NCBI RefSeq assembly: GCF_018350175.1
Contig: NC_058368.1
Coordinates: 6,262,001 to 6,326,000 of the forward strand
Origin: Felis catus
Taxonomy: Eukaryota
Reading direction: 5' to 3'
DNA length: 64,000 nucleotides
Part shown: positions 1-64,000 of the stretch, piece after piece
Layout: each line of letters starts with the position of its first letter
How positions within the stretch are numbered: position 1 is the first letter of the stretch
Notes under the pieces: generated by a model
Databases searched by the model: none
The model's input: only the letters and a program-made list of their open reading frames with translations
What the model was told of the DNA's origin: nothing
Made by a program: the position numbers and the translations under genes

Positions 1-801
1 TCGGGGGTTTTGTTGTTGTCATTTGACCTAATTTCCTTCAGTTGCTGAGATATGGAGGGGGTGCTTGTTAGCTCAGTTGAGGCAGGTAGGTCAGGGAATT
101 TCTTAACTCTCTCCTCTGAGTCCATGTAGCGATGCTTCCAACATCCCGTCCTCACAATCCTGCCTCCTCCACACCCTCCATATCCCCTCCTGGCTCCGTG
201 ACGCCTGGACCTCCCTAAACCTTGTATCTGCTTCCTCTCCCTTACCCCCAACTCCTATCTCTCTACCGTAACCCACTTTTCAATCCCCCTGCGTAGAAAC
301 ATGCTTACCTTCTCCATCTTCACAGAGGTGAAGGGTTTCACAACCGGCTGGGCGTGAGGGCAGGTGGTTGATCGGTAGCATTTGCCGATGTCTGCAGTGT
401 AAACACATCCACCGTGGGAGTGTGTCAAGCCAGTTGAACAAGAAGCGTGCATAATCTCTGAAAATTTAAAGCAGCTCTCCCAGAGGTAGGAGGTTTCTGG
501 GGCATCACTGAAGCCTTCCCCTTAGCTCTGGCCTTAACTTGAACTATCTTTCTCCTTCTATTTGTTGTAGAACTTCTCAAGGAGCAGTCCACAATCATTG
601 CTTGTGTCTCCCAGTGCCGTAGTCTCTCTTGGGCCTTTACAATCTGGGTTTTACCTCTTCAAGATCCTTAGGAATTTTGTGGTTGTTGTTGTGACTACGA
701 AAGCTATCCGTGTGGAATCCAAAAGCAAAAAAAAAAAAAAAAAAAAAAAAAGAATCCATCAAGAAAAATGAGTAAAAGTATAAAAGAGATACCATAAATG
801 A

Positions 802-1017
802 GGTTTTTTAAATGTTTATTTATTTTTGAGAAGGAGAGAGAGAGAGACAGAGTGCGAGCAGGGGAGAGGCAGAGAGAGAGGGAGACAGAATCCGAAACAG
901 GCTCCAGGCTCTGAGCCATCAGCACAGAGCCCAACGTGGGGCTCGAACCCACGAACCGTGAGATCATGACCTGAATCGAAGTCGGACGCCCAACCGACTG
1001 AGCCACCCAGGTGCCCC
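802..1017 (-). mobile_element. CanSINE (carnivore tRNA-derived SINE)
   Basis: Reverse-complement CanSINE head (...CCACCCAGGTGCCCC), (GA)n tract and T-rich tail; flanking TACCATAAATGAG / TACCATCAATGAG target-site duplication (TSD). Confidence 0.95.
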
Positions 1018-1134
1018 TACCATCAATGAGCTTTGAATTGGAAACTGACACTCTTGTTCCTTGTTTTCTTTGGCCTTTGCACCACTGGTCGCTAGTGACC
1101 TCCCCCTCTACCAAGAACTCTTTTTTCTTCTTTT

Positions 1135-1720
1135 CCTTTTTTTTCTGGCATTTTTCAGGTTGGATTATGGTTGACACAATGCTACATTCATTTCAGGCAC
1201 ATGACGTAGTGATACTACAAACTATGCATGATTTTGTGCTCACCACAAGTGTAGCTGCTGTCCGTCGCCATGCAGCACTACGACGATATCATAGACTATA
1301 TTCCCTATGATGTGCCTTTCATCCCTGTGACTTACTCACCCCATAACCGGAAGCCCGTCCCTCCTGCTCCCCTTTGCCCGTTTTGCCGATCCCCCCACCC
1401 CCTCCTCTCTGGCAACCATCAGTCAGTTTGTTCTCCATATCTGCAGGTCGGTTTCTGGGTTTTGTTTTGCATGTTTTCTTTGGTATTTCTCTTTCTATGT
1501 CTGATTTCTTTCACGTAGCATAATACCCTCTAGGACTATCCATGTTGTTGCAAATAGCAAGATCTCATCCTTTTTTAGGGCTACGTGATATTCCATCGTA
1601 TATACATACAACCTCTCCTTTATTCACGCATCTACGCGTGGACACTTGGGCTGCTTCCATATCTTGGTTATTGTAATTAATGCTGCAGTAAACATGGGGG
1701 TACATGTATCTTTTTGAATT
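1135..1720 (-). mobile_element. L1 3' end fragment (carnivore-type)
   Basis: Minus-strand remnant IQKDTCTPMFTAALITITKIWKQPKCP matches the L1 ORF2 C-terminus; L1 3'UTR-like sequence follows. Confidence 0.9.
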
Positions 1721-1759
1721 AGGAGGTCTCCTTTCATTGGCTGCAGCTTCCTGTCCTTC

Positions 1760-2220
1760 TCCGATATGCCTTCCTCATCTCTCACCTCCTCTTCCCCTGT
1801 CCCCACAATGTCCACATCCCCAGAGCTCTCCTCCATCCTCTCCTCTTCCCTTCATCATCTCCATCAACCTTGACATTGGTGATTCACAGGCAGATCTTTC
1901 TACCCGAGATCTCTCTTCTATGCTCCGGTTCAGTATCCCAGTGGCCTGAAGTTTCTTTCCTCCGAAAAATGTGAATGGTCCGGAATAGACTCTACCAGCT
2001 TGACGTCCATATCTGCTCTGCTGTCTTCATCTTTCCTGTTTCTGTTAAAGGGGCTACCATCCCTGCAGTCACGGAGGCTACAAATACCCATAGACCGAGC
2101 TCCTCTACACTCTTCGCACATACGTCCTGCTTATTGAATCTCCCGGCTACCTCTTATTCCATTTCACCTCCACAGTTGAGACCATCATTACCTATCGTCA
2201 TACCTTCTGGCCTCCGGAAT
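1760..2220 (+). mobile_element. L2 fragment (degenerate)
   Basis: Pyrimidine-rich sequence resembling the L2 3' region; boundaries approximate. Confidence 0.55.
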
Positions 2221-2256
2221 TGATAAGAGTTCCTCTTCCACTGAAAAGAAATCCAG

Positions 2257-2470
2257 GGATGCCAGCGTGGCTCAGTTAGTTGGGCATCTGACTCTTGATT
2301 TCGGCTCAGGTCATGATCTCACGGTTCATGGGATGGAATCCCACGTTGGGCTCCCTGCTGATGGCACAGAGCCTGCCTGGGATTTTCTCTTTCTCTCTTT
2401 CTGCCCTCCCCCCCCATCCCCTCCCCCTCTCAAAATAAATAAAATTAAAAAAAAAAAAAGAAAGAAAGAA
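2257..2470 (+). mobile_element. CanSINE (older subfamily)
   Basis: GTGGCTCAGTTAGTT head, CT-rich body, A tail; TSD AAAAGAAA(T/C)CCAG. Confidence 0.9.
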
Positions 2471-5016
2471 AAGAAACCCAGCTGTAAGATTTATATTTAT
2501 AAAAAACAGTTCTGACCAATCTCACCTTCCAGCTCAAATACCCTTGATTATAACTGAGGCTTCACCTTAGCCTAGCATCAAAGTCCTAAATGACATGACC
2601 CCTGATTTTCTCCCAACATTATCTACCTCTCCAGCATTCACCTGCCCCGGGACTTTGTCCATGTTGTTCCCTGTCTGGAATTCCTCATCCCCTGTTTCTA
2701 CATACTTAAATCCGTCCATCTTCAAAGCCAGGGTCAAATGCCTCCCCTGCCCTGAACTTCTTCTCGGAGCTCCCCAGCTGCCAATAATTGCACCTCCATT
2801 CTCCGAACTCGGAGCATTTGTCTTGCGTCACATCACTTCCTGCTTCGCATTAAGAGTAATTTGTGGAAGAAAGGAGGAAAACTAACATTTATGAGATCAG
2901 TCGTTGCATTAGGACTTTTTGTTAGCTCCTGAAATGTTTACACAACCCTGGGTGGTGCATACTATCACCTCTCGTTACAGAAAAGGAGACAATGGCTCAG
3001 AGTGGCACCGTGAAATTGAAATCGGATGACGGCCTGCCTGACTCCACTTGTGTGCTGTCACCACTCAATCGCGTGTCTGGCTTAGCTCTCCTCTCCTGGT
3101 GACCTCCTGGAGACCGAGGACCATGATTTCTCCCACGTTTACCCACCTCAAGACTCCCCGAGCAGGGCTGGGCACCCGGCCCGGTGCGCATCGGAACGCG
3201 AGGGACCGAGCGCAGGCTGGATTGACAGATAGGTCTGCCCACTGGTCATTTCCCTGCGGGTTGCAGCTGTGCATTCCAGAGCTCCGCACGCTATAAATAT
3301 CTCACCGCCATTCACGTTTAGATGTTTCTTCCTGCTCTCTGTGCCCTACTTCTGTGCCTCTCTTTGATTGGCAAGCTGTGAAGGAGGCAGAGATTGAATC
3401 GGCGGTTCTCTTTTGTCCAGAGCCTGAGCGCAACAATCAACAAACGATTCCTGGTGAGGGGAAAAAAAAAGTTGTTTTCCCGAATGATTCTGTGCTGCTT
3501 TTCGATCGATTCTCCTTGCATTTCCTCCCCTTCATTGTAACACATAGAAATGGCATGTAGAGTCCACTGTGACATCACCTCTGTTGGGACGATTATTTAC
3601 TCTCCAGATCCCTAGCCTATTGTGACCTCTTCTACTCCTCCCGCCCCACCCCTCCCCCCGCCCCCTGCTGGTTGCTCAAAGCCCTCATTCACAAGTGCAG
3701 GGGCAGAGGTCCCCCAAGCCACACCCACGGGCCTGACTTACCTGTTCCTGGCTCCTTCTAGATCTACGCAACTAATCTTGTAAACCAACTGAGACTAGAC
3801 AACCACTCGTGGAATCATTAGATTGTTCCTTCCTCCTTCCATTAAGCGGTGGCTTCATGAAGTAGTTTAACTAAAAAGTAACTCTAATGGTGGGAACTCG
3901 GATACCATGGCCTCCTGTTGAAAAAGATATTTTAGGGCAAAGGGCCTTCTCTGAGGAAGCTCCCAGGCACCAGCTACCTCTACGGCTGGCCCCACCCACA
4001 CACCCCCTCCCGGAGCTTGCCTCCAAATCCCCAAGTTTGATTTGCACCTAGGAAGGGATGAGGAGCCAAACTCCCATTGTCCGTCTGATATGCAATCTGA
4101 CACACAGACCGGCCGGTATGACGAACATAGACGTGGCTCACCCGAGAGCAAGGGTGATATATGGCCCTTGTGCGGCTGGCCACTCCCCGGGCTGAAGAAG
4201 TGTTTGTCAAAGCTGGCCAACGGGCCTCAAAGACCAGCGAGGACAGTGTTTCTGCTCTTGACTCCTCCTCTATCAGTGATGTCTCTGACAGAATGCAGCA
4301 CTGACCTGTCCCGTGTGCCACGCTTTCTGATGCTCTCTGAGACATCCCCCAGAGGGATGGCCAAGCTCCTGGTCGGGTCAGAGAGGGAGGGGCACCACCC
4401 TGGCCCTGTCCTGCAGACGCAGGACGAGCAGGACCCTGCACACGCTCTCGCTGCCTCAGGAGCACCAAAGAGCCTCTGGCTCCCTTGGTGCGTTGTTTTG
4501 ATGTAAGAAAACCCGTTTTTATTCTCCAAATTTGTGCATAAATCCCACGGAGGCCTCGGATTTGAGGTGGGTGGATTTCATGGGCATCCAGGCACTGAAC
4601 AGCTGTTGTGGGATTTCTGACTTCTGAATGCACATTCATTCCTATGAAGAGCTCCAGGGACATGTAAGCCCTTGGATGCTCCCTCCTCCACTTGTCCTCT
4701 CTCTCCGTCCCCAGCACGTAGGTTATTGTAGCTATTACTGCAACTGTTTGGGACTTGTTCAATAAAAAGTCCCTTTTAATCCAGCGTTACTAAAACGGGT
4801 TCTAGTTTATTCGCATATATGTATTTGAATCTCAGTGTGTGGTGGGATGAAATGTCATGCTAAGAAGCAAAATGGTTCTACTGTGACTATAATATTATTA
4901 GCCTCTTTTTGGATATTGGGGAAATTTTATTTGTGGCAAGGTGATATACTGAAAAAGAGAGCGTATGTCCCTGATATAAGGTTAGGAATTGGCCAGATAA
5001 ATTTCAGGCATTATAG

Positions 5017-5073
5017 GTAGATAAGTAGATAGATAGATGGATAGACAGATAGATAGATAGATAGATGATAGAT
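5017..5073. repeat. (GATA)n imperfect tetranucleotide microsatellite
   Basis: Direct tandem GATA/GATG/GACA units. Confidence 0.95.
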
Positions 5074-8000
5074 GGAAGAAATGTATTATATATATTTATA
5101 TATGTGATATATATATTTAAAATTATAGAGAGATGTTAATCTCAGGTACTGAATGATGGGAGTTCAAAATTCCTTTTTCGTTAAGGAGAAGAAGAATAGA
5201 GGTCAGTCTGTGAGGCAGAGGAGGATGGGCTGACTTCTCAATGGAGGTGGGGTCTGATCTCCCGCACAATTAGTCAGAACAGCCATTTGTCATGTGCTGG
5301 CTCCTGGCCCTGACATTGTGGATTCACCTATAGGGCTCACCAGTTCAAGAGGGACGTACAGATGTTCAGGACTGTTCCAGCATTGACAGAGGCAGGCCAT
5401 GGCTATGGCTGTGTTCCCAAGGCAAGGCCATGACAGTGCCCTGAGGAATTCTTCCTGAAACACTCTGGGAATGCAGACTTTGGAAAGGCCTGGTACTCAT
5501 GCACTTGACCTTTTAGCTGCCGTACAAGCAGGAAGTAATCCCCAGCAGCAACGGCATCCTTGAACATGAACAGCAATCCCGATGTTGCCAGCAGTGTTAA
5601 GAAATGAAGAACTCTGAAACTTAACCTTTTAAACTCCTTAACATTTTGAAGAGTTCTTTTGTTTCCCAGAATCATCATTATGAAAAAGCAAAAATGTGAT
5701 CTTCGCTTCAGACAAAATAATCTAACCCCAATGCCAGTCTCAGGCCCAGCTGCCATCAAATGGCTTACTTGCTGAGAATACAGAGCCCTACTTCCCACTC
5801 TGAATTCTCACATAGTACGTTTGGAGTCGGCCTTGGAACCCGCACTTAAGTCAGCTGGTGGATAGCCAGACTTGGGGGACACTGGCCTGGTTTAACTCCC
5901 CATAAATTTAGAAATCCCTTTCACAGTATCCCTAAGCCAGAGTATTTACGACATTGTTTCTCTTACTGAGCTGGAATCTGCCACAGAAGTGTTTTTACCC
6001 ATCTGCCCTGGTTCACCCCTTGGCACAATAAATCAAAGACCTCTGAACTCAGGGGTTGGGAGGATAGCCCAGGGCAAGGGAGCCGGCGGCTTGTGAATAG
6101 GAGTGTACTTGCGTGTGTATGTGTGCGGATGTGTGTGTGTGTATACACGAATGCACGCTTGCAAGTGTTTGGGGTACGGTTTAGAACAGGTATGAGGCAG
6201 GAGTGAAGCTAACATTTAAGATCAACTGGGGGCTTGGCACACCCAGGTCCAACAGCCATCAAGATCCGAGAAGCAGAGACTGGGGCAGGATGGGAAGGAC
6301 AGGCGTGCGAGAACAGAGTGAACACAAGACCATCTTATTCAAGAGTCTCCAACTGCAATGTTACCGGCCTGACCTCCAGAAGTGGGGGGCTAGATGGTGG
6401 GGGCAGAAAGCCGGCAGGAGGTACCAGCTGAAGTTAAGGAAACGGGTATGGGGAAAACCCAGAATACCCAGGAGACTGGAGCAAAAGGAAGTCTGCCATT
6501 TCTCCCAGTACACCATCAGAGCGGGTACGGCCCCCTCAGTACAGAGTTAAAACTATGTCTAGGTCTCATGAATGCACGGGGCAAGGGCTCTCATCCGCAC
6601 AGTCTCCTTCATTCTGAGGACGGACAGGGACTACACCGAAGGATGGGTCTCGTTTGAGGCTTCGGCTGTGCTGCCAGGATGGAGAAAGACCTAGATCCTT
6701 ACGTCTCCCAACAATTCTCGGTTTTTGTGGATTCTTTGCCACCCTGGTTGAGTGCCTTTAATTAACAAAGTACCATATCCCAGAAGTGGTCTAATCAGTA
6801 TGGAATAGACGTGGAACGAATGCCTTCTTCGTTCCGGACATCAGACTGCTGTTATTGCAGTCTGAACAAGCGCCCACATTGCTTGTTCAACTTTTAGTAA
6901 GATTGGTTTACCTTGACCTTGAAGACATCCAAACCCCCTAGAACCTTTCCAGAACTGAATAGAAGTCAAGACTTTATATTTTTTCTTTTTCGATTTTATC
7001 TGTTAGTGTGGACACACTCTTCTAGATTTGGGAGGTTATTCTGAATCCTGCCCCATAGCCAATGTTTTCGCTCTCCTCCGCAAGTTGGCGTCATTGGCAA
7101 ATTTGATCAACGTGACCTTGATGTCTCCGTGTAAGTTTTTAAAAAGAGTCGGACGACACAGAATTGATATACCTCTTTGTGGTGCGGTAGAAGAGACCTC
7201 CCTCCACCTTGATCTTGAATAATTAATGTTCATCCACCAGCTACAAAGTCACCTGCTTGTCCCATCACATACAGCACTTTGTAAATGACTGAATGATAGC
7301 ATTTATCAAAGTGTACCATAATTACTTCTTTGCATAGCTGTCTCACTCACCAGGCTGTTTCTCCAAGACAAGGACCATGTTTTATTCATCTCTGTGATTT
7401 CAACGCAGAGCACAGTAAGTGTGCAATGTACGTGGGGTGTGGACTCCTCTGGCCAATATCCCCCCCAACTTGTCTGCAGAGGTAAGTATCAAGAATACTC
7501 ATAAATCATCTTGCCAAAATGAAGGTACTCTATCTTGCAACTCAATCTATCAAGAAATGTAGAGAGGCATGAGGTTAATTGGACACAAGTTAACAACCCA
7601 GAATTATTCATTCTTCTCCATAATGTGCATGGCAAACATAAGCTGAATAACATGCCATCAGTTTGTTAACCTCACCTAGACATTTGTTAGTACTCAAGGT
7701 CATGTTCATTGGGCTGTAGTTTCTGGTTTCCACCTTGTTCTGTGTCTCCCACCCCCAAGTCGAGTATCCGTGGTCCTTTTGTCTCTTACCATTCCCCATA
7801 TTTGCTCAAAGATTCCTAATTATCTCCATGCCTCCAACGAGCCTCGCTCTAGTGCCCCCGGGACGTCCTCCCTTGGACCCATCTGATCTCCTGGAAAGCC
7901 TTCGGCACCAGCTGGTGGTTTCCTCTCCTTTCTTGAACCACACACTTCAAGTTAACCAGGACTTGACATGGGTCTCTCCGGCCAGGTCTGGGAGAGAAAG

Positions 8001-9389
8001 TGGAAATGTTACTTGGGGGGGCCCATGCCCTCTTATGCATGGCCTGGGTCAGGGCAAGGAGATGACGCAGAGCAGCATGTGGGCACTTTTAAGTGCCCCC
8101 CCCCCCGCCCCTCTCTCCCAAGGACTCTTGAATAACCTTGTAGGGAAGAGTCTTCCACAAAATCATGGAGACTGGATTTCCTGCCAGCTGGAAGGAGGGG
8201 TAGGAGGAGGCTTGAAGTGATGGAGAGAAGTTGAAGAAAGGGGTCTGTCTTCTCTCATGAATGTCTCGGAGCTAATTGATCTCATTACATAAGTCTTTCT
8301 TCCCTCTCAGTTTTTAGATCATTTCCACCGACAGAGAAGACAGAGAAAACTAGGATGGGGTATTTCTGTCTTCGCCGAGCTCTCTGTTACCACCAGGCCA
8401 GCTGCCAAGCACAGCTTCAAAGCTTCCGGGCTTCCCGCTTCCTGAATGTCATTCCACAATTTGCATCACAGTGTCCTGTGTGTCCACCCTCAGTGACGTG
8501 CTTCAGTCTTGTATACGTGCATTCAGCAGAGAGTTAATCCAGCCGTGCCCCTGACACGGGGTGCGCTGCGGGCGCAGCCCCGAACAAAACGAGAAAAAAG
8601 CCATCAACCCTGCCCCTCATGGGGCTTGCAGTCGACCGGCCGGCAGACAAGAAACAAGACAAGCAAAACAAGTTGCAGCTTGGAGAGCGATACCAGCTGT
8701 GGGGGAGAATGGAGCACAGAATCGGATCGCGTGCTGGGGCCTGAGGGACCAGGAGTTGAGGTCTGTAATAGTGCAGTCTGGGAAGGTCTCACGGAGACCT
8801 CAACGGTGGGGAGGGGGCGGGGCAGGGGGGTGGGGCAGGTGCCCGGGGAGGGAACCTCCTAGTTGCTTGTTCAATGAGGCCAGACTGACGGGAGCAGAGG
8901 ATTGGAACCGATCCTGTTAAAATTGGAACTCCACAGAGAACCTGCTGGTTTCCCCTTCTCTGTGTCAGAATAGACTGTTCTGGACTCCGATGCAGGAATG
9001 GAACTAAGTGGCCAGGGGTCGTGGTCTCATACGCGGTGGCCTCAGATGGCTGTGCTTTCTGAGTTCTTGATGTCGGACCATCCACTGGCATTTTGTTAAT
9101 TTATTACATTACGCCCGAGTGCCCGTTCTACCTCCGCGAGTAAAACATTCCCGACCCCGACTTCACGGGCTCGGGGATACCAAGAATACAAGCAATGGTT
9201 CTGCTGGAGGACATAAGAGGTAAACGGGCCCGCTGAGAGATCCAGGTGGCTTCTGGTGGGAAAGGAGGTCCAAATCCTGTCTTGAAGGATGGACAGGAAG
9301 GAGTGGGCCAGGCAAAGGGGCGGGGCAGAGCTCTCCAGACATAGCACGCCCAGGGCACCGGGGCACGTACTCAAGACAGTCTCGGGGTG

Positions 9390-9625
9390 GTTCCAGATGT
9401 TTGGAGGCGGGTGAGGATGATGTGGGGGTTGCTGGGCGTTTGTGGACGGAACGATGGCAGAGACACGAGGGCGGTGGGGGCGGCACAGGCCTGGTCGTGT
9501 CTGGTCTCATCAAGGCCCGCACCGGAAGGGCAACCTCCGAGGACAGCCTCGACATCCGCGCGAAAGAAATTTCCGTGGTTTACAAGCCGCCCAGGCCACG
9601 GTGCCTTTCTCTAGCACACGGGAGA
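9390..9625 (+). mobile_element. MLT1-like MaLR LTR remnant, strongly GC-shifted
   Basis: AAATTTCCGTGGTTTACAAGCCGCCCAGGCCACGGTGCCTTTCTCTAGCA resembles the MLT1 3' end (AAATTTCTGTTGTTTAAGCCACCCAGTCTGTGGTATTTTGTTATAGCA). Confidence 0.55.
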
Positions 9626-9849
9626 TGCGCCCGAGCCGAGCAAGTTGCTCTGACCCAGGGCCTGGTTTCCCCTGAGAGCGAGTGATTTTCAAACGCTGGC
9701 TTCAAACCCACATTTCCAGCTCGGATCTTTGTGCTTCCCATCCCTTACTCGGTTGTGTTTGGCACAGTTGAGTTCGCTGAAAAAGTGCCCTCTGGGTAGA
9801 GGAGCTGCTGTCTGGGTCCCCGACAGACCGTCCTAGGTGCAGCTTCCCG

Positions 9850-10800
9850 TGGGCCCGTCACAGGGAGTCCGCGCCTCTGTGGCGCAAGACTCCCAGGCGA
9901 CGTCCACGTCTTAGTCTGTGCGAACAGCGCCCCCAGGAGCTCGGGGGCGGTGTAACCCGCGCGGCCCCGCGCCCCCAGTTCCCCTCGGCTGGCTCCTGGC
10001 CCTGCCATTGTTCCCGGCGGGACTGGAGCGGGCAGAGCAGATGGGGAGGGGCTCTGGGGGCTGTGGGCACGGGGTCCTGCCAGGCTCGCTGCTCTGCGAA
10101 AACGCAGCGACGCCAAACACGGGCTACAAAAGTCCCAAGTGCCCTGCGGGAGGCCCGTGCCAGGCTCCCCTCCCACGGCCTTCAGTGCGCGACTGTGACC
10201 TTGCGCACACACCCCCTCCCCCCTCGCTGGACTGTGGCTCGCTGGCGACGTTGCTGGGACGCGTCCAGGTTGCCATGGGAACGCGCGGGGGCGCTACCGG
10301 TCAAGACCCAGACCCCTCAGAGCCGCTGCAAAATCAACACCACGTACAAGGCCAGGTGCCCAGCAGCACCGTCTCGGCCCACAGCTAACCGGGAAAGGGG
10401 TCCGGAAGGGATGTCGGACCTTGCCTGTCGTTGGGGAAAGCGCCCCTTAGTCCCCGGCCTTAGTGGCTCTGTGCACACATCAGAGAATCACTCCCCGGGG
10501 CTAGGAGGAGGGGGCGAGGGGGCGTGCAGAGAGAGGTGGGCTCTCGGATCAGGAAGACTGGGTTCAAGTCCAGGCTCTGGCACCGGCTAGCCACCCCACT
10601 GTCAAACGGGCACCGTACATCTCCCGGGGTTATCATTGGGGTCAGATGGGAGAACACGGTCAAGTGCGGAGCCCGGCGCACGCCCAGTACCCCTTACGTG
10701 CCAGCTGGTGAGGGCGGAAGGTAAACCACTTTTCTAGCCATAGCGTGGGGCCCTTTGCGGATTCCGGGTGTCTTTGTGGGCATTCGGGGTCCCGGTGCTT
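9850..10800. promoter_or_regulatory. CpG-rich, GC-rich segment (CpG island-like)
   Basis: Visibly dense CG dinucleotides (CGCGCGG, CGCGCGGGGGCG); no associated gene start identified. Confidence 0.5.
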
Positions 10801-11060
10801 GGTAAACACCCGGGATTCTGCTTCTTCCAAAGGGATCTGCTTCCCTGAATGGCTCATCCCTTGACATTCCGTCTAATTACTGCCTTTTCCGTTTGCAGGC
10901 GATGATCCCACAGTTGACGAGAGCTGGGCTTGGTAAACACCTTTCATCTTTGCAGTTAGGGTTTTTTATGTGTACTCCTTCCCCGCCCCCGGCCCCACCC
11001 CGCACCAAAATAGGAGATTAAAAAAAACACAACAACGCCTCTATTAATACATAATTGTGC

Positions 11061-11283
11061 GGGGCGCCTGGGTGGCGCAGTCGGTTAAGCGTCCGACTTC
11101 AGCCAGGTCACGATCTCGTGGTCCGTGAGTTCGAGCCCCGCGTCAGGCTCTGGGCTGATGGCTCAGAGCCTGGAGCCTGTTTCCGATTCTGTGTCTCCCT
11201 CTCTCTCTGCCCCTCCCCCGTTCATGCTTTGTCTCTCTCTCTCCCAAAAATAAATAAATGTTGAAAAAAAAATTAAAAAAAAA
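11061..11283 (+). mobile_element. Young feline CanSINE (SINEC_Fc-type)
   Basis: GGGGCGCCTGGGTGGCGCAGTCGGTTAAGCGTCCGACTTCAGCCAGGTCACGATC head with intact CpGs; TSD AATACATAATT(G/A)TGC. Confidence 0.97.
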
Positions 11284-11466
11284 TACATAATTATGCTAGA
11301 AAAATTAAATAATACAATGCAGATAAACCACAACCAGAAATATAATTAAAATAATCCAGATCTTGCCACCCAGAGACAACCACTGTAACATTGGTTCTAG
11401 ACTCTTTCCCATGTAAATACATATGTCCTTTTAAAGCAAATTTGACTCATGTTATACATAAGGCTC

Positions 11467-11766
11467 TTTCTTTTTTTAATATGAAATTTATTGTTAAATT
11501 GGTTTCCATACAACACCCAGTGCTCATCCCAACAAGGTGCCCTCCTCCATGCCCATCACCCACCCTCCCCACCCTCCCACCCCCCATCAACCCTCAGTTT
11601 ATTCTCAGTTTTTAAGAGTCTCTTATGGCTTGGCTCCCTCCCTCTCTAACCTTTTTTTCCCCCTTCCCCTCCCCCATGGTCTTCTGTTAAGTTTCTCAGG
11701 ATCCACATAAGAGTGAAAACATATGGTGTCTGTCTTTCTCTGTATGACTTATTTCACTTAGCATAA
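11467..11766 (-). mobile_element. 5'-truncated feline L1 3' end (~300 bp)
   Basis: ATGAAATTTATTGTTAAATTGGTTTCCATACAACACCCAGTGCTCATCCC feline L1 terminus; TSD TACATAAGGCTC. Confidence 0.92.
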
Positions 11767-11849
11767 TACATAAGGCTCCTTAAACTGCTTTTCCAACACA
11801 TACATGCTGAACATCCTTCCAAATAAATATAGAAGTATAATCCACAGCA

Positions 11850-12087
11850 TTTTATTTTTTTATTTTTTATTAACTTTTTTTTAATGTTTATTTAGTTTTG
11901 AGAGAGAGAGACAGAGACAGAGCGTGAGCAGGGAAGGGGAAGAGAGAGGGAGACACAGAATCCGAAGCAGGCTGCAGGCTCTGAGCCATCAGCACAGAGC
12001 CCGATGCGGAGCTTGAACTCACGGACCGTGAGATCATGACCTGAGCTGAATTTGGACGCTCAACCGACTGAGCCACCCAGGCACCCC
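11850..12087 (-). mobile_element. CanSINE
   Basis: Full reverse-complement SINE; TSD TCCACAGCAT. Confidence 0.95.
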
Positions 12088-13489
12088 TCCACAGCATCAT
12101 TTGAAATGGTTGCATGGATATATTATAATGTATTTTACCAATTATTTAAGAGGTTTGGATTCTTTTTGCTGCTATAAAAAACACTGCAGTGAGTAATCCT
12201 GTGCATGTATCTTTGTGGTCTTACATACTTGTTTCTTAAGAAAAACATTCCTGGAGGTGGAATGATATGGAGAGTATATATCTTATGAGGGCTTTTGCTA
12301 CATATTATTGAACCACTCCTTAGATGTTCCTTTCACGACCCCTCCCATTGAGAACACGGGTCATTTTTCTCATACCCATACCAACACTGGCTTTTAATTT
12401 CTCAATGAAAAAAGTATTATTCTTTTACTTTTTTCCCAGCCCATTCTATGAAAAACGCATTCTTGTAATGTTTTCTTCCGTTTGTTGCATTACTAATGAG
12501 AATGATAACGTTGGACACTTATTGGCCACTTATCTGTGTTTCTTATTTTATTAAATGCCTCTTCATTGCCACTCTTAGCCATTTTCCCGTCAGGGCGTCT
12601 CTCAGCCTTTGTTGATTTGTACTAGCTTTCTCCAATAAGCTCTTACACAAACCTCTGCCCAGGAAATACTCTCCTCGGTGGGGTGAGAAATTACTGCATG
12701 ATTGCTCTGGCAGAGGTGCTGTTGAGGCCAAGTTCCCCCAAAGAGGCCCCGAAAGGAGAGCGGTCACCCCCTGAATGGTGGGGGGGCGGGGGGTTGAGAG
12801 CTCCTGGTGTGGGTTGTTGCAACTGGCACTAACCACAGACGGAGCCTGCACATTTGGCCTCAGCGGGACTGTGTTATTTCATGTAGCAAAGTGCCTACCA
12901 GATGCATCCATATTGTAGCTTGTGTCAGAATTTCCTTCCCTTTTAAGGCCGGAAACTGTCCCATTGTGTAGATGGACCCCATTTTGTCTGTCTAGTCATC
13001 TGTTACTGGAACCGACTGCATTTCGAAGAACAGTGGGCACAGGATTCGCTGAGGATGGGGTTAAATGCAGACTTCAATCAGCACTGCTGGGACGAGGCTG
13101 GAGATTCGGCAGCAAGCTTCTGGGCCACCTGCCCTCACCAGCCAGTTCAGCTCTTCGCTCACCGTGCCCCGTCCCACTTGTAGCGATAAGCACCAGCACC
13201 AAGGGCTGCTCTTACGGGCCGCTTTTAAAAAATACAGACTACCCATTCTCTCCTTTCTAGCTAGTTCCAACCGCCAACTCCCCACCCCGGCCTCTGCCAT
13301 CTGACAGGTCTGAGCGGCCCTGCCTGGGTCTGAGTGCCTCTCGGCCACGGCCAGGCCTCCTCAGCTGGCCTAGCTCCCAACTCCCCGCAGGCCTCTCCCC
13401 TGCTCCAACCCCCGGCTCTGTTTTCATCTGTTATGTATACTTGGCTTCTTTCATTTGGAGAAAGATCCCGAGGCCGAAAGCCTGTATCC

Positions 13490-13990
13490 TGTATTCATTC
13501 ATTCAGCAAATATTTATTGTGACTGAGCAAAGCGCCGTTCCTTCTAGATACAGGGGCTACAGCAGAGACCACAAGAGACCCAAATCTGTGCCCATATTAG
13601 CTTTCACGCTGATGGGGACATAGATAATACACAAGGGAAACAAAATTTTAGCTAGAGATAGATACATAGTGAGCATGAAAAATAAAGCAGGGAGGAGAGA
13701 GGGGAATTTGGAGGCAATGATACTTTAGGGAGGGAGTCCAGATCAGCCTTCACTTGGCGATGAAGTCGGGCAGAGATGTGGGGGTGTCAGGGAGCCAGCG
13801 GTGTGGACATCTAAGGAGTTCATTACAGGTAGGGAGAATAGCAAACAGCAATTGCAGAGGGCCTGGGGCAGGAGCATTGAAGGCACATCAGGAGGCCACT
13901 GTGATGGGGACAGAGCAAGTGAGGCAGACGAGGCAAGAAGACGAAGCCAGAAAGGCAGCAGGGTTAGATCACGCAGTGCCCTGTGGCCCA
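13490..13990 (-). mobile_element. L2 3' end fragment
   Basis: Starts ATTCATTCATTCAGCAAATATTTATTG, the reverse complement of the L2 tail. Confidence 0.7.
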
Positions 13991-14029
13991 GTGCCGTCCA
14001 AAAGAGATCTGGGAGCCTCACATGCATCT

Positions 14030-14530
14030 CTAAATTTTCTAGTAGCCGTACTAAACAAGTAAAAACAAATACGTGAAATTGCTTTTAATATATTTTATTG
14101 AACCCAATATGTCTGAAATATTATTACTATTATTAATATGACATTTTTTTAAATGTTCGTTTATTTTGAGAGACAGAGTGCAGGTGGGGGAGGGGCAGAG
14201 AGAGAGAGGGAGACACAGAATCCGAAGCAGGCTCCAGGCTCTGAGCTGTCAGCATAGAGCCCGACGCGAGGCTCGAACTTACAAGCTGTGAGATCGTGAC
14301 CTGAGCCGAAGTCGGACGCTTAACCGACTGAGCCACCCAGGTGCCCCTGAAACATTATTATTTCAACATGTGGTCAGTATAAATACTGATGAGATATTTT
14401 ACTATCTTTTGGTATTGCCTTTGAAACCCAGTGGATATTGTATACTTACGGTACATCTCAATATTGGCTAGCCACATTTCGAGTGCTCAACAGCCACATG
14501 TAGCTAATGCCTAGCACCGAGGGCAGCAGA
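14030..14530. mobile_element. MER3/MER33-like hAT-Charlie fossil interrupted by a SINE
   Basis: CTAGCCACATTTCGAGTGCTCAACAGCCACATGTAGCTA motif typical of MER3/MER33. Confidence 0.7.
14143..14347 (-). mobile_element. CanSINE
   Basis: Reverse-complement SINE ending GAGCCACCCAGGTGCCCC. Confidence 0.95.
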
Positions 14531-14590
14531 GTCTGGGCCATGTGAGCAACTTGACTTTTCCCCTGAGAATGGTTTACAATGTAGGTTTTA

Positions 14591-14806
14591 GGGGCGCCTG
14601 GGTGGCTCGGTCGGTTAAGCGTCCGACTTCAGGTCAGGTCCTGATCTCACGGTTCGGGAGTTTGAGCCCCACGTTGGGCTCTCTGCTGACAAGATCAGAG
14701 CCAGGAACCTGCTTTGGATTCTCTCTCTCCCTCTCGCTCTGCCCTTACCCCATTCATGCTCTGTCTCTGTCTCTCTCAAAAATAAATACACGTTAAAAAA
14801 AAAAAA
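14591..14806 (+). mobile_element. CanSINE
   Basis: GGGGCGCCTGGGTGGCTCGGTCGG head, A tail; TSD AATGTAGGTTTTA. Confidence 0.95.
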
Positions 14807-14812
14807 GGTTAA

Positions 14813-15330
14813 TGTAGGTTTTATTATCATTCAGGTATGGCAAGGCCAATGGATCAAAGAGACAAGGGGTCGTTGGAAAATTAGTTGGCTACACTTACAG
14901 TTCCCAAAAGAAAGGGTACGCCACTCCACACGGGGCCGTGCGGGGAGCCCCAGGGGCAGTCAGGAGGCAGAGGGAGAGGGGAAAGCATGAGCTAAAGACT
15001 TTTTGACAGTTTCTATGGGAAGGAACAGGAGAGGTAGGACAGGTTCAGGATGGGTAGTCTGAATAATTCCAATGGGCTCTAGAGCATAAGGCTGCCCCAT
15101 TTGTCAGTACCTGGCCGTACCCGGGGTGACCAGAACAGGTGTTTAGTGGCCCTGAGTGCAAGAGTCCCATAGAGGAGGCGCCTGGGGGTGTGGGCTCCGG
15201 GCTGGTTGACATGCGTATGAAAGTGCGCTCCTCGGTCCCTTGTTTGCCATCTTTATGAATTAGCCAGTCCTGGGAGGGGCAGTCTCTTGGAGTCCGAAAG
15301 CCCCCAAGATGTCAAAGCATCAGAAATACA
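14813..15330. mobile_element. MER21-like ERVL solo LTR
   Basis: GGTATGGCAAGGCCAATGGATCA...CTTACAGTTCCCAAAAG...AAGATGTCAAAGCATCA resembles the MER21 family. Confidence 0.6.
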
Positions 15331-15929
15331 ACGTTAACATAGAGAGGAGCAGGAGCACTGTGGGATTGGAGCCAGGCAGGGGTGTGATCGGCCTGCTGTG
15401 TGTGCAGGACTGGGCTCAGCTTGGGAGCGATGGAAAAGGGGAAGGGGGGACGAGGGACAGCTAGGAGGCTATAGCGACACTCCAGAGGAAAGGGGGTTGG
15501 GGCTTGGGTGAGGATAGAGGCTCTGCGTGGGGGGGGGGGGGGTGAGAGGGGAGAGGGGAAGAAGCTGCATTTTAGACAAGACAGACAGATCACTAAGATG
15601 ACTCCGCCCAGAAGCCCCTAAGCAACTAAATGAAAATAGACACTAACCACGGGCCTTTTGAGGAAGGCTAGGACAACACATTTGTTGAAATGCTTAAATT
15701 CAATAAAATTCCGCGAGCGTTTAGACAGTGAAGTAATACCAAAACAGACGCAGAGTTATTCTCAGCTGGCTCTCAGCTGGTGAGTGCGCCAGGCCTGGTC
15801 GGGTCATTCCGTTTCCCGGGTCAGAGCCTGGGGTCGCCAGAACAGGACAGAACCCAGAGATGGCACACCATCAGGACGAGCGGAGCGCTTTTTCCTCCCA
15901 CACGTCTTCATTTGTCCGGGAAATCCCAG

Positions 15930-16009
15930 GGCTTTGCTGAAGGAAAGACTGTTGTTGAAAGAGCCATCTGTCATCCTGCCATCCCGAGACAACTTCGTCT
16001 ATTCGGAAG
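15930..16009 (+). CDS. Candidate internal exon of an unidentified gene (ALLKERLLLKEPSVILPSRDNFVYSE)
   Basis: Preceded by CCCAG, followed by a GC-type donor AAG|GCAAG; phase-compatible with 10899-10932 and 16754-16856; no homology recognised. Confidence 0.2.
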
Positions 16010-16753
16010 GCAAGGGGCTGCCTCGGGGTCTGAGGGGCGCGAGCCCGTGGGCCTTGCTCCGTCCAACAGTCCGCCCCACGCCCGCGGCTCACGCCACAAT
16101 TACTTGTTCCCATTGTCTTCATAATCCAAACACAATGCGTTCACTGGGGGCTCGCACCCCTCATGCGTCGTCACTAAGCCCAGCCCGGCTGCAGGAAGCC
16201 CGGCCAGTGGGGACAGCTCCCCTTCACATTAAAGAACAGAGGTGGGTTAAGCCCTACCTAGAGCTCACCAAGGAATAAAGTAAGATAAAAGTATTGAGTC
16301 AGACAGAAAGCACTGCTTTCCTAGAAAGCAGGCAACACAGGATGGGGACTCTTTTCTTGCCTGTAAAAAAAGGTGACTGATCTGTTAGCACCTAGGCCGG
16401 AAATCCCAGATGTCGGGGAAGTGTGCTCAAAGCTGCTGCCTGGGGAGGAGTTATATCTGATTCCGAAGTTGTTCCCACACTCAGCACACATCTGGGACTC
16501 ACTTCTCCTTGGCAGTGTCCTTCAGAGTCCATTGAAGCCACATTGGAAACCCCATCTCATTTTTTAGAACAAAAATAATGGTATTACTCATTTGGAGCTC
16601 GTGTATCGTCTCCCAGACTGGACTCCGAATTATTTTTTTTTTTGTCACTTCCTAAGCTCATAAAAAAAAAAAAAAAGGCCCATGTTCTGAAAGCAATTAT
16701 ATTCAAAGGCTACCAAAAACTTAAATTCCTTGTTTCACCACTGATCATCGCAG

Positions 16754-16856
16754 GGTATATTGTCCCAATTGAATATGTACCTGATCTGAAAAATTATCTA
16801 CTGAAAGATTATCCTGAATTTACATGCAGAGAAATTTACAAATCGGATGTGTACAG
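16754..16856 (+). CDS. Candidate internal exon of an unidentified gene (YIVPIEYVPDLKNYLLKDYPEFTCREIYKSDVY)
   Basis: Acceptor CTGATCATCGCAG|, donor CAG|GTTGAG; 103 nt with only one open frame in AT-rich unique sequence; protein-like composition. Confidence 0.3.
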
Positions 16857-17264
16857 GTTGAGTAATCTGTGGAACTCAACACCCTACTGCGACCAGCACC
16901 CCCACTGACTCACAGAGCGTTAACCATGGCCTAGCGTCCACCCTCTCTTTCTAGGGTAAGCAGCCCCAGACCATGGCCAAGGTCAGGGGAGGCAAGCGAG
17001 GCCCCTAGGAGGCGCTCACTCTCAGGGTTAGCCCTAAAGCCTCCTTACTTCTTGCCCTGGGCACCTTCCTTCCCTCACCCTAGTCCCCACCTTGATCCTG
17101 ACTTCTAACAGCACTGGTCAGTTCTGCCTTCTTTTGTGCTTTGCAGAAGTGGAATTATCCGAAATGCTGTTTTGTGTCTGACGCCTCTCGCTCAACATTG
17201 CGTTGGTGAGATTCACCCACATTTTCGCATGGAGCTGTAGTTCGATCGCTCTCATTGCTGTCCG

Positions 17265-17452
17265 GAAGTGATTCTCACACTTGGGCGGCCACCATCGTCA
17301 TCTGGGGGTTTGCTAAAACACAGACTGCTGGGCCCTGTGCCAGAGTCTTGGAGTCAGTAGGTCTTGGGTGGGACCTCAGAGACTGCTTCTCTAACAAGGT
17401 GCCCGGTGATCCTGAGGCTGCTCTTTCCAGACCGTACTTGGAGAACCACTGC
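17265..17452. mobile_element. MER5A-like hAT-Charlie MITE
   Basis: CAGACTGCTGGGCCC...TCAGTAGGTCTTGGGTGG...GAGAACCACTG. Confidence 0.75.
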
Positions 17453-18030
17453 TGAATACTCAGCGGTGGGAATAGCTCCCCACTCCGTCGTCCATTCTAA
17501 TGTTGATAAGCAGGTAGGTTTCCAGTCTTGGACTACAAATGGTGGTTCTCCAGACAGTTTCGTACATGTCTCTTGGTGAACTCTGTATGCGCCCCTGTTC
17601 GATGTGTCCCTGGGGGTGGAATCGCTGTCTTAGGGTAGGCATGTGATCGGTTTTAGAGAGACCGTTTTCCAAAGTGGTTGTGTCAGCTTACATTCCCACC
17701 GGCAGATTATGAGGATTCCTGCTGCACACCCTTGCCGACACTTGATATTGCCCACCATTTTTCTCTCAGACGTTCTGGGAAATGGGTACCAGAATCTCAC
17801 TGTGGCTTTAATTTGCTTTTCCCTGTTAATGGATAAGACTGAGCACCCTTTCATACATTGATTGGCCATTTGGCTGGCTTCCCTTATGAAGTGTCTATTC
17901 AAGTCTTTAACCCGTATTTCTGTTGGTTGTCTGTCTTTTTCTTATTGATTAGCGGGACTTCTTTATGAGTCCTTTGTGTGCATTGCAAATTCTTCCTCCC
18001 TGTGTGCTACCACTCACTCTCTTCAGTGTC

Positions 18031-18192
18031 TTTTTTTTTTTTTATGTTTATTTATTTGTTTTGAGAGAGACAGAGACCGGGTGAGCAGGAGAAGGGCAGA
18101 GAGAGAGGGAGCGAGAGAATCCCAAGCAGGTTCCACACCATCAGCACAGAGCCCAACACAGGGCTCGAACTCTAGATATTGTGAGATCATGA
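18031..18192 (-). mobile_element. 5'-truncated CanSINE
   Basis: T tail and (GA)n body, stops at GAGATCATGA; flanked by CTCTTCAGTGTCTTTT copies. Confidence 0.9.
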
Positions 18193-18204
18193 CTCTTCAG
18201 TGTC

Positions 18205-18424
18205 TTTTTTTTTTTAATTTTTTTAACGTTTTATTTGTTTTTGAGACAGACAGAGATAGCATGAACGGGGGAGGGGCAGAGATAGAGGAGACACAGAATC
18301 GGAAGCAGGCTCCAGGCTCTGAGCCATTAGCCCAGAGTCCGACGCGGGGCTCGAACTCACGGACCGCGAGATCGTGACCTGAGCTGAAGTCGGACGCTTA
18401 ACCGACTGAGCCACCCAGGCGCCC
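18205..18424 (-). mobile_element. CanSINE (full length)
   Basis: Ends GAGCCACCCAGGCGCCCC; flanked by CTCTTCAGTGTCTTTT copies. Confidence 0.95.
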
Positions 18425-19092
18425 CTCTTCAGTGTCTTTTAATGAACAGAAGTTCTTAGTTGTAATGTAGTCCAGCCTACTTTTTTCTTTATGCTTAGTA
18501 TGTTTGTGTCCTGATTAAGGAATCTTTACCAACTCCAAGATTCCAGATAAATATTTTGAAATAGGTCTCCAACACTCGCTTGGAAGCGTGCGTAAGCTTG
18601 AGTGCAGTCACGCCCAACCTTTGGATCCAGAGCTGTCAACCATGGCATGCGTACTTTCATCAGCCGTGGCAAACATCACACGTTGTCCCCAAGCCTTCCC
18701 CTTTCTGCTCCGTCCACGTCTTCTCTGCTTCCATCCTGCCCTTCTCCTCCTTACCCTCTCCCCACTGGTTCTTCCATGTGGCCTCGCGTAGCTCCTGCAA
18801 ACAACACATCCCCTCTAACCGATAGCCTCTCTCCTCTAAGGTCCCCTGAGCTCATAATGGGGCTCTTGTGACCTGCTCCACAGAGCCCGCTGGACAATAG
18901 CATCATCCCAAGAAGACTGATTGGCCTGTGTTCTTGGGTCAGACGTGGCCATGGGGTGTCCTTCTTAGACAAGAGTCCTTCCTTTCAGGGAAACATCTCT
19001 GTGTCTGCTAAGGAGCGCTCATTCGTTACTTTTTCCATGTAGATGTCTGAAATCTCAAACACTATGGCAGGATTTTAGAATGGACATCAATC

Positions 19093-19308
19093 TGGGGCAC
19101 CTGGGTGGCTCAGTCGGTTAAGCCTCTCCTCTGACTTCGACGCAGGTCATGATCTTGTGGTCTGTGAGTTCGAGACCCGCGTCGGGCTCTGTGCTGACAG
19201 CTCTGTGCTGCTTCGGATGCTGTGTCTCCCTCTCTCTCTGCCCCTCGCCTGCTCATGCTCTGTCCCTCTCCATCTCTCAATAATAAATACAAAAAAAAAA
19301 AAAAAAAG
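19093..19308 (+). mobile_element. CanSINE
   Basis: Head, CT-rich body, A tail; TSD AGAATGGACATCAATCT. Confidence 0.95.
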
Positions 19309-20437
19309 AATGGACATCAATCTCTTAAAGTTGGATTAGGGTTGAATTCCATTCTGCAGATCTCATGTATCACACTGTAAACATGCCTTTCCCAGTCCAC
19401 CAGGCAGGGCAGCATGGATCCTGGGCAGAGCCCAACCCCAGGGGTGAGCAGGACCCTCACAGGCAGGGGGGTTCGGCATGTTTGTGTTCGGAGGGCACAA
19501 CAGGGGGCCAAGAAGAGTTCACAGAGAGACGTGGAGGCTTGTAAGGAAGCAATGAGAAGCATAATCATGGAAAAGACGTGGCACCAGGAATGAACAAGCC
19601 AGGTACCAGCATGGGTGGCTTGAAAAATTCTCTTCAAACGTGCTCCGTGAACCTAGGACACCTTTTACTATCATCACGTGGTCCTCACCCACAAGGGTCT
19701 CGGTCCATTTCCAACACAAAAAGCATCACTCTCGTATGGTTAAATAGAGCTCATTAAAACACCCCTCCCTATTCCTTGACAAAGTGGTAGATGAGGAAGT
19801 AGCCCAAACTAGGCACCCTGCATATATGTCCAATATAGATCATTCTAGATTTCCATTCATGGGAAACCAGAGGTAGGCAACAAAATATTCCAATTTATTT
19901 AAGTTTTACTTTGTAAAGCGTTAGATAAATCTTACTCCCTCGGCACATCTGCCTCTATTTTCCAAGTCAAATGTAACATGTTTTTTGTACTTCCCGAGCA
20001 CACACCAATGGATGGGGTGCTGTTGGCAACAGGGGGGAGACCAGTTAGGTGTTTTAAGTGCTGCGCACGGTGTTCGATAGATAAGCCAACTAGTCTGTCT
20101 CCACTGCTTTTCAAGGATCCTATTCTTCACTCTTTAGCTCTCTCTACTTATCTTTTTATTTCCTTCCTTCTTTTCTGGTGGTTTCTTTTTCAGCTGTGCT
20201 ATGGGAAGATGTGGACTTCTACCTTCTTTGCCCTCATCCCTCTACCCTGGTTAATTTCCCATCAGCTCTCTGTGAAATCATCATCCTCGCACGCCAGTCT
20301 AAAAGGAGAGAGAGCACTTTAAGACAGAGCCTTATTCCTGCCACCTGTCTGCTTTTGATCATTTATTGTTTGGGAGTATAGGGATTTCGCCCCCATTCAC
20401 CAGTCGTTAAAGTTATATTTAAAACTCGAACGTTAGC

Positions 20438-20668
20438 AGGGAGCCTGGGTGGCTCAGTCAGTCAAGTGTCATCTCTTGATCTCAGCTCGTCATGATCTCA
20501 CCATTCTGTGGGTTTGAGCCCCGCATTGGGCTCTGTGCTGGCAGTGTGGATGCAATGCTTGGGATTCTCTCTCTCCCTCTCTCTCTGTCCCTCCCCTGTG
20601 CTCACACACACACACACACACACACACTCTCTCTCTCTCTCAAAATAAATAAACAAACTTAAAAAAAA
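20438..20668 (+). mobile_element. CanSINE with (CA)n(CT)n tract
   Basis: GGGAGCCTGGGTGGCTCAG head, A tail. Confidence 0.9.
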
Positions 20669-21435
20669 TCAAAAGTTAGAATTGCAAGAAAATGATCACA
20701 GATATATGCAAAGATTATCAGGTTGTTTATCACAACACTGACTCGTATGGCAAAGAAAAATTAGAAGAAAAGTAAATATCCATCTATACAGACTCGGTTA
20801 AGTTCACTCTTCTTACAATAGAGTACTAAAAGCTATACAAATTACATTGTAGAATAATATTTGATGATGTGGAAAGCTGTTTATGATATATTGTTGGTGA
20901 AAAAGAGGTTAAAGTCAATATGTAGAAGATGATTCTCCTTTCTGCAAATGAACCTAAACTTGCACTTCTAGTCACGAAAAAAAAAAAAAAAAACAATCCC
21001 AATGTGAGAACTAAATGTTAGTGGGATCGGTTCTGAGTGTAGGAGAATTATTGTTGGATTTCATTTCCCTATTTTTGCTTTTCTGTATTTGCTATGAAAT
21101 CCACATATAAGTTTTGAAAGCAGACATAAATGATGGCTCTAAATTTTCTTCATTTAAAATTTCAGTGAATAGAGAGACAGGGCCCTACCAGGGGCCCCCA
21201 AGGAGGCAGACAGGGAAGTAAATGCTCGTTTGGAGAGAGAGCCCGTGCTGCCTACCGTGTGAGCTCCGTGAGGAGGCCTTGACCTCTTCGCAGGATAGCT
21301 AGCTGGACTTTGACCTGACTTAGACTGTAGTCAGCCCCAAAGAGGCCCTTTGCTAGGACACACATTTAAAGACTAGATGCTTAGTGATATACCAAATGTT
21401 TAACTTTCTCAACAACCGGGAAGCTTGTTCCTCAG

Positions 21436-21832
21436 TGTATCAGTCTGCATCAGCCTGCAGGAGCCTGTGTAACAAAGACCACAGACTGGGTGGTTTAAAC
21501 AACAGAAATGTGTTTCTCCTGGTTCTGGAGGCTGGAAGTCCAGATCAGGGTGTCAGTAGGTTTGATTTCACCAGAGGCCTCTCTCCTTGGCTTGCAGACG
21601 GCCATCTTTTTGCTGGGTCCTCACATGGCCTTTCTTCCGCGCATCAAGATCCTGGTGTTTCGTGTGTCAAAATTTCTTTTTGTTATAAGGACTTCGGTCA
21701 GATGGGATTAGGGGCCACCCTCATTTTAACTTAATCTCCTCGTTAAAGGCCCTATCTCCAAATACAGTCACATTCTGAGGTTCTTGGGGTAGGGCTCGAA
21801 CATATGAATTTGAGAGGGACACAGTTCAGCGC
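21436..21832 (-). mobile_element. MLT1 MaLR solo LTR
   Basis: ACCACAGACTGGGTGGTTTAAACAACAGAAA...TTCTGGAGGCTGGAAGTCC...GGGACACAGTTCAG. Confidence 0.85.
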
Positions 21833-21952
21833 AAAGCAGCAGCTGTCCTGTTTTCTGAGGGGAGAATGAGCTCAGGTGAACTCCGGAGGCAAAGGGCGGC
21901 CTTAGGTAAGGCATCATGTTTTTCTGAACATCGTATGCGTTTTCCCCTCTGT

Positions 21953-21965
21953 CCACCAGAGGGCA
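21953..21965 (+). promoter_or_regulatory. CTCF core motif
   Basis: CCACCAGAGGGCA matches the CTCF consensus CCASYAGRKGGCR. Confidence 0.55.
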
Positions 21966-22034
21966 AACTTTTAAAGTGCTTATTTAAAAATGTTAACCTT
22001 GGTTTTTAACTCTTTAGAAGCCTAAATAGTTTCT

Positions 22035-22138
22035 TTTATTTTATTTATTTAAAAAAATTTTTTAATATTTATTTATTTTTGAGAGAGAGACAGGGTGTGA
22101 GCGAGGGAGGGGCAGAGAGAGAATCCAAAGCAGGCACC
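22035..22138 (-). mobile_element. Truncated CanSINE 3' part
   Basis: T tail and GAGAGAGAGACAGGG...GAATCCAAAGCAGG; TAGTTTCT on both sides. Confidence 0.8.
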
Positions 22139-22172
22139 CCTCAGTAGTTTCTCTTTTAAGTAAAAGATCACT

Positions 22173-22610
22173 GGGGCACCTGGGTGGCTCAGTCGGTTAA
22201 GCGGCCGACTTCGGCTCAGGTCATGATCTCACGGTCCGTGAGTTCGAGCCCCGTGTCGGGCTCTGTGCTGACAGCTCAGAGCCCGGAGCCTGTTTCAGAT
22301 TCTGTGTCTCCCTCTCTCTGAGCCTCCCCCGTTCATGCTCTGTCTCTCCCTGTCTCAAAAATAAATAAACGTTAAAAAAATTAAAAAATAAATAAATAAA
22401 AGGTCATTAGGGGCACCTCCGTGGCTCAGTCATTTAAGCATCTGATGTCACAGTTTGTGAGTTCGAGCCCCGTATCGGGCTCTATGCTGACAGCTCAGAG
22501 GCTGGAGCCTGCTTGGGATTCTGTGCCTCCCTCTCCGCCCCTGCCCCGCTTACGCTCTGTCTCCTCTCAAAAATAGACATTAAAAAAATTAAAAATAAAA
22601 TAAAATAAAA
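22173..22610 (+). mobile_element. Two head-to-tail CanSINEs (about 22173-22400 and 22409-22610)
   Basis: Two GGGGCACCT heads and two A tails; the second has an internal deletion. Confidence 0.92.
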
Positions 22611-23407
22611 CATCGTTAGAAACAGACAACACTTGTGTTGCTCATTAATGTCAGTTATTCTCAGTTTAAACCTCTCTTTGAAAGTTCAGGGTCACGGACT
22701 AAGATAATTTTTCATTAGTGGGTGTGAATTTCTTGACAATTTCAAAATCAGTTGTTCAAAAAAGCGTTTCTTTGCGCATATTACATTTTATTGTAACTTT
22801 TATCATTTCGGTTTCATTATCTCAATTCCTAAGCACCTTATGAGATAATTAAAGAGTTATCATGCAAGAACGGAAAAAAAATGAATTTTCAAGTCAAGGT
22901 ACTTGAATTCGTTTGTCTGTTTGTGTCTTCAGTTATTCATCCAGCCAACAGATATTTGTCATCGTCTGCAAGGCAGTGGGATTCAAGTCCTAATTCTGCC
23001 ACTTGGTGGCTATCAGACTGTGGGCAACTGTGGGCAAGTCAGATCCCCCGTATTTCTGCTTCGTGGTTTGTAAAAGGGACACGACGCTGACCTAAGATGA
23101 CTGAGGGCTCAGTGCAGTCAGTGGGGGGGGGGGGGGCGTGAAGGGGGAGGGATGTTTGGAAAACCTCAGAATGCAAAACCTCTGTCAGTTGTCACATACT
23201 TGCCAAGTTTAGTCTCCCCTGTGTACAGCAGTTTCTTAAAGTGCCAGGGTCAGGGAACACCTGTTTCTGGATCTCTGGGGTGTGGCTATGGCAAGGTGGG
23301 GGAACTTTCCCAAAACATCCTGAGACTCTCTGGGGGGTTAGTGCCCAGGAAAACATGCCTGTTCACGTTTGCCCCCTGAATGCATGGAGATCTGCAGCTT
23401 AATCTAG

Positions 23408-23621
23408 GCAGAGTTTCTCCACGTGGGCGCTACGGTCATGTTCTGCCCGATAATTCTTAGTTGTGGGGTCTCTCCTGGGCACTGCAGGGTAGAGCAGCAT
23501 CCCTGGTCTCTACCCTACGGGCCACCAGCACGTCTTCCTCCTCTCCTGGTGTGACAAATGTCTCCAGACAACACCAAGTGGCCCCCGGAGGTCAAATTTG
23601 CCCCTGGTTGAGGACCACTGA
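23408..23621. mobile_element. MER20 hAT-Charlie MITE
   Basis: GATAATTCTTAGTTGTGGGG...AGCAGCATCCCTGG...AAATGTCTCCAGACA...GGTTGAGGACCACTG. Confidence 0.8.
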
Positions 23622-24198
23622 TCCAGAAAAATGGAATTGGTCGTGCTGCCCTGAGGCAGAGACGTAATCCCAGGCTAGTGCCCATCAGGGTGCAGCTCTG
23701 AGAGCCCCACCCCTGCCGCTCTGTCCACGCCCCCATTCCTAACCTTCCCGTGGTCAGAGCCACCCTTCACTGAAGGACCCCCATGTGGCAGGAATGCTTT
23801 CCAGAAATGAACTCAAGGAACACTTGGGTGGACTTCATTATAAATTCTGGCTTAAAGGCGAGAAGCCCGAGGTTCAGAAACCCATATGCCCAAGGTCACA
23901 ACTGAGCCCAGATCTGCCTCTGGGCTCATCGCTTTCAGCATCCCTGCACCCACTGGCCATTAATTAGGCCCTGCCTTGTCGCTCTCCTTGTGCCACTCAC
24001 AGTCCAACGGCAGGCCCTGCAAGGACAGGACCCGGGTCCTGGGGCAGCCGGGGAAGCTTTCAGTGGCGAGGAGCACAGCACCGTGGGTGGTGTCCTTGTT
24101 GTTTCGTGGGCAAAATGGAGGGAGCACCGTGGTCGGGCCCCCTCCCTTAGGAGAGAAAAAACAAAAACAACCTCAAGGCAACCTGACTATCCGCGTAG

Positions 24199-24255
24199 GT
24201 GACAACGTCCCTCACGACCCTGTACCACGAGACCACTCACTCAGACTACCCGTTT
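24199..24255 (+). CDS. Candidate internal exon (VTTSLTTLYHETTHSDYPF)
   Basis: Branch-like CTGAC, TAG acceptor, TTT|GTGAGT donor, 57 nt symmetric, C/G-ending codons; no homology recognised. Confidence 0.25.
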
Positions 24256-24308
24256 GTGAGTTACCATATGTGGGAGACACGGAAGTAGAAAATGTATAAA
24301 AACCTACT

Positions 24309-24510
24309 GGGGCTCCTGGGTGGCTCAGTCGGTTAAGCGTCCAACTTCAGCTCAGGTCATGATCTCACGGTCTGTGAGTTCGAGCCCCGCGTGGGGCTCT
24401 GGGCTGACAGCTCGGGGCCTGGAGCCTGCTTCCGATTCTGTGTCTCCCTCTCTCTCTGCCCCTCCCCTGCTCACGCTCTGTCTCTCTCTGTCTCAAAACT
24501 AAATAGAAAC

Positions 24511-24541
<31 letters not shown>
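24309..24541 (+). mobile_element. CanSINE with long pure A tail
   Basis: Head, body, about 28 A; TSD AAAAACCTAC. Confidence 0.95.
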
Positions 24542-24544
<3 letters not shown>

Positions 24545-24545
<1 letters not shown>

Positions 24546-25500
24546 ACGCCACGTGGCGCTCGGGGCTCAGTTCTTTGGGTGCAAACCCAGCGGAGTGAGC
24601 CCGTGCCAGCACGAATAAACTTGCTTCCTGGAGAGAAAAGCCTCGGTGTCACGATTCCGCGCGAGGATCCTGCCACAGCATTGCACAGCTTATGCCAGCA
24701 GTCGCATGTTTTCGTATTTGGGGAACAGAAAGCCGGGGTAACGGGCACGTACCGAGAGTGAAGCGGAGCCCCCGCGGGGACTGACTGCACGGATGCACGG
24801 ATCCGCTCCCCTGGATGGCGCTGAGAATCCCCGGGAAGCTCCGAAGCCAGCTGGGCGCACCGGTCCTGCAGACGCTAACGAGGGGAGGGAAAGGGCCCGG
24901 GGCCTCAGGGCTTCCATACGTGCAATGGGCACAGCACCACTCCCGCTGCGGCCGGTCAACCGCGAGGCAGCTCTAAGAGAAGCGCATTTGTGAAGCCACA
25001 GCCCGGGGCGTGGCATGTCCTAAGGTGTCCACGTGGTTTCTCTCCCCCCTCTGTCTTCCGTCCTCCCGCTCTGGTGCTTTCCTGCCGCCTAGCCTCGGAG
25101 GGCTTTCCGACGTTACTCGTACCCCGTACCCCGGCTGGAGTGTGGACTTCCCCGTGCGTCATGCTCCCCGCTGCAAGGGTGGGAGGGGACAGAGAGTGTC
25201 CCGGGGACAGGCGCTCACTCCAGTTTGGGTTCCGTCGGGCTCCGGGCAGAGCCAGACCCGGGCTGATCGCTGGCAGGCCGCCAGTCTGGAGGGCAGGCCC
25301 TCGGGGAGCTCAGCAGCCCTTCCCGAGGGGCCGAGAGACCAGAAGAGCTGCCCGAGGCCCGGCGGAGGGTCCCCCTGGAGCCCAGGCCAGGGCGGTGCCC
25401 GCCGGGGACCCCCTCGCTGCGGGCCACGCAGTCAGAGGAGGCTCCAGAAACTCCCACCGCTGCTCTCCACTTGCCAGCATCTTCTTTCCTTCGCCTTAGC
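24545..25500. promoter_or_regulatory. CpG-rich, GC-rich segment (CpG island-like)
   Basis: Dense CG dinucleotides; includes a GC-shifted MIR-like stretch near 24900-25030. Confidence 0.5.
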
Positions 25501-25687
25501 CTCAAGAGCCTTTTTTGTTTTGCACTGTTTGAAGATAATGCTATCGATTTGCACACAGGCTGTTGTTTATTTTACCTTTCTAAGTATTTAAGGCTTCTGG
25601 TCTGTGGTCTATAACTTTATCCGTGTTTGACTACCTTAATTTCCTTCCTGCCCTGTTTTGAATTTCTCCCTTCTATTTAAAAAAATG

Positions 25688-25888
25688 TTTTTTTCTGATG
25701 TTTATTTATTTTTCGAGAAAGAGACAGAGCAAGAGTGGGGGAAGGGCAGAGAGACAGAGAGACTCTGAAGCAGGCTTCGGCTGTCATGACAGCTCAGAGC
25801 CGGAGGCCCGGCTGGAACTCAAGAACCAGGAGATCACCGCCTCTGCTGAAGTCCGAGGCTTAACCAACTGAGCCACCCAGGCGCCCCG
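25688..25888 (-). mobile_element. CanSINE
   Basis: Reverse-complement SINE ending CCACCCAGGCGCCCC. Confidence 0.9.
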
Positions 25889-26444
25889 TAAATCATTTTA
25901 ATTTAAGTGAACATCCTTTTATCAGCCGTGTTTTAGTTCTTCATCTATCTTCATACTCTTCATAACACAAATTATTTTGTCTTTTTAAATTTCCTTCTTA
26001 TATCCTGTCCTTCTTCGTTTCTTTTTGGTTCTTCTGTTCCTTTGGATGTCTTAGGTTTAGGTAGCATCTGATTTCTTTTTAACTCTAGTTTGTAAATGGC
26101 GGGCAGAATGCGCATGTGTGGAGTGAGGAGGCCAAGAGGGGGTCCAGGCCGTCAGCAGAGGCCCCGGGTCAGCGCCGTCTCCAGCCCTGGAGACGTCTGC
26201 TTCTCTGGCTCATCGTGACACAGCTTCCAGCCCCTCCTATGTTCCCTGAACCAGGGTCCATCCATGTCCCCCAGAGGCCCCCAGGCTGCAGATGGATGTG
26301 GGCAGGTGACAAACAAGCTTCCAAGAGTAATAAAAACCATAAAGAAAATGTAACAAGAAATGAAGGTAGAGGCTGAAGAGTGACAGTGTGAGGACAGATG
26401 ACTGGGGAACTTAGCAGAGAAAGTGGCAGTCCCCTGCTCCAGGT

Positions 26445-26657
26445 TTCTTTCTTTCTTTCTCTCTCTCTTTCTTTCTTTCAAGTTTATTTATCTATTTTGA
26501 GAGAGACAGAGCATAAGCGGGGGAGGGGCAGAGAGCGGGAGAGAGAGAATCCCAAGCAGGCTCCACACTGTCAGCGCACAGCCTGACATAGGGCTCGAAC
26601 TCACCAACTGTGAGAGCCAAGAGTCAGACATTAACCGACCGAGCCACCCAGGTGCCC
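26445..26657 (-). mobile_element. CanSINE
   Basis: (TTTC)n tail, body, ends CCACCCAGGTGCCC. Confidence 0.9.
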
Positions 26658-27395
26658 TAGATTTTGTTTTTATTTCCTAAGATGCGGTCAGGTCTCTTCT
26701 CCCGGCAGGTGGTTTTGTCTGCGTGCTGGGAGCCAGAGAAGGCCTGAGGCAGGAGGCCCAGACGACGTGTCAAGGAGCTTTCAATTCTGTGATTGTACGA
26801 TTCATTCTTAGTAACCGTTTGCCTCTGTGGGTTCTTTTTCTGTTGTGTCTTTTGGATACGCGGGACTCCTGGAAATAAAAGTTGTTGGAAAATTCCATTT
26901 GGGAAGAACTGCCGGAATGGTGTTAAGGTATCATTTACATGGTAACCGTGTCCCCGGTAGGAGGCACCGAAAGATGGAAATCACATACAAACAAGCAGAA
27001 GAATTGGTTTCCGCCCCCCGGAATGATGGGGCCTGGGGCCAGGCAGGGAGATGACGCACTCCCAGCAGGGGGGGGGGGTGCTGGGGGCAGCTGGGGGGAC
27101 ACGTTCTTGCCTCTCCTCTCACGGGGAGGCCGGGCAAAGCTGGCCTGCAAGAATAGGGAGGGTCGGGGCAAGGTTACTGTAGGGGATTCAGGGTTGAGAA
27201 GAATTGAGCTCTAGAAGGGTCACGATTATTCAGCAAACTCCATGCAATAGTCAACGTCACCGGGCATCCTGGGACGCGTCTACCCGGGGACAGCTTGTCT
27301 AGGGACTCCTGAGCTGGGCAGCCTCGGGAGCTGGCTGCCGGCTGCAGGCTCGCCTTGTCTCCTCTGGCAAGGAGGTCCGGCAGGGCTGGCCGGGC

Positions 27396-27411
27396 CAGCG
27401 CCATCTGGTGA
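27396..27411 (-). promoter_or_regulatory. CTCF core motif
   Basis: Minus strand TCACCAGATGGCGCTG matches the CTCF consensus. Confidence 0.55.
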
Positions 27412-29409
27412 AGCTGGAGGGAGAGGTAGGCGTCTTCCACCCTCGGCTGCCAGTGCATGGGGCCTGCAGGTAAATACCAAGTGAGCTCCCGCGAGCTGAG
27501 CCCAGCAAGTCTGTCTGCAACAGGTGATAGGGCTGCGGTGGGCTTGTCAGAGAGGCTCTGGGAGGGGGTGACAAGATAAAGAGGGGAAGGGGTTGGGATC
27601 ATCCAATAAACAGCTGTGACGGCAGCTCCCAGCGGATCGCGTGGGCAGACCTAGACCCGTACGGGGCTCAGGACTAATGAACCCGCCTGGGGGGAGGCTC
27701 TACCCGGGATTGGGGCGCAGCGACTCTGGTTGGACTTGAGTGGGAAGCCTGGTGCTCTGCCTCCTCCCTCCCCCCCAGCAGGGCCATTAGAGGGACCTCC
27801 AGGGGCGGGGCCTCTCCCAGGCTTCCCTTTACGAAGACAAGAACATTCGGGTCGGGACTGAAACCGCACGACTCGACTTTCGCTTCACCGTCCACGTAGG
27901 CAAAGACCAGGAGCCCCACCAGCCTCTCTAGAAGGCTGGGGGCTCATGGGAAAAGATTCTTCCAGCATCTTCTGACATGCTTCACCTCCTCCGAAAGAGC
28001 ATCACGCTTGCCACATGGCATCGTAATTGTCTTTTTTGCAGTTGGGTCCCCTCACCCGCACATAGCTCGAGGGAATTCGACTGTAGGTGCTCAAAAGAAC
28101 ATGTGACATAAAAAGCAACATCCTGTGTGTGATCTTGCCCGCCGTCCCCCACCATGCGCAGGTGCCCCGGAGTGCGGCTCTGCAAACGTTCGTACCCAGT
28201 TCCGATCCTCTCTTGCCGGGAGCATCTCACACGCTGGCGTTTAGAGCTACGATTCATATTTTTCATACAACGTGACCTCAAAACACAAGTCAAGCCAAAT
28301 GCTTCGTCTGGTGCTCAGCCACAGAAAACAGCCATCTGTTCCGGGGCTGCGGGGAAACCGGCTTTGTTGTATTTCTTGAGAGGCTGTGTTTCAGATGCCA
28401 GCCAACGTGCCTCCTCCCTGGGGATGTTCCCCTCCCCCCCCCAAGAATAATTTTGATTATACTTGATTTTCTTCTTGATGCCGAAATCTACCTAAGCCCT
28501 GCCGGAAATGCAACTCCTTTCTAGCTTTCTTCCCGGCTAAGCTGCGAGCTCCCCGAAGGGTGGCCCATATCGAATTCGCCCCACACGGTAGGCACAGTCC
28601 TGTGCATGAACAGAGAAGCCGGAGGGGAGCCGAGGGCGGGCGCCTGGACGGTCTTGCTCATTTACCCAAGGCGGGGGGCGGACTGAGATTACAGATGATG
28701 AGCTGGTCATCCTCCAGATCTGCACGAAGGAGATGAACTCCTGCCTATGCTCTGCTCACCTGCTGTGCACCCCACCTTTGTGAGGAGACATGGCCTGACA
28801 CACTGTAAGTGCTTCGAGCTTCCAGGATTCCACGCTCGCGTGTCTCGTTTGCTCACTGGACACGCGGCCTCAGGCTCCTTCGCTGGGTCCTCTTTCTTTT
28901 CCTAACCTGGAAACACTCGGGAGCCCCAGTCGCAGTCTTTGTCTCTGTCCTCTCTTCCCCACCTGCACGTGCATCTCAACGTGGTCCTGCCCAACCCCGC
29001 AGGTGTCCGTATCGTCGTGCCCCACGCTGTCCCGTATGGTAGCCACCAGCCGCGCACGGCCACGGAGCCTGTGAAATGGGACAAGTCCACACTGGGACGT
29101 ACTGTCCGTGTCGATCCACACCGGATTTTGAAGGCTTAGTATGGAAAAAACCAAAAAAAGTAGAGTAGCTCATTAATACTTTTGTATTGATTAGATGCTG
29201 ACGTGGTAAAAGGTTGGCTCCGCTGGATGAAGTTGAATTCGTGAAAAGGAGTGTCACCTGTTTCCTCATGCCTTGTTTTTAGCGTGACTGCTGGAAAGTT
29301 TTGAGGTCTCTAAGTGACGCACACATTTTCTTCTGTTGGACCCTTCTGATCTCCACGCTGACGACTCCTAAATTTCTGTCTCAAGTCTCTTTTCTTGGAG
29401 GTTTAGTGG

Positions 29410-29469
29410 CGTATCAGTCAAGCTTCTCCAGAGACACAGATCCAATGGGATGTAGGCGCACACATATAT

Positions 29470-29500
<31 letters not shown>

Positions 29501-29838
29501 GAGAGAGAGAGATTTAAGGAATTGGTTCACGTGGTCGGGGGGCTGGCAAGTCTCAAATCTGCAAGACAGGCCAGCTGGCTGGAAACCCAGGGTAGAGTTG
29601 ATGTTGCATCTTGAGTCTGAAGGCAATCTGCTGGCAGAATTCCTCCTTCCTCGAAGGTCCTCAGTCTTTGAAGGACTTCAACTGATTGGATAGAGGGTAA
29701 TCTGTTTCACTCAAAGTCTACTGATTTAAGCGTTAATCTCATCTAAAAAAAAAAAATACACCTCCACTGCGACACCTGGACTGGTATTTAACCAAGTAGC
29801 AGCACCATGCCCAGCCAGGTCAGCGCATAAAATTACCC
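29410..29838 (-). mobile_element. MLT2-like ERVL solo LTR with internal (TG)n(GA)n
   Basis: TTCTCCAGAGACACAGA...TAAGGAATTGGTTCAC...GGCTGGCAAGTCTCAAATCTGCA...CATAAAATTACC. Confidence 0.8.
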
Positions 29839-29859
29839 GCCCGTAAAATAAGTGCTTTG

Positions 29860-30400
29860 GCCACCTTGGCATCTCCACGGAGTGGTCTGATGGCCATCTT
29901 AGACTTCCCGTGCCCCAAGCAGACCTCTCTGCTCCCCGCCCCCCCGCCGCCTTCCTTCCACCCAGTTGTTCAGCCCAAATCCTAGGAGTCCTCGGCAACA
30001 CCTTTCTTCCCTCACCTCTCCTCTCCTGTCCATCAGCCAAGTCCTGCCGGCTCGGCCGTTAGATCAGATCCTGATTCTGACACCGCCCCGCTGGTCCAAG
30101 CCACCATCACCTGTCACCTGCATGTGACAGTTGTCCAAACCCTCTCCCTGCCTCCCCTGCCACCCACCTACACACGAAGCCCACAGCAGCGACACTCTCC
30201 TGTTTAAAACACCAGCTTACCAAGGAACCCCCAGTCTCAAAACTCTAATGGCTTTCTATCACATTCAGAATCAAATCAGAAATCTTTACTGAAGCCCACT
30301 TGGCAAAGACCCGCCCCTGCCAGTCTCTCTGAGCCCACAATCCACTGCTCACCTTGGCCAAACTGGTCTTCTCACAGTTTCTCAGATGCGTCAAAGGCAT
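29860..30400 (+). mobile_element. L2 fragment
   Basis: CCAAATCCTAGGAGTCCTC...CATCAGCCAAGTCCTG...GGTCCAAGCCACCATC typical of L2. Confidence 0.65.
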
Positions 30401-30950
30401 TCCCGTCTCCGGACCTCTGTGCTCTTGGCCCTCCTGACCTCGTCTTCTGCTCTGTCCTTCCTCCCCTTCCCTGCTAAGGCAGCCTGCCAGGCCCGCCCGC
30501 TGCTAAGAACCACCCCCCCTTGAGCCGACACGTGGCTTTTTTGCACCTCATGGGGTGCTGACTTGGCTGTGCGAGCCCTTCTGACCTTACTTGCCATGGG
30601 CTGAAGGGACTTCAATGCCAGGCCACGCTAACATCTCCCGGGCTCGGTCTGTCATCGGTAATGACAACGACAACAGTTTCCATTTCATAGGTTTGTTTGG
30701 GGGAATTAAAGTGGCAGTCTTCCTAAACCGCTGGTCCATAGAAAATACTCTCTAAGTGCCGGCTAAAACATTGCTGATTTTCTTGGTGAAACTTACGGGT
30801 CAGGAACTGAGAGCCGTGCAACAGGACAGGGGCAGCCTATAATCCCGGTTTCTGTCTGTTTGTACCAACCCACCCCTCAGTAAGAGCCCCAGGGGTGGAA
30901 TTATTTGGGGGGAGGGTGTAGGGCACACAATTCCGTTTTTAAAATGAATC

Positions 30951-31177
30951 GGGGCATCTGGGTGGCTCACTGGGTTGGACTTCCGACTTCGGCTCAGTCA
31001 TGATCTCATTGTTCAGTTCAGGAGTTCGAGCCCCGCGTCGGGCTCTGTGCTGACAGCTCAGAGCCTGGAGCCTGCTTTGGATTCTGTGTCTCCCTCTCTC
31101 TCTGCCCCTCCTCTACTCACTCTCTCTCTCTCTCTCTCTCTCTCAAACATAAAAAAAATTTAAAAAAATTTTTTAAA
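30951..31177 (+). mobile_element. CanSINE
   Basis: Head, (CT)n, A-rich tail; TSD TTTTTAAA(A)TGAATC. Confidence 0.92.
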
Positions 31178-31202
31178 TGAATCAGATCTCACATTAAGTT
31201 GA

Positions 31203-31212
31203 TTTATTTACT

Positions 31213-31246
<34 letters not shown>

Positions 31247-31419
31247 CAGAGAACAAGTGAGCAGGGAAGGGCCAGAGAGAGAGGGAGAGAGAGAGAATCC
31301 CCAGCAGGTTCCCACACTGTCCCCGTAGACCCAGATGAGGAGCTCGAACTCACGAACAGGCAGATCACGACCTGAACTGAGGTCAGATGCTTAACCGACG
31401 GAGCGACCCCGGTGCCCCC
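31203..31419 (-). mobile_element. CanSINE
   Basis: (GA)n tract and reverse head; TSD AGATCTCACATTAA. Confidence 0.92.
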
Positions 31420-33347
31420 AGATCTCACATTAAAGACAAAGTTGGCAATGGCCGCTGAGAGAAGGTTCCATATTTTCCCTTTTACTCCGAGTCGGCTTTA
31501 TTGGGTCTGAATCACCACTACCTTTCAGCCTTCCTTTCTTCCAACCCAGCGCGTTTGGCCTGAAGGTCCCAGCAAGGGAGGTACTGATTCTAAGGTGAAG
31601 TTTGTCATCCCAGCAAACGGGCTCCTCACTGAAGCTCGGACATAGAATGGCAAGTGAAGCTCCCCCATCCGTAAAAAGACAGAAGGAGGCAACACACTGC
31701 TTTCAACGACTTTCGGTCTCTGGATGCAGGGGAACTGTAACCGCAAACTGCTGATGGCATTTGCAGGCGTCACCTCAGAGTCTTCGAGAAACGCAAAATG
31801 GGACGAGCACCAGGGGACCGGAGACAGATCACGTGGTCGGAATTTTCAAAAGGTGGAAACGAGAATAGACCGAACTCCAGACGGAACACGCCTCAGTCCT
31901 GCGCTGCTGATCCAGAAGGGGCTTTCGAACTGTGTGTCGCTTCAGGGTCATTACACTAGACACGCTTATCGCGTCCTGGAAACGGGCAGATGTTCGCATT
32001 CGCACGCTAACTGCTAACAGTTAACAGCTTCCTGGGCAACAGGGGTTGATCTGTTAATAATCTCTTCCATTTATTGGCCCCCTCTGGGCCGGGACAAATG
32101 CTAAGTGCTTTCTTTGCATTTTCTTGTTTAATCCGTCCTGCCGCCCTTCGAGGTTTGCATTCGGAGGAAATTGAAACTCAGAGAGGTGAGCTGGCATGTC
32201 TGCAGCCACCCGGGGAGAGTGAGGACAGCTGAGGCTTGGGCACAAATGGATCTAATTTCAAAGCAATGGCCCTTAACCATTTCTCTGTCCTGCTTAGAGA
32301 AACCCCGGCCACATTTCGAGGAGCAAGAACCAGCGAAGGAGACGGAAAAAGGCAGTCATGGGAGCAGGGGGATGAGGCTTCTGCGAAATGCCTCGCTCCC
32401 CTCCCAGCTAGGGCGAACTTTCCGCGTTGGAAAGAACAACGTTCATGCGGGATGAACGCGCTCTCCACGAAAATGCCGGGAGCGGCTTTGAACCAAGGGT
32501 TCGAAGTCATGGCGGGGGAAGTGAAGGTGACTGGATGAATGGGACTCCAGACACTCGCCCTGTTTATGTCGTGGTAAATGTCTTCCGTCTGTACTACCAA
32601 CACTCATCCTCTGAAACCAGCGTGGGATTGATATTCTGTTCACAAAAACAATTCTCCAATTTTCCCATGTTCTACTCTAGATCACTTCGGCCTTTTCTCG
32701 TCACAGGCCCTGGCAGGCAGCAAATGGGACCCTCAGACCCTCACACTGTGCGCCTTCTGAGAGTTTCACGAAGGGGCAATTCATGAAGATTCGGACAAGA
32801 TTGAAGGAGACCGACAGGTCATGGTCTCAAGACTCCTTAGCTCACCTGCCCTACAAGGGCCAAGAGCAGGGGGCAGGTTCCAGAGCCTGGAGAGTGTGTC
32901 TTCCGCAGAAGGAGCAGCAGAGGGGAGGGGCGGGGGGAGACCCGGAGGGGTACGTGCTCTCACCGCACTTTCTTCCCAACCCTTGACCCCTGTCAGCGCA
33001 TCCTAATGGAAGTCACTGAACAAGAGACACTGTTACTGTTCCCAGCACACAAATCAAGGTAGAGAAAGATGGAAAATGGATTTGGGTGGGGTTCACAGAA
33101 GACACCTACCACACTCCCCTACTCCCCCAGAGAAAAACTGGAATGAAAATAGTTAAAACAAGCAAAAAGAAAAAAAAAAAAAGGCCAAGTGATGCAATGA
33201 AGTAATAAATTGTTTTAAAAAATCACAACAAAAAACGCCCACTGAGAGGTCACGAAGAGGTCCTTGAACAGAAAATAACCCCGAGGCTGTGTGATTTGGC
33301 CTGGCACATGCCTTACATGCATTTGAATTTGTTGCCAATATTTAACA

Positions 33348-33623
33348 CTTTTTTTAATGTTTTTATTTTATTTTATTTTATTTTATTTTATTTTATTTTA
33401 TTCTATATTTTATTTTATATTTTATTTTATCTTATTTTTGTGAGAGAGAGACCGAGCACGAGTGGGGAAGGGGCAGAGAGAGGGGGACACACAGAGTCTG
33501 AAGCAGGTTCCAGGCTCTGAGCTGTCAGCACAGAGTCTGACACGGGGCTCGAACTTATGGACCGTGAGATCATCACCAGAGCTGAAGTCGGACGCTTAAC
33601 CCACTGAGCCCCCCAGGCGCCCC
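33348..33623 (-). mobile_element. CanSINE with expanded (TTTTA)n tail
   Basis: TSD TTGCCAATATTTAA. Confidence 0.95.
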
Positions 33624-33689
33624 TATTGCCAATATTTAAATATTGGGGGATTTTACCCAGACATCTGGATTTTCTGTTTTTCTTTTCTT

Positions 33690-35185
33690 TTTTTAAATGG
33701 AATAACTATTGACATACGATGTTGTGTTAGTTACGGGCGTACAACACAGTGATTCAGTGTTTAGGCACATTGCAAAATGGTTACCCCACTGGGCCTAGTC
33801 ACCATCCGTCACCGTACAGAGTTGTTACAGGATTATTGACTGTATTCCCTAGGCTGCACATTATAACCCTCTGTCTTACTTATTGTATAACTGGAAGATT
33901 CTACCTTTTAACCGCTGTCACCTCTTTTGTCCACACCCCCCCCCCACCACTCCCCTCTGGCAGCCATTCGTGTCCTCTCTGTATCTATGAGTCTGTTTTG
34001 TTTTGGTTATTCCTTTGTTTTGGTTTTTAGATTCCACAAGTAAGTGAAATCATAAGATATTTCTCCTTGTCTGATTTAGTTCACTTAGCATAATAGCCTC
34101 TAGGTACATCCATGTTGTGGCAAATGGCAAGATTTTTTTCTTTTCTATGGCTGAGTAGTATCCCATTGGTACATCTGTTCTTTATCTATTCATCTATCAA
34201 TGGAAATTTAGGCTACTTTCATATCTCGTCTATGATAAATAATGAACATAGCTCATTAGTTTTTGTTCTCTCCAGGTAAATAGCTAGAAGTAGAATTACT
34301 GGGTCATACGATAGTTCTATCTTTAATTGTTTGAGGAGCCTCCATACTGTTTTCCGCAGTGGCTGCACCGATGTTCATTCCCACCAACAGCACACAAGGG
34401 TTCCCCTTTTCTCCACATCCTTGCCAACACTTGCATCTTGTCTTTTTGAGGCTAGCCCTTCTGACAGGTGTGAGGTGATAGCTCATTGTGGTTGCGATTG
34501 GCATTTCCCTGATGAGCGGCGATGTTGAGCACCTTTCCATGTGCTTGTTGGTCATCTGGATGTCTTTGTTGGGAAAGTGTCTATGCAGTTCCTCTGCCCC
34601 CTTGTCAAGCAGATTGGTTGTTTTTTGATATTGAGTTGTATGAGTTGTTTATATATTTTGGATATTAGCCCTTTATCAAATACGTCATCTGTGAATACCT
34701 TCTTTCATGCAGTCGGTTGCCTTTTCATCTTGTTGATGGTTTCCTTTGCGGTGCAGAAATCTCTTTAGGTTGTTATCATCCCATTTGTTTATTTTTGCTT
34801 TTGCTGTTCTTTTTTGAGAAGATAGAAAAACAAAACAAAACAAAACCGCTAAGACCGATGTCAAAGAGCTTACTGCCTACGTTTTCTTCTAGGAATTTTA
34901 CGGTTTCAGGTCTCTTAGATTGAAGTCTTTAATCCTTCTGAGTTTATTTTTGTGTGTGGTGTAAGAAAGCAGTCCAGTTTCATTCATTTGCACGTAGCTG
35001 TCCCGTTCTCCCAGCACCATTTATTGAAGAGGCTGTCTTTCCTCGTTTTCTATTCTTGCCTCCTTTGTTATAGATTGACTGACCATATAATCATGGATTT
35101 ATTTCTGGGCTGTCTGTTCTGTTCTGTTGATCTACGTGTCTGCTTCTCGGTCAAAACCATACTGTTTTGGTTATTACGGCTTTGT
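33690..35185 (-). mobile_element. L1 3' portion (about 1.5 kb, carnivore-type)
   Basis: Minus-strand remnant [32 protein letters not shown]...[10 protein letters not shown] is L1 ORF2 C-terminus; 3'UTR to the left. Confidence 0.92.
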
Positions 35186-36964
35186 AGGGTTTAGCCCCTT
35201 CTGCCTGGGACACAAACATATCTGCCTTCATCAGCAACCCTCAGGAAGTACCTTAGATATCACTTCACTCCCTTTAGGGAGCTGTGTCTCAGAAGCTCTT
35301 ACGGCATCCCCAAGCTAGTGATGATCTTGTTCCGTTATTGCCTCCAGACTAAATCTAAAAGGACAGGGATTGGGCCTCTCTTGGCTATTGTATCCACAGG
35401 ACCTCGTCATGAGAACCACTCAATACTATTTGACAAATCCATGGCCACACCTTACCCGCTAATAGTTTTAGAGAAATGAGAGGCAGGTCATGTCAGAATC
35501 TCCAGTTTTGTCTCCAAGATAACCAGTACGAAAGAAGCAGCTCCTGGGAGAAAGTGAGTGAGTGTGAGAGAGGCCAGCCCACTTCCCGGCGAGGGCTGGC
35601 CCCAGGAAGCTCTTGCAACTCCGCCTCTCGCGAGAAAACATTTGGTTTGTAGGTTGTTCTCACTTGGCTTTGAAAAACCAAGAACACGTTCAATTTAATG
35701 ACCGCTCGGCATTAGTCAGCATGGGTTCACAGAAGTCCTCACTCTACGTATTTATTAAGAAATCCATCGACCCTTATTTTTCTAGACAGGGCAATTTCAG
35801 ACACTTCCTGTCTCCAAGAAGTCATTGCTAATATTGAATTCCAATAGCATGTGAAACTGTGGCTGGCGGCCCACAAAAGATGCTTTAAAGCCCAGCCCTC
35901 CCCTGACAGCCCGGCAATTTGTGAGCAACCTAACAGGCAGTGGAATTCATAGCATTCTGACATCCAAGCTGCTCTCTTTTGGTGGCGAGAGCCAAGCCGG
36001 GAATGATAACCCCGAAGGAGCCAGTTTGGGAATCAAAGTTGCACGCGTTCACTCACTGCGTTCACGACGAAATGTAATTTTTCCGGAAGACTTGAAAGTG
36101 TACCCTGACGTGACAAAGGCAAACACTAGAATACCATTTGCTTTCTTCACCTGGAAGGCAGATGCCCTTTGCAGACCTGGCTCCAGCAAGGCAGGTGGGG
36201 GCTGGCGCCAGTCAGCTCGGGCCCCTGCCTGGCGACGGACCTCAGGGCCTCCAGAGACAGGAAAGCCCATCTGCTCGCCCAGCATGGGCTCGCCGTAACG
36301 TGCGCAGCACGTACCTTGTATTTCCTCTCTGTGGGGATTTGATGTAATGTCTGTCGAACGCACCAGAATGTCAAAAGCATGGAGCCTTAGGGAGAGAAAG
36401 GGCCTCAAGCTGTAAATAGCGGCAGAATGAAACACCGTGTTTTTCGTTGACAGGTGTTCCCTCCCCCCCCCTCCCCCGCCACATCCCAGGAGGACCTACA
36501 ATCACCGAAGGTTTCCAGTGCCCCTGACAGGATGACGTGACAGTCCACAAAGAGGTTGTAGAAATGACGGCTCTGTTATTACAGTGAGATTAAATGGGAC
36601 TCATTGTCAGGGAACAGGAACAGTCCTACTCGTCTTTCTTTCCGTGGAAAATGGCCTGGGCTGCTGGATTGGGCATAGAATGAAGTCCATCATGCAGTTA
36701 ACAGCTGGTTTCACGGAATCACAGGCTGCTACAGCTGCAACAGCACCTCGATGCCACATATCCAAGGTTCCACGAAATGCGGTTCACAGATGACGCACCC
36801 TAAACGCAGAAGGTCGGAGTGACTTCCCGGAGGCTGTCCTGGGAGCTAGAAGCAAAGAGGGGACTACCTTTCCTCACCCAACCTGTTACCTTTTATACCG
36901 TGCCGTCACCCTGAGGACACAGCCCTGCTTACTTGGGGTTTAGGCAACAAGCTCTGGGTTTAAC

Positions 36965-37310
36965 TGTCTGCTTTAGTCTGTTTGGGCCGCTATAATAAAA
37001 CTACTATAGACTGGAAGGTTTCGCCAACAAGCATTTATTTCCCTGGAGGATGGAGGCTCGGAGGCCCAAGATCAAGGCTTCCGTAGATTTGGTGTCTGGT
37101 GAGAGTCCACTTCCGGGTTCAGAGACGGCCACTTTCTCAGGGTCCTCACGTGGTGGAAGGAGTAAGGGAGCTCTCTGGGCTCTCTTCCCGAGGGCCCGAA
37201 TCCTATCAGCGAGGGCTCTACCCTTATGACCTCCCAAAGGCCCCACCTCCTAATGCATCACCCTAGGGGTTCAGATTCAGCATAAGAATTTTGTGGGGAC
37301 ACAGCAGCCG
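36965..37310 (-). mobile_element. MLT1A-like MaLR solo LTR
   Basis: CCAAGATCAAGG...AGATTTGGTGTCTGGTGAGAG...CCTCCCAAAGGCCCCACCTCCTAAT. Confidence 0.85.
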
Positions 37311-37625
37311 GGCTATAGGGTAGGTACTGGAAGTTTCTAGGCCCCCACAGGTGCTCAGTGGGAGACAATTAGGCCTCTCAATGCCCGGCCGCTGTCTCCT
37401 CCCCACTTCCAACCCATCCTTTTTTTTCGCCTCCTAAATCAAAGACAGAAAAGCACAGGGCAGGAAGGTTCCCAAGATCTCAGGCCACTGTGACGGGGTC
37501 TGTAAGTCACCGGGCAGACGGCAGTTTGGTCCTGCGTCCAGCCCCTCTCGCCTGCTTCTTTCAGACAGTGTCATCTGTGCTGACCGGAAGTTTAGCCATT
37601 TCCTGTTTTCAAAGGAAATACCTGT

Positions 37626-37855
37626 GGGGGCGCCTGGGTGGCTCAGATCGTTAAACTCGGGTCTTAAGGACTCTTGCTTCCGGCTCAGGTCTCAACCTCA
37701 CGGTTCATGGGATCGAGCCCCGCATAGGACCCTGTGCTGACAGCACAGAGCCTGCTTGGGATTCCCTCTCTCCCTACCCCCCCTCTCTGCCCCTACTCCA
37801 CTCTTTCTCTCTTTCAAAATAGTTATTTTAAAAATTGTAAGTAAACAAATAAATA
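37626..37855 (+). mobile_element. CanSINE (diverged)
   Basis: GGGGCGCCTGGGTGGCTCAG head and A-rich tail. Confidence 0.88.
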
Positions 37856-37964
37856 TCTGCAAAGGCGACAATGTCAAGGGGCCTAAGAGGTTTTGGGGGG
37901 GCAAACGGTATCAGACTCCTCAAGATGAAAAGCCAACCCGGGCAGGAAGAATGGCGCCCGTGGG

Positions 37965-38202
37965 TTTTTATTTATTTACTTTAAAAAAAATTTTTTTTAA
38001 CGTTTATTTATTTTTGAGACAGAGAGAGACAGAGCATGAACGGGGGGAGGATCAGAGAGAGAGGGAGACACAGAATCTGAAACAGGCTCCAGGCTCGGAG
38101 TGGTCAGCACAGAGCCTGACGCGGGGCTTGAACTCACGGACCGCGAGATCATGACCTGAGCTGAAGTCGGACGCTTAACCGACTGAGCCACCCAGGCGCC
38201 CC
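37965..38202 (-). mobile_element. CanSINE
   Basis: Reverse-complement SINE; TSD-like CGTGG(G)TTTTTTATT. Confidence 0.95.
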
Positions 38203-39487
38203 TCGTGGTTTTTTATTCTTAGGGGAACAAACTGCACGACAGCTCGTGTCCAGCCTCCGGCTCGTGTTTATTTCTCCGGCCAGTCAGTGAAGGGACTCCC
38301 GAGTCATTATGGACCATCTCTGATGAGTGCGGTGATGTGCTTTTCTTGCGGCCCCGATTTTCTACCTAATGTTTCAGGGGGCTGAGGAGCCACGGGTCCC
38401 TTGGCCTCCTGGCAGATCTGGGAGGGATGCAGGGCAGGGAAAAGGTGATTTGATCCCCAGGCTTCACGTGTCTGGAGATAAGACCCCAGCGTGCGGGCCA
38501 ATCCCGTCCTTCATGGATTAGGCTGACAGTCATTAAAATGGGCTTTGGACATATGGGGTGGGGGTGGGCTAAACAGGGAGACAGGCCAATAGGATCCATC
38601 AGTTCTCCTTCCCCTGCACCTCGACATGCAATACAGATACTAGATCTCAGAGTATTAAGAGAGACAAGGGCACGTTCATTCTCTCATCCCATGTGCTCAC
38701 CAGGCGGGAGCGAGCCAGGAACCTGCTCCAACAAGAAGCCAAAAGGCTTGGCTCTCGAAAGTGTTGAGTTCTGCCTCATCCTTAGCTTCCCTAAGAATAT
38801 TTGCTTTTTGAACAAAAAAAATTAATAATCACAATGACTTCAAGGCTTACTTAAAAATGGGTAACCTGATTTGCCCGCAAAACAACCAAGCCTGCTGGTC
38901 CCTGGTAAAAAAGGTCAGCATCTTCCTTATGCCAGTGTGTGAGCGAGTCTGCCTCTGGGAATTCGCCAAAGTAAATAATTGTAAATTCTGAAAAATCTAC
39001 ACTCAAGATTATGTTTATTGTAGCACTACTTAGTAGCATGAAAGAAGAGTAAACACCTTAATATTTAATGATAGGGTGGTAATGGTTGAGGAAACTGTGT
39101 AAATTCCCAGGAAGGAATATTATTCAGCCATTATAAGTGATAAGAAAAGGCTAAGTTCGCTAAAAAAAAAAAAAAAAAGGATATAAAATTAAATAGTATT
39201 TGTGTATCTCTATAGAGGCATGGAAAAAAACCTGCTATAAAATTTCCTAAAGCATTAACAGTGATTGCAGAAGAGGGCGGGGGGCAAGGTCATGGATGAT
39301 GTCTTTCCTTTCTTTCCCAAGTTCTCACTTACGTAATTGTATTTTTGTAATGGAAAACTATAAATATAACTTTCCAAAAAAAAAAAAATATTGCCCTGGC
39401 CCGACTCAAGACGTTCCGCTCTTCGGACCTAACAGACAGCTATCTGACTTGAAAGAAATGTCCGTGTACAGGACATGTGGTAGTTTA

Positions 39488-39516
39488 GTGACTCAGCATG
39501 AGTCACCCGTGAGTCA
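39488..39516. promoter_or_regulatory. ARE/AP-1 motif cluster (candidate enhancer)
   Basis: GTGACTCAGCATGAGTCAC-CCG-TGAGTCA: three TGA(C/G)TCA sites, the first a full TGACTCAGCA ARE. Confidence 0.55.
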
Positions 39517-40332
39517 ACTGAGTGTGAACCGTGTCAGGTAGTTGCTATGACAGCTCGTTAGGTGGTGTTGATAAAAGTGTGGTTTCTAGAACTCCTGCTG
39601 TTCTCTGTGCCGGTCGGTCGGGTAAATCAGAGTTTCCGGTCCAGAACTGCACGTGAAGGCCACCAGAAGGTGACTAGGGGTGAGGGGTCGGGGCAATGAG
39701 GAGTCTGAGAGTCGTGTGACGGGGCGGCTGAGGTCTCGAGATGGACAAGAGACGTAGCAACCCTCCTGTCGGTTGTCCTCAAATATCTGAGAAACCGGAA
39801 CCTTGTTTTTCTCTTACCATCTAATCCAAGGAGGTTGGTGTCTTTATCCAAGAGCCACGAAGGAAAAGGTGGCCCTCGTTCTGATTCTCTATGTGCCGCG
39901 CACTGGTTCACACCCAGAGGTAGTCCTCCGGGGGGGGGGGGTCTCTCTCCCTCATCCCTGGCTTGATTTGCCGATCAAAGAATTCCTCCTTCCCTGGTGC
40001 TTCAATTCAGACATTAGCTAGAAAATCCCTCGTCAGTGGTTCTTGAGGTTGAGTCGCTGCTCTTCCTACTTTGTTACCAGACAAACCCACGCCGTGCTGG
40101 CATTTGTCATCCATTTATGCCACCAATACTTTCATGAGCACTCACCTCGAGCCAGCTCTGAGCTAGACGCGGGGAGGGAGGCAGCACGGAACCCAAAACA
40201 CGATGACGCTTTGCCCTCACTCAGTAAGCTTATGTTCTAGTGAGGGAGGGACGTTAACATTTAAAAGGTATTTGCATGTATTAACTTAATACTCATCCCA
40301 ACCCTGTTGGATAAGTACTATTATCATCTCCA

Positions 40333-40566
40333 TTTTAAATGTTTGTTCATTTATTTATTTATGAGAGAGAGAGAGAGAGAAAGCATGCATGTGCACAAGT
40401 GGACAGGGAAGGGGCAGAGAGAGAGAGGGAGACAGAGAATCCCAAGCAGGCTCCACACTGTCTGCACAGAGCCCGACTCGGGGCTCAGACTCACGAACTG
40501 TGAGATCGTGACCTGAGCCCAAATCAAGAGTCAGACGCTTAACCGACTGAGCCACCCAGGGGCCCG
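40333..40566 (-). mobile_element. CanSINE inserted in a MIR
   Basis: Reverse SINE; flanks TTATCATCTCCATTTTA / TTATTTCCATTTTAGAGAGGAGGAACTGGAGGCAC are MIR core. Confidence 0.9.
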
Positions 40567-41069
40567 TTATTTCCATTTTAGAGAGGAGGAACTGGAGGCA
40601 CAAATGTGCTGAGCAGCTCATCCAAGGAGTCAGAGCTGGCCGTCCTCGCTCTTTCCCACCCCCCACCGCGGGCCAGAGTTGCTCGTCTGTGGTCCATACT
40701 TCTCCGACTCGGCTGCAGTGTTCTTTGGCAACCCTCCGTCTGGAAATTCTCACTCGGCTGAACCGAGGTGGGAGGCGTGTGAAGGACTGGGGTGTGGGAA
40801 GAATGACGTCGAAGCTGGGGACTAATTGAAGAAATGGTTACCTCTAAGTGACTCTCTGTGCAGTGTCATCCTCCGGACCCTCAGGCTTCCGTGGGGCCCG
40901 CTCATGATAGTATCGGTTATGTTTTTTAAGAGCACCCCAAAAATAAAAGATTTCAAGTAAAACATTTCCTTCCCTGGAACACACTTTGGGGAATATTGTC
41001 CTAACCGCCTGGGATAACTGCTAAATACAGGCTACAGGTCAGCACTGTGATGAAAGTGCCTTCAGACCA

Positions 41070-41122
41070 GGACAACACGGGGCAGCCGTCCACACCGGGA
41101 CAACACGGGGCAGCCATCTACA
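41070..41122. repeat. Local tandem duplication (about 28-bp unit x2)
   Basis: GGACAACACGGGGCAGCC(G/A)TC(C/T)ACA repeated directly. Confidence 0.9.
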
Positions 41123-41582
41123 AAGGTTGGAGAGGGTTCTGACACACCAGCTCAGAATGCTGAGTTGTCACTAGACAGTGTCATTTTCATGATAACCGTT
41201 ATAGTTATTAGTTCAATTACTAACTTGTTAAGGGCATGAATCGAATAGGAAATTCTAGATGACCCTGTTAAAATAACGTTGCTCGCAAGCATTTTTCTGT
41301 TTTCCCAATACACAGCTGAAGGTTTTGAAAAGATCCCTAATGAGGAAGACAAATTTTCCCTAGCCTCTGGTGTCAAATCAAGAGAGAAAGTATCCTATTT
41401 AGAGCACTCGTATAGAGCTATTTTTCTCTTCAGGATTACATACATTCCTTTGTGTTTGAAATTAGTTTTATTTATTATATCATTAACCTAATATTTCCTG
41501 AGTGCCTACCATATGTCAGGCATTTTTTCTGGGCATTTATCAGTGATAAATGAAGCACACAAAACCTCTCACGGAGTTTAAA

Positions 41583-41794
41583 TTTTTTTTTTTAACGTTT
41601 ATTTATTTTTGAGACACAGAGAGACAGGGCATGAACGGGGGAGGGTCAGAGAGAGAGAGACACAGAATCCGAAACAGGCTCCAGGCTCTGAGCTGTCAGC
41701 ACAGAGCCCAACGCGGGGCTCGAACTCACGGACCACGAGATCATGACCTGACCCGAAGTCGGACGCTTAACTGACTGAGCCACCCAGGCGCCCC
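41583..41794 (-). mobile_element. CanSINE
   Basis: TSD CTCTCACGGAGTTTA. Confidence 0.95.
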
Positions 41795-42346
41795 TCTCAC
41801 GGAGTTTATATTTTTGGGAGGGAAAGATAGTCAATAAAAAGAATACAAACAGGTGTATAAGATAATGTCACCTGGTGATAACCACTATGGGGGAAAATAA
41901 TACGAACTAAGAGGAGACAAAATGAAGGGCAAAGGTAGTCTTAGATGGGTCACAAGGCAAAGCATCTCTGAGGAAGTGACACAGCTGTAGCTTTAGGGAC
42001 AACAGCGTCAGGTTCAGACCTGGCTGGGCACGAAGGCCACCTCTCCACAAGCAGTGTGACTTGGGGCAAGTTACACAGCGCCTCTGTCTCCTAGTCACTA
42101 AAATGGAGATAATAATCGTGTCCACATCAGAGTGGTGTTTATTCATCATTCAGTTTCTAAAAATTTCGAATGCTCCTCTTTTCCTTGTCTGCCTATTTGT
42201 CTCATAAATGTGTGGTGACCATATTTGCCGGACACACAGCAAAAAGTGGGCAGGTGCTTTTGCAGATGATTTTGTCTGGTGTGTACATTTTACTCTTATA
42301 AAGAGATAAAAGTCAATTAACACTTTGATGCACATGTAATTCAATA

Positions 42347-42377
<31 letters not shown>

Positions 42378-42409
42378 GTGCACACACACACACGCACACA
42401 CACACATAT

Positions 42410-43045
42410 GGTAAAACTTGGTTTGTGAGCGTAATTCATTCCGGAAACATGCTTGTAATCCAAAGCACTTGCATATCAAAGTGAATCTCCCCATGGAAAA
42501 TAATGGAAACTCAGATGATTCATTCCAAAACCCCAAAAAATTCATATAAAAACGATTACAATATTGAAATATAATACAAAATAATAAAGAAAATACAAAC
42601 TATAAAGAAAAATAAACAAATTAACCTGCACTGCCCTTTGAAAACCTTCGTGACTCGTGTGAGGGAGGCGAGAGAGGAGGGTTATTGTGTAGGACAACGT
42701 TCACTATCACTAACAAGGCGAATCACGCTATCTGTTGGCTCACTGGAATCCTTTTCTTTTCATGCAACTTTAACAAGGAACCTATCCAATGACTTGCTTT
42801 TGCCTCCTTTTGAAGATTTCTTGGAAATGTGACATTGCATTGATGATCATGCACAATCCTACAGCAAGAGAGAGAGAGAGAGAGAGAGAGAATCATTGGC
42901 TGAGCTGTGATCATGTGACATTCAATATATGTACTACTCGTAGTGCAAGACGTTGCTTGTTTATCAAGTTGAAGTTTATTAGAAATGTTTGATCGTCTTG
43001 CAGGACACTCACAGAACAAGTTACTTGCAGTCCAAGGCTTTATAC
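42410..43045. mobile_element. Tigger-type (Tc1/mariner) non-autonomous DNA transposon
   Basis: Degenerate terminal inverted repeats (GTAAAACTTGGTTTG... / ...GCAGTCCAAGGCTTTA) in TA context; interior resembles a common carnivore element. Confidence 0.7.
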
Positions 43046-44504
43046 GTATATATAAACTTTTAATGTTGAAGTAATTACAAACTTACATAAAGTTTCAGGA
43101 CTAGGACAGAGCCCCACACACCCCTCACCCAGATTTCCCTTAGCAATAATTATATTCACTCTCATGGGAGGGTCTGTGCAGCAGTAACCTTCTACAGTTG
43201 GGCCTGGGTGCCGGTTCACTGAATGTTTGCTCTTTAGGTGTTAAACTGTACACAGAAGCTTTGTCTATTTTTCAGTAAGTTATATTTTACCATTTCTACA
43301 GGACTGAAAGAGACAGAACAAGGGAGCAAGAATGAACGCTCCTGGTGAATTTTTCTCCATTCTTTGGTGAAATTTCACTCAAATGACATTAAAGAAATTC
43401 TTTGAAGTATGAACTCACAAGGAGAAAAAAGTGGGAGAGGAGATGACAGAATATTTCAACAAGTATTTGGAAGATGAATGAGTAGAAAATGAGTAGAAAC
43501 TAATTTGGCAGAGTGGGAAAATACGAAACCTCCCTGTAAACCTTCTTCCCTACAAAGGCCAGTGAGGGATTTAGGACATGCCAATAAGAAGCCAAAATCC
43601 CATAAAGATAGTTAACTGTAAAGGGACAGGGGGATGGGCTGGAAGGGGAAAGAAGCAAGAGGAAGACTTTTCAAATTATACATCTTTTTACAGTGCTTGG
43701 ATTTTGATACGTGGAAATGGTTATCTGTTCACAAGAGGAACAAGGTGGAGGGGAGGAGGAGGGGCCGGAAGGGAGAAGGACCCAGGATAGACCTCTGTTG
43801 TAGGATCCAGGAAAGGCTACACTGCAGGAGACTCTCCAGGTCTCTAGAAGGCACGGTGGGTGGGGCTGAGAGAGAGCAGGGGTTGCTGGAAAGGTCAGAT
43901 AAAGAGAGCTGGGCCCTCGCTGCCCTCCTCCCTCACCCTCTGCAGAGCCTGAGGCCTCAGGGACACAGGCACCCCCTGAACTGGGGGGAGATGACATTAA
44001 AAGCAGAGACACGATGTGTCAGCTGACTGAATGATGAGGCCTCTTCCGGCCTCTTTCCACCCCTCCCCACCTCAGCTCTCAGGCCTCTGGGAAGCCAGGC
44101 TCATACCCCCATCTTACCCCAGCCCCCGGGCCCCCAGCCTTATATCAGAGGGTTTCTCCGCGGGAAGGAGATGGATAGAACATCTGAGTTCAGTAGAACA
44201 GCTGATTTGAATGAGGGCAGCCTCTGTGTCCCCCCGCCCCCCGCTCTCTCCCAAGGTTCTAAGTGCTCTACAAGGCCTGACTGGTTACCTGTGCGTGGAC
44301 ACTCTCCTCATTCCCAGTTTCCAGAAGGGAAGCCGACATAGGGAGACATTTTATGAGGATTCTCCTGCATTTAGGGGCAACGCCCATCACACCAGGCATG
44401 CATTTGCCACCCCTCCAACTGCTCTGAGCCTTTAAACTGGTGTTTGCGATTTCCCTCTTTTTTTGCGTTCTTGGTTTTGGGGGGTCCACTGATATTTTTA
44501 AATG

Positions 44505-44910
44505 CCTAAGCTATGTATTAGAGGAGTTTTAGACTCACAGCAAGATCGAGCAGAAGGTGCGGGGATATCCCCCCACCCCACACCCCTGCCCCGACATGTG
44601 CACAGCCTCCCCCGTTGTCCGAACCCCCTTCCGGAGCAGGACATTTGTTACAACTGGTGAGCCCCCATCAACACAGCATCGTTACTCAAGATCCATCATT
44701 CACCTCTGGGTTCACTCTTGGTGTTGTACATCCTGTGGGTGAGGACACGTATCCACCATTATGGCGCCACACGGAGGGGTCTCGACTGCCCTAAAAATCC
44801 TCTGTGCTCTGCCTGTTCATCCCTCCCTCCCTGTAGCCCCTGGCCACCACTGATCCTTCCACTTCTTCATCGTTTCTCCTTTTCCAGAATGTCATACAGT
44901 TGGAATCATA
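44505..44910 (-). mobile_element. Old L1 (L1MB-like) 3'UTR fragment
   Basis: GTTTTAGACTCACAGCAAG...ACATTTGTTACAACTGGTGAGCC...TTTCCAGAATGTCATACAGTTGGAATCATA. Confidence 0.75.
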
Positions 44911-44982
44911 ATTAGTATTTTAAAAATAATTTCTATTGTCTAGCAGGGCTTGGAAGAATAAGGACATTAAAAAGTTCGTGTT

Positions 44983-45186
44983 TGGGGCACCTCGGTGGCT
45001 CAGTCGGTTAAGCCTCCGACTTCGGCTCAGGTCATGACCTCGCGATTCATGGGTTCAAACCCGCATCGGGCTCTGTGCTGACAGCTCAGAACCCGGAGCC
45101 TGCTTTGGATTCTGTGTCTCCCTCTCTTTCTGCCCCTCCCCTGCTCACCCTCTGTCTCTCAAAATAAATAAACATTAAAAAAAAAA
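44983..45186 (+). mobile_element. CanSINE
   Basis: TSD AAAAAGTTCGTGTTT. Confidence 0.95.
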
Positions 45187-45465
45187 GTTCGTGTTTAATA
45201 TGTCCCATTAGAATGGGAGATAAGGAAATTCCTGTGTTTCTATTAATTTTTCTTTTCAAATGGAAGACAGTTGCCACGGGGGGGAAATATATCTTCTATA
45301 AGTTGAGTCCAAAACCTGTGAGTGAGGGTTTGATGTGAATACACTGGGGACCCTCTGGAGATTTCAGTTCTGGGGGTGCTTCCGGGAATGTGCGGGGGAG
45401 TCATGGCTTCCAATGCAAGCCGGGAGGCAACAGTACCATGTTCTGGTCTATTCTCACCCAAAACC

Positions 45466-45892
45466 CTGTTATGGTCGGATTATGTTCTCCCGAAAGAGAT
45501 ACGTGGCGTCCTAACCCTTCGTACTTCAGAAAGTGACCTTATTTGGACGTCCGGCCTTTAGAGATACAATCCAGACAAAGGAGGCCGTGGGGTGGGCTCA
45601 GATCCGATACGACTGGGATCCTCGTGAAAAGGGGAAATTTGGACACAGCCACACAGAGAGGGGAGATCACGTGAAGATTGCAGAAGATGGCCATCTGTAA
45701 GCCAAAGAGCGTCTGAGGCCACCTGAAGCTGGAAGGGAGGCGGGAACAGCATCTTCCCTGCAGGTTCCAGAGCCAGCAGGTCCCTGCCGACAGCATGGTT
45801 TGAGCCTTCTCGCCTCCAGAACAGTGAGACAATGAACTTCTGTCGTCCCAAGCCTCCTGGTTGGTGGCACTTTGTTATAGCAGCCCCAGGAC
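45466..45892 (+). mobile_element. MLT1 MaLR solo LTR
   Basis: TGTTATGG start; GTGACCTTATTTGGA; CCTCCAGAACAGTGAGACAATGAACTTCTGT...TTGTTATAGCAGCCC end. Confidence 0.88.
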
Positions 45893-46910
45893 TTAGAGCT
45901 GGAGTTAGAATTCCACGCGGTGAGTTTTCTAGATAGAGACTTGTTGGTTCCTGGTTTGAAGGCCAGATCCAAGAGTTTTCTGTTTTTGCTTTGTTTAAAT
46001 GGCATTGGCTTTTAAAATATAAACATTGAACTGGACACCCCCCCCCCCCACCCAATCTGGAGAATTCCTGATCCCTTTGGCTAAAGCAGGGGTTTTTCCT
46101 CCTTTAGAAAAAAAAGAGGGGGGGGGTGGGAAATGACAGGTAGTTAAATGTCAAGGTCTATCTCCTCCTGGGCTTTGAAGATGAAGAAAAGCAACTTAAT
46201 TGGCTCTGGGCTGTCTTGGGGGTGATTTGATACTCTTTTTAGAAATAGAGAGCAAGGAAAATTGTCTCGTGTTGAAATGCAACTCCCCCAGTCTCCGTTT
46301 TAAAGGCTCCTTTGCAGGCATCCCTCCTGGCTTCCGGCTAACCCTGCTGGCTCGCTCGTCTGCTCTCCAGGGCCAGCTGGAGAGAGCTTCCCCCGGCTTC
46401 CCGGCTGCTCTCCCTCTGCCAGGGAGAGCATGCCCCCATCATTTTTAGGATGTCCCCCTTTCAAGATCTGCCCACGTCCTGAGGAAGTTTGGGAGAGGAA
46501 AATGCACCGCTTTGTCTCAGCCACGCTGTCACTAACCCCCAGTAGAGGAGGGGGTGTTCTGTCTTCATGTTGGCTCAGAGGGAGTCTGTTGTCTCTCCCT
46601 AGCCCACACCCCGACCCTGACAGCGGGGCAACTCCGTGTCTCTGGGCCTTCCTGCGAATGTTCGGTGCTGACACGAAAAGGGCCACGGCCCTCACGGTAG
46701 TTCGGGGCTGCTAGAGCGTGTTACGCATCGATAGCTCCCAATTGCCGTGGCTTCTCAGCCCAGGGCATTTAGTCCAAGTCATTTCCAGCGGATGCAGTGG
46801 AGCATAACCCTGGAATTCGAAGAGGAGGGGACATTTTGAAACCTCATTAACTGTTGGCGTCTTTTCTGTGAACATTCTAGGCCATAAAATGGCTTCATTG
46901 GGGTATTTTT

Positions 46911-47224
46911 ATTAATTTTTACTATTTTTATATGACATTTATTGTCAACTTGGTTTCCACACCACACCCAGGGCTCATCCCAACAGGTGCCCTCCTCAAT
47001 TCCCATCACCCACCTTCCCCTCCCTCCCCCTCCCCATCAACCCTCAGTTTGTTCTCAGTTTTTTAAGAGTCTCTTATGGCTTGGCTCCCTCCCTCTCTAA
47101 CTTTTCTTTTTTCTTCCCTTCCCCTCCCCCCATGGCCTTCTGTTAAGTTTCTCAGGATCCACGTGAGAGTGAAAACATATGGTATCGGTCTTTCTCTGTA
47201 TGACTTATTTCACTTAGCATAACA
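46911..47224 (-). mobile_element. 5'-truncated feline L1 3' end (~310 bp)
   Basis: Same feline L1 terminus as 11467-11766; TSD CATTGGGGTATTTTT. Confidence 0.92.
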
Positions 47225-48104
47225 GGGATGGCATTGGGGTATTTTTAAATGCCAAGGTCTTCTGTGTCCTAATGAATTTCAGGCCACCCCTCTTGCGTGC
47301 ACAGGTGAATTGTACTCTGACGAAACATAGGAGCCGTTATGCGGACAGATGTATTGATAACAAAAGACCACCAGAAAGATCTCCTTTTCCTCTTGGTTTA
47401 GTTTAAGACTGTCCCTGAAGCTTCTGGTAATAGTGTCTGTCGTGGTTTAAGCTCTTGGCCAAGATGGTGAGATAGAGGGACTGTGGGAAAATTTTAAATT
47501 CTTCCCTGGGTCCTTCACCGAGGTGCTAATAGCTCGAAACGTGGAATCCTTTATAAAGGTGTTAGAGGGAAGGAGATATATAAGCAAAGAATCAGAGTAA
47601 CGGTACCGTTATCCCAAATTACAGACCTCTTTGGAATTCGGCGTGATGTGAAATTATAGTCTGTCTTCAACTTCCTTTTTGCAGCTGTGAGTTGTTTACT
47701 ATTGAACCGTACAACCTTAAATTAGAGAGAAGATGGGAGGGGGAATCCCTGTTTGGGGCACAGTCTATGCTTATCTTTGCAGATATCTTGGAGCATGCAC
47801 AGCATATTTCTATTAGTTGCCATACGGGTTCATTTTAACACCCACGTCCTGGTTGCTTCTGTAGTCCTGAAAGTGGTGTATTCATAAATAAGGAGAAATC
47901 TAGAAAATCTGGAAGAATTTCAAAGCTGAACTAAACTGCAGTGATCTGGTTTTAACCTTTAAAAAAAAACCAACTTCATTGTTAATTTCCCTTCCGACAT
48001 CTCTTGGGATCTGGCAAAGGCAAACTGCAAAAAGGTCAGCCAGATTGCAGTTGGGCAGAAAATCTTGTTTAGATTATATTATCACAACCAACTAGCAGTA
48101 TTTG

Positions 48105-48265
48105 GAAATCAGACGTAAATGACGCCAAGGAATGAGGGAGGGGGGAAGGACTCGTAACTCTCACGGCGCCCGCCCCAGACCCTGGGCGCTACTGGGCGGG
48201 GGCGGAAGCAGCTCGCAGGGTCTGGGCTCGCTTGCACCACCCGATGGCCGGTGGTCCGTGGGGGA
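48105..48265. promoter_or_regulatory. Small promoter/enhancer-like motif cluster
   Basis: CRE-like TGACGCCA, GC boxes CCCGCCCC and GGGCGGGGGCGG, ETS-like CGGAAG within about 120 bp of CpG-rich unique sequence. Confidence 0.4.
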
Positions 48266-49270
48266 AAGCATCCAAATGTGAAGGCTTCAGTTCCCTCATC
48301 TATAAGAAGAGGGAGCTGAAAGAGATGATCTCCAGGATTCCTTCCGGTCCAAAAAAAGTTCTGATTCTAGGCCATTTTCGATTCATTGGCTGGCGTTGGG
48401 TGCTCATGGGAAGCCTTCAAGGAAGAAATGAAGTCTGAGCTGTGCCATGACAATTTGGTTCAAGAGTTCCAGGGGTATCGTGGGCTAGGAAGTGGTGGAA
48501 CCGATACCTTACAGATAAGTGAGAACGCAACACCCTTAGACGGCTGGATTGACATCCTGTTTCTTCCATTTCCTTAACTTTACAAACACCTAAAAATAAT
48601 GTAAAACACCCAGCACGGTGTCAGGAACTTTGTAGGTGAACACCAGACGGAAGCTATTGATGACGCTGGAAGTTGGCCGCCCGTTGAAGCAGGAAGGGTG
48701 TGTGTACAGAAGAATATGTGAGTGGGAGAGCTATCGAAAACGTCTGAAGTCTTCAGTCACAAACTACAAATTGTTGTGAGTGGCAGTTGTGACTGTCTAT
48801 TGATCTACAAAGAGAATCTGAGAGCCCCTGCTTGAGGAGTGGGACCAGGTGGGCAGAAGTAGGACAGGCCACCAAACTGGGAGACACTTGGCGTGCCACA
48901 GTTTTCTCCTGAGATGATGTGGCCCCGGGAATTAACTCTAGAGGTTTCCGTGAGGTTGACAGTAATGAAAAGAATGTGAACAACCACGCAAGGAAGGCAG
49001 GGCCAATGCACAGCAGAAAAGTCTTGGCAGTGGAAGCTTGGGAGGCAGTCCTGGTCAAAGCGAAAGGTTGGGGGACCGAGGGGAGCAAATGTAAATCAAT
49101 AAGAGGGTCCCCAACAGGCTCATATGGGACACAATACATATGTGTTCATTGACAGGCTAACTGGCTAGATGGATGGCGTCCTTGAAGCTAAAGAGAGAGA
49201 GGGCAGAGGATCACAAGAGGCAGAGTGTATGTCTGAAAAAGCTCCATTGTTTCCTTCTGCCCTGGTTACT

Positions 49271-49301
<31 letters not shown>

Positions 49302-50072
49302 TGGTTCCTCATCTCCCTACTTGTCCAAGGACAGTCTCAGATATCCCCAAACCTGGTTAAAGCCCCAACGGTCCCGGACAAAGGCCTTACCCAAGGCTTT
49401 AACACACGATAATCATCGTGCCCTTTTCAATTTCCCTTTCTCTGGTCATCCTCACTGCTGTTTCTCTAGAGAGGCTCCCCTGCTCTGACTCTCCTCACAA
49501 CAGTCAGTCCTAGGGAGACTTGTGCCAACAGATTCACTCCAGCATAAGCCGTTAGATCGTGTCGTGTCCACGCTCAAAACTTTCCCAGGGCCCGGCACTG
49601 TGTGTGAGTTCGAACCCCAGCCACTTGGCTGGGCTGTGTTTCGTCCCCGCACAACTGCCCGCACCCGGGCTTTCTTCCAGAAACGCCCCACCCCTGCCTG
49701 TGTACCTACGCATTTCCCTTGCCTGCAAAGTCCTGGGTCCACCCAGCCTCCAGCCTTGAGGTGCTGATCTGTGTGTCCCTGCTCATCCCTACTCACCCCT
49801 CCCCTCTTCCTTTCTGGACTTCATTCGTCCGCTCTCTTCCTTGGGCGATTTTTCCGCCACTTCCAACTGGATAATACACCGCTTGAAGGTAAGGACTGCA
49901 TTTTACCTTCTCTTCTCCACAGTACCTAGCATCGTCTGATTAATAGAAAACTATATTGGCATGCATGAGATAGCTAAAGCACGCGTGAATTTACGAAGCC
50001 GTTTCAAATACATTTTAGTAGTTAACGTGAAGGCAAGCTACCTTTCCAAAGGCCATATAAAAATAGCCTTTT

Positions 50073-50297
50073 GGGGCGCCTGGGTGGCGCAGTCGGTTAA
50101 GCGTCCGACTTCAGCCAGGTCACGATCTCGCAGTCCGTGAGTTCGAGCCCTGCGTCAGGCTCTGGGCTGATGGCTCAGAGCCTGGAGCCTGTTTCCGATT
50201 CTGTGTCTCCCTCTCTCTCTGCCCCTCCCCCGTTCATGCTCTGTCTCTCTCTGTCCCCAAAAAAATAAATAAACGTTGAAAAAAAATTAAAAAAAAA
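50073..50297 (+). mobile_element. Young feline CanSINE (SINEC_Fc-type)
   Basis: GGTGGCGCAGTCGG...CAGCCAGGTCACGATC head; TSD AAAATAGCCTTTT. Confidence 0.97.
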
Positions 50298-51643
50298 ATA
50301 GCCTTTTAAAATCAGAATTCCTGTCTGAGTAATAAGTTGAATCAAATTTTCGGATTAAAAAAAAAAAAAAAGATGGGATACGGGTTTTTCATTTCTCCTG
50401 CTAGTTGTTTCCAGGCAACCTTGAACTTGTCAAATAAAAAAGTCTAAGCAGAAGACTGAGATGTATGACCTTACTTTGAGAAGCCTGCTCTGGTCAGGCT
50501 AAGCGCGCTATTCAGCATTACAACCAGACATTCCTTAGAGACCAACGTCTTTTCTCACGTTCGGTGTTCTCGGGTGATTTCAGGAAGAAAACGTGGTGTA
50601 GTGGGAGAACATAGTATTTGGGCTTACTTACTCTGAATCCTTTGAAGCCACCAGGCTTTATTGCTGTGAGCTTGGGGAAAAAATCATCTAAAGTCTCTGA
50701 GCTTTGATGTCTTTGTCTCTGAAATGTGTCTAACCGCCCAACCTGCCTCCCTCCTCATGACATCACGTGTACCACGTGACTGAACGGTAAACTGAAGCTG
50801 CCTTTTGCGATCATCATCATTGTCGTCGTCATCCGTGAAGCTCCCCTCATCGGCTGCCCCTGCCAGGGCCTGCACACATGTGGCTGTGGCCAGTTCCCAA
50901 GGTGCGGCCCCCTACCCCACTGCTCCCCACCCCAGGGCCACCTTCGCGCAGCCAGAATTACAACTGGCTGGGCTCTACCTTCTTGACTTCCACGTCCTTA
51001 ATCCTTGGCCAGCGAGGGCTGACTCCAACTCGCACCCACTTTGGCCCTTGGCCGCTGGCTTCCGGTCTTTTCCAGCCACTGGGCCCAATCTGGGGTGACG
51101 CAGTTCCAGCCTGATTTGGGGGGTCAATCAAAGAGAGGCCTTTGCCACTTGTTCTGAACTTGGTTGGAGTTCTGATCACCCCTCAGCCCTGCATTTGGCA
51201 TCTAGCCTTTCCTTATTCACGTGGGGAAGGAGCAATTATTGTCCCTGTGAAAATGGCAAGGCCTCCGTTCCCCTTCTCTGTTCTCAGACAGCACCAGATA
51301 GGGAGAGAGGAAATAAAAAAAGCCACGGGGAACCGCTGAGGCTGTTAACTTCTCCAAACCTCTTTGGTCTTCAGAGACTCATGCTGAAGATCCCCCAGGA
51401 GAGAATTTCTAAATGAAAAGAGGGAACTGGATTTATTCAAAAGCTACTTCCTCCTTGCAGGATGGAAGGAGCCTTCTGTCTCAACACAAAATATGCCATT
51501 TCAGAAGAAAGCTCTTTTTTTTCTTCTTCTTCTTCTATTATGGCAAAATACAATGTTCCTTTGTCAGGAATGGGGAAACCTCAGAAGACGTAGCTCTTCC
51601 CTCCACAGACGTGAGGACTGACTTCTATATTTTCTATTTTAAG

Positions 51644-51773
51644 ACGGATTCAAATCCCTCATACATGATTTAAGAGCAGCAGTGGAGAACGATTCTTTTG
51701 AGGAGAGATTTTTCCAACGGCATTCTACGCCCTCGAGTCCGGCGCCCAAGGCTGGACTGGACCTCACCTACTG
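51644..51773 (+). CDS. Candidate internal exon (GFKSLIHDLRAAVENDSFEERFFQRHSTPSSPAPKAGLDLTY)
   Basis: Textbook acceptor CTGAC-TTCTATATTTTCTATTTTAAG|, one open frame over 130 nt, weak donor CTG|GTTATG; no homology recognised. Confidence 0.25.
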
Positions 51774-53728
51774 GTTATGGCTGGGACATCCTTATTCTGG
51801 AATGGCAAGCTATCATGAAACATCATTATTCTTCATCCTGACCCCAGGAAGCTAATGAGACAGGCCCAATTATGAAGCCATATGGCAAAGAGATATTTGG
51901 GTAAACAAATTTGTATTTCAATAAAATTTAACAGCCCCGTAAGATATAATAATTGAAATGTAAATGACAGTAGGTGCACTGGCTTAAAGCTGACTTCGTA
52001 ACTTACCAGATGGCATATTGTAGGTGATTTGTGTTTCATGAGCGGAGGTTTTTAGGCAGGTGATATTTTCAGTATTCTCCCTGTCCATTTTGTCTCTTTG
52101 GGTAATAGTTCTAGTTCGTTGTCTCACCCCCTGCGATCAGCTTTATTTTATGGAATTGCTTAGGGCAGGCATTGAGTAGTACAGTATATTGAAGGGTTTT
52201 CCTGGTTTTGTTTTCTTTGTTTTAATTTTCTCCTTTGCCCTTGGGGGATGAGTGGGGAAGAGGGCAGGAAAATGAGGAGAACAGGAGGTGAGGTTACCAG
52301 CGAATTCCCTCTTGCCTGGACTCCCTTTCCCCCATCAGTCTGAGCCTCCATCGACTACACGAACATCATCTCCTCTCCGTCTCCTTCAGACGCACACGCG
52401 GTAGCCTGCAGCCTCCCTTCGGGCAGTCTTTTTCTGAAAGTAGCACTAACCAGCAGGGAGATGTTAGAAGATCTAGATTCTAATTAAGGTCGCCTCTGAT
52501 TGCACTAGACAAGTCCCTGCTGCTTGGAAACAGGCTGAAAAACCTCAGATTAAGAGGGTTGTGGAGGATGGCACAGATCAGGGGCAGGGGCTCGCGGGAG
52601 CCCTCTTTCTGCCAACATTATCTAAAATGGGGGCTGTAGAGGGCATACGATAAAAATGTCAATAGTCAACAATGCCACCCCTCGCTAAACCATGAATTTA
52701 AGATATAGCACAGGGCAAATGGTGACATCCATTGTGGCACGCAGCTCTATCTGGTAAACACTTGGTGTAGAATGGTTGTGGGCCGTGAAGATGGGGGAGG
52801 GTGTTGGACAATGTGTAGGCTTTCCCTTAAACCAGCAGTGTAAAAAGGTTCTGCCTTTTGAGAGCATAAAGTAAAAATGAGAGCACTGCTCCTCCATCGG
52901 AAGAGCGGGAGCTAGGGTTTACCTTCCCATAGCTGGGGGCAGGCAGAGTCTGGTGACTCCACCAGAGGTCTGGAACGCCCTCACCCCTTCCCCTCAGCGG
53001 CCACACTGCTGGCCAGAGTTAGGGTCATGAAACTTGGCACCGTGAGTGTGCGCTTTGTGTCTGAAATCGTTCTGGTTAATACGGAGAGACAGGCCAGACT
53101 GGTGATCAGAGTAGGTCATCCGATAAGTGTTGGATGAAATTAAACGAATATGGGAATGAATGGTTGTTTAAATGAATGAATGCCTGGTCCCCGCCCTGTT
53201 GGGGCTTAACATCTAAAGGAGGCATCCAGACCAACATACAAGAAGCATGAAGCTCACAGTCTCATCCTCTTGGACCTGCTCCCTAACCGAAGTTAACCAG
53301 TGGGGAGAGGGGGTGTGTCTGCTTTTCCATTGGGGTTACCAGGAAGGGCTGGGCAAACAGGGTGGCTTCCTTTTTATTGGTGGAAACCTAGAAGCCCAGC
53401 AAGGTTAAATGGCTCCTCTTGGGCCACTGTCGTCCACGGGTAAATACCAGGTGAATATAACTGTTTGTCTACGAGGATAAATATGTCTGTATCGGAATTT
53501 ATTTTTCAGCAACTTTAAATTTGAAAATATATAACTTCCTAGTATACAGAAGAGCTGCAAGGATAAGAAATGTACACAGAACACCCATACCTCCCTGCTT
53601 CACCTACTTTGTTGTTGTTCCATTTGCTTTATTATCTGTACACAGTAATATATGTTTATATTACATTATATCGTGTATCATGTGAGTGAAAAACTATTTT
53701 TCTGAAGTATTTGAGAGTCAGGTACATA

Positions 53729-54070
53729 CAGTTGATCCTTAAACAACATGAGTTTGAAATGTGTGTGTTCACTTACAGGAGGATTTTTTTCGATAAATAC
53801 AGTACAACACTGTAAATGTATTTTCTCTTCCTAATGATTTCCTTAGTAACATTTAGTTTTCTCTAGCTTACTTCATTATAAGATTACAGCATATAATAAG
53901 TATAACATACAAAACATGTTAATCAACTGTTTATGTTATCAGTAAGGCTTTCAGTCAATAGTAAGCTATATTAGTAGTTAAATTGGGGGGGGAGTCAAAA
54001 GTTATATGTGAATTTTCAGTTCCTTGGGGAGTCAGCACCCCAACCCCTGTGTTGTTCTAAGGTCAAGTGT
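53729..54070. mobile_element. Tigger2a/MER8-like DNA transposon fossil
   Basis: TA-CAGTTGATCCTTAAACAACA ... TGTTGTTCTAAGGTCAAGTG-TA terminal inverted repeats. Confidence 0.85.
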
Positions 54071-54129
54071 ATATTTGGCCTCTTAATGTCTAAATACTTC
54101 AGTGTGTATTTCCTATGAATGAGGCTAGG

Positions 54130-54655
54130 ATCCCTACCCCGATCAGCATCTTTCACAGAACCTCTCCTCCATGTGGCTAATTGGGCTTCCTCATAGCATG
54201 GCAGGCTCAGGGAAGTTGGACTACTTTCATGGCTTTAAGAGGGAGCATTCTAAGCAGCAAAGGCAGAAGTTACAGATCTCCTGAGGACCAGCTCAGAAGT
54301 CACACGGGGCGCCTGGGTGGCGCAGTCGGTTGAGCGTCCGACTTCAGCCAGGTCACGATCTCGCAGTCCGGGAGTTCAAGCCCCGCGTCAGGCTCTGGGC
54401 TGATGGCTCGGAGCCTGGAGCCTGTTTCCGATTCTGTGTCTCCCTCTCTCTCTGCTCCTCCCCCGTTCATGCTCTGTCTCTCTCTGTCCCAGAAATAAAA
54501 TAAAAACGTTGAAAAAAAAAAAAAGAAGTCACATGGCTTCACTGTCACTCATTCTATTGGTGCAGACAGGCCACAGGGTTGGTTGGATTCAAGGGCAGGG
54601 GAACCCAAACCCACCTGTGGTGGGAAAGAATTGTTGGCCATCTTGAATCCAGCAC
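54130..54655 (-). mobile_element. Old MLT1-like LTR interrupted by a SINE
   Basis: TGGGCTTCCTCATAGCATGG...CAGAAGTCACA...CATTCTATTGGT...GATTCAAGG. Confidence 0.65.
54306..54523 (+). mobile_element. Young feline CanSINE (SINEC_Fc-type)
   Basis: Feline head; TSD AGAAGTCACA(C/T)GG. Confidence 0.97.
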
Positions 54656-54679
54656 AACACCCACCATTTTCTTTTTCTT

Positions 54680-55205
54680 TTTAAAAAAATTTTATTTATT
54701 TATTTGTTTATTTTTTAATTTACATCCAAGTTAGTTAGCACATAGTGCAATAATGATTTCAAGAGTAGATTCCAGGGATTCATCCCCTAGGTATAACACC
54801 CAGTGCTCATCCCAACAAGTGTCTTCCTTAATTCCCCTTACCCATTTAGCCCACCCCTCCCCCACAACCCCTCCAGCAACCCTATTTGGTTGCTGTATGT
54901 TTTGTCCCCCTCCTTGTTTTTATATTCCTTTTTGCTTCCCTTCCCTTATGTTCATCTGTTTTGTATCTTAAATTCCACATATGAGTGAAGTCACACAATA
55001 TTTGTCTTTCTCTGACTAATTTCACTTAGTATAGTACCCTCTAGTTCCATCCACATTGTTGCAAATGGCAAGATTTCATTCTTTTTGATTGCCAAGTAAT
55101 GCTCCATTGTATGTATGTATGTGTATATATATATATGTATATGTATGTATGTGTATATATATGTATTTATATGTATGTATGTGTGTGTATATATGTATAT
55201 GTATA

Positions 55206-55251
<46 letters not shown>

Positions 55252-55300
55252 CACATATCTCACATCTTCTTTATCCATTCATCTGCCAATGGACATTTGA
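54680..55300 (-). mobile_element. Feline/carnivore L1 3' end with internal (TA)/(TG) microsatellite (about 55108-55255)
   Basis: Minus-strand remnant [32 protein letters not shown] is L1 3' sequence. Confidence 0.9.
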
Positions 55301-57113
55301 AAGCCCACCATTTTCTATCTTGTGGTCTAGGCATTTATGTATGATTCTCTGTCTCCTGCTAAACTCTAAACAGCTAGAGCCTTGGTGGCAGGATTCTTAT
55401 CTGTCTTATCTTAGCAACTTCTCCCATGGTACTCAGCTCACTGCCTCGCACATAGTAAGTGCTTAATATTTATGGAATAAATATTGATTGTAAACAGACT
55501 CCTCGATGGTTCAATCTCCTCACATTATTTCTGAGGACCCCGAAACCCTATGAAAGGCCCCTGATAGTCTCAAGGTCACAAAGCCCCATTGTGTTAATCC
55601 CCATGACAGTCCTGTGAATCAATGTTCCAGTAGGGAGGTGTGACTGGGGACTAAGGAGGGCTGCTACGGGTTGGTAGGAACTTGGTAGGGAAGAGACTGT
55701 TGGCTTTCTCATTTGGTGCCTGTGGTTTTGAGTAAAAATCCTGCTTTGAATGGTTAATTGGCTTGCCTGGGTCATAATGTATCTATAAAATAAACTGGAA
55801 ATATCTTTTTTTCTGTATCTACTGGCAGAGTAAGGATACTAGATTTAAAATACCATGGGAAAGACAGGGAGGAGAGATGGGTAGATGGTTCCAGAAGTAG
55901 CAGTGTTGATGGTTGAAAGGATGTCCTGTCCACTTTGTCCCTCCTTGGTCTCTGTAACTGTGCTTAAGAATCCCTAACATGAGCACGGTCAGTGAACATG
56001 CCAGCAGTTAGCAAGTACTCGGGGTCCCTAAGTGGCTCTGCTCAGAGCTGCCCAGGAGGGCTCAGCGTTTTCCCTTCAGCACTAGCTTGGCCCTGTCCTC
56101 ATGCGTGCCCGTGCCAAATCAGAACTAATGCCCATGGCATCTGTCTCACAGGCCGATTTGCTCAACTTCAACTTTGGTCCTCCAGATTTTTGTTTGGACG
56201 TTTAAAAAATGGCCTCTTCAGTCGATACGCCTTGATTTTTGTGACGGTTCTGAGTGAATTCTAACGAGTTAGTGAATCTTTCTGGATCTGTATAGAGATG
56301 TAGGAAGATAAATTGCATCCGTCTTCCAGGAGAGTTACGAATTCAGCAGAATGTCAGGCTGGGAAGGCGGGAAGGGAAGCATCTCTGACAGCAGGGCTGC
56401 GGAGCAGGCAGCCACACGCTGGAAGACTGTGGGCTGTTGGACGAGGCAGACTGGACACGGGGAAAGATAGAAATGGCCTGCACATTCCAGACTCCTGGGA
56501 AACCACTTGCACCTATTAAGGAAGACTCTCCATCATTTTGGCCATGAAAGCAACATCTCACTTACCCGGCACTCGTTTAGATGGCCAGCTCCAATATCTG
56601 CGATGCCGCCATGACCTAGGAAGGAAGCTAAAACATCTCTGAGGCGTTAAAAGAGATGTCTCAGAATTTGTGACAAAACTCCATGAAGTTTTAGACAGGA
56701 TCTCAACAAACTTGGTTATCTGCTGTCCAACTCACAGCTAGTAAGAAGCAACTTTGGGGAGAAGGCAAGAGGCTTCTAGAGGCAGACGTGAAAAGCAGAA
56801 GGAAATCACAACCTGATGGGAGAGGAGCCCTAAAAACAAGTGAAAATCCTCAACAAGTACAGAATCCTGGGACCAGCCTGGGAGGAGGCAGATAACTCTG
56901 TATTCTGAATTACCTGAGTTCCACGTTACAACCTGATGGAGAAATGAAGATAGATGGGGCCTGGTGGCATCCACAAGGGGTTAAAACATCCTCATTATAT
57001 TGTCATTTATACCTACAGCTTAGAAATCTATCCCTCCAAAATGATTCGACATTTTTTAAGTTCTTACACTTAAAGGAATAGATTTTAGTTATCTGGAAAA
57101 TGCATGAAGTAAC

Positions 57114-57507
57114 TGTATTAGTCTGCTTGGGTGGCTGTCATAAATACCACAGGCTGGGGGCTTAGTTAGGCCACAGAGATTATTTTCCCACAGCCCAGGA
57201 GGCTGGCGGTCCAAGATCAAGAGGTCAGCAGGGTTGGTTTCTCCTGAGGCCTCTCTCCTTAGCTTGTAGAAGGTCCCATTCTCCCAATGTCCTCACTTGG
57301 GCTCCTCGCCGTACACCTGCATGTCTGGTGTCTCCTCCTCTTGTTATAAGGACACCAGTCATATCGGGTGAGGGTCCCGCCCTTATGACCTCATTTAACT
57401 TAATTACATCTTTCAAGGCCCCATCTCCAAATATGGTCACTTCCTGAGGTACTGGGGGTTAAGATTTCGATGTATGAATTCGGGGGGACACAGTGCAGTC
57501 TGTAAGA
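57114..57507 (-). mobile_element. MLT1 MaLR solo LTR (left copy of inverted pair)
   Basis: TGTATTAGTCTG...ATAAGGACACCAGTCAT...ATGACCTCATTTAACTTAATTACATCT...GGGGACACAGT. Confidence 0.9.
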
Positions 57508-57695
57508 CCAATACAACTTTATTTCTTTATTTGTGCTTTATTTTGCGTCAACACAACTAATTCAGCCTTGGGGGGGGGGCGGGTGCAGAAATTAGCAGAG
57601 CTACTAGGTAATCTTCTTTTCTAGTTATTCTGAAGCCACTGACAAGAGGGTTGAGGACACAACTGTTTGTATGTAGTTCTTTCGATGTTTTACCG

Positions 57696-57735
<40 letters not shown>

Positions 57736-58009
57736 CCCTAGGAGAGCAAGTCTTATTTATTCATTTTTCTTACAAATCTTTGAAAACCTCTCTCTTCTCC
57801 TGCCACTGCTTTCTTTCAGACCCTTATCATTTTTTTCCCGAATTCCATTATCCGCCCTAGTCCCCCTTCCCACCGTCCCCCCGGCCAGGTGAGGAGGCGA
57901 TTTCCTGAAACACAGATCTCATCACACCACTTTCTGCTTACATCCCTTCAGTAGTTCCCCTATTTGCTTCCAGGATTAAGTTCAAACTCTTCAGTGGCTT
58001 TACAAGGAG

Positions 58010-58690
58010 GCTGACCAAACTGATGCTATCAAGTGCTGGTGAAGATGTGGAGGAACTGGAACTTTCCTACGTTGCCAGGAGCAAAGCAAAGTGATACAGC
58101 CACTTCAAGAAACAGTTTGGGAGTTTCATGTAAACTAAACATACACTTATCATGTGACCCAGAAATCCCACTCCTACATAATTACCCCTAGAAAAATGAA
58201 AATCTACCTTCACACGAAAGCCAATATGCAAACGTTTACAGTGCCTTCATTGATGATTGCCAGAACCTGAAACAACCCAAAAGTCCCTCAACTAAGGAAT
58301 GAATAACAAGCTGTGGGACATCTATAAACTAGAATACTCCTTAGCGATAAAAATAAAACACACACATTCCTGATACAAGTAACAACATATATGACTTTCA
58401 TATCCACTGTGCTCAGGAGTCAGATTCAAAAAGCTAAAGACTTGATGAACCCATTTCTTCACACTCTTGCAAAGGAACAAGGCACAGAAAGATCATTGAT
58501 TGCCAAGGGCTGAGCTGGGGGAGGGGCTGATCATAAAGGGCACAGGACTTTGGTGGCTTGCGGAGCTGTGTCCGTACCTTGACTGTGGTGGTGGTTACAC
58601 ACTTGTATATATTGGTTCAAGTTCCCAGAACTGTATACTAAAAAGAATGACTTTTACCACATGTAAACAGTTCCTTAATTTTAAAAAATG
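58010..58690 (+). mobile_element. Old L1 (L1MB/MC-like) 3' fragment
   Basis: AAGTGCTGGTGAAGATGTGGAG...GACCCAGAAATCCCACTCCT...AAACAACCCAAA...CTTGACTGTGGTGGTGGTTACAC. Confidence 0.8.
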
Positions 58691-58698
58691 AGAAAACA

Positions 58699-58847
58699 GG
58701 GGTGCCTGGGTGGTTCAGTCAGTTAAATGTTTGACTCTTGATCTCGGCTCAGGTCATGATCCACGGTTCGTGAAATCTATCCCCGAGTCGGGGTCTGCAC
58801 TGACACTGGAAAACTTGCCTGGGATTCTCTCACCCTCTCTGTCTCTG

Positions 58848-58880
<33 letters not shown>

Positions 58881-58910
58881 ATAAATAAATAAGCTTTAAA
58901 AAATCCTTTA
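58699..58910 (+). mobile_element. CanSINE (older subfamily)
   Basis: Head, (CT)n, tail; TSD AAAATGAG(A/G)AAACA. Confidence 0.9.
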
Positions 58911-59702
58911 AAAATGAGGAAACAAAAATACTGACCATATGTCCTGATTATCCTGGTACAGCTCAGATTTATGCCTATTGTCCCTGGGTAATTTAGTCCA
59001 CCTTCCACCTTTTACTCTAAGAAAAAAAATGTCCCCAAATTGTACAATCATCGTCTTAGCCCAGGATAAACCCAGAAAGCAGCCCCTGAAATCAGGATTT
59101 GTGGAGAGACACTTTGTTTTGGAAAGTGATGCCAGGGAGTAGGACTGGAAACTGGGAAATGGTGAAGCAGGGAAAGGGGCAAGGCTAATACTCGGGGGGC
59201 CGCCCTTTGTGTAGTGGGGGCTTGTCTCCACGGGTTCTTACCCTGTGTGGTTTGGAAAAGAGGAGTGTTTCTACCCTGCTCTCCTCCTGGGTCGGTCCGA
59301 CACGGCCCACGGGGTGCTGGGTTCCAGGTTGCGCATCCTCGGGGCCACGTGGGTCAGTGTTGGCATCCTATTCATCATCTGAGAAGCCCCCAGGAGGCGA
59401 GGGGAAGGTACAGGCAGAAGCCGAGATGTGGTTCTGTCGGGCTACACCCGAGGAAAGCCAATTGCTGCAGCAGCGGCTGGCATAAAGCATGGGCGGAGAT
59501 GGCGTGAGGTGGGACACAAGAGGTGTCCGATTCAGGCATCCTACTTAGAAGGCCCTTTGGTGCTGGGTCCTGATTTCTTTTCTGACCTTACCTCCAGCTC
59601 GTCCTTCACGTGCTCGTGACCCAACCACCTGACCCTGGACATTTTGTGCTCTCCCTTGCCTCTCAGTCCCTAAGTCGTTCTTCTTTAGGGCTGCCACCGA
59701 AG

Positions 59703-59734
59703 GTTATATAGGTTGTACGTACAACCTATATAAC
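59703..59734. repeat. Perfect 32-bp palindrome
   Basis: GTTATATAGGTTGTAC|GTACAACCTATATAAC is its own reverse complement. Confidence 0.97.
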
Positions 59735-60042
59735 TGCCCAAGGGCTACTGGAACAGGGGACATATCGGGACTGTCATCCAACCCGACCTCCACTGTATCC
59801 TCAGTGGAGAGGTGCCCACAGAGCTGTATCTCCCCAGCGACGGTACCTTTTCCCAACTTGCACAAAGGCACCCTCTAGCCTGGAAGCAAGCCCGCTCCTC
59901 TTGGAATGTGTCCTCTGGTTTCCATAGTCTCATGTCTCCTGTCCCTCTCTGCTTGCCTACTGTTCATCCTCCAAACTCACCCTAGGAAACATCAGCCTTT
60001 CCTAATCCTCCTCCAACCCAGCCCTAAGCTATTAAATACCCC

Positions 60043-60432
60043 TTGTTATGGGTTGAATTGTTCCTCCCCAAACTCGTATGTTAAGACCCTAAATGTGTAC
60101 TACCTCAGAAGGTGATTCTATTTGAAGATACGTCCCTTAACTAAGTGATCGAATTAAAATGGCGCCCCTGAGAGTGGGCTCTAATCCAATGTGACTGGTG
60201 TCCTTATAACAAGAGGAAGAGACACCAACACGCAGGTGCATGGCGAGGAGCCCAAGTGAGGACATTGGGAGAATGGAACCTTCTACAAGCTAAGGAGAGA
60301 GGCCTCAGGAGAAACCAACCCTGCTGACCTCTTGATCTTGGACCGCCAGCCTCCCGGGCTGTGAAAAAAATAGATTTCTGTCGTCTAAGCCCCCAGCCTG
60401 TGCTGTTCGCTTATGGCCACCTGCGCTAATAG
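60043..60432 (+). mobile_element. MLT1 MaLR solo LTR (right copy of inverted pair)
   Basis: TGTTATGGGTTGAATTGTTCCTCCCCAAA start; TAATCCAATGTGACTGGTGTCCTTATAA. Confidence 0.9.
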
Positions 60433-61255
60433 ACCCCTGTTCTGTGCCCTCATAATACCTTAAGCATATGTGTTTTAGCTAGTATTCCAGAGTCTGAGAA
60501 CCACTGGTGTCCCTGCTTCCTCCCCCAGCTGGATCATCGGCTCCTGGAGGGCGGTGTGATCTCGTTAGCATTCACTCTCTATCACCCAGGGCAGCGCCCG
60601 ACATCAATATTTGTAGAATGAATGACTAGGCAGAAAAACCCTTATCTCATTTGGCATCCTGAGAAACTGTAGCTGCTGGTGCCATTAGAGGCTCAAATGA
60701 GAGAAGCAAATTTTATGAAAAATATATCCAGAAACACCGCTTCATTCCATAAAATGTTTCCAATATAGATAATACAGTGTCACCAGCGGGAAATTATGGC
60801 TTCCCATTAGCTATGGGGTTGGCTTCTATCTGCGTTCCAAATTTAACTCCTATCACTCTTTACCTTGATCACTGTGCTGGAGCAAAGATCAACATTTTGC
60901 TGCTTGCTCTATCTGCCTCTTTCTGCAGCCACCCCGGCCACCACCCACCACACACGTCCCGCACATGCTGGGTGGGATCCTGCGGCTGTCCGTGCTTCTC
61001 TTCTGGAAGGTTCCCCCACTTGTCCCTGACAGCCCTCCTTCCCCTCCTAGGTGCACCATGCCTCTCGTCTGCTCCAGGGATTCTCCCATTTCTGCTTCAG
61101 ACTAGATCAAACACTTCTTCTGCATGCTGTCTTATACCTGGGAGTACAGCTTACCATATCATTTACCACAGTACATCACAGGTACCCATTTCCACGGTTG
61201 TCTTCCTGATATACCAGAAATTCCTTGAAAGCAAGGACCTTATCCCTTTCATTAA

Positions 61256-61258
61256 ACA

Positions 61259-61297
<39 letters not shown>
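61256..61297. repeat. (CA)n microsatellite
   Basis: Direct CA repeats; further CA tracts near 61588-61612 and 63465-63490. Confidence 0.95.
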
Positions 61298-61299
<2 letters not shown>

Positions 61300-64000
61300 C
61301 TTTATCCTTGGTGCCTGGCAAAATGCCTGACATATAAGTTACTCAACACATGATAGTTGTTATGATCATTTCTAATAAAATAGTAGTAAATCATGGGAAG
61401 GACAGTTAGGTATCATATAACGTCAGTATGAATTATTTATAAACTAAATATTTTTTCTTTTCAGGTTCATTTCTTTTCCTTCTGCTAATTTCTTTTGAAC
61501 ATAAGTTGTTTTCTAACTGCTGGTCTCCAAGATTGGTGAGAAAAAAATAGAAGAAAAGACAATGAAAGTTAAAGAGGGTGAGGAGAAACACACACACACA
61601 CACACACACACACCACAAGTATAATTGAGGACAAGGATTTTACATACTTAAATACCCTAACTGCAGCATGGATTCCCTTAGTGCCCTAAAGTGAAGTGTA
61701 CATAGTCCTTAGTCTTTGAAACTAGAGATGCAAAACATATCTCTTTCAACAAGGGGCTGAACAGATTAATTAATGCTTACAAAGCTCTTTAAAAATGAAA
61801 ATGTGCACACAAATCCTTATTAGTATTAGTTATGCTCTATATAATAAGCCTTAGATGTGAAATTTATGTAATAAATCAGGTAACATGGCTCAAAAGTAGA
61901 AAAAGCATGTACAAAATACACACTGGGCATCCACATTAATCATATAATCAACAACTCCTAAACCCTCATTCCTGACTGAGCTATCAATAATATAATATGA
62001 ACTTGAATCCTTTGTGTGCTTTCCAATGTGATTATTGGCACAGTGTTACGTTTTGTGATGTAGATTTTAGCACACTTCTAGAAGATTTCCCTTTTTTTAT
62101 GTTAGATACATTAGAAAGACCTCATTCTGATGTGTTTTTTTTTTTCTGGTGTTGGAAAAAATTGACAGCACTAAGAAAATTCGTATATTTTCTTTTATAA
62201 GACTTGAAATGCTGGGTTTTGCCATAATGCGTCTATTGTCGAGGAGACAGCTGGGCCATTATAATGATAACAATTTCTTCTGTCACTTTTCTTCAGTTTG
62301 GGTGAAAGTTCTTAAGCTCTTTCTAAGAAAGAGCTACTTTTCACTTCTCTGAAACAGGGAGATCCTTATAGGTGATAACACTCCTACTTTATGGTAATTG
62401 CATATTTAATGTCTGCCTTCTCCCCTGGATGGTAGCTTCACAAAGCCAGGAGCTATGCCTGCCTTCTCATGTGATATTTGGCACACAGCAGGTGTTCAGT
62501 ATACATTCAGTATACATCTGAAGTGGAGGGGCTAGGTGTGGAGAAAGGGAGCATGAATATTAATGATATTGATACTATCTATGAGAGAGAGAAAGTCAGA
62601 TGTAGGAAGGGAGAGACTGGTGAAGAACACACATTTTAGAAAACTATAGAAAAAGATTTTGAGATTGAACAGAAGGTCCCAATTTGCTAAGGTGATAAAT
62701 GTGAGTTCGAACTACTCAGTTATGTACATATGGTTTTGCTAATATTTAAACCTTATGATATGAGGAAAAAAGAGAATAGCATGATTATTTTTGCACGTAA
62801 GTTGTATCTCGGTAAGGTATGTGGGCTGACTCTTGACGTTATCATCGGCTATCATTTATGGAGCCCTTACTCTTTGTCTGGTTGGACTCAGCATTTCACA
62901 TTGTTTATCTCCAATTCTCACTACTGTGCGTCAGAGACATCCTTAGAGACATTTTACGGAATAAGGAAACTGAAGCCCAAATTCCAAACAGCTGTTGAGA
63001 GGCCGAGTGTGGATTTAAATTCATTTTACTCTAATGATCCTTTCCCTACATTGTGCTATGTTGGGGGAAAGACTGCTTTTTGGACTTAAACATGTGACTT
63101 GAACATGTTGTTTAACTTTAATGAGCGTCCATTTCCTCATTTGGAAGATGGAGGTCTGAAAATAATTAATCTTCAGGCCTATTTTCCACTAAAATTCTAC
63201 AAATAGAGGGAGGTAAGGCACTCCCAGCTGTGTTTGGAGCTGTCCATGGTCCTGACAAGACAGACCCAATAATGCCATAATCACTTTAGGAAGAAGTCCA
63301 AGAGTCCAGAAACGCCTACATTAATAAAGATCTTGGTCTTATTCTCTGGGTCTCTTAAGTAATTAAGCATGCCTTCTCTTACTGCTGAGTGTATGGATTA
63401 TTCCAGGGCCCAAGCCACTGCAAATTAAAGATACAGGCAAATATGCACGCCCTTCCCCTCTCCAACACACACACACACACACACACACACCCCTGAAATA
63501 GTCTATGTGTTCCAGCCAAATGAGCTGTCCATCTTGCCTCCATTTTTTATTCTTTTGCCTTGAATTACAGATTCTTTTTCTGGGCAACAGATGTTCTTGA
63601 GCCTGAATTTCCAAGCTTAGCCACCCTACGAACCAAGTGAGATTAATTGAATGAATTATCTCAGAAGCCAAATAAGTTCTTTGGTTTTAGTCTACTTTTA
63701 TTCCTTTTTCCATTTACCCACAGGGATATATATTTCACATGTGTCTGTGTCAAGGGACGCATATTTATTGTATAAGCAATAATTTCAACACAAGATGTAG
63801 TGGATACAGGGATGTAAAAACTTAAGATGAGTGCCCACTGTACGTTTTCTCTGTTGATCATGGGCTAGTCACTGAATTTTGTACCATCATCTCTTACCAT
63901 TTACAACTTAACCCTAATGTATGACGTAACTTGTAAAATAGCATTAATAATAAACCTCTGGTATTTTGAAGTCTTTTTACTCTATGATGGCCTTTGCAAG

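What the first reader, a model, noticed from the sequence alone, without database searches (positions are those of the whole stretch)
57189..60363. Two ancient inverted MLT1 LTRs share a nearly identical 122-bp core
Seen: 57189-57310 is the reverse complement of 60242-60363 with only 2 mismatches in 122 bp. High similarity continues for about 50 bp more (to about 57361 and 60192), while the outer parts of the two LTRs are clearly divergent. Known: MLT1 elements predate the placental radiation, so independent copies are normally strongly diverged; the other MLT1 copies here (21436, 36965, 45466) show no such identity. Inference: recent gene conversion between inverted repeats about 2.9 kb apart, possibly with recurrent or polymorphic inversion of the intervening DNA, or selection to keep a long RNA stem (ADAR substrate, splicing or circularisation element).
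Basis: partly seen in the sequence, partly recalled or inferred. Interest (0 to 1): 0.7.

Follow-up and report, generated by a model that had tools for sequence, protein, structure and literature searches.

The report
Gene-converted core in inverted old LTRs
Two very old retrotransposon remnants that face away from each other 2.5 kb apart in a cat-like genome have had a 173-base middle piece copied from one onto the other by DNA repair, a clean example of a known process whose only unusual feature is how different the two copies are elsewhere.

Summary
57189-57310 and 60242-60363 are inverted copies with 2 mismatches in 122 bp, inside a 173-bp in-register tract (57189-57361 / 60192-60363; 6 transitions, 1 gap). 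The rest of the two ~390-bp MLT1-like solo LTRs is only 61% identical, and identity falls to 5/10 and 6/10 just outside the tract. Against three other MLT1-like copies in the window the tract is 53-70% identical and carries 32 shared versus 4 private differences (10 versus 61 outside), so it was copied, not conserved. The right LTR keeps a 5-bp target-site duplication on both sides, so this sequence has the spacer in its original orientation: no net inversion. Best reading (0.85): non-allelic gene conversion between nearby inverted LTRs, last acting roughly within felid history, possibly more than once. The unusual point is a 61% background, below the ~80% usually needed. Inversion polymorphism, orthologues, transcription and RNA editing were not tested. 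No gene was found in the window. A perfect 32-bp palindrome lies in the spacer. New member of a known kind; interest 0.3.

The parts
57114..57507 (-). Left MLT1-like (ERVL-MaLR) solo LTR, 394 bp; family name and sense strand are recalled, not from a library
   Evidence: Ends placed by alignment with the right copy and three other copies; flanking 5-mers match only 2 of 5
57149..57166 (.). 18-bp exact run shared with the right LTR outside the main tract; possible remnant of an older or discontinuous tract
   Evidence: Longest exact match outside the tract 18 bp, against 8 bp on the inner side; 3 shared and 0 private differences; permutation P = 0.07 on an alignment that gives it 14 columns: inconclusive
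57189..57310 (.). Left arm, most identical part of the converted tract (120 of 122)
57311..57361 (.). Left arm, less identical inner part of the tract (46 of 50 plus one gap); possibly an older stratum
   Evidence: 5 of the 7 tract differences lie within a span of 24 bp, P = 0.02
57508..60043 (.). Spacer, 2536 bp, non-coding by Pfam scan; holds microsatellites, an old SINE (58685-58933) and other repeat remnants; in the original orientation relative to the LTR insertions
59703..59734 (.). Perfect 32-bp palindrome (16-bp arms, no loop), 310 bp from the right LTR; resembles a remnant of a palindromic MER91-type DNA transposon (recalled)
   Evidence: Only non-microsatellite hairpin with arms over 10 bp and loop up to 12 in the window; 1.5e-5 expected by base composition
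60039..60043 (+). Inner copy of the 5-bp target-site duplication of the right LTR
   Evidence: 5 of 5 match to 60434-60438
60044..60433 (+). Right MLT1-like solo LTR, 390 bp, inverted relative to the left one
60192..60363 (.). Right arm of the converted tract (172 bp); 60242-60363 is the 122-bp core
60434..60438 (+). Outer copy of the 5-bp target-site duplication of the right LTR

Best explanation
Two MLT1-like solo LTRs inserted separately, long ago, 2.5 kb apart and in opposite orientation (shown: separate flanks, 61% identity outside the tract). Later, homology-directed repair used one LTR as template for the other and overwrote 173 bp in register (shown: tract, sharp edges, shared differences; inferred: the repair event). 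There was no net crossover, so the spacer kept its orientation (shown for this sequence by the target-site duplication). The arms have since gained 6 transitions and 1 gap. The last exchange dates to a few to about 25 million years ago (inferred, rate-dependent). Whether this was one or two late events between already diverged copies or the surviving core of long-running concerted evolution is open. I lean slightly (about 55:45) to repeated exchange because the tract looks layered (98% then 92%). The event is most likely neutral, with no function.
For: Tract 166/172 versus 129/213 outside. Immediately flanking 10-bp blocks 5/10 and 6/10. In 140 tract columns where at least two of three other copies agree: 32 shared, 3 left-only, 1 right-only; in 176 columns outside: 10 shared, 25 left-only, 36 right-only. 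Tract is no closer to the nearest other copy (70%) than the rest is (68-70%). 0 of 276 SINE pairs reach 120/122 and 2 of 276 reach 166/173. Orientation likelihood ratio 4e4 to 8e5 for original orientation under assumed per-base retention 0.6-0.7; MaLR duplications are 5 bp (PMC2836564, passages). Tract length and distance fit known conversion: mean 250 bp (10.1101/135152, passages); elevated within 10 kb for Alus (PMC6598467; PMC8230782).
Against: Background identity 61% is below the ~80% at which conversion mainly occurs, and 173 bp is under the ~200-bp minimal efficient segment in rodents (PMC3924818, passages). Nearby inverted young SINE pairs in the window show no such tract (105-109 of 122). 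GC-bias tests disagree: 16 weak-to-strong versus 16 strong-to-weak (P = 0.053 against the bias expected from long-running conversion) with one polarisation, 23 versus 15 with another. Donor, direction and timing need orthologues, which were not available. The left LTR's duplication is not recognisable (2/5), so the orientation test rests mainly on one C-rich 5-mer.
Confidence: 0.85

Rival explanations
1. The tract is the crossover zone of a recurrent or polymorphic 2.8-kb inversion. Crossovers between the arms flip the spacer and renew the identity, and this sequence happens to carry the original orientation. This adds to conversion rather than replacing it.
For: Human inversions between inverted repeats are mostly recurrent (PMC6748972, passages). 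HsInv0347 is bounded by the MaLR element THE1C (PMC3961182, passages), with 1582-bp repeats, 3 recurrence events and both orientations in chimpanzee and gorilla (supplement file 9). Conversion beside an inversion between inverted L1s is described (PMC5829575, passages). The tract may be layered (P = 0.02).
Against: This sequence is not inverted. The repeat is far shorter than those in the human recombination-type rows I saw (755 bp and up, 4 of 24 such rows seen). Human inversions with short 249-297-bp repeats were classed as non-homologous in origin (supplement). No read or population data were obtained.
Confidence: 0.15
2. Selection keeps a long RNA duplex (ADAR substrate, splicing or circularisation element) in a transcript that crosses both arms.
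For: The arms would form a very stable duplex on either strand (-354 and -371 kcal/mol), which follows from the identity alone. 5 of 6 substitutions would be G-U pairs on a minus-strand transcript (two-sided p about 0.22 by hand, not significant).
Against: No Pfam match at E up to 0.001 in 674 of 674 stop-free frames of 45 aa or more outside masked repeats and no Rfam match, so no host gene was identified; short exons or a large intron are not excluded. 32 shared changes need copying, not paired mutation. The core has diverged from other copies as fast as the flanks, so it shows no sequence constraint.
Confidence: 0.04
3. Assembly or polishing artefact: reads of one arm overwrote the other.
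For: Not excluded. The best runs hold 0.94 of the sampled words, and words specific to one arm are only 3% of the stretch.
Against: The arms differ at 7 places; all 6 substitutions are transitions and 3 are at CpG, as decay would give (chance 0.001 for random errors). Copies only 61% alike would not attract each other's reads unless the core were already alike (inference).
Confidence: 0.03
4. No exchange took place: the core is a slowly evolving part of the LTR, or the two copies are a young subfamily or a recent duplication.
For: No repeat library was at hand, so a young related family elsewhere in the genome cannot be formally excluded (no genome held).
Against: The core is 53-70% identical to three other copies, like the flanks. 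A recent duplication or insertion would make whole LTRs alike, but both ends are at about 58-62% or lower, and the right copy has its own target-site duplication.
Confidence: 0.02

Closest known systems
Non-allelic gene conversion between transposable-element copies (Alu-Alu, LTR-LTR; reviews and studies PMC6598467, PMC8230782, 10.1101/135152, PMC3924818)
   Same: Separate insertions under 10 kb apart; tract of a few hundred bases or less; identity far above the rest of the element; shared derived differences.
   Different: Background identity is 61%, below the >80% (optimum 89-100%) quoted in those papers; the elements are eutherian-age MLT1-like LTRs, not young Alus or ERVs; shown here from one genome, without orthologues or polymorphism.
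Human recurrent inversions between inverted repeats, in particular HsInv0347 bounded by THE1C MaLR elements (PMC3961182, PMC6748972)
   Same: Inverted MaLR-family repeats a few kb apart with a highly identical zone.
   Different: Repeat here is 173 bp against 1582 bp; no second orientation is known here, and this sequence keeps the original orientation.
Inversion with conversion between oppositely oriented L1PA7 copies in NA12878 (PMC5829575, Figure 4H as described in the text)
   Same: Conversion tract inside oppositely oriented, separately inserted retroelements.
   Different: There the spacer is inverted and the elements are young, long L1s; here no net inversion and short old LTRs.

Membership tests
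MLT1 (ERVL-MaLR) solo LTR | Sequence match to an MLT1 subfamily model (Dfam/Repbase) | not testable with these tools
MLT1 (ERVL-MaLR) solo LTR | 5-bp target-site duplication (PMC2836564) | tested here: met
   Right copy 5 of 5; left copy only 2 of 5, so met for one of two copies.
MLT1 (ERVL-MaLR) solo LTR | TG...CA termini (recalled) | tested here: inconclusive
   On the + strand each copy starts with TG and ends with GA, one change from CA.
MLT1 (ERVL-MaLR) solo LTR | Dispersed, deeply diverged multicopy family of about 350-450 bp without coding sequence | tested here: met
   Five copies in 64 kb, pairwise 47-70% over the tract columns and 49-70% elsewhere, apart from the converted tract itself; no Pfam match nearby.
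MLT1 (ERVL-MaLR) solo LTR | Present at orthologous sites across placental mammals (PMC10735291) | not testable with these tools
   No mammalian genomes are held.
Non-allelic gene conversion between TE copies | Tract of high identity inside older paralogues, in register | tested here: met
   166/172 versus 129/213; edges 5/10 and 6/10.
Non-allelic gene conversion between TE copies | Shared derived differences confined to the tract | tested here: met
   32 shared versus 4 private inside; 10 versus 61 outside; polarised with three other copies, which are not true ancestors.
Non-allelic gene conversion between TE copies | Paralogues closer to each other than to their orthologues; one-way transfer | not testable with these tools
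   No orthologues or population sequence obtained (one search returned no data).
Non-allelic gene conversion between TE copies | Usual condition (typical, not defining): identity above about 80% | tested here: not met
   61% outside the tract today; identity at the time of the first exchange is unknown. PMC3924818 notes low-rate conversion below 80%.
Non-allelic gene conversion between TE copies | GC bias in converted tracts (typical) | tested here: inconclusive
   16:16 with one polarisation, 23:15 with another, against 33:36 and 26:27 outside.
Inverted-repeat-mediated recurrent inversion | Inverted repeats over 90% identical at both breakpoints | tested here: met
   97% over 173 bp, short for this class.
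Inverted-repeat-mediated recurrent inversion | Spacer inverted in this sequence relative to the ancestral state | tested here: not met
   Target-site duplication pairing 5/5 and 2/5 for original, 0/5 and 0/5 for inverted.
Inverted-repeat-mediated recurrent inversion | Both orientations among individuals or related species | not tested
   No reads or other assemblies were seen (one search returned no data).
Inverted-repeat dsRNA / ADAR substrate | One transcript crossing both arms, with A-to-I editing | not tested
   RNA runs were listed but none was laid; no gene identified.

The most novel reading that the evidence does not exclude
The 173-bp core is a self-renewing recombination site that has stayed in concerted evolution since the two LTRs inserted near the origin of placental mammals, while the rest of each LTR drifted to 61%. 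It still serves as the hinge of a small flip-flop inversion across carnivores, and breaks at the cruciform-prone 32-bp palindrome in the spacer keep triggering the exchange. It would be a natural measure of the smallest and oldest repeat pair that a mammalian genome can keep recombining.
Probability: 0.12. Interest if true: 0.6.

Novelty: new member of a known kind. Interest (0 to 1): 0.3.

Why it matters
As it stands it is a tidy neutral example of ectopic gene conversion. Its value is as a boundary case: conversion between copies that are 61% identical elsewhere, over a tract shorter than the usual minimal segment. If orthologues show that the core is homogenised separately in cat, dog and human lineages, it would show that a sub-200-bp repeat pair can stay in concerted evolution for about 100 million years, and that short ancient repeats can be overlooked inversion breakpoints. 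If the tract is felid-only, it documents a rare exchange between strongly diverged sequences. Either result also shows how conversion can distort repeat ages locally.

Tried and rejected
Gene search: 674 of 674 stop-free frames of 45 aa or more with under 40% repeat mask gave no Pfam match at E up to 0.001; the six matches at E 0.002-0.032 are below cut-off and were dropped. Rfam: 0 matches. Public runs: 24 listed; six RNA-type rows hold 0.66, 0.63, 0.46, 0.22, 0.15 and 0.09 of the words, but all are gut, mammal or feline metagenome libraries and none was laid, so they are not used as evidence of transcription or of the species. One search returned no data, which leaves polymorphism, inversion alleles and editing open. 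GC-bias test: contradictory. The 18-bp island: depends on gap placement, P = 0.07. Longest-gap test for layering in the tract: P = 0.12, against P = 0.02 for the cluster test. The list of 'close' inverted SINE pairs printed included distant pairs through a sorting error; only three checked pairs are used. The 91%-identical direct pair 11474-11766 / 46925-47222 looks like two young L1 3' ends (label recalled), unrelated. A recalled DUX-type motif matches with one mismatch in three LTR copies but outside the tract, and the window count is at chance, 6 against 7.7. Bacterial promoter and terminator scan of 59600-60000: 0 sites, not applicable. Literature searches for this locus or an MLT1 pair of this kind listed no matching report; one search gave 5 papers, of which I read passages of 3. 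The library lacks most subscription papers, files 13-18 of the PMC6748972 supplement were not searched, and bioRxiv supplements were closed.

Full report
Observation. The finding is real and at the stated coordinates. 57189-57310 equals the reverse complement of 60242-60363 except at 57197 and 57275. The repeat finder reports the same pair as 142-nt arms at 95%. Identity stays high to 57361/60192, giving a 173-column tract with 6 substitutions and 1 gap. Outside it the two elements match at 129 of 213 aligned bases (61%); the chance of at most 2 differences in 122 at that divergence is 9e-24, and 7e-10 at 20% (boundaries were chosen after seeing the data). The 77-bp exact run is the longest inverted exact match among 157 non-simple exact matches of 22 bp or more in the window. 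Of 276 pairs among 24 hand-picked SINE copies, none reaches 120 of 122 in its best window and 2 reach 166 of 173. Two ancient elements are thus locally as alike as the youngest SINEs here.

Setting. The window is rich in carnivore-type SINEs (family label recalled), and earlier unchecked notes call the genome cat-family. No gene was found: 674 of 674 stop-free frames of at least 45 aa outside masked repeats had no Pfam match at E up to 0.001 and Rfam had none. Short exons or a long intron are not excluded. No whole genome is held.

Anatomy. The left element runs 57114-57507 and the right 60044-60433, in opposite orientation, 2536 bp apart. Three more copies lie at about 21436, 36965 and 45467. 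Papers place MLT1 elements in the placental ancestor (PMC10735291, passages; PMC11359688, passages). The right copy has the same 5 bases on both sides (60039-60043, 60434-60438); MaLR insertions make 5-bp duplications (PMC2836564, passages). The left copy's flanks match at 2 of 5. The tract edges are sharp: the adjoining 10-bp blocks match at 5 of 10 and 6 of 10, and the alignment stays in register across both edges.

Copied, not conserved. Over the tract the arms are 53-70% identical to the other three copies; against the closest copy it is 70% inside and 68-70% outside. In 140 tract columns where at least two of the three other copies agree, the arms share 32 differences and have 4 private ones; in 176 such columns outside, 10 are shared and 61 private. 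The other copies are not ancestors, so the counts are approximate, but the contrast is large.

Orientation. One crossover in the tract would swap the inner halves of the LTRs and re-pair their flanks. The flanks pair at 5/5 and 2/5 under the original arrangement and 0/5 and 0/5 under the inverted one. With assumed per-base retention of 0.6-0.7 the likelihood ratio is 4e4 to 8e5. So this sequence has had no net inversion. The test leans on one C-rich 5-mer, and it cannot see an even number of flips or an inverted allele in other animals.

Age and number of events. All 6 substitutions are transitions, 3 at CpG, as expected for decay after copying. With 2.3e-9 per year (0.86e-8 per generation at 3.8 years; 10.1101/2021.04.06.438608, search listing with start of abstract) the 122-bp core dates to 3.6 million years (0.4-12.6) and the whole tract to 7.6 (2.8-16.2). 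With a recalled 1.1e-9 these become 7.5 (0.9-26) and 16 (6-34). CpG changes inflate these figures. Five of the 7 differences fall within a span of 24 bp (P = 0.02), though a longest-gap test gives P = 0.12. An 18-bp exact run lies 22 bp outside the tract with 3 shared and no private differences, but its permutation P is 0.07 on another alignment. These hint at more than one round. By hand, the human conversion rate of 2.5e-7 per generation (10.1101/135152, passages) against the cat mutation rate gives a steady-state divergence near 3%, which matches the 1.6-8% seen; so continuing exchange is numerically possible. Against it, the flanks are no more alike than unrelated copies and show no gradient, and the GC-bias tests disagree: 16:16 (P = 0.053 against the expected bias) or 23:15, by polarisation.

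Mechanism. Best reading, 0.85: intrachromosomal non-allelic gene conversion between nearby inverted LTRs without net crossover, neutral in effect. Shown: separate insertions, an in-register tract, shared differences, original orientation. Inferred: the repair pathway, the date, neutrality. Unknown: donor and number of rounds. The real oddity is the background. Conversion mainly needs over 80% identity and about 200 bp of near-perfect match in rodents, though low-rate exchange below that is reported (PMC3924818, passages); the optimum is given as 89-100% (PMC8230782, passages). Either the core has been kept alive from a time when the copies were alike, or a rare exchange crossed a large divergence. 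Three nearby inverted young SINE pairs show no tract (105, 107 and 109 of 122), so proximity and inversion alone do not make one.

Palindrome. A perfect 32-bp palindrome lies at 59703-59734, 310 bp from the right LTR; it is the only non-microsatellite hairpin with arms over 10 bp in the window, with 1.5e-5 expected. It resembles a MER91-type remnant (recalled, untested); MER91C is listed as palindromic (PMC5424272, passages), which would explain the symmetry but not its perfection after so long. It may be a second case of templated correction, or a break-prone site that fed the LTR exchange. No evidence here links the two.

Rivals. Recurrent or polymorphic inversion, 0.15: precedent exists, including HsInv0347 between THE1C MaLR elements (PMC3961182, passages; 1582-bp repeats and 3 recurrences in supplement file 9 of PMC6748972) and conversion at an inversion between inverted L1s (PMC5829575, passages). 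But the repeats in the 4 of 24 recombination-type rows I saw are 755 bp or longer. Selected RNA stem, 0.04: the duplex would be stable, but no transcript is known and the core is unconstrained. Artefact, 0.03: 14 DNA-type runs of 6 studies hold 0.89-0.94 of 541 sampled words, which confirms the region but not each arm, since arm-specific words are 3% of the total; the transition-only pattern argues against error. No exchange, 0.02. One search returned no data, so alleles, orientation in other cats and editing remain untested.

Relation to known work. This works like, and on the features testable here belongs with, non-allelic gene conversion between transposon copies (PMC6598467, parts 1-2 of 4 read). 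The orthologue test that would complete membership could not be run. It is not shown to be an inversion locus (PMC6748972, passages; PMC13629690, passages, for the genotyping design). Searches listed no report of this locus or of such an MLT1 pair; the library omits most subscription papers. Earlier unchecked notes from this scan describe three L1 pairs with converted cores in the same genome, two of them inverted, which suggests the pattern is not rare there; they are leads, not support.

Verdict. Observation confirmed; gene conversion supported; net inversion excluded in this sequence; RNA-stem selection unsupported. New member of a known kind, interest 0.3. The boldest open reading, about 100 million years of concerted evolution at a 173-bp inversion hinge, has probability about 0.12 and would merit 0.6.

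Noticed in passing
window 59703-59734: Perfect 32-bp palindrome with no loop inside the spacer, 1.5e-5 expected by composition; looks like a MER91-type remnant (recalled). Possible hairpin correction or cruciform site.
   Followed up: partly
window 57149-57166 and the matching stretch of the right LTR near 60385-60402: 18-bp exact run between the two LTRs outside the main tract, with 3 shared differences; in the left copy it is followed by a 4-bp tandem duplication.
   Followed up: partly
window 11474-11766 and 46925-47222: Direct pair, 91% over 299 bp, that looks like two young L1 3' ends (label recalled); the first is flanked by a direct repeat of about 12 bp. Ordinary.
   Followed up: yes
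window 11061-11285, 50073-50300, 54306-54527: Three very similar young SINE copies (93-95%), with an 89-bp exact run between the first two, 39 kb apart; probably a recent subfamily.
   Followed up: partly
window 57396-57406, 60146-60156, 21727-21737: One-mismatch matches to a recalled DUX-type motif at the same place in three LTR copies, outside the converted tract; window-wide count is at chance, 6 against 7.7.
   Followed up: partly
window 8001-12000 and 24001-30000: GC- and CpG-richer blocks (up to 57% GC and 111 CpG per 2 kb) with long stop-free frames such as 9781-10587 and 24879-25496 but no Pfam match; possible regulatory regions or unrecognised exons.
   Followed up: no
window 55108-55258: Compound TA/TGTA microsatellite of about 150 bp inside an old L1-like fragment.
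   Followed up: no
whole window: Earlier unchecked notes place RNF17 about 5.8 Mb before and PCDH8 and TDRD3 24-30 Mb beyond this window, a lead for finding the orthologous interval in other mammals.
   Followed up: no
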